Source: a virus
Lineage: Duplodnaviria > Caudoviricetes
IMG/VR virus record: IMGVR_UViG_3300048837_000792
Location: 1 to 39,339 of that record
Length of the DNA stretch: 39,339 bases
Reading direction: 5' to 3' (one strand)
The notes beneath the pieces were generated by a model, which was given only the letters and a program-made list of their open reading frames with translations, was not told where the DNA came from and ran no database searches. Of this stretch, positions 1 to 39,339 are shown piece after piece (the stretch's first letter is position 1; each line of letters starts with the position of its first letter). Both the position numbers and the translations under genes were made by a program.

Positions 1-1008
1 GTATCTCCGTCTGAGGTTTCAAGTGAAAGTTCTTCTGTTAGTCCATCTAATTCGCCTAGTTTAAGCCCCTCTAGTAGCGTATCTCCGTCTTTATCGCCTA
101 GTTCCTCTGTAAGTTCTTCTTTAAGCCCTAGTTCGTCAAAAAGCCCTTCTTCAAGTGTCTCGCCATCTTTATCTCCTTCTTCAAGCCAGAGTCCTAGTAT
201 CTCTCCTAGTAGTTCTAAAAGTCCGTCATCATCTGTTAGTCCAAGTAGAAGCCCGAGTAATAGCCCGTCTATAAGTCCTAGTTCTAGTGTCAGCCCATCT
301 AATAGTCCCTCAAGCAGTCCTAGTCTCTCGCCTTCCTCAAGCGTATCTCCCTCACAAAGCCCAAGTATTAGTCAGAGCTTAAGTCCCTCTTCTAGTGTTT
401 CTCCTTCAGTTAGCCCGTCGGCAAGTCCTTCGGTGTCTCCAAGTTCGAGTGTAAGCCCAAGTGTGAGTCCAAGTAGGTCTCCGAGCATCTCTCCTTCCAG
501 CTCAATTAGTCCAAGTATAAGCCCGAGTATTTCTCCATCAAATAGCCCCAGTAGTTCAGTCAGCCCGAGTCAGTCTCCCTCTCTGAGTCCGAGTGTGAGT
601 CCGTCCTCATCGGTAAGTCCATCTGAGAGCCCCTCGAAGTCTCCATCAGTAAGCCCGAGTAGTTCAATAAGTCCAAGCGTTAGTCCCTCGGCAAGTCCGT
701 CTCTGAGTCCCTCAAGTAGTAAGAGCCCGTCTGTTAGTCCCTCAGTCTCTCCTTCAGTTAGTCCAAGTTCCTCAGAGAGTCCAAGCACTTCGCCCAGTCC
801 GAGTCCCAGTGCTTCTGAGAGCCCCAGTACTTCGCCAAGCCCTAGCCCGAGTAGTAGTGAGTCGGCTTCCAATAGCCCGAGCCCCTCACTTCCATTTGAT
901 ACAGAGTATTCAAAGCTGTGTCTATTCAGGGGTGAAAACGGAGTTATCAGTGTTGGTTATTACGTCCAGATGGTTGGCCACATGCCATTTTACGTCAAGG
1001 TTTCCTAA
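1..1008 (+). CDS. Ser/Pro-rich mucin-like protein, 5'-truncated (probable virion or surface protein)
   Basis: Frame 1 is open from base 1 (VSPSEVSSESSSVSPSN...), so the gene starts upstream of the window rather than at 433. About 296 codons of x-S-P-S repeats are followed by a short unique C-terminus and TAA at 1006-1008. Confidence 0.8.
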   Translation, partial: VSPSEVSSESSSVSPSNSPSLSPSSSVSPSLSPSSSVSSSLSPSSSKSPSSSVSPSLSPSSSQSPSISPSSSKSPSSSVSPSRSPSNSPSISPSSSVSPSNSPSSSPSLSPSSSVSPSQSPSISQSLSPSSSVSPSVSPSASPSVSPSSSVSPSVSPSRSPSISPSSSISPSISPSISPSNSPSSSVSPSQSPSLSPSVSPSSSVSPSESPSKSPSVSPSSSISPSVSPSASPSLSPSSSKSPSVSPSVSPSVSPSSSESPSTSPSPSPSASESPSTSPSPSPSSSESASNSPSPSLPFDTEYSKLCLFRGENGVISVGYYVQMVGHMPFYVKVS

Positions 1009-1181
1009 TCCACCAGCAACTCCAGCATTTCTTTAATCGTTCTGGTGCGCTCGGTTGCTACAGTTTCAATGACGAATTGCGACACCTCTTTTCTCAGCTC
1101 AATGTCTCCATCGGATTCAATATCCCACGGAGAAAAGAACTCGGCTAATTTAATTTCAAGTTGTATATCTCTGTCTGTCAT
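1005..1181 (-). CDS. small hypothetical protein (58 aa, MTDRDIQLEIKLAEFFSPW...ELLVD)
   Basis: Translated by hand and absent from the ORF track. ATGA overlap with the stop of 1178..1585; AAAGGAG RBS upstream. Confidence 0.65.
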   Translation of the reverse strand: MTDRDIQLEIKLAEFFSPWDIESDGDIELRKEVSQFVIETVATERTRTIKEMLELLVD

Positions 1182-1585
1182 TCTGCTTCTCCTTTGAGTA
1201 GGGATTGAATAGCCGTATGTACTTCAATCAGCGTCACTGTTTCCCATTCTTCAATTTCGCCATCAGTAAAGTCACCATCTTCTCTGACTAATTGGTGTGT
1301 TAGTTTTGCTGCAATTTCTGTCCTCTGTTCATCTAATACTTCCTCAATAAAATCCCAAAAGTCAGCCTCTGATGGTTCTGCGCCCCATTCCTTAATTAAC
1401 CATCTACCATCGTCCATGTGTACAAATCTTTCCTTAAATCTGAGTTTCCAATTGGTTTTAGTCTGTGGTTCATTCTGCTCAGTCTGTGGTGTGTCGTTTG
1501 TGGTTGTATGTGATTCATCTAAGTGTGGTTTTCCGCACATACAGTAATCTCCAAGATTCCCTTTTTTATATGTGTGTGGAGTCAT
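1178..1585 (-). CDS. hypothetical protein with N-terminal His/Cys motif
   Basis: ATGA-coupled to its neighbours, GAGGAG RBS, H...CMCG...H motif. Confidence 0.7.
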   Translation of the reverse strand: MTPHTYKKGNLGDYCMCGKPHLDESHTTTNDTPQTEQNEPQTKTNWKLRFKERFVHMDDGRWLIKEWGAEPSEADFWDFIEEVLDEQRTEIAAKLTHQLVREDGDFTDGEIEEWETVTLIEVHTAIQSLLKGEAE

Positions 1586-1872
1586 AGCTCTCCTCTTTCG
1601 TATTCTTGAAGTACTTGGGGTTCTTTTACTTTCACTATTGGAAGTCCATCAGCCGCTACATTCCCCAAGTTGTATTTTTGACGATTGTTTACGAACTCCC
1701 CATTACGTTGAGACATGACTGATTTTTCAGTTACTTCCATCACAAATGATCGCTTCTCATCGACACGTTTTATTCCCTCATCAAAGTGTTCTTGGCAAAA
1801 CATAAAACCTCGGTATTCATAGGTTTCAGAGTCATCAAAATAATCTTTGCAAATCTGGCATTTGTTAGTCAT
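1582..1872 (-). CDS. small zinc-finger protein
   Basis: CQIC-x19-CQEH motif; coupled to neighbours. Confidence 0.7.
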   Translation of the reverse strand: MTNKCQICKDYFDDSETYEYRGFMFCQEHFDEGIKRVDEKRSFVMEVTEKSVMSQRNGEFVNNRQKYNLGNVAADGLPIVKVKEPQVLQEYERGEL

Positions 1873-2048
1873 AACCCCCCCTCAGCCATTAGTAGGCTAA
1901 TTCCTAATACTACGCTTCCTACAATCGCCAGACCCAAAATCCACAGTCCCGTAGGGTCATCGTCATCTACACCCTCACAGTGTTCCTTGCACTCTGAACA
2001 GATCAGTTGGTCAGGGTCAGTGGGTGCGCTACAACAGTTGCTTGTCAT
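1869..2048 (-). CDS. small Zn-ribbon plus transmembrane protein (59 aa)
   Basis: Hand translation MTSNCCSAPTDPDQLICSECKEHCEG...LWILGLAIVGSVVLGISLLM. ATGA overlaps at both ends; GGAG RBS. Confidence 0.7.
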   Translation of the reverse strand: MTSNCCSAPTDPDQLICSECKEHCEGVDDDDPTGLWILGLAIVGSVVLGISLLMAEGGL

Positions 2049-2317
2049 AATTCTTTCTCCTGCTGGTTTGATAGGGATTTTCTCTCTACTACTATGGATT
2101 CAAGCACTCTGTCTTTCGCATGTACGCCCTCTCCATTATAAAGACGAAGATTGCCAGTCCACCAATCTCGCTCCCTCTCCTCTGCTCGCTGTTCCACTTT
2201 GGCGATTAGGTCCAAGAGTTCTTTTTTAGTGTCTTTGTGTCCAAGGCACACCCTACTAGCACAGCAGAGGTTTATTCCCATGAAAATATGATCCTGCTCT
2301 TGTTTGTTTTGTTTCAT
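2045..2317 (-). CDS. hypothetical protein
   Basis: ORF in the coupled minus-strand operon, GAGGG RBS. Confidence 0.6.
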   Translation of the reverse strand: MKQNKQEQDHIFMGINLCCASRVCLGHKDTKKELLDLIAKVEQRAEERERDWWTGNLRLYNGEGVHAKDRVLESIVVERKSLSNQQEKEL

Positions 2318-2427
2318 AATTCCCTCTCATATCTATCAATCATCTGCTTCAAGGTCAGCAGCACCAGAGTAATTATTACTACTATTCCTAAGACCACGCC
2401 AAAGTAAAATCCGATTGTAAAGGTCAT
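2314..2427 (-). CDS. small membrane protein (37 aa, MTFTIGFYFGVVLGIVVIITLVLLTLKQ...)
   Basis: Hand translation; starts right after the TAA of 2428..3531 and ends in an ATGA overlap; one TM helix. Confidence 0.55.
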   Translation of the reverse strand: MTFTIGFYFGVVLGIVVIITLVLLTLKQMIDRYEREL

Positions 2428-3531
2428 TTATGCCTCAATCTTCATGTTTTGGTACTCCGCCTCAGTCATGCTAAATTTCCAAGCCATACAACCATCTGCA
2501 CTGCCTAATTTACCCACCTCTGGGTCAATACCCGAAGCGTAAACCCTGCCCGTAGACGGACAACTGTATTTTAGGTAATAGGCATCTGTTTGAAAAATAT
2601 CCTTGAGCAAGTAGAGTTCGTTACCTCTTTTGGACTTGTCAATTAGCTTTGAATTGGCGGTCTTGAACAGCCTCTCAACTCCAACCAACTTTAGGGCTAC
2701 CATTCTTTGCTCCATGTTTTCAATGGTTAGGATAGTTTCAATTCTGGTCTGCTTGCCAGTTACTTTTTTCCATAGCTTCTCATCAAACCTGATTCCGTGA
2801 ATGAGATAATATCCCACACCGTCACGCCACTCGATTGCTTTGCCAGTAATACTATGTAATTTGCCACTCTCATCTCTGTCTAGTGTTTTAGGATGTTCGA
2901 CTAGCCAGCACTCATTCTCGTAGAAAGCACATCCAGTGACATTCTCAGATAATTTTAATAACCAAACAATTTTATTCTTTTCAAAGTATTTGTGGAAGAA
3001 TCCGTAGAAAGACCAACCATCTGCGTTATAGTAACTCCAGACTGAATTCCAGACTGAACTCCTGACTGAACTCTCGACTGAACTCCTGACTGAACTCCAG
3101 ACTGAACTCTCGACTGAACTCCTGACTGAACTCCAGACTGAACTCCAGACTGAACTCTCGACTGAACTCCAGACTGAATTCCAGACTGAACTCCAGACTG
3201 AATTCCAGACTGAACTCCTGACTGAACTCTCGACTGAACTCCTGACTGAACTCCAGACTGAACTCTCGACTGAACTCCCGACTGAATTCCCGACTGAATC
3301 AGCCTTATACGCACACATAGCTTCTGGAGATTTGAACCATCTTATTTTCTTAGGTAGTTTAGTACCGCTAATTTTATAAGCGTTGATAGCGTATTTCTCC
3401 ACTTCTCTTCTGTTAGTCTTTTCTGTTGAGAGAAACTTTTTAATCTGCTCATTAGCATATTTTTCTGCCTCTACTAATTGTTCGGGAGTTAGCTCGGTTT
3501 GTTCTCTGGTTATTCTAAGTGATTTTTTCAT
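2428..3531 (-). CDS. DUF6745-like protein with internal S-V-x-S/N tetrapeptide repeats
   Basis: Architecture AY...G...P..I.W..SP, then repeat tract, then GKLHS.TG.AIEW.DG...Y..HG and IENMEQR...Y..LKY.CPSTGR.Y. Confidence 0.75.
   Translation of the reverse strand: MKKSLRITREQTELTPEQLVEAEKYANEQIKKFLSTEKTNRREVEKYAINAYKISGTKLPKKIRWFKSPEAMCAYKADSVGNSVGSSVESSVWSSVRSSVESSVRSSVWNSVWSSVWNSVWSSVESSVWSSVWSSVRSSVESSVWSSVRSSVESSVRSSVWNSVWSYYNADGWSFYGFFHKYFEKNKIVWLLKLSENVTGCAFYENECWLVEHPKTLDRDESGKLHSITGKAIEWRDGVGYYLIHGIRFDEKLWKKVTGKQTRIETILTIENMEQRMVALKLVGVERLFKTANSKLIDKSKRGNELYLLKDIFQTDAYYLKYSCPSTGRVYASGIDPEVGKLGSADGCMAWKFSMTEAEYQNMKIEA
3034..3297 (-). repeat. 22 x 12-bp coding tandem repeat, TCAGTC(TGG/GAG/AGG/GGG)A(G/A)T
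   Basis: Counted directly; encodes SVWS/SVES/SVRS/SVWN/SVGN/SVGS units. Confidence 0.95.
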
Positions 3532-3830
3532 TAGTCCTTTACTGCGTTAATTGTTTCCTCGATATAATCAAACTCTCGCTCTGGTATGACCACATATACC
3601 CCAGAATTAAACTCAATGGTGTCGTGTTCTGGGTGTACCAATTTAGCAGTTCCTTTGACCTCGAACTTAGTTTTATCACCAACTATTGTTGAATTGACAC
3701 CTGCGACAAGCACATGGTTGTGTCCAGTCTGCTCGCCCTCGGCTACAGTTAGTTGTTTCTGGGTTTTGCCAGTTACTTTGTCATTGGTTCTCTCAACCCT
3801 GAAATCACCTTGTCTAATATTTTTTGTCAT
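3531..3830 (-). CDS. conserved small phage protein (RQGD...GE.TGH.H...HPEH), usual partner of DUF6745-type genes
   Basis: Motifs RQGD, EGEQTGHNH, LVHPEH, G.Y.V...REFD. Start moved to the ATG at 3830, which has an AAGGA RBS. Confidence 0.75.
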   Translation of the reverse strand: MTKNIRQGDFRVERTNDKVTGKTQKQLTVAEGEQTGHNHVLVAGVNSTIVGDKTKFEVKGTAKLVHPEHDTIEFNSGVYVVIPEREFDYIEETINAVKD

Positions 3831-3890
3831 TTCTGTCCTTTCTTTAATTAATCCCTCATTCCAAGCCCTATAAAGAGCCTGGATCAAAGA

Positions 3891-4070
3891 TTAAAGATTG
3901 ACTTCTCTATTTAATCGCTCGACTTTTCGGTTAAGCTCCTTTGTCAAGTCAATGATCGCCATTAAGCGACCAGTGGCTTTATTCATGTTTGGTTCAGCCA
4001 TTTTGTTGCCATCAGTTTCTTCTGGCATCGGCTCAATTAGTGGTTGCAGCTTTTCTTCTAAGAAACCCAT
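3891..4070 (-). CDS. small coiled-coil hypothetical protein (59 aa, MGFLEEKLQPLIEP...)
   Basis: Hand translation; AGGA RBS; fills the gap in the operon. Confidence 0.5.
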   Translation of the reverse strand: MGFLEEKLQPLIEPMPEETDGNKMAEPNMNKATGRLMAIIDLTKELNRKVERLNREVNL

Positions 4071-4128
4071 TTGATTTTTCCTACAAAAGATAGTTTTCTA
4101 AAAACTTGTTTTTTATGTTGCTGTAAGT

Positions 4129-4362
4129 TCATAATTCCCCACCTTTCATCTGAGCTAACTTCGCTCTGAGTTCGGCACGGAATGGTGACATATCTACGCC
4201 ATCAATATACAGCGGCATTTCATCCATCCAATCCAGAACTTCCTCAATAACGGCTTTTCTCTGCTCCTCTAGGGCAGTGGCGAGGAAGTTTTTAACTTCT
4301 GCAACAGCAGCTTTATAATCAAGAACTTGTGGTAAAAAAGTTAGGTCTTTAGCTCTTTTCAT
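4129..4362 (-). CDS. hypothetical protein
   Basis: ORF; likely start MKRAKD at 4362 with AAAGGAG RBS. Confidence 0.6.
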   Translation of the reverse strand: MKRAKDLTFLPQVLDYKAAVAEVKNFLATALEEQRKAVIEEVLDWMDEMPLYIDGVDMSPFRAELRAKLAQMKGGEL

Positions 4363-4543
4363 GTTGTCTCCTTTTGAACTCGGCATCTATGGCTCTTAAA
4401 AAACCTGGGTCTTGTTGCTCATATTTCTTAGCTTTTAATCTGAGCTGAGCAAGCTCTATTACGGTCATTTCTTTTAATACTGGGTAGTTTTCCATCTCCG
4501 CTGATAGCTGTGGTTTGTTCTGTTTCTCATCTCTGTTATTCAT
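4349..4543 (-). CDS. hypothetical protein
   Basis: ORF with AGAGGA RBS. Confidence 0.6.
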   Translation of the reverse strand: MNNRDEKQNKPQLSAEMENYPVLKEMTVIELAQLRLKAKKYEQQDPGFLRAIDAEFKRRQHEKS

Positions 4544-4693
4544 AGTTCCTCTTTAACGATTTTATAACCGTTGTTTTTTAGTAGCCCACCAAGGGCGAGT
4601 AAGAACGCCCACTCTCTCAGTCTGCCTCTAGCCACTAGTTCCTTTGATTAAGTACTTAGTGCAGGAGATAAATAAGTCGTCACTTATTTATTG

Positions 4694-4786
4694 TGTCACT
4701 GTAGGAGACTCGAACTCCTGTCTGCAACCTAGAAGCTAATTAGACTTCGTTTCAGTTGCTATCCTGACCCCTAGACGAACGGTCAC
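4694..4786 (-). ncRNA. tRNA-like RNA (atypical or pseudo tRNA) with enlarged anticodon arm
   Basis: Minus strand reads G-TGACCGT TC GTC-TAGGGGTCAG-GAT A GCAAC-[26 nt]-GTTGC AGAC AGGAG-TTCGAGT-CTCCT ACAGTGA-C. D and T arms are canonical, the acceptor stem has two mismatches, CCA is not encoded and the isotype cannot be assigned. Confidence 0.7.
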
Positions 4787-4820
4787 TCCTGCATTAAATA
4801 CTCAATATCCTTTCTTACTG

Positions 4821-4970
4821 TCATTTGTCTGTGTCTAGGGGTTTCTCACTTCGATGTAGAACAACGTCATATTCAAGCCCGTTACCATCTTTGGAAGGGC
4901 GGATGTTTTCAATAAAGCCGATGGTTCTCTCCTCTAAGATATCTCTTAATTCTTCAAAAGTTATGTTCAT
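4821..4970 (-). CDS. small hypothetical protein (49 aa, MNITFEELRDILEERTIG...)
   Basis: Hand translation; ATGA overlap and AAAGGA RBS. Confidence 0.5.
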   Translation of the reverse strand: MNITFEELRDILEERTIGFIENIRPSKDGNGLEYDVVLHRSEKPLDTDK

Positions 4971-5087
4971 CTTATTCCTTTTCTGCTAATTTCTCTCGCA
5001 TCTCTGTTATTCATTTGTTCCTCTCGGTGTTTCTTAGCCATTAGGTTGTGAAATTCGTCTGTCATTTTGCTTCCTTTTCTTAAAATC

Positions 5088-5264
5088 TTATATTGTTTTA
5101 ATAGGCTTGATGCCTTCTTTTTCGTTTTCTTCCAACAATTCTCTCTTTTTAGTGCCCTGAGATCGAACCCACTTGAAATACGCACTACCTTTTTTCTTGT
5201 TAGTTTCGCCACCCTTCTTACCAATGTTGGAATAGTGTTTTCTTACTTCTTCTGAAACTTCCAT
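5088..5264 (-). CDS. small basic protein with KGG-type motif (58 aa)
   Basis: Hand translation MEVSEEVRKHYSNIGKKGGETNKKKGSAYFKWVRSQG...; AGAAGGA RBS; own promoter upstream. Better supported than the overlapping ORF-track calls. Confidence 0.65.
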   Translation of the reverse strand: MEVSEEVRKHYSNIGKKGGETNKKKGSAYFKWVRSQGTKKRELLEENEKEGIKPIKTI

Positions 5265-5301
5265 GTTGTCCTTCTGTTTAACCTGTTTAACTACTTATCA
5301 T

Positions 5302-5330
5302 AGTCTATCATTAAACAGACAGTTTGTCAA
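5302..5330 (-). promoter_or_regulatory. sigma70-type promoter
   Basis: TTGACA-N17-TAGACT with TGn extension. Confidence 0.7.
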
Positions 5331-5757
5331 TCATTGAAAGTAATTCTTGGAGGATTTCTCGCTTTTGTAAATCAGTTACACGCTCTCTGTCAAAACGATT
5401 TGATTTGAGGCTTAAATATTGTATTCGCTCTTCTCCTATTTTTTTGAGAATGGCTAGTGTAAATGGCGTAGGGTTTGATCCGAAGTTTCTATTACTGTGC
5501 TCCCAGTTACAACCAGAGCATTGTGGGAATAAGTTGAGAAGATCCCATCTAAGAGTGAAATACTGGCGGCTAACATAGTGACCAACCTGACACCCCTTAG
5601 GGCTTTTTGTTGGATGAAACCAGCCGTGCTGCTGACCGCAAACAAAGCAGGTGGGATTGTTGCCATACAAAAGCTTGAAGTAATCTCGTACCGCCTGATC
5701 AAGAACCTTGGTGAGTTTCTTCCCCTTCAATAATTTTTCCTTCTTCGGTTTTGGCAT
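5311..5757 (-). CDS. ninG: NinG/Rap-family recombination endonuclease
   Basis: CFVCG...VGHYVSR...LRWD..N.FPQCSGCN; probable start MPKPKK at 5757 with GGGAG RBS. Confidence 0.8.
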   Translation of the reverse strand: MPKPKKEKLLKGKKLTKVLDQAVRDYFKLLYGNNPTCFVCGQQHGWFHPTKSPKGCQVGHYVSRQYFTLRWDLLNLFPQCSGCNWEHSNRNFGSNPTPFTLAILKKIGEERIQYLSLKSNRFDRERVTDLQKREILQELLSMIDKLSV

Positions 5758-6322
5758 AGACTCCCAGATCATTCAAAATAGTCACATTTGAGTAGTAATT
5801 AATATACCACCTATTAGACTCCTGAGAGAAATAGACTTCTGGTCTGCCTTCCCTTGAAGTTTTCTCTTTAACTTCGCGCACAAACTCGTTGTGTCTGAGG
5901 TGTTGCAGGTCTTCAATCTGGGTTATTGCGTCTTCTCTGCTCATTCCTTTAAGCAAAGGGATCATCATTGAGAGCCGCCCGACATTCATTTTAGCAACAT
6001 CTTCTATAGGAAGTTTGAGGGTGTCAATGTAAAAATCGTATGTGCGGATATAAAGGTAGGCAGACTCCCTGGAAAATGAAAGCTCGTCGGAGGCTAGAAA
6101 CTGACTGAAGCTATCGTAGTCGAGAGTTTCATACAGCTTCTCGTCACGAAACTTCTTGAGCAGAGCCCCAATAATCAGGAACAAGCCGTCGCTGCTCTTC
6201 TTAGCCTTGATAAGTAGTTTCCACCCCTCAAAAGCCTGGTCTTCTTTCGAAAGGGTGGTGTCTACAGTAAAGCTATCAAAAATATTAACTGTTGGTGAAT
6301 ACTTCTCTAAAAAGTCTGTCAT
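5699..6322 (-). CDS. hypothetical protein, possibly DNA-binding
   Basis: G.LL...RD.KLY...Y.SF..F...EL.FSR..AY.YI pattern, seen in phage nucleoid/ParB-associated proteins. Confidence 0.6.
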   Translation of the reverse strand: MTDFLEKYSPTVNIFDSFTVDTTLSKEDQAFEGWKLLIKAKKSSDGLFLIIGALLKKFRDEKLYETLDYDSFSQFLASDELSFSRESAYLYIRTYDFYIDTLKLPIEDVAKMNVGRLSMMIPLLKGMSREDAITQIEDLQHLRHNEFVREVKEKTSREGRPEVYFSQESNRWYINYYSNVTILNDLGVYAKTEEGKIIEGEETHQGS

Positions 6323-6856
6323 TTAGAAATTTGGATCTTCTACTACTACACCTTCTGTTTCAAGCGAGCTAAACATCATTTTGTCTAGGTCTTCGTAGCT
6401 CAGTTCTTGTTGATCTTTAATTTCTTTAGAAACAGGTTTTGGCGGTGCGGCGACACAAGAATACTTGGTTTTCATTCCAGAACCAGTCTTGCCGACTTTG
6501 ACATCGTAGGTTTGAGCGTCACCATAATCAGGATCTTGGTCGTATTCCCATAAGGACTTGATAATGGTGGCTTTGTCTGTTTCAAAAATCTCAAACTGTT
6601 CTGAGTCATAGTTGTAAACCACACAAGCTAGAAACTGCTTAACCTTGCTTGGTGAGTTGGTGTTTTTGTCGATTCCAATGGCGCTCACGGGCATTTCTTC
6701 GGAATCTCTAACCCTTGTTACCTCGCCATCTTTCCAGACGCTTTTTCCCACTACAAAATCAGTCATACAGCGCAATCTAACTGTTTGACCAGACTCTAGG
6801 TTCTGCATCGTATACCTGCTACCAGTTTGGGGCGTGAAATCTTTGGGCAATGCCAT
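6323..6856 (-). CDS. putative single-stranded DNA-binding protein
   Basis: Beta-rich, YDVKVGKTGSGMKTKY motif, acidic C-terminal tail ending in F, located next to the helicase. Confidence 0.55.
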   Translation of the reverse strand: MALPKDFTPQTGSRYTMQNLESGQTVRLRCMTDFVVGKSVWKDGEVTRVRDSEEMPVSAIGIDKNTNSPSKVKQFLACVVYNYDSEQFEIFETDKATIIKSLWEYDQDPDYGDAQTYDVKVGKTGSGMKTKYSCVAAPPKPVSKEIKDQQELSYEDLDKMMFSSLETEGVVVEDPNF

Positions 6857-6939
6857 GACTTCCTTTCATTTACTATTTACTATTGCCTCATGCCTACTTT
6901 GGCTGATTGGCTCTTGTAGCTGTAATCATTGCACAGGTA

Positions 6940-7131
6940 TCATAGATTATCAATAAGCAAATTAATAAACTCATCTCTCTCGATCTCTTTAGCGCACAGA
7001 GCTACCTCGAGGGCAAACCAAGCCTTTTCAAACTGGGGGTGTTTTGGAAAGCTAAACATCCATTCCCTAATCTCAAGTATGGAGCTGTCTAGCTCCTTTG
7101 CCGTGAGGGAGTAGTAGTTTTTTACGGTCAT
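6940..7131 (-). CDS. hypothetical protein
   Basis: TAATG-coupled to the helicase stop. Confidence 0.6.
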   Translation of the reverse strand: MTVKNYYSLTAKELDSSILEIREWMFSFPKHPQFEKAWFALEVALCAKEIERDEFINLLIDNL

Positions 7132-8357
7132 TAAAATGCTCCCGCCAATCTACTCGCATACTCGCTCTCTTCAAGTATGACCGCCGATCCGTCTATAAAT
7201 CTTATCCTAACTCCTCCGTTTGGACCAGATTTTGTCTTATGAACGATAATGACTCCCTCGTTGGTATACTTGACCCCAAGTGGATCGTTTTCATCTTTCT
7301 TTCTGCCGAAAATCAATACATCGGTGGCATCCTGTGAGAAGGCGGCAGACCCAGAAATGTCGTGAATTGTTAGCTCTTTTTGCTTTTTGCCAGCGCCACT
7401 CGGCTTTCTTGGGTGGACAATTAAGAAAACAGCGGTCTTCATTCTCTTGGCAAATAAAGCCATTGTTTTCATTGAGTTTTTTTCAGACTGAATGGTGTTT
7501 TTAGAATCATTAACAAAATACCCGAAATGATCAATAATGATCAGATCATACCTCGGTGAGTTCTCAACAATGTCAATCATTTCGTCCAGGTTCTCAATGT
7601 TTTCCTTTGTGTAGATGTCTATGTTGTCATTGACAAAATCGGGCGGTGTTAGGTCTTCCGTAGTTAGGTCGTCAAATCGTTTATTGCACCAAATTGAGGC
7701 TAGATAGTTAATAATTGATATATCTGGCTCCAAAGCAAAATAAAGAACCTTTTTGCCCTGTTTGGCGACCCTGTGTGCAAAATTACAAGCTATCGTAGAC
7801 TTACCAACATTGGTTTGACCAGTCATTGTATAAAGCCTGCTCGGTACAAATCCTTTAATGATTTTGTCTAATGAGTCATAACCAGTAGAGGGCGCTTGCT
7901 CTTCCAGAGCCCTATCTTTAATCCTTAGTTTTGAGACATCAGACAGTTTCTTAGGCTTGTTGTCGAGTATTCCCTGAATCTTCTTGATTTCTTTCAAAAC
8001 AGAGTTGGGGTCTTGGTTGTCTAGCTTTTGAATTTTCTTTTTTAGAGCAATCCTTTGTTGAAGCTCTGCAAACTCTTTTATGTTTTTATCTCCTATGGCT
8101 GATGAAAACGACATTTCGACTGTTAAAAGCTTGGTTAGGTACCTCCTGTCGAGTAAGTCGTTTATCAAAAATTCTGAGAAAGTATATTCTGCCTCTGACT
8201 TGATGTAGTCTTTCGCCATTGCCAAAACCACATGGGCTCTGGTTGAAAAAGTAAGTCCCTTTAGTCTTCCCAGATAGGCTCTAAGCTCTTCTCTCTCTAG
8301 AGTTATTAGGAACGCGATTATTTTGTCCTCAAGCTGCGATAGTTTATCGTATGTCAT
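7131..8357 (-). CDS. dnaB: replicative DNA helicase, DnaB/T7 gp4 (SF4) family
   Basis: Walker A GQTNVGKS, Walker B LIIIDH, HPRK, DISGSAAFSQDATDVLI, KTKSG. Likely start 8357 with GGAGG RBS. Confidence 0.9.
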   Translation of the reverse strand: MTYDKLSQLEDKIIAFLITLEREELRAYLGRLKGLTFSTRAHVVLAMAKDYIKSEAEYTFSEFLINDLLDRRYLTKLLTVEMSFSSAIGDKNIKEFAELQQRIALKKKIQKLDNQDPNSVLKEIKKIQGILDNKPKKLSDVSKLRIKDRALEEQAPSTGYDSLDKIIKGFVPSRLYTMTGQTNVGKSTIACNFAHRVAKQGKKVLYFALEPDISIINYLASIWCNKRFDDLTTEDLTPPDFVNDNIDIYTKENIENLDEMIDIVENSPRYDLIIIDHFGYFVNDSKNTIQSEKNSMKTMALFAKRMKTAVFLIVHPRKPSGAGKKQKELTIHDISGSAAFSQDATDVLIFGRKKDENDPLGVKYTNEGVIIVHKTKSGPNGGVRIRFIDGSAVILEESEYASRLAGAF

Positions 8358-9264
8358 AAGCCTCCAATAATTGATTGTAAAAATCACCTTCCTTATCTTT
8401 TTTGGCAGCAGTTTTGTTGGCTTTTTGTGAACAAAACCTGTCTACATAGACGAACATATCTTTGCCCCAAACTTTTTTATCGTAAGAACTTCCGTTCACC
8501 CATTGAATATAAGCTGATTTGCAGTCAAGAACTTCTTGCTTAGAAATACTGTGTTTTTTGGAGAGTTCTTCAATCTCTAATTCTCCAACATTATCTTTGA
8601 GAGATATGGCGATACCCGACGATCTGTCAAGAACTCCAGTGTTTTCTGCTCTAATTAGCTTTTCTGTGTATGAAGTTAGGGAGTCTCCACTCAGGTAGGG
8701 TTTTAATTTCTTGGCTTTTTTTCTGGCTCTGGTTATTTTCTTCCTTTCAAGGTATTCCACCAACTCTTGAGAGTCTTCTGGGCTTTGGTTTCCCTCTTTG
8801 TTTTGGGATTGAGGAAAACTGGGGAGGTTCGGAGGGGGGGTAGCACCCCTCTGATGTTTTTCTTTATATATATTCTTTACTATATACTCGCCATTTATGG
8901 TGGACGGGGGTGCCCCATTTATGGTGGACGGGTGCTCCATGACCCCTTTTTGGTAGGCGTAAATATGACGGATTGTTCCGTAGTTTTCACCGATTTGACC
9001 CGTTCTCTCGTTTTTCTTAACTTTTGTTATCTCCAGGCTAAGAAAACCTTTTTTAACCAATTTTGATATATGTTTACTGACCATACTGTCTGATAGGCCC
9101 ACTTGCTCTCCAATCCAAGCGTTGCTGGCGTAACAGTAGCCCTCCTCTTTGGTTAAACCGACAATGATTCCGAACACGGTTTTTTCTTGCATAGACAATT
9201 CTTTGCAAGTCATTATGTGTTCAGGGATAAATAGGAAACTCACCGCTGCCTTCCTGTGTAACAT
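8344..9264 (-). CDS. phage replication initiator / replisome organiser (N-terminal wHTH)
   Basis: FLFIP...LS..EK.VFG.I..L....GYCYASN.....VG.S...VSK.IS.L...GF; directly upstream of the helicase; contains iterons. Start placed at the ATG at 9264 because the upstream extension is structured RNA. Confidence 0.8.
   Translation of the reverse strand: MLHRKAAVSFLFIPEHIMTCKELSMQEKTVFGIIVGLTKEEGYCYASNAWIGEQVGLSDSMVSKHISKLVKKGFLSLEITKVKKNERTGQIGENYGTIRHIYAYQKGVMEHPSTINGAPPSTINGEYIVKNIYKEKHQRGATPPPNLPSFPQSQNKEGNQSPEDSQELVEYLERKKITRARKKAKKLKPYLSGDSLTSYTEKLIRAENTGVLDRSSGIAISLKDNVGELEIEELSKKHSISKQEVLDCKSAYIQWVNGSSYDKKVWGKDMFVYVDRFCSQKANKTAAKKDKEGDFYNQLLEAYDIR
8855..8940. repeat. putative replication origin: two 18-bp iterons plus AT-rich tract inside the initiator gene
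   Basis: CCATTTATGGTGGACGGG at 8891-8908 and 8915-8932, next to TTTTTCTTTATATATATTCTTTACTATATA; lambda O-like arrangement. Confidence 0.6.
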
Positions 9265-9280
9265 TACACGACTAGATACT

Positions 9281-9417
9281 AAAAAACCGCTTAATTGGTA
9301 GCAAGCTGAACCACAGCCTTTGGCAAGCGTGTACCTGCCACCAATCAAACGGTCTTTGTGTGGTTCAATTCTAACATGACCCCCGCTTGCCAAAGGGGTG
9401 GGAGTAAACTCTCCCAC
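9281..9417 (-). ncRNA. structured 5' leader / attenuator-like RNA of the replication initiator
   Basis: 18-bp helix 9336-9353/9286-9303 (perfect on the minus strand with 3 G-U pairs) followed by a U-tract; 13-bp helix 9384-9396/9317-9329; 9-bp helix 9359-9367/9307-9315; 7-bp hairpin 9398-9417. Confidence 0.7.
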
Positions 9418-9453
9418 TTATGTAGTCATACCTAAGTTAATAGGACGATAATA

Positions 9454-9483
9454 AGTATACTCACATTCGGATTATTTTGTAAA
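9454..9483 (-). promoter_or_regulatory. promoter for leader RNA and initiator
   Basis: TTTACA-N18-TATACT. Confidence 0.55.
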
Positions 9484-9511
9484 GAATATCTTTTTATATC
9501 AAAACTATATC

Positions 9512-9547
9512 AAAAACCCCGTACTCAATATCGCGTAAGTACGGGGT
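9512..9547 (-). terminator. intrinsic terminator downstream of recA
   Basis: ACCCCGTACTTA-8 nt loop-TGAGTACGGGGT followed by TTTT. Confidence 0.8.
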
Positions 9548-9594
9548 CTCCATGTTCAGTTGTCGCCAAAGCCACAAAAGATATGTGTTCTAAG

Positions 9595-10551
9595 CTACTC
9601 TGTTTTTAGTAAGCTGTCAAGAGTTATCTTTAACCCTCCTTCTCTCAATTTTTCTTTCAAAGCTCTCGCTCCTTGTGCAACCACTTCTCCATCCAACTTA
9701 TAGAACGCCCCTGAAGCTGTCAGGATGCCCGATTTCAGGTATTTCTCTATCAAATCGCCCAGTGTATCAATTCCATACTCATTGATCTCAAATTCAGCCT
9801 TTCTAAACGGTGTGGCAAACTTGTTTTTAATCACCTCCGCTGTATATTTGCCGCTGACCCTCTGACCGCTACCGTCTTTGATCTGTCCAACATAAGACAT
9901 CTTGACCCTAAGACTGGCGGCGTATCGTACCGCACTCCCACCAGAGGTCACATCTTTATTTCCAAACCCAAAACTACCAATGTTTGCCCTGAGCTGGTTT
10001 GTGAAGACTAGAGCCAGTCCAGACCTGGCAATGCTTGGAACGAGCTTCCTCATCGCTTGTGACATTAACCTTGCTTGACTAGCCATAGGTGCGTCACCAA
10101 AATCTTTGTCAATTTCTGATTGAGGCACTAAGTGAGCAATGCTGTCTACAACTACGAGCCCGACCTCTCTACTACTAGAGCAATACTCGATCAGGTCAAA
10201 GGCTTCTTCTGCACTATTTGGCTGGGCGAACAACAAGTTGCCTGGACTAACTCCAATAGCATCCATTCGATCTTTGCTTACCGCCTGTTCAATATCAATA
10301 AAAGCTGTTTTAAGCCCCATGTCCTGAGCAGACTTGATTAAATGTAGACACAAGGTGCTCTTCCCAGAAGCCTCGCGTCCAAAGATTTCCGTAACTCTTC
10401 CTTTTGGTACGCCACCACCAAACACTTCGTCGATACAATCAATACCTGTTGAAATTACCTCGGTTTTAATGTCGTCAGTTGAGTCAAGCAACATGAAGGA
10501 GTTCTCGCCAAGCGTTTTGTTGGCAAGTGTCGCAATTTCTTTTATGTCCAT
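9595..10551 (-). CDS. recA: RecA recombinase
   Basis: ISTG...D...GGGVPKGRVTEIFGREASGKST, VVDSIAHLVPQSEI, QARLMSQAMRKL, FTNQLR, KNKFATPFR. Start at 10551 with GGAG RBS. Confidence 0.95.
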   Translation of the reverse strand: MDIKEIATLANKTLGENSFMLLDSTDDIKTEVISTGIDCIDEVFGGGVPKGRVTEIFGREASGKSTLCLHLIKSAQDMGLKTAFIDIEQAVSKDRMDAIGVSPGNLLFAQPNSAEEAFDLIEYCSSSREVGLVVVDSIAHLVPQSEIDKDFGDAPMASQARLMSQAMRKLVPSIARSGLALVFTNQLRANIGSFGFGNKDVTSGGSAVRYAASLRVKMSYVGQIKDGSGQRVSGKYTAEVIKNKFATPFRKAEFEINEYGIDTLGDLIEKYLKSGILTASGAFYKLDGEVVAQGARALKEKLREGGLKITLDSLLKTE

Positions 10552-10552
10552 T

Positions 10553-11812
10553 TTATCTCCTTGTAAGCTCGTCACCTAATAATCTTTTTGGTCGCAATAC
10601 ATGGCTGTAGAGCTCTTTTTGGTGAAATCCTGTTCTGTAGGTGTTGCTCACAACATCCCACTTGCCGTCAATTTTGGTAACAGCAATGCTCTCTAGTTTA
10701 CCCATTGTTTTTATATTGCCAACAAAATCATATACTGTACAAGTTCTTTTACCAGGAGCTATTCTCGCACCTCGCCCGAGCAACTGACTCCACAATCTCA
10801 AGCTTTTTGTTGGTCTTAGGCTGACGATACAATCTAGTTCTGGTACATCAAAACCAACTGCGAAGATCAGAACACCGAACAACACCCGAATATCTCCACT
10901 CTTAAAGCTGTTGATGATACTTGCTCGCTCTTTCTTTTTTGTTTGTGAGGTAACTACCGCTGATCCTTCCACCAGGCTGCTCAACTTTGTTGCCTGTTCA
11001 ATAGACGAACAAAACACCAACACTCTTTTGTGGTTCAGACCACCAATGAATGAAGCATACAGCGTGTAATCGTTGCACAACTCATCAAAAGCTTCTAGGT
11101 CAAAGTCACTCTTGCTTTTATTGGTTGGGATTTGGTCGTGGTCAATCACACTAACATCTTGGTAGGTTAGTTTGGTCAAATATCCCTCTTCTTGCAACTC
11201 CTTGGTGTTGAGGACATACAACATTCTAGTCCAAAAGAAAACTCCGTTCTTGGGCTTGAACCTGTTTATCATTTTAATGCAGGTTACAACCTCTAGGTTT
11301 TTCTTCTGCCAGAACTTCCCAGTGTAGCCGCTCCAACCATTCGGGTTTCTGTAAAAGCTTGACATTCTATATGGCGAGCCCGTCAGTCCGTACACTTTCT
11401 TTATCCCAGCTCCCTTGAACAGCTTTGAGTACATATTGCTTTCTTCGACATTGAACAAATCACACTCATCGAGTATCACCAGATCAATGCTTCTAAATAA
11501 CCCTGGGTCTTTGTGTACCGATTGGATCGTGCCAATGGTTATGTGTTTGACCTCCTTGGTGTTCATGCTGGCTGAATAAACTCCGATGTCATCACCAATA
11601 ACCGCCTTGAGTTTCTCTAGGTTTTGTTCTAGCAATTCCTTACTGGGTACAAGGATCAGAATTGGCTCATCTAGTCTGCGGGCTAGTTCTGCAATAATAA
11701 TTGATTTTCCCGCTCCTTGGCAAATAGACAGTAGTTCGTTGCCCTCTTGCTCTCTAGCCAACACCATTTTCTGTACTATTCTTTCCTGATAACCCCTGAG
11801 TTCGTACTGCAT
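10553..11812 (-). CDS. SF2 DEAD/DEAH-box helicase (RadD/UvsW-like)
   Basis: LRGYQ, GAGKS, DECD, GLTGSP, GFDVP, RPTKS...QLLGRGAR, VYDFVGN. Confidence 0.9.
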   Translation of the reverse strand: MQYELRGYQERIVQKMVLAREQEGNELLSICQGAGKSIIIAELARRLDEPILILVPSKELLEQNLEKLKAVIGDDIGVYSASMNTKEVKHITIGTIQSVHKDPGLFRSIDLVILDECDLFNVEESNMYSKLFKGAGIKKVYGLTGSPYRMSSFYRNPNGWSGYTGKFWQKKNLEVVTCIKMINRFKPKNGVFFWTRMLYVLNTKELQEEGYLTKLTYQDVSVIDHDQIPTNKSKSDFDLEAFDELCNDYTLYASFIGGLNHKRVLVFCSSIEQATKLSSLVEGSAVVTSQTKKKERASIINSFKSGDIRVLFGVLIFAVGFDVPELDCIVSLRPTKSLRLWSQLLGRGARIAPGKRTCTVYDFVGNIKTMGKLESIAVTKIDGKWDVVSNTYRTGFHQKELYSHVLRPKRLLGDELTRR

Positions 11813-12053
11813 TTTGTAATTCCTTATAATGTTTAGACTTACTCCTAATCTCCCTGATGTACCACTCCTTATTGTTTACCAACACTTTTGCATATTGGTT
11901 GATGGTTTTATAAGCGGTCTTTCTGAGCTCAACAGCTCCCTTGACTTCAAACAAGGTGTGTCTAAAGTAATAGAAGTCTTTCGACAACTTTACTATTTCC
12001 CCTGGCTGTGCATAAAACAACTGGGCCAAGACTCCCTGCTTACCTAAGTTCAA
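11754..12053 (-). CDS. hypothetical basic protein
   Basis: ORF between the helicase and the DUF5659-like gene; a TTG start near 12053 (AGAGG RBS) is more likely than 12146. Confidence 0.5.
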   Translation of the reverse strand: MNLGKQGVLAQLFYAQPGEIVKLSKDFYYFRHTLFEVKGAVELRKTAYKTINQYAKVLVNNKEWYIREIRSKSKHYKELQNAVRTQGLSGKNSTENGVG

Positions 12054-12324
12054 ACCTCTTCGCGTCTTTTGTTTTAGCTGGTCTTTGCCTTCCAAGGGCT
12101 TCCCAGACTGATTGCTTAACTGCTTTGAGCTGCGTTGCATAGCCATATAAAGCTCCTTCCATCCTGTTGTTAAAAAAATCTTGTTGTAGATCCATCAGGT
12201 CTTCCGTACTATCAAAGATAAAGAAAACATCGCCGTTTTCAACTAGTCTTTCTCTTGGCTTGTAACCTTTTTGCATGAGAGCCGCCACAAACTTCGTATC
12301 TTTTGTTTTGAACAATTCCATCAT
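12040..12324 (-). CDS. DUF5659-like small phage protein
   Basis: F.TKD...AA.L...G......G.V.F.F.......FFN pattern. Confidence 0.55.
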   Translation of the reverse strand: MMELFKTKDTKFVAALMQKGYKPRERLVENGDVFFIFDSTEDLMDLQQDFFNNRMEGALYGYATQLKAVKQSVWEALGRQRPAKTKDAKRFELR

Positions 12325-12521
12325 ATTTCATATCCCTCACTACTTAATAAATCCAACAACCTTCCAAACGCTTCTTGGCGTTTCTCTGGGTCTGCCATTG
12401 TGTCTGGGTAGTCATCGTCTAATAAGCTGTCCTCGTTTTCTATTACCATGTGATCTATAAGTTCTTCAAAAACTTCTAAAAACTCACTGTTTTTTGTTGG
12501 CGTTGTTCTTAGGTGTGTCAT
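12321..12521 (-). CDS. small acidic hypothetical protein
   Basis: Coupled ORF. Confidence 0.6.
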   Translation of the reverse strand: MTHLRTTPTKNSEFLEVFEELIDHMVIENEDSLLDDDYPDTMADPEKRQEAFGRLLDLLSSEGYEI

Positions 12522-12523
12522 AT

Positions 12524-13222
12524 TTAATATCCTACTTTTAATAATTTCTCTTGATTAACATACTCGTACACTCGTTTACAGGCTAAGAACGCCTCAAAAT
12601 CGTCTGGCATTGTCTGAAATTTATATTTGCCCGTTGGCTTGCCGTCTTTGCCTGTTTCAAGCAGTAAGGTTGCAATCTCATCAACTGGTGCTTCCTTTCG
12701 TTTCATGTGGGCATAAGCAGACATCTGTAGCCCTGACTCCATGTAAATGTCCTTGCCTGTTTTAACATCAACAACCATGTGTTTGCCGCCAATTTTGGCA
12801 TACATATCAAGCGTACCCGCAATTTTGTGTTCTTTATCAACCATGCTCTTTTCGCTCTCAAGTATCTGGATGTTGTGATCGCCCATGAAATCGTAGAACG
12901 CCATTGCATAATCTCTGAAGTCTATAGGAATATTCTCAATCCTCTTTTCAGTAGACTTGAACGCTTCCACAATGCTGTGTACGGTTGTGCCTCGGCTCTT
13001 TGCCTTGTCACTCGTTTTATATGGCATTGCCAGGGCTGATCTTTCGTCCATGCTCGGGTCTTGCAACATTCCATAGTAAACCTCTCGCCCGAACCAGTAC
13101 ATCAATGCGGGTTTATCAATCACTTTTAGAATAGTTGTTACTGATAGATATGGTTTGCCCTCAAGCCAGTAAAAACCACCGCGTCTTTGTTCAATCATTG
13201 CATTTTTAACTGACATCTTCAC
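12524..13222 (-). CDS. PD-(D/E)XK exonuclease (Cas4/RecB-like phage recombination nuclease)
   Basis: YLSVTTIL..IDKPAL..W, RGTTVH, ESE, AGTLD, VVDVKTG, QMSAY. Confidence 0.85.
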   Translation of the reverse strand: MKMSVKNAMIEQRRGGFYWLEGKPYLSVTTILKVIDKPALMYWFGREVYYGMLQDPSMDERSALAMPYKTSDKAKSRGTTVHSIVEAFKSTEKRIENIPIDFRDYAMAFYDFMGDHNIQILESEKSMVDKEHKIAGTLDMYAKIGGKHMVVDVKTGKDIYMESGLQMSAYAHMKRKEAPVDEIATLLLETGKDGKPTGKYKFQTMPDDFEAFLACKRVYEYVNQEKLLKVGY

Positions 13223-13354
13223 CTTTCAGGGCATCAATTTGCCCTTGTAAATAAATAGTGGCTACTTTTATTGTCAACAAATCGTCTTCGGTATCTAATT
13301 CATAGTCCATCATCAAGGCTCGTACTCTATTTAGTGTTCTTTCTGATATGCCTG

Positions 13355-13705
13355 TCATAAAATTACGCTTTCTTTGTTAGTTGGCACATCTTTGACCAAG
13401 CCATACTCGGTGTCGGTGTCAATCAGTCTTATTGGTCTGTTGGCGTCTGCTTTGCTGCTCAATATATCCCTCAACCATTGGCATACCCAGTCTGGCTGCA
13501 CAATTCCGTCTTCTTTTAGTTGTTTCTGGATATAGTCGGCAAAATCTACATAGCCTAGTTGTCGCGACATTTCATTGTTAGATACAACAAACTCATCTTT
13601 GACGTGGGTTTCAGTTGGATCGTACTCAAGAAAAGTTATGCCGCTATCTTCTAGGTCTTCAAAATATTCGTCTTCAAGTCTGGTTTCTAATTGTTCGATT
13701 GTCAT
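13355..13705 (-). CDS. acidic hypothetical early protein
   Basis: ORF with AAAGGA RBS and its own promoter. Confidence 0.7.
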   Translation of the reverse strand: MTIEQLETRLEDEYFEDLEDSGITFLEYDPTETHVKDEFVVSNNEMSRQLGYVDFADYIQKQLKEDGIVQPDWVCQWLRDILSSKADANRPIRLIDTDTEYGLVKDVPTNKESVIL

Positions 13706-13737
13706 ACAATCCTTTATAATTAATTAATATTGTGTAT

Positions 13738-13766
13738 AGCTTATCACAAGCTATCATTATTGTCAA
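13738..13766 (-). promoter_or_regulatory. early promoter
   Basis: TTGACA-N17-TAAGCT with TGn. Confidence 0.6.
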
Positions 13767-13777
13767 GCATTGTTTTA

Positions 13778-13951
13778 TTAACAATGAAATACTTCACAAT
13801 TTCCTTCCGCTTTATTTTCTAATACTTCGACCAACATAAATGCTGTATCCATTGCGTTCTTCAGGGTTTCGCCCGTGCCAACATAGTTAGCATTTTGGTG
13901 TGTAAGCGTTACACGCCAACCGTTTGCGGTTTGTTCTCTTTTAATTTTCAT
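13778..13951 (-). CDS. hypothetical protein
   Basis: Likely start MKIKRE (ATGA overlap, GAGGG RBS). Confidence 0.55.
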   Translation of the reverse strand: MKIKREQTANGWRVTLTHQNANYVGTGETLKNAMDTAFMLVEVLENKAEGNCEVFHC

Positions 13952-14217
13952 TTTGTCCCCTCTGGCAATCCTGCCCATTCTAGTAGTAAAGTGTCGCCTG
14001 GCTCGATAAACTCGGCTAGGCTTTGTAGCTCGGCAATCTCCTCGTAGCTTATGCGCTCGGCTTCAATCTCGCCCCTGATGTACTCAAGGCGTTTTTGGAT
14101 TTTGTGTAAAGCCACTTGATAGGCAATTTCCAAAGGTAAAGGATGCTGTTTCCTGCTTTTATCATCATATTCTCTATTGAAAGCTAGTTTATAAGTTCTT
14201 CTCATTTGTTTTTTCAT
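13948..14217 (-). CDS. hypothetical early protein
   Basis: AAGGA RBS; C-terminal RLEYIRGEIEAERISYEEIAELQSL...LLEWAG motif. Confidence 0.7.
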   Translation of the reverse strand: MKKQMRRTYKLAFNREYDDKSRKQHPLPLEIAYQVALHKIQKRLEYIRGEIEAERISYEEIAELQSLAEFIEPGDTLLLEWAGLPEGTK

Positions 14218-14226
14218 GGTTTCCTT

Positions 14227-14460
14227 TTATTTAGCTTCGTATTGGTGGATTGTTTCCCATCTAGCATTTTTACCATCATTTTTATACTGTTCGATAGTCA
14301 CCTGATTGTTATATGGCATACCATCCTCGACAGTCATGCGTGACAACCAGATACGCGTACCCATTGAGTCACGTTTCAAATCATCGGTGTGTCCACTTGA
14401 TATTGTTGGCATTGCTTTAAGCTCTTTTAGAGTAAAGCTAGTTAAAAGTTTCGCTTTCAT
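14227..14460 (-). CDS. hypothetical early protein
   Basis: AAAGGA RBS, promoter upstream. Confidence 0.7.
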   Translation of the reverse strand: MKAKLLTSFTLKELKAMPTISSGHTDDLKRDSMGTRIWLSRMTVEDGMPYNNQVTIEQYKNDGKNARWETIHQYEAK

Positions 14461-14490
14461 GTAATCCTTTAATTAATTAATATTAAATAG

Positions 14491-14519
14491 ATAATAACAC
14501 ACAACGAACAGCTTGTCAA
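14491..14519 (-). promoter_or_regulatory. early promoter
   Basis: TTGACA-N17-TATTAT with TGn. Confidence 0.7.
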
Positions 14520-14650
14520 CTATCAATCAGTTATTGACTTGTACCAGGCTTGCACTATAATAATAGATAGCAATTTAACAAACAATCTAGCAGTTATATA
14601 GTCGTGTAATGCGTTGCACAACCTCGCAATAGTCGTGATACAATAAATGT

Positions 14651-15076
14651 ATGAGCACACACGGCATACAACCAAGCCAAGCCACCAGGCTAAAAATAAG
14701 CAAAAACCGCAGAGAGTTCACCGCCGCACACTTGACTAACTCATACAATGTTTATCTTGAACAACTCCAGGCTGACCCAACACTTGCTCCAACCTTAACG
14801 GGTTTGTGTCTAGCTATAGGTTGTTCAATTCATTCACTGCCAGAGTTGAGAGAAAAACACATACAGCTTGACCAAGCTGCCCAACACATTGAAACACTGC
14901 AGGAACACTATTTAGTCACTAGAGGGCTAACTAATAAGGCCAACCCGCAGCTTGTAAAGTTCCTGTTACAATCCAAACATAAATATAACGACCAACCGCA
15001 ACAACTAACCCAAAATAACAATTTTAATATATCGCCCGACCTACTAAAAACCGCCCTAGCTATGATTAAAGACTAG
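14651..15076 (+). CDS. terS: terminase small subunit (P22 gp3-like DNA-packaging protein)
   Basis: PTLTGLCLAIG...L......A...IE..QE..L...GL...N.....F.L.....Y.D pattern; apparently leaderless (TGA-TACAAT-6 nt-ATG). Confidence 0.65.
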   Translation: MSTHGIQPSQATRLKISKNRREFTAAHLTNSYNVYLEQLQADPTLAPTLTGLCLAIGCSIHSLPELREKHIQLDQAAQHIETLQEHYLVTRGLTNKANPQLVKFLLQSKHKYNDQPQQLTQNNNFNISPDLLKTALAMIKD

Positions 15077-15110
15077 AGCGGTTATATAAGATGACTACCA
15101 GGCTAATTAC

Positions 15111-15356
15111 TTATATGATAATCGTTGGCTGCAAATTCCTAAGCCATGATTCTACAATGATTCTTGCCCTAATCTGTTCGCCTGCAAACGCGTTGGATAG
15201 TTCTTCAACCTCTGAACCGCTCTTATACGCGCTCATGATGGCGTGTTTTTTTTCGTAGTACTGTTCTATGAACCCTTCCAGATCAGGTCTGATCTTTTTT
15301 GCTTCCTTGATTGCGTCCGGTAATAGTCCTTCAATTTCCCAAGTTGCTAATGACAT
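15111..15356 (-). CDS. hypothetical protein
   Basis: ORF in a three-gene minus-strand unit. Confidence 0.6.
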   Translation of the reverse strand: MSLATWEIEGLLPDAIKEAKKIRPDLEGFIEQYYEKKHAIMSAYKSGSEVEELSNAFAGEQIRARIIVESWLRNLQPTIII

Positions 15357-15358
15357 AC

Positions 15359-15670
15359 TTATTTCCCTTCCTGGTTATTTAACATATTCGCGTTCGGTAA
15401 AATAACGCCCTTGCTTTCGAGGTAACTGGCTTGTCTTTCAATACTCTGGAGAATTAGAGCGGGGTTGATGTTTGCCACTTCCGCCCGTGCTTCCTTGAGC
15501 GTGTTATATCCCGAGTGTTTCAAGGTCATTCCGGTTATAGCCTCAGTTGCGTTCCACCTTCCGCTTTCCTTAAATATAATCACCGTAAACCCTTGACTGG
15601 CTGTTATATAAACTTTTCCAAGAACCGGCTCTATCTTAAAGTCATTTCCGATAATCTTATAAAATTGCAT
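15359..15670 (-). CDS. hypothetical protein
   Basis: W..TE..TG....G.T.KEA motif; AAGGA RBS. Confidence 0.65.
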   Translation of the reverse strand: MQFYKIIGNDFKIEPVLGKVYITASQGFTVIIFKESGRWNATEAITGMTLKHSGYNTLKEARAEVANINPALILQSIERQASYLESKGVILPNANMLNNQEGK

Positions 15671-15672
15671 AC

Positions 15673-15774
15673 TTACCGTCCTTCCTGGTCTAATTCATAC
15701 TCTAACGCCTCGATCTCATCGAGTTCTATATCAAAAATTGCTACCTCTAGGTAGTCTTTTGGATCGTGTGACAT
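15673..15774 (-). CDS. very small acidic protein (33 aa, MSHDPKDYLEVAIFDIELDEIEALEYELDQEGR)
   Basis: Hand translation; AAGGGA RBS; first gene after the promoter at 15805-15833. Confidence 0.5.
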   Translation of the reverse strand: MSHDPKDYLEVAIFDIELDEIEALEYELDQEGR

Positions 15775-15804
15775 ATAGTCCCTTAATTATTTAATACTAT
15801 AGAT

Positions 15805-15833
15805 AGAATAGCACATGATACACAGCTTGTCAA
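15805..15833 (-). promoter_or_regulatory. early promoter
   Basis: TTGACA-N17-TATTCT with TGn. Confidence 0.7.
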
Positions 15834-16042
15834 TAGGCAATTTCAATATACAGTAATGTGAGCGTACCAGGTGGGGCAGCGCGTGCGTGGCGCGTGCGTG
15901 TTAGGTACTATAGGACTAGGGGGGGGAGGGGGGGGGAGGTGTGGTAAAAAAACAGTTGGGAGTCCCTATGGTACCAGAGCGGGGAGTAAAGGACGCGCCC
16001 TAAGCCAATCTAGGAACCATTTTTTTACAGATATTTACAAAT

Positions 16043-16086
16043 GTGTCATACAATTCATTGACAAATGAGGATAAGTGTCATACAAT
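16043..16086 (+). promoter_or_regulatory. promoter with two 12-bp operator-like repeats
   Basis: TTGACA (16058)-N17-TACAAT (16081); GTGTCATACAAT at 16043-16054 and 16075-16086. Confidence 0.7.
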
Positions 16087-16107
16087 AATATCTACTCGAG
16101 GAAATAT

Positions 16108-16162
16108 ATGAAAACCCTATGAAAACCCTATGAAAACCCTATGAAAACCCTATGAAAACCCT
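16108..16162 (+). repeat. 5 x 11-bp tandem repeat ATGAAAACCCT
   Basis: Exact copies at 16108, 16119, 16130, 16141 and 16152. Confidence 0.95.
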
Positions 16163-16514
16163 ATCTATTAGAGAAGTACAAAGAGAACTAGGCAGTATTA
16201 AGCTGTCTGATCTGCCTGTACTTATAAAGAAGTATAAAGATTACTTTTGCGTGATGCTATCTTTCGAGGAGTATGAGAAGCTGCTTGAAGCCTCTGAATA
16301 TCAGCCGCTTGTCTTATATGAAGAGAATCAACAGCTCAGGCGTTGGTTTGAAGAGAACAGGGGCAAGGAAGTAAGAATACCCAGGGTTGAGGATGTCTTT
16401 GCATGGTATGAGGGCGACGGCGCTGGTGGTCCCCCGAAAACTGAATCTAAAGCACTCACTGATTTCAAAAAGCAAATGGAAGAGAAGTTTGGTGTTAAGA
16501 CTACCTTGACCTAG
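16152..16514 (+). CDS. Phd/YefM-like DNA-binding (antitoxin-fold) protein
   Basis: N-terminus MKTLSIREVQREL...LPVLIKKY....VMLSFEEYEKLL resembles the prevent-host-death family; no adjacent toxin. Confidence 0.55.
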   Translation: MKTLSIREVQRELGSIKLSDLPVLIKKYKDYFCVMLSFEEYEKLLEASEYQPLVLYEENQQLRRWFEENRGKEVRIPRVEDVFAWYEGDGAGGPPKTESKALTDFKKQMEEKFGVKTTLT

Positions 16515-16680
16515 GAGCTGGACCAGGAGTGGGATAGTCGGTGGTTCTTAGAGACTTGACGGCTTCGTACTGACCGTCGGGTGCTTCGAACATAGCCTTG
16601 ACGACTACTATTGCTCCCACCAGGATCAGGAACAACCCCAGGAAAAACACCAGTCCTTTTATATTGGTTGGGTTGTTCAT
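16501..16680 (-). CDS. small single-TM protein (59 aa)
   Basis: Hand translation MNNPTNIKGLVFFLGLFLILVGAIVVVKAMF...; AGGGG RBS. Confidence 0.55.
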   Translation of the reverse strand: MNNPTNIKGLVFFLGLFLILVGAIVVVKAMFEAPDGQYEAVKSLRTTDYPTPGPAPRSR

Positions 16681-16692
16681 ATCTTTTCCCCT

Positions 16693-16851
16693 TTACAGGT
16701 TTCCCAGCTCTCGCTCGTCCACCCTTACTAGCCGCCCGATCTTTACTGCCTTGATCTTACCCTGCTTGATATAGCGATGTACGGTAATCTCAGAGCATTG
16801 CAGCCTGGCAGCCACCTGCTTCTTGGTTAGTAATACTATTTTGTTTTTCAT
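16693..16851 (-). CDS. excisionase-like / HTH_17 DNA-binding protein
   Basis: LLT.KQVA.RL..S..TV.RYI..GKI.A.KIGR.VRV...EL; real start is probably the ATG at 16851, leaderless behind TTGACA-N18-TATGAT. Confidence 0.8.
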   Translation of the reverse strand: MKNKIVLLTKKQVAARLQCSEITVHRYIKQGKIKAVKIGRLVRVDERELGNL

Positions 16852-16857
16852 ACTTGT

Positions 16858-16923
16858 ATCATAACCTATCACCCCTGCCCCTGTCAAGCACAACTTGTCA
16901 AGAGCTATCATGTATTATATAAT
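16858..16923. promoter_or_regulatory. back-to-back divergent promoters
   Basis: Minus: TTGACA (16887-16882)-N18-TATGAT. Plus: TTGTCA (16895)-N17-TATAAT (16918). Each -10 is 6 nt from an ATG. Confidence 0.65.
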
Positions 16924-16929
16924 TTTGAT

Positions 16930-17634
16930 ATGCTAAGCGTTGTCATCCCAGTGCACAATTCCCTGCCTACTCTGAAGACCACTATTCAGTCGGTTCTGGA
17001 TAATACCAAGAGACTAAAGGAGTTGATTATAGTTGACGACTTTTCCAACGGGGTGACGAAGGATTGGATTGGAAACCTGAATCTGGATCACACCCTAGGC
17101 ATCACCCTGATTAAAGCAAGTCTCCCCAAGCACTCCTGGACCAATAAAGCCTGGAATACTGGAGTAGCCCTAGCTAGTCAGCCATATATTGCCGTGCTTA
17201 ATTCAGACATTACTCTTTCGAAAGATTGGGATATACCATTGATTGACGCGCTTTATGGGTACACAATTGCTTGCCCCTCTCTGCCAGACTGTTCTATCGC
17301 GCCCTTTATGAAAGAGATTGACCCGAGGATGATCCAGGGCTGCGCCTTTATGTTTGAAAAAGAAGATCGAGATATTCTGTTTCCAATACCAGAGGAACTT
17401 GTTCACTGGCATGGAGATCGGCTACTTGCTGATCGCGCCAACGCCATGAACGGAGTGTGTATCTCTTCTCTAGCAATCGTTACACACGAACCATCGAGTT
17501 CAGCCAAACTACTCAAGCCCTTTGAATACTACAAGACTGTACTTGAGGACTGTTATGCCTACGAGAAAATGACTGGTAAAGACGAATCTATCGTTAAAGA
17601 CATTATTTGGGAAAATATTAAGAATCTTACTTGA
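16930..17634 (+). CDS. glycosyltransferase family 2
   Basis: MLSVVIPVHN, ELIIVDDFS, AWNTGV, LNSDI, GCAFM, WHGD. Confidence 0.9.
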   Translation: MLSVVIPVHNSLPTLKTTIQSVLDNTKRLKELIIVDDFSNGVTKDWIGNLNLDHTLGITLIKASLPKHSWTNKAWNTGVALASQPYIAVLNSDITLSKDWDIPLIDALYGYTIACPSLPDCSIAPFMKEIDPRMIQGCAFMFEKEDRDILFPIPEELVHWHGDRLLADRANAMNGVCISSLAIVTHEPSSSAKLLKPFEYYKTVLEDCYAYEKMTGKDESIVKDIIWENIKNLT

Positions 17635-17658
17635 GGGCGACCCTCTCAGATCGTTATT

Positions 17659-18339
17659 TTAGGCTTTTTTCACACCAGCGTGATATGAAGTACCTGCTCG
17701 GTTGGTTGGTTTGTCATTGCCGATATGCCTGCAAGCACCTTCTTTGAGCCAGAGTGTTTTTAGACGGGATTTTTCCACTAGCTCCCCTAGCTCTGTTTCG
17801 TTTCTACCTTCAAATTTGACCAGACTCCCTAGCCCTGTTTTTCTAAGATGCGGATTGAATGAGAACAAGTGGTTGGTACACAGGTCAGCTTTATCATTAT
17901 AAGGAACGGTTTGGGTGGCACTTCCATCATCTCTGTGGCGAACTCTTACCTGGGCAACTTTATCATCAATTACCTCAAAGCAATCTTCTATAAAGCCAGG
18001 TCGGTCAAACTCCCAATCATCTTCTAGGTGAAACACATAGGGAGTCTTGACATACTTCATCATAAAGTCGATTGATCTAGCCTGTCCCATCTGCTCTAGC
18101 TTCATTAGTCTCCAGGGGTACGGAAGCTTCATCAGGTGAATCATATCAAAGGTTTGCATCCAGACATCTTCAAGTCCAGAGTCGTCTCTGATATAAAACA
18201 TCTTGATTGGGTAATCATTAAACTTGGCGAAGCTCTCAAGCGTTCTTTTAAGCAGGTCGATCCTGTCGCAAGCCGTCAGAACTACTGTCAATGCTTTCTC
18301 TGGACTGTAATCGCCTTTATATAAACTGTGTTTTCTCAT
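17659..18339 (-). CDS. glycosyltransferase (GT-A fold, GT2-like)
   Basis: TVVLTACDR.DLL..TL.SF, RDDS, YVFHLEDDW, FSFNP, RHIG. Confidence 0.85.
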   Translation of the reverse strand: MRKHSLYKGDYSPEKALTVVLTACDRIDLLKRTLESFAKFNDYPIKMFYIRDDSGLEDVWMQTFDMIHLMKLPYPWRLMKLEQMGQARSIDFMMKYVKTPYVFHLEDDWEFDRPGFIEDCFEVIDDKVAQVRVRHRDDGSATQTVPYNDKADLCTNHLFSFNPHLRKTGLGSLVKFEGRNETELGELVEKSRLKTLWLKEGACRHIGNDKPTNRAGTSYHAGVKKA

Positions 18340-18989
18340 AATCTTTCATTCATTGATCCGTTACTGTGGGCGCAGACAACGGTTTCACCTTTATACTTCC
18401 AAACTCCATCTTCTTTTGTAACTTCTGGGTTGTGGATGTTAGCGTGCAAGCTGAGGAACAAATCCAGTCCTTCGTACCTGGTTAAATCAGGTCGGCTGTA
18501 AATGAATGAGTTGAAGTAGCACTGACAGAGGTTGTCGAATATACCTATCTTCTGTTGATAATCTAACAGCTCATACAGGGTTTTGACCTTCATAGCCCAA
18601 GTACCAGAGCAGTAAATCGGCTTATCAAGCAAGTCTTCAAATTCAGGGTGTTTATTGATGTAGGGCTCCCACCAACTGCCTCGGTGGATCACATTCTCGG
18701 CAGCCAAGTAGAGATCAAACTCACCTAGTTCGGGCAGCTCTTTTTGAAAGATCACATCATCGGTGTCGGTGAAAACTACATATCTCTCTGGGTCAAGATT
18801 TCGTGGGACATACGCATACTTCTGGATATGTCCAGGGTAGGCTATGCCATGCTTGATGAACGACGGAAATCCAGGGGTGATTGGTTGAAACTGAACTGCT
18901 ATATGTTCTACATCTATGTTGTCTAGGGATTCTAAAAACCTCGGTGCTCCAGGAGTAAACGAACTAATGGACAGCAAGTATGGTTTCAT
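18336..18989 (-). CDS. putative glycosyltransferase (GT-A, DxD motif)
   Basis: YVVFTDTDDVIFQ, AAE, CSGTW, CQ..FN, AHSNG. Confidence 0.7.
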   Translation of the reverse strand: MKPYLLSISSFTPGAPRFLESLDNIDVEHIAVQFQPITPGFPSFIKHGIAYPGHIQKYAYVPRNLDPERYVVFTDTDDVIFQKELPELGEFDLYLAAENVIHRGSWWEPYINKHPEFEDLLDKPIYCSGTWAMKVKTLYELLDYQQKIGIFDNLCQCYFNSFIYSRPDLTRYEGLDLFLSLHANIHNPEVTKEDGVWKYKGETVVCAHSNGSMNERL

Positions 18990-19026
18990 TGTATAATCAT
19001 ATCATAACTTATCAGCGAAACGCAAT

Positions 19027-19782
19027 ATGGGCAAATGGCAGAGAACAGGATTAACAGAGGGGACCCTCATATACAACAACTGGTTGAAGAACTATCACCC
19101 AGAGTTTTATAGACAGGATTGTGAAGATGAATTTATAAACTGGCTGTACTCTTTCTCTGGCTGGTATGACAAAGACATCTCTGGCAATTTCTTTGATATA
19201 GGCGTTGAGGCGGTCAAGAAATCTCATGTTTACCAGAAGTTTCTGTATCACTTCGAGAGGTCTCTTTTTGACTCCCAGCTTATTCACATCATGCTTCATT
19301 CGAAATTTCATCTCTCTGGGCTTCATTTGTTTAACGACTACATAAAGCACCTGGGCAAATCTCCAGACGAAAACTTCGGCTACTGGAGCAATGTAGACTA
19401 CATGAAGAAGTTCATCAGGAACAAAAGAATATTTATCATCAATGCTTTTTCTCCTCTCATTAAACAGAAATATGGGGTCGATGGCTACAGGACTCCGCTA
19501 ACATTCTTTAACGACGGACCGCACCAAAACTCATTCGAAACCCTAGACTTTATTGTTGAAAAGATTCCCAAGCACTACGACTTGTATCTGGTTTCAGCAG
19601 GACCCTATGGATGCTTTATTGTGGAAGAGCTGTGGAAGAAAGGCTTTGAAGCAATGACCGTTGGTTCTGGTTTGCACAACATCTTTCCCCTCGAACACAT
19701 ACCAGAGGAGTACAAGCCAAAGGACTATAAAAAGATTGAGGACGGTAGATACTGGAATCTCCCTAGTACAAACAATAAATGA
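19027..19782 (+). CDS. putative glycosyltransferase (GT-D-like fold)
   Basis: R.G.TE near the N-terminus, SGWY, NKRIFII..F, DLYLVSAGPYG, A..VGSG. Confidence 0.55.
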   Translation: MGKWQRTGLTEGTLIYNNWLKNYHPEFYRQDCEDEFINWLYSFSGWYDKDISGNFFDIGVEAVKKSHVYQKFLYHFERSLFDSQLIHIMLHSKFHLSGLHLFNDYIKHLGKSPDENFGYWSNVDYMKKFIRNKRIFIINAFSPLIKQKYGVDGYRTPLTFFNDGPHQNSFETLDFIVEKIPKHYDLYLVSAGPYGCFIVEELWKKGFEAMTVGSGLHNIFPLEHIPEEYKPKDYKKIEDGRYWNLPSTNNK

Positions 19783-19800
19783 TACCCTTATACTGTAGGT

Positions 19801-20511
19801 ATGTTAGAAAAACTCTTGAAGAAACCTTTTCAAAACCTGGGTCAAAATATGCAGCGTGGTCGCGGGATTAGCTTCTCAGAGCCAGAAGTAGAGGAACTGC
19901 CTCCTAGACTCAGTGAAGCGCAGTTGTCTTTTCTAAGGAAAAATCCTGGCGCTACAATGATTGACTTGGGTGGCTCAAGAAAGCCGTCTGCTTCAAAACA
20001 AGCACCAGTTCCAACGCCATCTCCAACACCAGCGCCAACTCAAGAGTCATATCGTCACCCAATCTACGACCAACCAATCACTCCGCAGCCAGGAGGTGTT
20101 AGGCTAGACGAGTTGCTTTCAGCAACCGCTCAAGCTTCTCAAAACCACGGAGTTCCTCAGGATCTTTTAATGGATATTCCAGCAATAGAATCTAGCGGCG
20201 GTCAATTCCCCTACCAGTTAAGCGGGGGTCCTGGCAGGGGTCCGTATCAGTTCGAGGTAGATGGTCAAGGGAGACTGGCTCCAGACCTGCAAGCAAGAGT
20301 TGGGAATGATTTTGATGTTTTTTCAGCAACAGACTCGGCAGACCTGGCGGGACAACTAATTGCAGAACAGCAACTATCTAGGTGGGGAAAGCCTGGTGGC
20401 ACATGGGGGTCGCTTGATGCTTTGATTAGAAGACCAGATGAAAGACTCACTACTTACTACGATCCAAAGACCGAACTAAACCCGTACCTGCCAGAACAAT
20501 TTAGGTTCTAG
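19801..20511 (+). CDS. lytic transglycosylase / lysozyme-fold protein
   Basis: A..HGVP..LL..I..IESSGG...GRGPYQF (catalytic Glu and G..Q motif) after a Pro/Thr linker. Confidence 0.7.
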   Translation: MLEKLLKKPFQNLGQNMQRGRGISFSEPEVEELPPRLSEAQLSFLRKNPGATMIDLGGSRKPSASKQAPVPTPSPTPAPTQESYRHPIYDQPITPQPGGVRLDELLSATAQASQNHGVPQDLLMDIPAIESSGGQFPYQLSGGPGRGPYQFEVDGQGRLAPDLQARVGNDFDVFSATDSADLAGQLIAEQQLSRWGKPGGTWGSLDALIRRPDERLTTYYDPKTELNPYLPEQFRF

Positions 20512-20794
20512 GAACAGCTCGACCATCAACAATTTTCCATTGCAACGGACTAAGTTGAGTAATAAATCCACACTCTCTGCATTGTAGGTTTCCCATTTTG
20601 TGTTCCACTGGACCGAAGATGTGTTTCTCAAAAGCACAAATAAATGGCTTTGGTGGTACATCCACATACATCACTTTTTCAGTGACATTCATTTTCTCTA
20701 TACCCTCTGGGGTCCTGACATCAATGGTTTTTTGTTCTTCGGTGAACTCGTTCAGTTTGAATGGGACATCGAAGCCGTCGCTAGTTTTTGTCAT
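20501..20794 (-). CDS. small Zn-binding hypothetical protein
   Basis: C...H.F...CRECG motif; GAGGAG RBS. Confidence 0.65.
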   Translation of the reverse strand: MTKTSDGFDVPFKLNEFTEEQKTIDVRTPEGIEKMNVTEKVMYVDVPPKPFICAFEKHIFGPVEHKMGNLQCRECGFITQLSPLQWKIVDGRAVPRT

Positions 20795-21209
20795 CTAGCT
20801 CCTCTACTATTTCGACATCTTCATTCTCAATGGCTTTCTCCAGAGCATCTCTGACTCTCAGGTCTTCCTCCAGTTTAACGATTACACTCTTGAAAGCTTG
20901 ATATTTGCTTTGTAGATCTTGAAGTTGTTCCTGCTTGGTGTGGATGAAAACAGACTTAATTCCGTCAATCATACCCTCATCCCTGCGCTCTCTGAGGGAA
21001 ATATTTAATATCTGTTCCTCAGCGTCCCTGAGTATGCCCTGCAGATATTCTAGGTGCGGCTTGCCTTCTGGCTTCTCAAGAATGATCTCGGCAATAGCGC
21101 CGTCTCTTTGAATTTTGTCGGCTTCAGCCCTACTAACTTGCTTAGTCCTCTTTTTTATTAGACTGAGTAGCTTGTCTTTCCTAGTAATTAGCATCTTTTG
21201 GAGTACCAT
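20781..21209 (-). CDS. coiled-coil hypothetical protein (portal operon)
   Basis: Coupled ORF; the start may be at 21194. Confidence 0.6.
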   Translation of the reverse strand: MVLQKMLITRKDKLLSLIKKRTKQVSRAEADKIQRDGAIAEIILEKPEGKPHLEYLQGILRDAEEQILNISLRERRDEGMIDGIKSVFIHTKQEQLQDLQSKYQAFKSVIVKLEEDLRVRDALEKAIENEDVEIVEELDDKN

Positions 21210-22125
21210 AAGTTAGCGCTGCCCTATTAGTAAATGCTTCAGTATATGATAGCACACCAGGGTTGTTGTACTCGGTTGCATGCCTGAACTCAGAGTTACC
21301 GACAATGCGCATGATAGACCACCCTCCCATTCTGTTTTCAAAACCAAGATATGTTGTTGAACCACTCTCTTCTATGTCGACCATCTGGAAGTCAAGCTCG
21401 GAGAGCATGATATAACCACTATCATCAACGAGCGCCCTGGTTGGGGTTCCATCTTGACGAACATATGAGAGGGTACCACCACCACTCATACTCATCGACA
21501 TTTCTTCCATTGCCTTGTAAAAGGCTTTGCCATCGGTTAGACGAACAGGGATATACTCTTTTGGATCCTTGTGGAATATCTCATCAGACAATTCTTTAGC
21601 AGTCATCTGCTCCGGAAACTCTGGGAACTCTATTTTGGGAAAGACAACCTTCTCTTGATTGACCGTTATAGGGGTCGGTTCAACCTTTATCTGTGGTTTG
21701 AAATCAACCTTCTTAAACTCGCCCGCTAGTTTATCCAACTTAACTCCCAGCATCTTCAGCTCTTTGGTCGGATGGTTGCTAACACTTACGCTCTCAGTGG
21801 GGTTTTTAACCGTTACGTCAATCTTCTTGGGGAACTCGGGGTATTTGGGAAACTTGGGAAAGTTGGTTACTGAAACTGCCTTAGTTGGCTTGATAGATCG
21901 AACAGCATTATCAACCTTTTTAAGCCACTCCTCAACACTACTAAGGGCACTCTCAACCTTGCTTTGATCGACCTCAACCCTACCACTAATACGCTGTACC
22001 TCGGGGAAGTTCTTAACCTCACTTTGAAAGACGGTCTTCCGTAGCACTTTGGTCTGGGAAATAGTAGTATCTTGAATTGTTTTGATAATGTTAGAAACAA
22101 TCTCCGATATAATTTTGAAGGTCAT
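21181..22125 (-). CDS. hypothetical, probably virion-associated protein
   Basis: Directly downstream of portal; V.V.N.P repeats; C-terminal TTYLGF....G.W.I.R motif. Confidence 0.7.
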   Translation of the reverse strand: MTFKIISEIVSNIIKTIQDTTISQTKVLRKTVFQSEVKNFPEVQRISGRVEVDQSKVESALSSVEEWLKKVDNAVRSIKPTKAVSVTNFPKFPKYPEFPKKIDVTVKNPTESVSVSNHPTKELKMLGVKLDKLAGEFKKVDFKPQIKVEPTPITVNQEKVVFPKIEFPEFPEQMTAKELSDEIFHKDPKEYIPVRLTDGKAFYKAMEEMSMSMSGGGTLSYVRQDGTPTRALVDDSGYIMLSELDFQMVDIEESGSTTYLGFENRMGGWSIMRIVGNSEFRHATEYNNPGVLSYTEAFTNRAALTYGTPKDANY

Positions 22126-22132
22126 GTGTTTC

Positions 22133-24145
22133 CTAAACTATAGTATCGAGATTATAACCCTGTCCCTCGACTCCTGCTTGGTCTGGTCCCATTTGTTCGC
22201 CACCTCCGCCCATCATGGCTTGCTCTAGTCCACCGGCTCCCATACCACCGGGGATCTGTGGTTGGCTCATTGCTTGGATTTCTTGTTCAGACTGAATGTA
22301 CTTGAGGTGTTTCTCGACATACTTCTCAAAGAGTTGGGCTATTGACTCATCCACCAGTATTTCGTCAAAGTGTACCGATACCATTTGGATGAGTTCCATG
22401 TGTGGGTCGCGGACTTTGATCTCTGGCATTTGACCGCGCTCGAGCATCATAATGTCTCGCTTGCCTTTTTCGTCAACCGATACCACGATACCCGAGACGT
22501 TTTCCATTTCAGGGGTATTGTGTACCAGTGCCTCTGCAATTGGTGCCATATCAATTTGAAGCGCTCCCTGAGATTGGTTGCTCATATTCTGAAGGATCAT
22601 TGATGTGTTCTGGATACTCGCTTGTTTACTAGCAGGGGTCTGCTTTTTGAGCATTTCCTGGTTCACACTGACGTTGAAGTTTGCGGACACTTGCTCTGGA
22701 GCAATCTTCACCAGCTCACTTAGTCCCATTTTACCAGTAACATTAAAGGTCTGCTCCTCAGTGACATACTGAGCGTTTAGCTCCATGAAGTCCTCGGCAA
22801 TAACCTTAACTACCTGTTCGCTCAAGTTGTCTCGAACCATCTGCACGTTGGTGTCGATATTCTGGTCAAGGATTTGGGCTCCTCTGGCAGTTTGGTTTAC
22901 CTGCTGGTTGCCGGCTCCAGATGCGTAAAGACTGGAGATACCAGAGCCTTTTTCAATTCTTTGTCCAACCTCTTGAGCCATATTCATTGTTGAGCGACTG
23001 TTATCAACCACTCTGATTGGCTGAATTTGAGTTGGATCGCCCACCACACGGATGATTCCATCTGGTCTAGTTCTAAACATCCAGTCTGGGGTCTGAGCGC
23101 TTGGTGTACCAGCAATCCACATCTGGAAGGTTCCTTGTCTAATGTTGGTGAGTCCTAGGTTTAATAGTTCGCTGGCAGCAATTTGTAGGTCAGCAAACAC
23201 GTCTACGAGCGCTTGTGGGTAGAAGGTATCATCCTCTGGGAACGGAGAGAAATCTGCATCCGGGTAATGTCCGTGCCAGTATTTGTTGGTCGTGTCTTTA
23301 TTGATGATTTTTCTCGAAACGCCATTGCCACCGCCCTCAAAAGGGAGGTAGTAGACATCACCGTCCTGGGTGTGCATACAGAGCATGGCTACGTTGGCTG
23401 ATTTAAGCGCCATTTCCTCTTTGCTAATTTCGCTTTCGTCTGGGAAGTCCATCTGGTAGTCGAGGATCTTTTTATCGACACCCTTTTTCTTTAAGTCTTT
23501 AAGCCACTTCTCATCCCAGTACGCCTCAAGCCCTTGCTCGAGCAGGGCTTCATTTTCTTCCATCATTTCACCAACGGTTTTGTTGACGTGCTTGAGGTAG
23601 TATGGTTGATCTCTGAGCCGGGGAATATTTTGGTTTGGAACAAAGACATCCTCAAACCTGGTGAACGAAGCCGTAGCTCTGTTGACCATATTTCTCATTA
23701 TCTTGTTACGGACAACCTCTCCATCCTCGCCCTTTTCGTTGATCTCTACCGCTGGCTCGTAGAGCCAGCTGGTGTTGAAGAATGCTTTGCCATTAATAAA
23801 GCCGGAGTACAGGAGCCTGACATAGAACATGGTCATCTGGAGTTCTCTGAGCTCCCAGTTGGTAAACTTCTGGTTGACTTCTTTTGACTCGTACATAAAC
23901 TCATTGGTTGGGTCTAAGAAGACCTCTGTGTGAGCGGGGTTACATCTACTAATGTAATTGCGAACCACCATAAAGGTATAGGGATCAGACAGCGCGTAGT
24001 CGGTTTCATCGAGTTCTGGATAGTATTCCTGGTTGTACAGGGCTCTATTAAGCTGTTTTTGCTCAATAATAGGATCGGTAAACTCCCTGATCTTTTGGTA
24101 CCTTCGGTCAATGATTTCGGCTATCTTGGAATTAGTCATACTCAT
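22133..24145 (-). CDS. portal protein (P22-like)
   Basis: 670 aa near TerL; G.AF...W, EDVFVP, PF..D..FY...LV....D.Q, PDGII, SGIS, TARGAQIL; Gln/Gly/Met-rich tail. Confidence 0.8.
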   Translation of the reverse strand: MSMTNSKIAEIIDRRYQKIREFTDPIIEQKQLNRALYNQEYYPELDETDYALSDPYTFMVVRNYISRCNPAHTEVFLDPTNEFMYESKEVNQKFTNWELRELQMTMFYVRLLYSGFINGKAFFNTSWLYEPAVEINEKGEDGEVVRNKIMRNMVNRATASFTRFEDVFVPNQNIPRLRDQPYYLKHVNKTVGEMMEENEALLEQGLEAYWDEKWLKDLKKKGVDKKILDYQMDFPDESEISKEEMALKSANVAMLCMHTQDGDVYYLPFEGGGNGVSRKIINKDTTNKYWHGHYPDADFSPFPEDDTFYPQALVDVFADLQIAASELLNLGLTNIRQGTFQMWIAGTPSAQTPDWMFRTRPDGIIRVVGDPTQIQPIRVVDNSRSTMNMAQEVGQRIEKGSGISSLYASGAGNQQVNQTARGAQILDQNIDTNVQMVRDNLSEQVVKVIAEDFMELNAQYVTEEQTFNVTGKMGLSELVKIAPEQVSANFNVSVNQEMLKKQTPASKQASIQNTSMILQNMSNQSQGALQIDMAPIAEALVHNTPEMENVSGIVVSVDEKGKRDIMMLERGQMPEIKVRDPHMELIQMVSVHFDEILVDESIAQLFEKYVEKHLKYIQSEQEIQAMSQPQIPGGMGAGGLEQAMMGGGGEQMGPDQAGVEGQGYNLDTIV

Positions 24146-24160
24146 ATTCTGATCTAAAAA

Positions 24161-24523
24161 CTATCTAATAGTAGTGTTTGGCATCTGTTCTACCTTATGC
24201 CTGATACTTCTGAGCACAGACATATAGTGTACCCTGTGTATTCCCAGTGCTTTTGCAAAAGATCCGTGGTCTATTTCATACCCAAACTCTCTGCACAGTT
24301 GAATCAAAAACACCATTTTTTCTCTATCAGTCAGGTTGTAGAGAATGTCTAGCAAGGTATAGGCACCAGTGGTCTTATCTATCAGTCCTTCGACCTCGCT
24401 GCCGTTGTCCCCCACATCAAAAGTAAATTCGCCATCCTCCTGCTCTGTTTCCAGCGATGTAAAGCTATATGCTGTTGGCACATAGACTAATGGGTTTTTT
24501 TTGGCATATTTTCTTTTCGACAT
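24161..24523 (-). CDS. stand-alone sigma70 region-4-like HTH protein (candidate late activator)
   Basis: L..LTDREKMVF......GY......AKALGI.R..Y...L..IR.K. Confidence 0.6.
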   Translation of the reverse strand: MSKRKYAKKNPLVYVPTAYSFTSLETEQEDGEFTFDVGDNGSEVEGLIDKTTGAYTLLDILYNLTDREKMVFLIQLCREFGYEIDHGSFAKALGIHRVHYMSVLRSIRHKVEQMPNTTIR

Positions 24524-25185
24524 ATTTTCCCGCTCCTTATTTCAAAATCGCTGGTTATTAGCTTGTGAGTGTCGTTTTTAACCTGCGGATCTTTCCTAAT
24601 CCTGCTTCCAGACTGTTGTCGGTAGTATAGGAGGGTGTTCGCCTTATTAAACCTAAACCCGTCTGCCATGGCTCTGATCCAAAAATCCCAATCTTCGAAC
24701 AAGGGTAGTTCTTTGAAGCCGCCCAGTTTTTCATAGACGGTTCGCCTCATCATTGAGGTAACGGGAATACTCATTTTATGAGCCAGCAAGTCTCTTGCCC
24801 CAAGCTTCTTCGGGTTTTCTATTAGTTGGTTTTGTACCTCTCCGAACAACAAAAGGTCGGGATAAACAATGTCTGACTTAGCAATCACCTTGCCACATTG
24901 CTGAATAAAGTCGGGAGCTAATTTGTCGTCTGCATCCACAAAAAGTATTAATTCTCCCTTGCTCATTTTAACCCCAATGTCTCTTGCGAAAGCAACTCCT
25001 CGGTTTTTATTAAGCACTATTGAGAGACAGGCTTTGTGAGTTGGTCGTAAGTTAGAGCCGTCGTCTACAAAGATGATTTCTCTAGGCAGCACCGTTTGAG
25101 CGAGTATGGATGTTATGCACTCTTCAATTTGCTCGGTAGGCTTATTGTAGTTTGTAACGATTACACTAAGAAGATCTGTTTTCAT
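24487..25185 (-). CDS. glycosyltransferase family 2
   Basis: SVIVTNYN, EIIFVDDGS, NRGVAFARD.G, LFVDADD, LGGF, EDWDFWIR, YYRQ. Confidence 0.92.
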   Translation of the reverse strand: MKTDLLSVIVTNYNKPTEQIEECITSILAQTVLPREIIFVDDGSNLRPTHKACLSIVLNKNRGVAFARDIGVKMSKGELILFVDADDKLAPDFIQQCGKVIAKSDIVYPDLLLFGEVQNQLIENPKKLGARDLLAHKMSIPVTSMMRRTVYEKLGGFKELPLFEDWDFWIRAMADGFRFNKANTLLYYRQQSGSRIRKDPQVKNDTHKLITSDFEIRSGKICRKENMPKKTH

Positions 25186-25367
25186 TATTTCTTTTCTGGT
25201 GCGTCCAATCCTGTTTTTCTCCTACTGAGTTCGGAAAGTTTTCGGTTCATTTCAATTTGTCTCTCTTTCATCGAGCTCATATCTTCCACCAACAGGTGCA
25301 GGTATTCCCAGACATCCATCATAAGCTCTCGCTCACTTTTGTTAAAAAGTAATTTGGTATAACTCAT
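25185..25367 (-). CDS. small coiled-coil hypothetical protein
   Basis: Coupled between TerL and GT2; AAGGAG RBS. Confidence 0.6.
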   Translation of the reverse strand: MSYTKLLFNKSERELMMDVWEYLHLLVEDMSSMKERQIEMNRKLSELSRRKTGLDAPEKK

Positions 25368-25368
25368 A

Positions 25369-26964
25369 CTATCTCCTTCTGCCTAAATTGGCGTGTTTAC
25401 TAATGTTCAATCTTGATGTTAAAAATCGTCCAGAACTTTCTCTGGCTGGCTCTTTTGGAGTTTCAACATTGAAGCTCCTCATGTTTACAAAAAAGAACTC
25501 GGCAGCGGTTCCAACATGGCTAGAGTTATTATGGACTGGCTTTCTAAAGGTAGCGGTTGTTTCGTGGTCTTCATCCCAGGTTTTCCACCTAAACTGCTTC
25601 CAAAGGTCAAGGGTAGAGTAATTCCTCTCGTTTTCGTTCACCTCAATCCCAGACTTCAGATACATCTTAGTGGTCTTCACGCGGTATTCTATTGAGTTGT
25701 CCTTAGTATAGGTGTGGACATAAATCCCGATTTCTCCAAGCTTGTCGTGGTCAGACTTCTTTTCAGCGTTGCCAGACCGCTTCATAATGCTTGGGTCGCC
25801 AAAATGAGTCGCCTTGGGCAGTTTGCTTATTTCTTCAAAGGCAGCTCTCTGATCTTGGGAGTAGTCAAACATAGAACTAATCGGATTGTTGAATAGCGGA
25901 AAGTAATACTCTATCGGCTCATCTTCGTGTAGAAAGCTATCTATTAATCGGTACTTGCCATTCAAAGGATTCTGTTGCCACCAAAGGAACACAGTGCCAT
26001 CAAGACCATAGTCGCCAGAAACATAGAGTGGCTGATTAACAATGAACGGGAACTTGCCGTAGTCTGCCTGGTCAAGCTCGGTGTAGATACGACCCTTAAC
26101 AGCCAGACCCCAGTCCATCATAATTTCTCTATTAAAGTCATCCTCAGAAGAGTCGTCTTTTTCTTTTGCTAACCACTTAGCTGTTTTCTCTGGATGTAGG
26201 TGCCAAGGGATTTCTATGACCTTAATCTTTTCTCCGTCTAATCCAAACCTCAGCCTCTTTGCCTTACTAGGCTTGCTTCCTGGAGTTGTTACTACAATGC
26301 GACACCTAGTGGTGTGCCTAGCACCGCCCCATGCTGAATAAGCGTTTTCAAAGAAAGCAAACTCGTCAAAGAAAATAACTGTCTTACGAGCACCCCTACC
26401 AAAGTCGCCAGTACTGCTTTCACCTTCTATGGAATTATTGTTTTCTGGGTTATTGAGCTGTAGGAATGGGAAGTGTTTTCTCTCATCAAATCCGACTGGC
26501 AGCATAAAGGCAGGAAGCCTTTCAAGCATATAACCGAGCTTGGAGAACAAGCTAGAGTCGTTACTACCAACAAAGCCGCCCTTTCTGTTGTCAACCATTG
26601 CCTCTTTGCGAGACCCAATCATTGCGGTAAACCCAGGTCTAAAAAGCCAGAACCACAGGAACACTCCGAGCATTACATAAGTCACGCCCATTTCTCTAGT
26701 CTTATCTATGAAAAGGTCGTTCTGCTCCCCAGTTCTCCATGCTTTCTCTATATTAAGCACTATGTCTCTGATTAGTCGCTTCTGATAGTTATATGTCTTA
26801 AAAGGGATGTCTGTCGGGTTTTTTTTGGGATTGTAGATTCTAAGGAAGTTGTCGAAGAAAAACACTGGGTCTGTTTTGCACTTTTCCTTCATTTGTTGGA
26901 AAGCTGTTTCCAGCTTTAACATATCCTGTTTGGTCAAGTTTGCTGTTGGGGAGGCTTCATTCAT
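25369..26964 (-). CDS. terL: terminase large subunit
   Basis: PFKTYNYQ (Q motif), DKTREMGVT (Walker A), GRGAR..VIFFDEFAF (Walker B), VTTP coupling motif, SGDYG and GDPS nuclease motifs. Start reassigned to the ATG at 26964. Confidence 0.9.
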   Translation of the reverse strand: MNEASPTANLTKQDMLKLETAFQQMKEKCKTDPVFFFDNFLRIYNPKKNPTDIPFKTYNYQKRLIRDIVLNIEKAWRTGEQNDLFIDKTREMGVTYVMLGVFLWFWLFRPGFTAMIGSRKEAMVDNRKGGFVGSNDSSLFSKLGYMLERLPAFMLPVGFDERKHFPFLQLNNPENNNSIEGESSTGDFGRGARKTVIFFDEFAFFENAYSAWGGARHTTRCRIVVTTPGSKPSKAKRLRFGLDGEKIKVIEIPWHLHPEKTAKWLAKEKDDSSEDDFNREIMMDWGLAVKGRIYTELDQADYGKFPFIVNQPLYVSGDYGLDGTVFLWWQQNPLNGKYRLIDSFLHEDEPIEYYFPLFNNPISSMFDYSQDQRAAFEEISKLPKATHFGDPSIMKRSGNAEKKSDHDKLGEIGIYVHTYTKDNSIEYRVKTTKMYLKSGIEVNENERNYSTLDLWKQFRWKTWDEDHETTATFRKPVHNNSSHVGTAAEFFFVNMRSFNVETPKEPARESSGRFLTSRLNISKHANLGRRR

Positions 26965-27100
26965 AGTGCAATCGTTACACAGACCATTACATTTATGCCC
27001 AATATTATCATAGACTGTCTTTAAGTACAAATAACCACTTTCAGATTTTCGGGGTGCATCGAACCTCGTCATATAAATCGTTAGAGGAAGAAAGGGATAT

Positions 27101-27916
27101 ATGGATGAGCAGTCACAGCTTGACACTCAAGTTGAAGAAACCGAGGAGTTAGATCAGTCTGAGGAATCAGAAGAACTAAACCAAGGTGAAGAATCAGACC
27201 AAGACGGGGAATCGCAAGACCCCCAGGAAGGTCAGGGGGAATTAACAGAAAAGGGAACTCGCTTAGACCCAGACGAAAAGACAGCCCTTCATCAGCAACT
27301 CGCTAATGAAAGACGCGCTCGAATGGACACTGAGGAAAGAGCACTGAGAATCCTTGAGGCTTACCAAAAGACTCAGGAGCCTCAGAAACCCAAAGAAGAA
27401 GATAAACCTCTAATTGATGTATCAAGGTTGGAAAATGCGGAAGACGTTAGAAACGCATTTGCTCAAGCTGAGAAGGTCATTCGTTCGTACAAAGACGAGC
27501 TAGACACCATAAAGGGTCAACTTGGTCAATCAACTAATTTTATTCAGGAGAACGAGAACTACTCAAGACTCCAGAGTGAAATTACATCCGTCAGGAGTAT
27601 GCCAGAGCTACAGCCAGGTAGCCCCAAGTATTCAGAACACTTGGAACAGAGAATACACGATGGGTATAAAAAGATAGCCTATGACCAATATGGAAGACTA
27701 CAGCTCAACAGACCTTCGCTAGAAGACTATGCTTCTAACCTGGTTGAGACATTTCGCCTCGCTCAAAAAGCAGGCAGCTCTCAAGCACAGAAAAGAGTAG
27801 TCCAAAAGACGATGGGACGATCAAATAGTAATAATAAAAGAGTGACTACCGATTCTACAGAAGGACTTTCTCCAACAGAAAGACTAGAAGTTGAAATGGA
27901 AAAACTCGGTTTTTAA
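27101..27916 (+). CDS. capsid scaffolding protein
   Basis: Acidic N-terminus, coiled coil, directly upstream of the capsid gene. Confidence 0.75.
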   Translation: MDEQSQLDTQVEETEELDQSEESEELNQGEESDQDGESQDPQEGQGELTEKGTRLDPDEKTALHQQLANERRARMDTEERALRILEAYQKTQEPQKPKEEDKPLIDVSRLENAEDVRNAFAQAEKVIRSYKDELDTIKGQLGQSTNFIQENENYSRLQSEITSVRSMPELQPGSPKYSEHLEQRIHDGYKKIAYDQYGRLQLNRPSLEDYASNLVETFRLAQKAGSSQAQKRVVQKTMGRSNSNNKRVTTDSTEGLSPTERLEVEMEKLGF

Positions 27917-27931
27917 TAGAAAAGGACAAAA

Positions 27932-29089
27932 ATGCCAGGCGCAATGTATGGTCAAAGAAATACGACCAGTGCTAGGGACTCTGATCTTTATCTCAATATT
28001 GAGAAAAATGTCAAAGATTTTCCCGACTATCGTCGAGAGGTTATCAAACGCCTAGACGGTGGTGTATTTGAAGATGAGGTTAAATCTCATAAGTATGAAT
28101 GGTCAGCAGCTCGAAAACGCCCAATGAAGGCAGCTCTTGCAGAAGCCTATACTTCTGGAACTTCCTTAGTTGTAGATGAACCAGGAGTTTTCAATGTTGA
28201 TGATGTTATTTCGGTAGGCGGAGAACAGGCTCGCGTTACCCAAGTTGTCGGTGGTGTTGAAGTTATCTTCGCAGCACTCAGTGGTGAAACAATCCCTGCT
28301 TCTGATGTAGGAGCTGTAGTTAGCATCGTATCTGGTGGTACTCCACACGGTAAAGACGCTGACCCAGGTCTGTTCTCAGGGCATGAGGATTTGTACAACT
28401 ATGTTGGCAACTTTGAGGCAACAGTGTTTGTTTCTTCAACCGATAATGCTTCAACCATTCGTGGTCGAAAGAAAGCAAGCAAGCTCGTTGTTGATGAACA
28501 GATGTATCTGACTCAAAAACTGCAAAGAGCAATCGTTTCTGGTAAAAGAGGTAAAGACAGTGTTAATGACATCACCTACATGGGTGGTATCTTAAACCTG
28601 ATCGACCTCTATGCTCCAGAAAACAAGTTGGACTTTGGTGGAGCTGCTACATGGCAGGGTTCAACTGCTGACAGAGTTATTCAAGACAAACTTGACGCTG
28701 CTTTTGCAACGATCTCTGAGAAGGCTTTCAAGAAACCTGTAATGTGGGTTGGACCAGGCTTTATGAGCAGATTCAAACATATTCAGAATGACCGAACCTA
28801 CACAACTTCCGCACCAAGCGGAACTCGAGGAGTTGGTGTGGTACGCAAGTACGATACTCATGTTTTCGGTGAAATTGATGTTGTGCAGTTGATGGGTCTT
28901 GATGATGTGATGAATGACACAATTATCATCACTGATGAGTCTGACATCGGCTACAAGCCTTTGATTGGTTGGAGGACATATCCTCTGGCTAAATCAGGTC
29001 AGTCGTACAAATGGCAAGTAGAAGGACTTTACACATTCAAAATGGGTATTCCTGAAGCTCATGTGTACTTCCACAACCTCGGTTTGTAA
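27932..29089 (+). CDS. major capsid protein (SU10/DUF5309-like, HK97 fold)
   Basis: K.EW, YNY...F...V.VS, MGGIL, YDT.FG.I.V, G.YT; followed by a terminator. Confidence 0.85.
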   Translation: MPGAMYGQRNTTSARDSDLYLNIEKNVKDFPDYRREVIKRLDGGVFEDEVKSHKYEWSAARKRPMKAALAEAYTSGTSLVVDEPGVFNVDDVISVGGEQARVTQVVGGVEVIFAALSGETIPASDVGAVVSIVSGGTPHGKDADPGLFSGHEDLYNYVGNFEATVFVSSTDNASTIRGRKKASKLVVDEQMYLTQKLQRAIVSGKRGKDSVNDITYMGGILNLIDLYAPENKLDFGGAATWQGSTADRVIQDKLDAAFATISEKAFKKPVMWVGPGFMSRFKHIQNDRTYTTSAPSGTRGVGVVRKYDTHVFGEIDVVQLMGLDDVMNDTIIITDESDIGYKPLIGWRTYPLAKSGQSYKWQVEGLYTFKMGIPEAHVYFHNLGL

Positions 29090-29113
29090 ATAAGCTAGAC
29101 AAGTGAAAACTTT

Positions 29114-29140
29114 AGCCCCTCTTTAATCGGAGGGGCTTTT
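29114..29140 (+). terminator. intrinsic terminator after capsid gene
   Basis: AGCCCCTC-loop-GAGGGGCT followed by TTT. Confidence 0.8.
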
Positions 29141-29204
29141 GTATTACATTTAATCAACCAATTATTTACAATAAGGGTATTAGTAAGATACGAAAGGAAT
29201 TATC

Positions 29205-29360
29205 ATGCCAACTACAGCAGGTGTAACCAGCTTCGTTATGGGCAGATCAGCAGATGGCAATCGACACATGGTCACTTTGAAAAGTGGCGTTGAGTACGAT
29301 TTAGATCCAGCAACGATCCAATACGAGACGACTGAAACTAAATTCCCAACTTCTGTTTAA
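29205..29360 (+). CDS. small protein (51 aa, MPTTAGVTSFVMGRSADGNRHMVTLKSGVEY...), possible capsid decoration protein
   Basis: Hand translation; GAAAGGA RBS; flanked by its own promoter and terminator. Confidence 0.65.
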   Translation: MPTTAGVTSFVMGRSADGNRHMVTLKSGVEYDLDPATIQYETTETKFPTSV

Positions 29361-29373
29361 TCAGATTGGAATT

Positions 29374-29407
29374 AAAAGGGAGGGGTCAGAAATGGCTCCT
29401 CTTTTTT
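29374..29407 (+). terminator. intrinsic terminator
   Basis: GGGAGGGGTCA-GAAA-TGGCTCCTC followed by TTTTTT. Confidence 0.85.
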
Positions 29408-29454
29408 GTTGTGCAATCATTACAAAAGTTGAATTAACCTCATAGAATGATGAT

Positions 29455-30156
29455 ATGCGTGAAACAAATCAAGTTATAAGAACTATGGGCGATGTAATGA
29501 GATATGTGATGGCTCCGTCAGCAGGAGGAACTGTCCCTGGAAGTAATGAAGAAGAGTACGCCCAGTGGGTGTCTTGGATTCAACAAAAGCAAGAAGAGTA
29601 CGCTGTCAGAGGATTCTGGCTTCGACTCTTGACCAGAGAAACCATTTCCATTGCTGGCGACACCACTGTTTTGCCAGACAGGTTTCACAAACCCAACGGT
29701 CTTTATATTTTAGAGGTTCCAGATCCTAATGGGGACGAGCCAATTAACTACGCTGACCCAGACGACCCACAAGTTAGTGTTGAGATGATTAGTGATCCTG
29801 AAGACGAGGACTTTGGTAAATGGCAGATGCGTTTTAAGGAAACACAGGAGACTGCTACGGCAACCATGTGGTATTTCGCAGCACCGCCAGTCCCAGAAGT
29901 AGAGTCTGACATTATCCTCTTACCAGGAGACATGGTTGGTTTTGCAGCTCTGGGCGAATACTTCAGGTCTGCTGGCGAAGACGGAAGCCAAGACAAAGCT
30001 GAAACCGATGCAGAAAACAGATTTCAAGAATACCTGACCTTAGAGCAGATCCCAGAAAGATCCAAGCTTTTAACAGTTAGTCAGAAAAGAACCGACAGAG
30101 TTAGGTACTTAAAGAATTTCTACTTTAGAAGAGATAGATTCTACAGGGGGAATTAA
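29455..30156 (+). CDS. head-tail adaptor (T7 gp11 / P22 gp4-like)
   Basis: Position after capsid; W..L.....I.......LP..F and WYF..P...D...LP motifs. Confidence 0.65.
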   Translation: MRETNQVIRTMGDVMRYVMAPSAGGTVPGSNEEEYAQWVSWIQQKQEEYAVRGFWLRLLTRETISIAGDTTVLPDRFHKPNGLYILEVPDPNGDEPINYADPDDPQVSVEMISDPEDEDFGKWQMRFKETQETATATMWYFAAPPVPEVESDIILLPGDMVGFAALGEYFRSAGEDGSQDKAETDAENRFQEYLTLEQIPERSKLLTVSQKRTDRVRYLKNFYFRRDRFYRGN

Positions 30157-32216
30157 TGTTCACCAAAAAGCCGCGTCGTCCTAATCCTCCTCGAAAAAAG
30201 GCTGGGAGCAAGGGTTGGAAAGAGGGACTGAACACGCTACCCCATCCATCAATGGCTAAAGACTCGGAGCTCACCGAGTTCATCAATGGTGTTTATACCC
30301 AGTATGGAACTCTCTCCAAGAGGCTTGGAACTACCATTATTGGCAATACCGCCGATGATGCCACCAAGATCAAAACAATAAAGTCTATATATAATATAGG
30401 AGACCCCAAACACTTCAGGATTTCAGACAATGGCAAGCCAGAGGTCTATTCGTTTGCTAATCAAGTTTGGACTCCGTTCACTGGCACCGCCCCAGACGGG
30501 TATGTTGGAACCACACCAGAGTTTGTTGACGGCACACCTATTTTTGATGGAGATGTCAAAACACACATTGTCCCCCTTGCAGACTCGGTTTACTTCCTCA
30601 ATGCAAGCGACCAAATGGTGTTTTGGAGAGACAATCAGTGGTATGTGTATGAACCACTAGATGATGTAGTTACCAAGCCAACTGTTGCTAAAACAGGAAG
30701 CGCCACGGGATCTACGACCTGGTTTTACTATGTGACCTACCACAATGATGTTGGCTCAACTCTGCCCACCCCATCAGCCGTTATTGGCACAGACTCTAAT
30801 GGAACTGGTCACTATACTGGTATGCCTATCGAGCTGGACGACGACACCTATCTTACGGTCACAATTCCTACTGCCCCAGCAGGAACCAAGCGAGTTAGCA
30901 TTTATAGATCTACCACGGCTAACATTGGATTCTGGCTAGAAGATGTTATTGGAACTTCGACATCCTATGTGGACAAGGGGCTAAAGCAGGGCGATACCTT
31001 CTTTGGCTTGCCCAAGATGAACGATACTGGTGGGCAGAAATTTGTTCATGTCGATGTGTTTCAAGACAAGCTCATTGGTAGAACCACAGAAGGTGGAAGC
31101 CAATATCTTTATTGGGCTGGACCTCCATACGAGAATCCTGCCAACGCCCCGTCCTTCTCTCCTATGTGGGGAGGCGGCTACATTCCATATAGACTGGGCG
31201 ACGGCGGTGAGGTTAGAGGAGTTCATGCCTTTGTTAGCAGCAACGAGAATAGTCTGCTAGTTTTCAAGGACTCTGCTTTTGGTCGCCTTACCTTTGTTGA
31301 GGGTGGCGCTGCCATCCAAGACATCAACATTGCCGTAGGCTCTCTCTCGCCCGAGTCCCTACATATCGCTGGCAACAACTTTAGGTTTTGGAGTAGAGAC
31401 GGAGCTTCCTCAGTCGGACACGAAGCCAACTATGGAAACCTGCTTCGGTACTCTGTTCTCTCTCTTAGGGCTGATGCTATTGCCAGACAACTGACCGCCA
31501 AAAACCTACCCGATGTTTGCGGTGTTTATTATAGAAACCTATCTATTTTTGGACTATCAACCCAGCAAGACCCTGGAAACAATGTTTGTTTAGTATATGA
31601 CGAGAGATACAACGCATGGGTATTGTGGACTAATATCTACGCCAATTCGTTTGCCAAGATGATTTCTGATGTTGATAAGATTGAGCGACTTTACTATGCC
31701 TCAGATAGAACCGCAGATGTTCTTGAGATGTTCTCTGGTAGGACAGACTATGGAACTACTGGCAGCAATGGAACGAAGATTACCCTAAGCATTACAACCA
31801 AACAGTACGACATGGGAAGCCCAGACGCTCTCAAGAAAATTGCCTTTGCTCGCTTTGTGTTTGGCAACTTGTTTGGCAGCAACACCTCTGTTGGTGTTTC
31901 CTATTCAAACATGAGGGGCGTACAGACACTTAGCCCTCGATTTAGAATCCCTAGCGAAATCAACTCTACTGGTTTTGGGAATGTGCTTTGGGGACAAGCT
32001 CTCATGGGCGGAGAAGAGAGTGAAGACATCTCGGCTCCAGACAACTCTAATGTACGGTTTATTAATTTGCGACAGCGTGATGTGTTTTGGGTTAAGTTCA
32101 ACATTCAAAATGACGGCATTACTGACGAGATGAGCTTGCTAGGACTTTATCTATATTACTCAGACTCATCACGACAGCTCGGACACGCACTGAGAATAAG
32201 GCAGGGAACTGTTTAA
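30156..32216 (+). CDS. tail nozzle / tail tubular protein B (T7 gp12 / P22 gp10-like)
   Basis: GLNT...N......GTLSKR.G N-terminus, beta-propeller character, LLVFK, VYD....W. Confidence 0.75.
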   Translation: MFTKKPRRPNPPRKKAGSKGWKEGLNTLPHPSMAKDSELTEFINGVYTQYGTLSKRLGTTIIGNTADDATKIKTIKSIYNIGDPKHFRISDNGKPEVYSFANQVWTPFTGTAPDGYVGTTPEFVDGTPIFDGDVKTHIVPLADSVYFLNASDQMVFWRDNQWYVYEPLDDVVTKPTVAKTGSATGSTTWFYYVTYHNDVGSTLPTPSAVIGTDSNGTGHYTGMPIELDDDTYLTVTIPTAPAGTKRVSIYRSTTANIGFWLEDVIGTSTSYVDKGLKQGDTFFGLPKMNDTGGQKFVHVDVFQDKLIGRTTEGGSQYLYWAGPPYENPANAPSFSPMWGGGYIPYRLGDGGEVRGVHAFVSSNENSLLVFKDSAFGRLTFVEGGAAIQDINIAVGSLSPESLHIAGNNFRFWSRDGASSVGHEANYGNLLRYSVLSLRADAIARQLTAKNLPDVCGVYYRNLSIFGLSTQQDPGNNVCLVYDERYNAWVLWTNIYANSFAKMISDVDKIERLYYASDRTADVLEMFSGRTDYGTTGSNGTKITLSITTKQYDMGSPDALKKIAFARFVFGNLFGSNTSVGVSYSNMRGVQTLSPRFRIPSEINSTGFGNVLWGQALMGGEESEDISAPDNSNVRFINLRQRDVFWVKFNIQNDGITDEMSLLGLYLYYSDSSRQLGHALRIRQGTV

Positions 32217-32253
32217 TCATTACAAACCAGAGATAAAAAAGGAATAATAGAAT

Positions 32254-33270
32254 ATGACATACAAGGCAAACGACGATTACAAAGCAGTTCTAAGGCAGAC
32301 TTGGATCGCTCCAGACACTACAACTATTCAGGTGACAGCGATTCCTACTAATTTGCCAACTATTGTTACCGCTAATCATAAGCAATCAACCCAGACCAAA
32401 TTTTCAGTTACAGGAGTTTCTGGCGACAGTCCTTCCAACTATGCGCTCACAGGCGTGACAGTTTTATCTGGAGGAACAGAAAACCTTGCAGAAGGAACCT
32501 CTCTCGTGTCAGTGGTCCACGAAGATTATTTCAACCAATATTCAAATGTTGTAAACGACGACTTTATTCGACTAGATGATAGAGCAGACGACCCAGACAC
32601 CCCCGCCTCAGGCAAAGTAATCTTCTTTATGAAGAACGACACACCGTTCTTTATTGATGATACTGGAACAGTTACTCAGCTCGGATTTAGCTCTCACGAA
32701 TGGATTGATGTAGCTGATGGTGCTACCATGAACTTTGATCTCTCTGAAGGTGTTAAGAAACTCAAGTTTTTAACAGGAGCCCTGGGAGGCAACAGAGCCT
32801 TTACTCTGAGCAACGCAACAGAGGGCATGGTCTTTATGATCAGAGTTAGGCAAGATGCAACTGGCTCTCGCACAGTTACTTGGTTCCCGACTGCCTCGGA
32901 CACAGTTACCATAACGATTGCCAACCCTGGTGTAATTACCACAACCCTTGATCTTAAAACAGGCACTCCAGTTATATTCACAACCACTGATACCCTGCCA
33001 ACAGGAATTACCGCAGGAACTACCTACTACTGGATTAAAACTTCTGCAACCACAGGCAATTTGGCTACTTCAAAAGCAAATGCTATTGCTGGCACTACAA
33101 TTACAACTTCTTCAACACAGGCTGGCACACACACGATGAAGCCACAAATCTTATGGGCTGATGGATCAGCTCCGACTCTTAGTACTGATAAATGGGCTTG
33201 GGATGACTTTGGCTTTACAGTACATGATGAGGGTCAAATAACAGGTGTAATAATAGGACAAAATATATAA
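32254..33270 (+). CDS. tail fibre / virion structural protein
   Basis: Thr-rich beta protein; QDATGSRTVTW...W..G.APTLST...D.FGF module common in phage fibres. Confidence 0.7.
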   Translation: MTYKANDDYKAVLRQTWIAPDTTTIQVTAIPTNLPTIVTANHKQSTQTKFSVTGVSGDSPSNYALTGVTVLSGGTENLAEGTSLVSVVHEDYFNQYSNVVNDDFIRLDDRADDPDTPASGKVIFFMKNDTPFFIDDTGTVTQLGFSSHEWIDVADGATMNFDLSEGVKKLKFLTGALGGNRAFTLSNATEGMVFMIRVRQDATGSRTVTWFPTASDTVTITIANPGVITTTLDLKTGTPVIFTTTDTLPTGITAGTTYYWIKTSATTGNLATSKANAIAGTTITTSSTQAGTHTMKPQILWADGSAPTLSTDKWAWDDFGFTVHDEGQITGVIIGQNI

Positions 33271-34175
33271 TGCCACAGGCTCAGGCTACTGGCGGAACAA
33301 TTACCTCAATAACGGTTAGTGGTAAGCCTTGGTTCGTTCATACGTTTACTTCTAGTGGAACGTTTACTCCTCTTAAAAAACTAAAGGTTGAATATTTAAT
33401 TGTTGGTGGTGGAGGCGGTGGTGGTCGTGATAAAGCAGAAGAATACGCAGGTGGTGGAGGTGGTGCTGGAAGACTTCTAACCAATGTGGGCGGAACTCTT
33501 TTAGAACTTGTTGAAGGTGCTGCACAAACTGTTACTATCGGTGCAGGAGGTGCTGCTAGAGGCTCTGGAGATAGTAATTACGGAAATGATGGTGCTAACT
33601 CTTCTTTTGGAGCAGGGTCTTTAATTGCTTTAGGTGGAGGTGGTGGAGGTGGAGCTAATTATAATAATGGTAGACCAGGTGGGTCGGGTAGTGGTGGTTC
33701 TGGAGATACTAGTTCTGGAACAAGACCTGGTGGAGCTAACGATGCAACTTATGGCGGACTCGGTTATGATGGAGGAACTGGAAATAGATCTAATTCTGGT
33801 GGTAGTCGGGTAGGAGGAGGTGGAGGAGGAGCTGGAGGAGTTGGAGGAAACGCTGAAGCTAACGGCACAAGAATTGGTGGAACTGGTGGAGCGGGAATTC
33901 AATCATCTATTACTGGAACACCCTTGTGGTATGCAGCGGGAGGAAGTGGTCCTGGTCAGAATGGATCTGGCGGATCAGTTAATGATATTGGAGGAGCGGG
34001 CGGTAATAATACAACTTCTGGAAGTGGCGTAGCTAATACTGGCTCAGGAGGAGGCGGACAACGAAGAAACCTTGGAGGTCCACAGAGTGCTTCTGGAGCT
34101 GGAGGTTCTGGAATAGTAATTGTGAGATATCAGTTTGTAAGTGTTGGTGGAGGATTTTTACTTAACATGCTTTAA
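33270..34175 (+). CDS. glycine-rich domain protein (putative receptor-binding/fibre tip)
   Basis: ATGG...HTFTSSGTF...VEYLIVGGGGGGG...YAAGG...NTGSGGGG...GGSGIVIVRY. Confidence 0.85.
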   Translation: MPQAQATGGTITSITVSGKPWFVHTFTSSGTFTPLKKLKVEYLIVGGGGGGGRDKAEEYAGGGGGAGRLLTNVGGTLLELVEGAAQTVTIGAGGAARGSGDSNYGNDGANSSFGAGSLIALGGGGGGGANYNNGRPGGSGSGGSGDTSSGTRPGGANDATYGGLGYDGGTGNRSNSGGSRVGGGGGGAGGVGGNAEANGTRIGGTGGAGIQSSITGTPLWYAAGGSGPGQNGSGGSVNDIGGAGGNNTTSGSGVANTGSGGGGQRRNLGGPQSASGAGGSGIVIVRYQFVSVGGGFLLNML

Positions 34176-34329
34176 CAAACAATTGATATAAGTCATAGAC
34201 TAACAACATAAGGAAAAATATTATGGCATGGAACAACTTATTATAATTACATTACAAATATTAAGCGGTTACACTAAAATTGAACTAGAAACTTAGATCA
34301 AGTTAAGCCGAGAAAAATCAAGGAGAAAC

Positions 34330-35358
34330 ATGGCGTATCCAAAACCAATTCCAACCAGCCTCCCTCAAGCAAGAGGGCTGTCAAGTTATTTGCAAATGTC
34401 GAGTGCAACCGATCCAAGAGCTGCCAACTATAGACCACCGGTTTATGGTCCTTCAAATCAGCTCAACGCCTATGGTGCGCCAATAGCTCGAGGCACTGTT
34501 CTTGGAGAAACTAGAGTTGCTCCAACCGACACTTACACTGGTCAATTTTTACAGCCTACTCCTGGCCCAGCCCCAACTGCAAACAACAATAATGACAACG
34601 AATCAAGAGTGAACCCAATGGATGCTTTGCTTAGAAACTGGCAGAACATGACTGGCAAGTTAAGAGGCGCTAGAGACGAAGGCATGAACTACTACAGAGA
34701 TGCAGAAGCAGCTCTCGGTAGAAAGCGCGGAGAAATTACTCAGGCTTACGATGACACCAGACAAGATATTTTTAACACTTCAGAATCAGGCAGAGGACAG
34801 CTTCAGGAAACAGCCGAAGGATCTGGAGCCCAACTAACCAACAGACTTCTTTCACAAGGAGTTGCTGGATCAGCGCTTGATTACTGGAAAAACAAACAAG
34901 AAGCTTCCAAAATGGGACAACTTGGTGATCTCTTAAAACGAAAAGAATCAAGCGACAGAGGTAATCTTGCCAATAAGCAAAGCCAAGACAACTGGGCTCT
35001 CGGACAAGAAGAAGCCATTGGCAGGGGTCGTGAAGGGCTACAAAGAACTTATCAAGAAGGACTCAATACCGCTGTTGATGCTCAACAGGGTACTTTGGAA
35101 AACCTTTACAGTCAGGCGATTGCACAAAGAGCCGCTTTGGAGTCAGCAATTGGAGGCATAAACTCTCAGAGCATTAATCGGTTCGCACCAGTTGGACTAG
35201 GCGGATCTGATATTGCAGGATTAGTTTCAGGTCTTGGCAGTATGCTCGGACAAGCTCCTCAAGTTGTAACTGGCGGCGGTCAGCAGTCAATCAATCCTCA
35301 GCTAGAGGGAATGTCTCTACTAGATCAAGAGGCAAGGCGCAGAGCATTATTAAGGTAG
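34330..35358 (+). CDS. internal virion / ejection protein
   Basis: Gln/Gly/Ala-rich helical protein after the tail genes; AAGGAG RBS. Confidence 0.6.
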   Translation: MAYPKPIPTSLPQARGLSSYLQMSSATDPRAANYRPPVYGPSNQLNAYGAPIARGTVLGETRVAPTDTYTGQFLQPTPGPAPTANNNNDNESRVNPMDALLRNWQNMTGKLRGARDEGMNYYRDAEAALGRKRGEITQAYDDTRQDIFNTSESGRGQLQETAEGSGAQLTNRLLSQGVAGSALDYWKNKQEASKMGQLGDLLKRKESSDRGNLANKQSQDNWALGQEEAIGRGREGLQRTYQEGLNTAVDAQQGTLENLYSQAIAQRAALESAIGGINSQSINRFAPVGLGGSDIAGLVSGLGSMLGQAPQVVTGGGQQSINPQLEGMSLLDQEARRRALLR

Positions 35359-35378
35359 TGTTCTGCTAAAAGGACACT

Positions 35379-38300
35379 ATGAACCTCTTAGACAGAGTAA
35401 AAAATAAGCTCCTAGGAATACCACAACAGGTAGGAAACTTTATTGACCAGGATAAAAGCATGGGCGGTGTTCAGTTGGCTCAGGGCGGTCTTGGCAATCA
35501 AGTTGGCAACTTTTTTAATCAAGCTAGACAAGCCGCTCCCATAGCTCCACAAAACTATCAAAACTCTCCATTACAAAGAAATATCCAAAGAGTTTCTAGT
35601 GGTTTAGACAGCGTGAATCAGTCGTTTGTTGGCTCTCCAGCAAGACTTTTGTTTGGTGATGGCGCTACCAATACTGGGGCTCCAGAAACACAAGATCCTG
35701 GACTTATTAGAGACATATTTGCTCGCCCAGCAGCCCAAATTCCCCTTACTATTTCAGACATATTGGGCGGTCCAAAACAAATGGACACCGCTGGTCCTTT
35801 AGAACCAGTTTTTGGAAGTAAGCCACTAAAGTCTTACCAGGAACAAGCAAGAACGGGTGGTCAAGATTTCTTGACTCAAGACCTGGGCATGAATCCACAA
35901 ACGGCAGAGAAGATGATTCCCCTCATGGCTATAGCTGGCGTTGTTGGAGACATTACTCCGCCAGGTATAGACGATGTGCTTAAAAAGGGTGGCAAAAAAG
36001 TTCTTCCAAAAGCAGTTAAGGCTGTTTCAAAAGTAGATGAAATACTTCAGCCAAAGGTCGTTGAAAATTATCTTAGACCCGCTGGTAGGTCAGCCATAGA
36101 TTTTGTTAGTGGTGCAGACGGGGTTGTCAGCAGGGTCAAACAAATGACTAAAAGAGCAACCAATGATTTCTTTTCAAAGATGCCAGTTGAAAAAGTTGAC
36201 GGTGGTTTTGGAGGATTACTAGAAGCACCAAAAACAGCCGAAACACTATCTCTGCCGCAACCAAAGCAGGTCATAACTAAGCTGGCTGATCTTAGAAAAC
36301 TCATTAAAAGAGGAGACAACCTAGAAGGAGTTACCTTTAGACCAAAAAATGCAGACCAAGCCAGAGAAGCGCTCGGCTTAGGACTCAAGGGAAACCAGAT
36401 AGATGTTTCAACCACTCTAAAACAGGGTGATGAGATGTTTGATGCTGGCGGAGAAATATTGACAGAGCTTCCTGATAACCAAGGAGCCTTTGACTTTGCT
36501 AGACAAGCTGGCGAGGAAACTCTGAACACTGGCAACAGAGTTACTAGAAAACTTAGGTCAATGTTCCTCGACACCGAAGACAATCTTAAAAAAACCTTTG
36601 GCGGTGCATACGAAGCCTTGGCACCAGTCATGGAAACTTACAAGACTCGTATTGACGATGGCGTTCGCTGGGCACAGGGGTATGAAAATAAGCTCGTTGA
36701 ACTCACCAATGCTGTTAAACCAGGAAGCAAAGACGATAAACTGCTCAGGCTATTTGCTCAGGGCGACAAGGGCGTACAAAAGGTTGTTGCTGCCGTTGGT
36801 CCAGAGAGAGCCGCACAACTAGAGAACACTTACTTGTATCTCAGGTCAATGTATGACGAGATGTATGGATTTATCAATTCTCAAAGAGAAGCTGCTGGAT
36901 TAAAGAAACTTCCATACAAAGACGACTTTTTATCTCAGGTTGGCGGTTCAAAGGGAAGTATGTTCGATGCTTCAATCGAGGGTTCTCCCAGGATTGCCAA
37001 TGAAAGGTCATCAGCTATTTTTAGGAAACAGGATGGTAGGGCAACCACTGGCGCTATCGAAAGCATGAGAGACTATCTGGAATACGCACAACGAGCTGGC
37101 TTCACCGATCTTTCTGGCAAAGAGTTTAGAGACTATGCTGAATACTTGGGAAAGCAAAAAGGCATGGACAGAAGTGCCGTTGATCAGCTCTACAGAGTCT
37201 CACAGAATATTCTGGGCGACAAAGAAATAAACCCAGCATTGAAAACCATTGAAGATTTGACGGGTAAGATGGCTGGCGCTAAAGTTGTTGGTAAAGCCTC
37301 AACAATAGTTTCTCAGGCTCTTTCGCTTCCACAGGCTATTGGGAGAGATCCAATCGCTTTTGTTGGCGGCAATATTAAAGGAATATCAAACACTTATAAA
37401 AACCTTAGAAACCAATCAAGAGTTCTACAAACTTTTTCAAAAAGCACCCCAAGGGCGCTCAGGACTGGAAACGCTTGGACAAAAGCTGTCGGGCTTGGAG
37501 GAGATGTTCTTGTTAAGGGACAGGATATAGCAAACAAGTTGATTTTCAATGGATTTGTAGACAGAGCTAAAAGCATGGGGCTAGATGATGCCAACGCTGT
37601 TAAGTGGGCTGACGAGCAACTGGTTAAAATGGTTGGCGACAGAAGACTTGGTATGGCTCCAGAAGCCTACAACACTTTTATTGGTAAGATCTTTGGTCGC
37701 TTCACTTTAGAGCCTACCGCAGCCACAACTAGGCTCATTAAAGATGTGGGAGAGAAGAAGTTTGGAGCAGTCCTTGGAACTCTGGTTGCCTGGCATATTG
37801 GAAATAAAGTCAATGCAAAATACGGCTCAGGCTTTGAACCATTCCCAGATCCTTACGAAGCTATCAAAGACTCTGTGGAATACTGGGATGGATCTGACAC
37901 CAAAGAGCAAAACAGGCTCAAGGCTGTTGCCAGACTTGTTTCTGAGGGACTACAAACAATGCCAATGATAAACAATATGTTTAATACGGCGTATTCTGTT
38001 GCCGAACTTGCTGGCGCTACAGACTCAGAGGATGTGTTTGGGCAAGACGACTCAACCTGGATGAATGTTGGCAGTCTTTACAACCCTGCTAGTAAATGGG
38101 ACAGGGAAATTACTGGTGCTCCCATTGTCGATGTTCCTTGGAATATTGCTTCAAATGTTCTGCCATTCTTCGAGCAGGGAGCTCGAACTACTCAGGCTGC
38201 TATGACTCAGGGACGAGGGTATGCTCAAACAAAGGATGGCTCTCCAATGTATGAAGCTCCAGAGGGATTAGATGCTGCTCGCTCTCTAGCATTTGGTCAA

Positions 38301-39278
38301 AGCTCTACACAAAACGCCAGAGACTTTTTTGATAATGACTTTACTGGCTGGCTATCTGATAGTCAAAAGAAAGTGTTTGACAGAATAACCAATCAAGATA
38401 AGAAGATTGATTTCCTTCAAAAAGCTCAAGCAAGTCAGGAAAATAAGAATCGATCAAAGTCCAACCTAGACTCTGTTCTTGGTAGTAAAAACAAAGATGG
38501 TGTCAGGGAGAAGGATTCTTTCTGGGACAACTTGCTTGGATCTAAATCCTCACAGTCATCTACTCAACCCACCGAGGGTGTTTTAACCAAGCCAACAACC
38601 GCTCAAGAGAGATTAGATAACGAAAACTATGTAAAAGAGATGTTCGCTGCTGGACAACCAGTTGCAGACTCAGACCTTAAACTAGCGCTGTTTAACGATT
38701 ACACGGCTAAAACAGACTCTATTAAACAGCGCAAAGAAGTTTACCAAAAACTGACTACTGCTATGGATGACGAGTTCTACTCGGATGAGCAGAAACAGGC
38801 GGTTCTGAAAGCGTCGGGCGCCACCAAAGAGCAGTATGACTTCTATCGACTGGCTGATATGACTCAAACCGAGCGCCTACAAGAAATGCTTCCCTCACTT
38901 GGAGACCTATCCGAGCCAGAGAACTTCGAGAAACTAGCTCTCTACAGGGCTTCCTTAGGAGGCAAACAAGTCATGGGCAACGATATGGTCAACTACCTTT
39001 ATGAGAGTGACTATATTAGCAAAGACCAAAAAGAACTGCTAACCGCCCTTCAATACGATGAAATCACCAACAAGTTCTACTATAAAAAGGGTAGCAAGTA
39101 TGGCTCGGAAGGCTCGGGAGGGTCTGACGACGGGTCTAAGATTACCTACGATCAGGCGGTAAAATTATTTAGTCCACCAAAGCTTTCTAAAATGAACAGC
39201 GGATCTGCTTTCAAGAGTGTGGCAGCAATGAGAGACCCAGGACTAATAAGTAATATTCTGGGCAAGAAAGTGAGATGA
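35379..39278 (+). CDS. large internal virion / DNA ejection protein
   Basis: 1299 aa helical protein in the position typical of the largest podovirus ejectosome protein; AAAGGA RBS. Confidence 0.65.
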   Translation: MNLLDRVKNKLLGIPQQVGNFIDQDKSMGGVQLAQGGLGNQVGNFFNQARQAAPIAPQNYQNSPLQRNIQRVSSGLDSVNQSFVGSPARLLFGDGATNTGAPETQDPGLIRDIFARPAAQIPLTISDILGGPKQMDTAGPLEPVFGSKPLKSYQEQARTGGQDFLTQDLGMNPQTAEKMIPLMAIAGVVGDITPPGIDDVLKKGGKKVLPKAVKAVSKVDEILQPKVVENYLRPAGRSAIDFVSGADGVVSRVKQMTKRATNDFFSKMPVEKVDGGFGGLLEAPKTAETLSLPQPKQVITKLADLRKLIKRGDNLEGVTFRPKNADQAREALGLGLKGNQIDVSTTLKQGDEMFDAGGEILTELPDNQGAFDFARQAGEETLNTGNRVTRKLRSMFLDTEDNLKKTFGGAYEALAPVMETYKTRIDDGVRWAQGYENKLVELTNAVKPGSKDDKLLRLFAQGDKGVQKVVAAVGPERAAQLENTYLYLRSMYDEMYGFINSQREAAGLKKLPYKDDFLSQVGGSKGSMFDASIEGSPRIANERSSAIFRKQDGRATTGAIESMRDYLEYAQRAGFTDLSGKEFRDYAEYLGKQKGMDRSAVDQLYRVSQNILGDKEINPALKTIEDLTGKMAGAKVVGKASTIVSQALSLPQAIGRDPIAFVGGNIKGISNTYKNLRNQSRVLQTFSKSTPRALRTGNAWTKAVGLGGDVLVKGQDIANKLIFNGFVDRAKSMGLDDANAVKWADEQLVKMVGDRRLGMAPEAYNTFIGKIFGRFTLEPTAATTRLIKDVGEKKFGAVLGTLVAWHIGNKVNAKYGSGFEPFPDPYEAIKDSVEYWDGSDTKEQNRLKAVARLVSEGLQTMPMINNMFNTAYSVAELAGATDSEDVFGQDDSTWMNVGSLYNPASKWDREITGAPIVDVPWNIASNVLPFFEQGARTTQAAMTQGRGYAQTKDGSPMYEAPEGLDAARSLAFGQSSTQNARDFFDNDFTGWLSDSQKKVFDRITNQDKKIDFLQKAQASQENKNRSKSNLDSVLGSKNKDGVREKDSFWDNLLGSKSSQSSTQPTEGVLTKPTTAQERLDNENYVKEMFAAGQPVADSDLKLALFNDYTAKTDSIKQRKEVYQKLTTAMDDEFYSDEQKQAVLKASGATKEQYDFYRLADMTQTERLQEMLPSLGDLSEPENFEKLALYRASLGGKQVMGNDMVNYLYESDYISKDQKELLTALQYDEITNKFYYKKGSKYGSEGSGGSDDGSKITYDQAVKLFSPPKLSKMNSGSAFKSVAAMRDPGLISNILGKKVR

Positions 39279-39339
39279 CAGGGGCTCTAGTTTTAACATG
39301 AACAGTATGAATATTATTATCGCTATTGCTATCTTCTTT

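Follow-up and report, generated by a model that had tools for sequence, protein, structure and literature searches.

An RNA leader with three mutually crossing helices as a candidate self-targeting attenuator upstream of a phage replication initiator gene

Introduction

RNA-only control of phage replication genes has been established for few systems, e.g., P4 and P1 in enterobacteria. P4 CI-type RNA has two loops and is about 77–80 nt long. P4 immunity (CI RNA, seqA, and seqC) and C4 of P1/P7 (RF01695) appear to be the closest in working to the locus described in this study. In these systems, as outlined in the articles cited, a sense-strand small RNA derived from the leader of the replication operon is complementary to sites on the same transcript and causes premature termination (PMC4825925, PMC10111431), and translation of eta across the P4 immunity RNA prevents termination (PMC10111431). 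IsrK of Gifsy-1 is described as the short, terminated isoform that is made from one promoter together with a long read-through isoform, on which it acts in trans (PMC4825925).

Leaders with alternative folds are also described for plasmid replication genes. The rep leaders of pT181 (repC) and pIP501 (repR) adopt two mutually exclusive folds, one of which contains a terminator, and kissing loops are used for recognition (PMC3753616, PMC8383071). In ColIb-P9 repZ, a cis pseudoknot and the inhibitory Inc RNA compete for a hairpin loop of the initiator leader (PMC8383071). In addition, the catalog of Fremin et al. (2023, PMC10690425) contains six uncharacterized candidate structured RNAs upstream of HTH_36 genes, e.g., DNAVirus_3182, _4859, and _8246.

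The present study concerns a 39,339-nt stretch of viral DNA (IMG/VR record IMGVR_UViG_3300048837_000792), hereafter the window. A first-pass annotation made from its letters alone had proposed that a minus-strand leader with three crossing helices, A, B, and C, gates the replication initiator gene. We characterized this leader by folding predictions, comparison with related phages, and database and literature searches. The leader is probably an attenuator that throttles the initiator and helicase genes. Our main reading, to which we assign a probability of roughly 0.45, is that this attenuator has feedback in trans: the terminated RNA would bind new transcripts and promote their termination.

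Results

Genomic context and position of the leader

The window is a virus record carrying portal, terminase, and capsid genes, and an identical copy lies inside a 49,782-bp record rated complete (L001/G001). Its minus strand encodes an SNF2-like helicase, recA, an HTH_36 replication initiator, and a DnaB helicase. The features around the leader are as follows.

9511..9552, minus strand: predicted intrinsic terminator behind the recA-like gene (17 pairs, U tail)
9454..9483, minus strand: sigma70-type promoter-like site, TTTACA-18-TATACT (10/12 consensus match)
8891..8932, strand not given: two 18-nt direct repeats followed by an AT-rich stretch, within the initiator gene
8344..9243, minus strand: replication initiator, HTH_36 (PF13730), 299 aa from GTG 9243
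7131..8387, minus strand: DnaB-like helicase, overlapping the end of the initiator gene

The terminator at 9552–9511 would insulate the leader from the recA-like gene. Since this terminator and the promoter-like site at 9483–9454 both lie between recA and the initiator gene, the element would be the 5′ leader of the initiator–helicase operon, with transcription predicted to start near 9447. In the two phages that have homologous leaders (L321 and L323, see below), the promoter-like site is weak in L321 (8/12 only), and L323 has a −35 box and spacer identical to those of the window. The repeats at 8891–8932 with the adjacent AT-rich stretch are likely the replication origin, a role that we assume for initiator-internal repeats by analogy with lambda O.

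No tyrosine integrase or serine resolvase was matched in nine of nine near-complete records (G001, G007, G009, G002–G005, G010, and G012), no HTH_3 repressor in the window phage, L321, or L323 (3/3 records), and no ParA above the cut-off in five of five records. The absence of integrase, resolvase, and HTH_3 matches fits RNA-based copy control or immunity, and it fits equally a lytic phage that times its replication. A listing of sequencing runs with this phage gave four DNA runs of one study, two of them possibly the origin of the window sequence, and no RNA runs; the four DNA runs contained no variant letters.

Elsewhere in the window, three glycosyltransferase-like genes lie amid the packaging genes (16930–18339 and 24487–25185). 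A non-coding-looking region at 4560–4850 on the minus strand contains a 12-bp inverted repeat, several hairpins, and a tRNA-like T-loop word, and neither ARAGORN nor Rfam made a call in it. The inverted repeat (4766–4843) was set aside as lying outside the leader element.

Anatomy of the leader

The segments and hairpins of the leader, in the order of transcription, are listed below.

9375..9430, minus strand: 5′ target domain, with a closing stem (9430–9424/9381–9375) enclosing hairpins D and E (predicted fold)
9398..9417, minus strand: hairpin D, 7 bp, with a hairpin at the same place in L321 and L323
9379..9399, minus strand: hairpin E, whose loop displays the core of C1 (3/3 homologues)
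9384..9396, minus strand: C1, the target of C2, containing the TTG (9393) that opens the leader frame
9359..9367, minus strand: B1, the single-stranded partner of B2, with fully different letters in each homologue
9333..9357, minus strand: A1, the 5′ arm of the long stem, whose top (9340–9333) also pairs with C2
9340–9333/9328–9321, minus strand: local hairpin H, formed by the top of A1 with C2
9317..9329, minus strand: C2, within the loop of A
9307..9315, minus strand: B2, within the loop of A
9281..9306, minus strand: A2, the 3′ arm of the long stem, ending in six U (9286–9281); likely terminator

The six segments C1, B1, A1, C2, B2, and A2 lie exactly where the first-pass annotation had placed them, and its description of the helices holds: C is perfect (13/13 Watson–Crick pairs, duplex −22.8 kcal/mol), B is perfect (9/9 pairs, or 10 counting one G-U), A has 18 pairs including three G-U, and every helix crosses both others. 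A can be lengthened to 25 pairs including six G-U (9357–9333/9306–9282, −36.2 kcal/mol), leaving a loop of 26 nt. Overlooked at that stage were the 5′ domain (hairpins D and E and the closing stem), hairpin H, and the promoter at 9483–9454.

This arrangement is exceptional within the window. Of the 49 long-loop helices found (28 on the plus strand and 21 on the minus strand), A and C are stronger than all others, and just one 150-nt tile across both strands contains a crossing triple. None of 500 dinucleotide shuffles reached the three-helix score, any crossing triple at all being present in three of them, and the fold z-score is −5.1 on the minus strand versus −3.0 on the plus strand. A third copy of C is absent, as the complete record holds just two C arms at two mismatches. 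No copy of B1 was found between stem A and the initiator gene, and a search for a separately encoded partner RNA for C found none.

Homologous leaders and compensatory changes

An alignment of 25 helicases led to ten loci, one of which is the window phage. A homologous leader is present in two of the nine related phages (L321 and L323), both complete with terminal repeats. Their alignment scores against the window leader are 78 and 74, the shuffle maxima being 31 and 30 (0/500 each), and A, B, and C are all kept. In a strict ungapped three-helix test, both leaders score 0, owing to mismatches and bulges.

In helix C, 18 of 28 cells are unchanged, five show double-sided changes, two are changed on one side, and three are broken. 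The base of A (34 cells) has 22 unchanged cells, four with double-sided changes, four changed on one side (three of them from G-U to A-U), and four broken. Two of the three G-U pairs originally noted in A have become A-U, in one homologue each. The letters of B differ among all three phages, yet the strongest pairing of each B1 is with the B2 of its own leader (−14.6, −14.5, and −9.5, versus −2.5 to −8.3 with a foreign B2); in L323, the own partner is just 1.6 kcal/mol better than that of L321. The first-pass annotation had suspected selection at the RNA level from the G-U pairs of A, and the compensatory changes in C and A and the rewritten yet still pairing B in two homologues strengthen this view. 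The covariation rests on three related sequences, too few for a statistical covariation test, and does not separate pairing in cis from pairing in trans. Judged from these sequences, the leader is a selected RNA structure.

Further searches yielded no additional homologues. A sequence-only model (R1) built from the three leaders matched 3 of 40 records, all from its training set; a RecA-based scan found no close relative; and initiator-based locus scans retrieved analogous leaders only. BLAST of the window leader against 50,697 annotated phages gave no match, and that of the L321 leader against the same phages gave two chance 30-nt matches. The exact C pattern occurs in 11 stretches, one of which is the window phage, with no long U-tailed stem among the matches listed. 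The leader of L003, the locus with the closest initiator (60 percent), was rejected as a homologue because its similarity is weak (reached by 12/300 shuffles, rank 4/171). In L321 (713–1312), the homologous leader precedes an initiator without meaningful similarity to that of the window, which suggests that the leader goes with the lineage of the helicase and not with that of the initiator.

Stem A as a likely terminator

The first-pass annotation took helix A plus the U run as a terminator. The sequences support this assignment: six U follow a GC-closed stem base in the window, and the U run is present in 3/3 leaders. Stem A and the U run thus likely act as a transcription terminator before the HTH_36 initiator and the DnaB helicase. 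A is missing from the output of a consensus terminator scan, which allows loops of no more than 8 nt.

A helix of 25 bp is long enough for RNase III, and together with a long loop it is atypical for an intrinsic terminator, features that would suit a stem at which RNase III or other processing controls messenger stability. However, conservation across all three leaders is highest at the GC pairs of the stem base and the U run that follows, and processing alone leaves B and C unexplained. We consider it very unlikely that stem A is a processing site instead of a terminator.

Successive folding states during transcription

In the finished transcript, the terminator fold A is favored (−66.5 versus −56.2 with C enforced and −52.2 with B enforced). 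Folding of transcript prefixes gives successive states. The top of A1 resembles C1 in all three leaders and pairs with C2 as hairpin H, which has a 3–4-nt loop and about −11 kcal/mol. When the 5′ hairpins are kept and the prefix ends at B2, the window and L321 both fold with B enclosing A1 and H, and H is retained inside a comparable long-range pairing in L323. Blocking B1 lowers the estimated barrier to the terminator in the three leaders (from 15.4 to 9.7, 15.6 to 12.7, and 12.5 to 3.0), these barriers being nested-model estimates without polymerase or pseudoknots. Once A is closed, its finished domain measures 77, 79, and 83 nt in the three leaders; the core of C2 and B2 are unpaired in its loops in L321 and L323, and the window prediction is less clean.

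The mutually exclusive terminator and antiterminator folds predicted here support the idea of an attenuation switch ahead of the replication initiator. The C/B pseudoknot proposed as the antiterminator fared unevenly: B does form the predicted pre-terminator state, and C as the main cis antiterminator is doubtful because the conserved local hairpin captures C2 first in both homologues. In the window itself, C dominates the equilibrium prefix fold and may act as an antiterminator.

It had also been suggested that the three helices might form together as a knot-like structural RNA. They share no bases when A is taken as 18 bp, and prefix folding gives successive states instead. On geometric grounds, the linkers of 1–5 nt (B1 to A1) and 0–3 nt (B2 to A2) leave too little room for B next to a 25-bp A, and the 13 bp of C exceed one helical turn, which would have to pass through the closed loop. 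Furthermore, the extended B of L321 overlaps the start of A2. A simultaneous fold is therefore scarcely credible.

The initiator start and the leader frame

The start of the initiator had been placed at an ATG at 9265. The ATG is actually at 9264, and the initiator probably starts at GTG 9243, behind AGGAAGG.

9249..9255, minus strand: ribosome-binding-site-like AGGAAGG, 5 nt before GTG 9243 (same arrangement in L003)
9244..9393, minus strand: putative leader frame, 50 codons, opened by the TTG of the C1 loop and sharing the reading frame of the initiator

GTG 9243 is the likelier start because the closest initiator for which DNA is available (L003) begins at the same residue and is preceded by an in-frame stop, and because the ten closest proteins have no long N-terminal extension. 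An extension from GTG 9417 was rejected, having no counterpart in the ten closest homologues, as were the short frames from ATG 9377 (10 aa) and ATG 9430 (3 aa), for which L321 and L323 have no ATG at the aligned place. A small hairpin at 9256–9269 on the minus strand holds ATG 9264 in its loop directly 5′ of AGGAAGG; it is absent from L321 and L323.

The frame that begins with TTG or ATG in the E loop is open through the whole leader in all three phages, the other two frames having stops. The proportion of shuffles in which the leader frame stays open is 7.4, 0.8, and 9 percent. The leader frame matches that of the initiator in the window and L321; in L323 it is shifted and ends inside the initiator. 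The first-pass annotation had held that translation of 9265–9417 as the initiator N-terminus would speak against the element. With the frame open in 3/3 homologues, such translation would be compatible with it.

The open frame is suggestive only and may be part of the switch. In its strongest form, ribosomes starting at the TTG/ATG in the C1 loop would prevent A from forming, as translation of eta prevents termination in P4 (PMC10111431), and pairing of C would hide the start codon and thereby repress. Against translation as the sole basis of control, the leader-frame peptides are mostly dissimilar among three related, non-independent sequences, the L323 frame is shifted relative to the initiator, and the window has no free ribosome-binding site before the TTG. 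A purely translation-coupled attenuator is thus quite improbable, and translation coupling may instead belong to the preferred mechanism as one of its parts.

A self-targeting attenuator and its alternatives

In the direction of transcription, the promoter-like site is followed by hairpin E, which carries C1 in its loop, then by unpaired B1, by stem A enclosing C2 and B2, and finally by the U run and the gene. From this order and the folding predictions, attenuation with feedback in trans would operate as follows. As RNA polymerase passes, the top of A1 is predicted to capture C2 as H, and B1:B2 to close around A1 and H. B and H would delay stem A such that some polymerases read through; otherwise, A2 would displace H and B, stem A would form, and transcription would stop near 9281. 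The closed A is predicted to be a 77-nt rod with C2 and B2 set free in its loops. The RNA thus terminated would then dock, probably once its 5′ domain has been removed at the AU-rich linker, on a nascent leader by a loop kiss between C2 and C1 and by pairing of B2 with B1. An occupied B1 would no longer delay A, and the leader TTG would be covered; termination would thereby rise with the level of this RNA, providing negative feedback on the supply of the initiator. C would serve as a conserved docking site and B as a specificity code. The terminated RNA itself carries C1 and B1 and could neutralize itself unless processed.

What points to action in trans is the fate of C2, which is predicted to be masked during synthesis and displayed after termination, an arrangement that is sensible only if C2 acts later. 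A purely cis kinetic attenuator, in which C and/or B form before A2 and block A and a fixed fraction of polymerases reads through, perhaps tuned by pausing or a protein, would need no RNA in trans. The window itself favors it: C is the minimum-energy helix of unconstrained prefixes ending at 9322–9295, rather than B plus H, and the barrier to the terminator is highest from this C state (31.8 kcal/mol). The non-homologous leaders L003, L008, L017, L006, and L020 share the order of a long-range helix first and a final stem last, and all the covariation is compatible with pairing in cis. However, the L321 prefix minimum is B plus H, and L323 keeps H too. Cis control would moreover leave unexplained why C2 is masked by H in synthesis and displayed only in the finished terminator in 3/3 leaders, and it names no signal. 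We therefore regard cis control alone as rather doubtful.

A signal could also come from the opposite strand, as in attenuators of the pT181/pIP501 type, if an antisense RNA from the linker between E and A covered C1 and prevented a cis antiterminator. L321 has an antisense promoter-like site (10/12) with its −10 box just 3′ of hairpin E, L323 has a 7–8/12 site at the same place, and a −10-like hexamer occurs there in the window. Nevertheless, no window site at this place reaches 7/12, no antisense promoter-like site points into the window leader, and the AT-rich linker makes such hexamers cheap. The candidate antisense promoter is convincing in L321 only (1/3), and an antisense RNA from the linker would leave B1 uncovered. 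Countertranscript control is accordingly improbable, and the sense-strand terminated RNA remains our preferred trans-acting partner.

Leaders upstream of other initiators

From 274 initiator loci, we kept 172 distinct leaders with at least 150 nt upstream each. A crossing helix pair (at least 12 kcal/mol each) is present in 8 of the 20 leaders in the clade of the window versus 4 of the 152 others.

Two alignable families, neither homologous to the window leader, show allele-specific pairing of a loop with its target, which speaks for our main reading. The first, a kissing-terminator family, comprises 13 distinct leaders from 20 loci with three loop alleles. In these leaders (L295–L314, the L016/L020 family), about 115 nt before the initiator ATG, a kissing interaction joins the loop of the first hairpin to that of a terminator immediately 5′ of the ATG. 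The own partner is best in 13/13 (0/20,000 permutations), and 89 percent of cells are paired, with double-sided changes in three of seven pairs, the third allele being misaligned. The initiators are nearly identical and the three alleles always matched; the middle hairpin reassorts while the loops stay matched. These leaders have a promoter box that we take to be of the Bacteroidota type. One loop allele shares a 7-nt core with helix B of the window, which is suggestive only.

In the second family, a hypervariable loop is complementary to a segment at the ribosome-binding site. These cloverleaf leaders (L005, L007, L129, L131–L136, L142, and L211), about 100 nt before the initiator ATG, have a mostly conserved CCGG loop, the second loop being the hypervariable one. 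Among the 11 leaders, picked by eye, the own target is best in 10, and Rfam gave no match in the 10 that were scanned.

Five further non-homologous leaders (L003:1445–1520, L008:1347–1480, L017:1423–1500, L006:1393–1497, and L324:1040–1165) have a long stem immediately preceding the initiator, and the loop of this stem is complementary to a strand farther upstream. In L003, L008, L017, and L006, an ATG lies in or beside the upstream strand, and the end of the frame that it opens overlaps the start of the initiator in L003 and L017.

Discussion

The leader matches no known family, as the first-pass annotation had supposed. An Rfam 15 scan of the window gave no match at the gathering threshold; around the leader, the ten matches at E up to 10 included neither C4 nor IsrK and were all far below threshold, and L321, L323, and L324 gave no match at E 0.1. 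A literature search found no description of the element, and the portions of PMC2864571 and PMC5737381 consulted contain no matching motif.

The resemblance to P4 CI and pT181 noted from the start is upheld by the upstream same-strand targets and by the exclusive folds before a rep gene. As in P4 and P1, complementary targets (C1 and B1) lie upstream of the putative small RNA on the same strand. A two-loop, stem-closed RNA like that of P4/P1 is predicted clearly in L321 and L323 and less cleanly in the window. Unlike P4 and P1, which also have a downstream site (seqC/a2b2), the leader has an upstream target only, and its pairing segments lie inside the terminator stem itself. Furthermore, it shows no sequence or model match to them, no Ash/Bro-type gene was recognized around it, and processing is only supposed.

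The other precedents differ in sign, strand, or level of control. IsrK, as described in the source cited above, activates translation of an antiterminator gene, whereas the leader is predicted to repress a replication initiator and has no Rfam match. Compared with pT181 and pIP501 as presented in the cited articles, the partner strands here would pair with the loop of the terminator, and an antisense promoter is convincing in one of three leaders only. ColIb-P9 repZ, in the account cited, is controlled at translation by an antisense-strand RNA without a long terminator, unlike the leader here. Among the candidates of Fremin et al., DNAVirus_3182 differs from the leader, being given as a 102-nt RNA of human gut Clostridia phages without a terminator call (PMC10690425). 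These HTH_36 candidates, known by description rather than by alignment, may bear on the novelty of the leader. On the sequence evidence at hand, the leader is an uncatalogued RNA and probably a variant of RNA-gated attenuation of replication genes.

The leader is a compact, covariation-backed element available in three natural alleles. Repression in trans by the terminated RNA, if it occurs, would offer phages that have neither an integrase nor a CI-type repressor a way to maintain a carrier state and keep out their kin, and the alleles would be naturally orthogonal attenuator parts. If control is in cis only, the antiterminator would still be unusual in gripping the loop of the terminator rather than an arm. 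A broader picture, which we offer tentatively and consider possible rather than probable, is that the aborted leader would become an active repressor only by terminating, and that phages of uncultured hosts lacking both integrase and repressor would control their origin by RNA alone. Such a system would provide superinfection immunity or a copy control like that of plasmids; immunity groups would be set by the hypervariable B helix, and the loop-target leaders before HTH_36 initiators would form a widespread, repeatedly evolved self-targeting class.

In L008 (1480–2151) and L003 (1519–2232), the HTH_36 gene and its leader stand alone, with no adjoining helicase or loader, and in L003 the gene lies between oppositely oriented genes, one of which is tail-like. 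These leader–initiator units are possibly a mobile cassette. Another replication gene, in L320, is directly preceded by a 21-bp long-range helix around about 130 nt (741–912).
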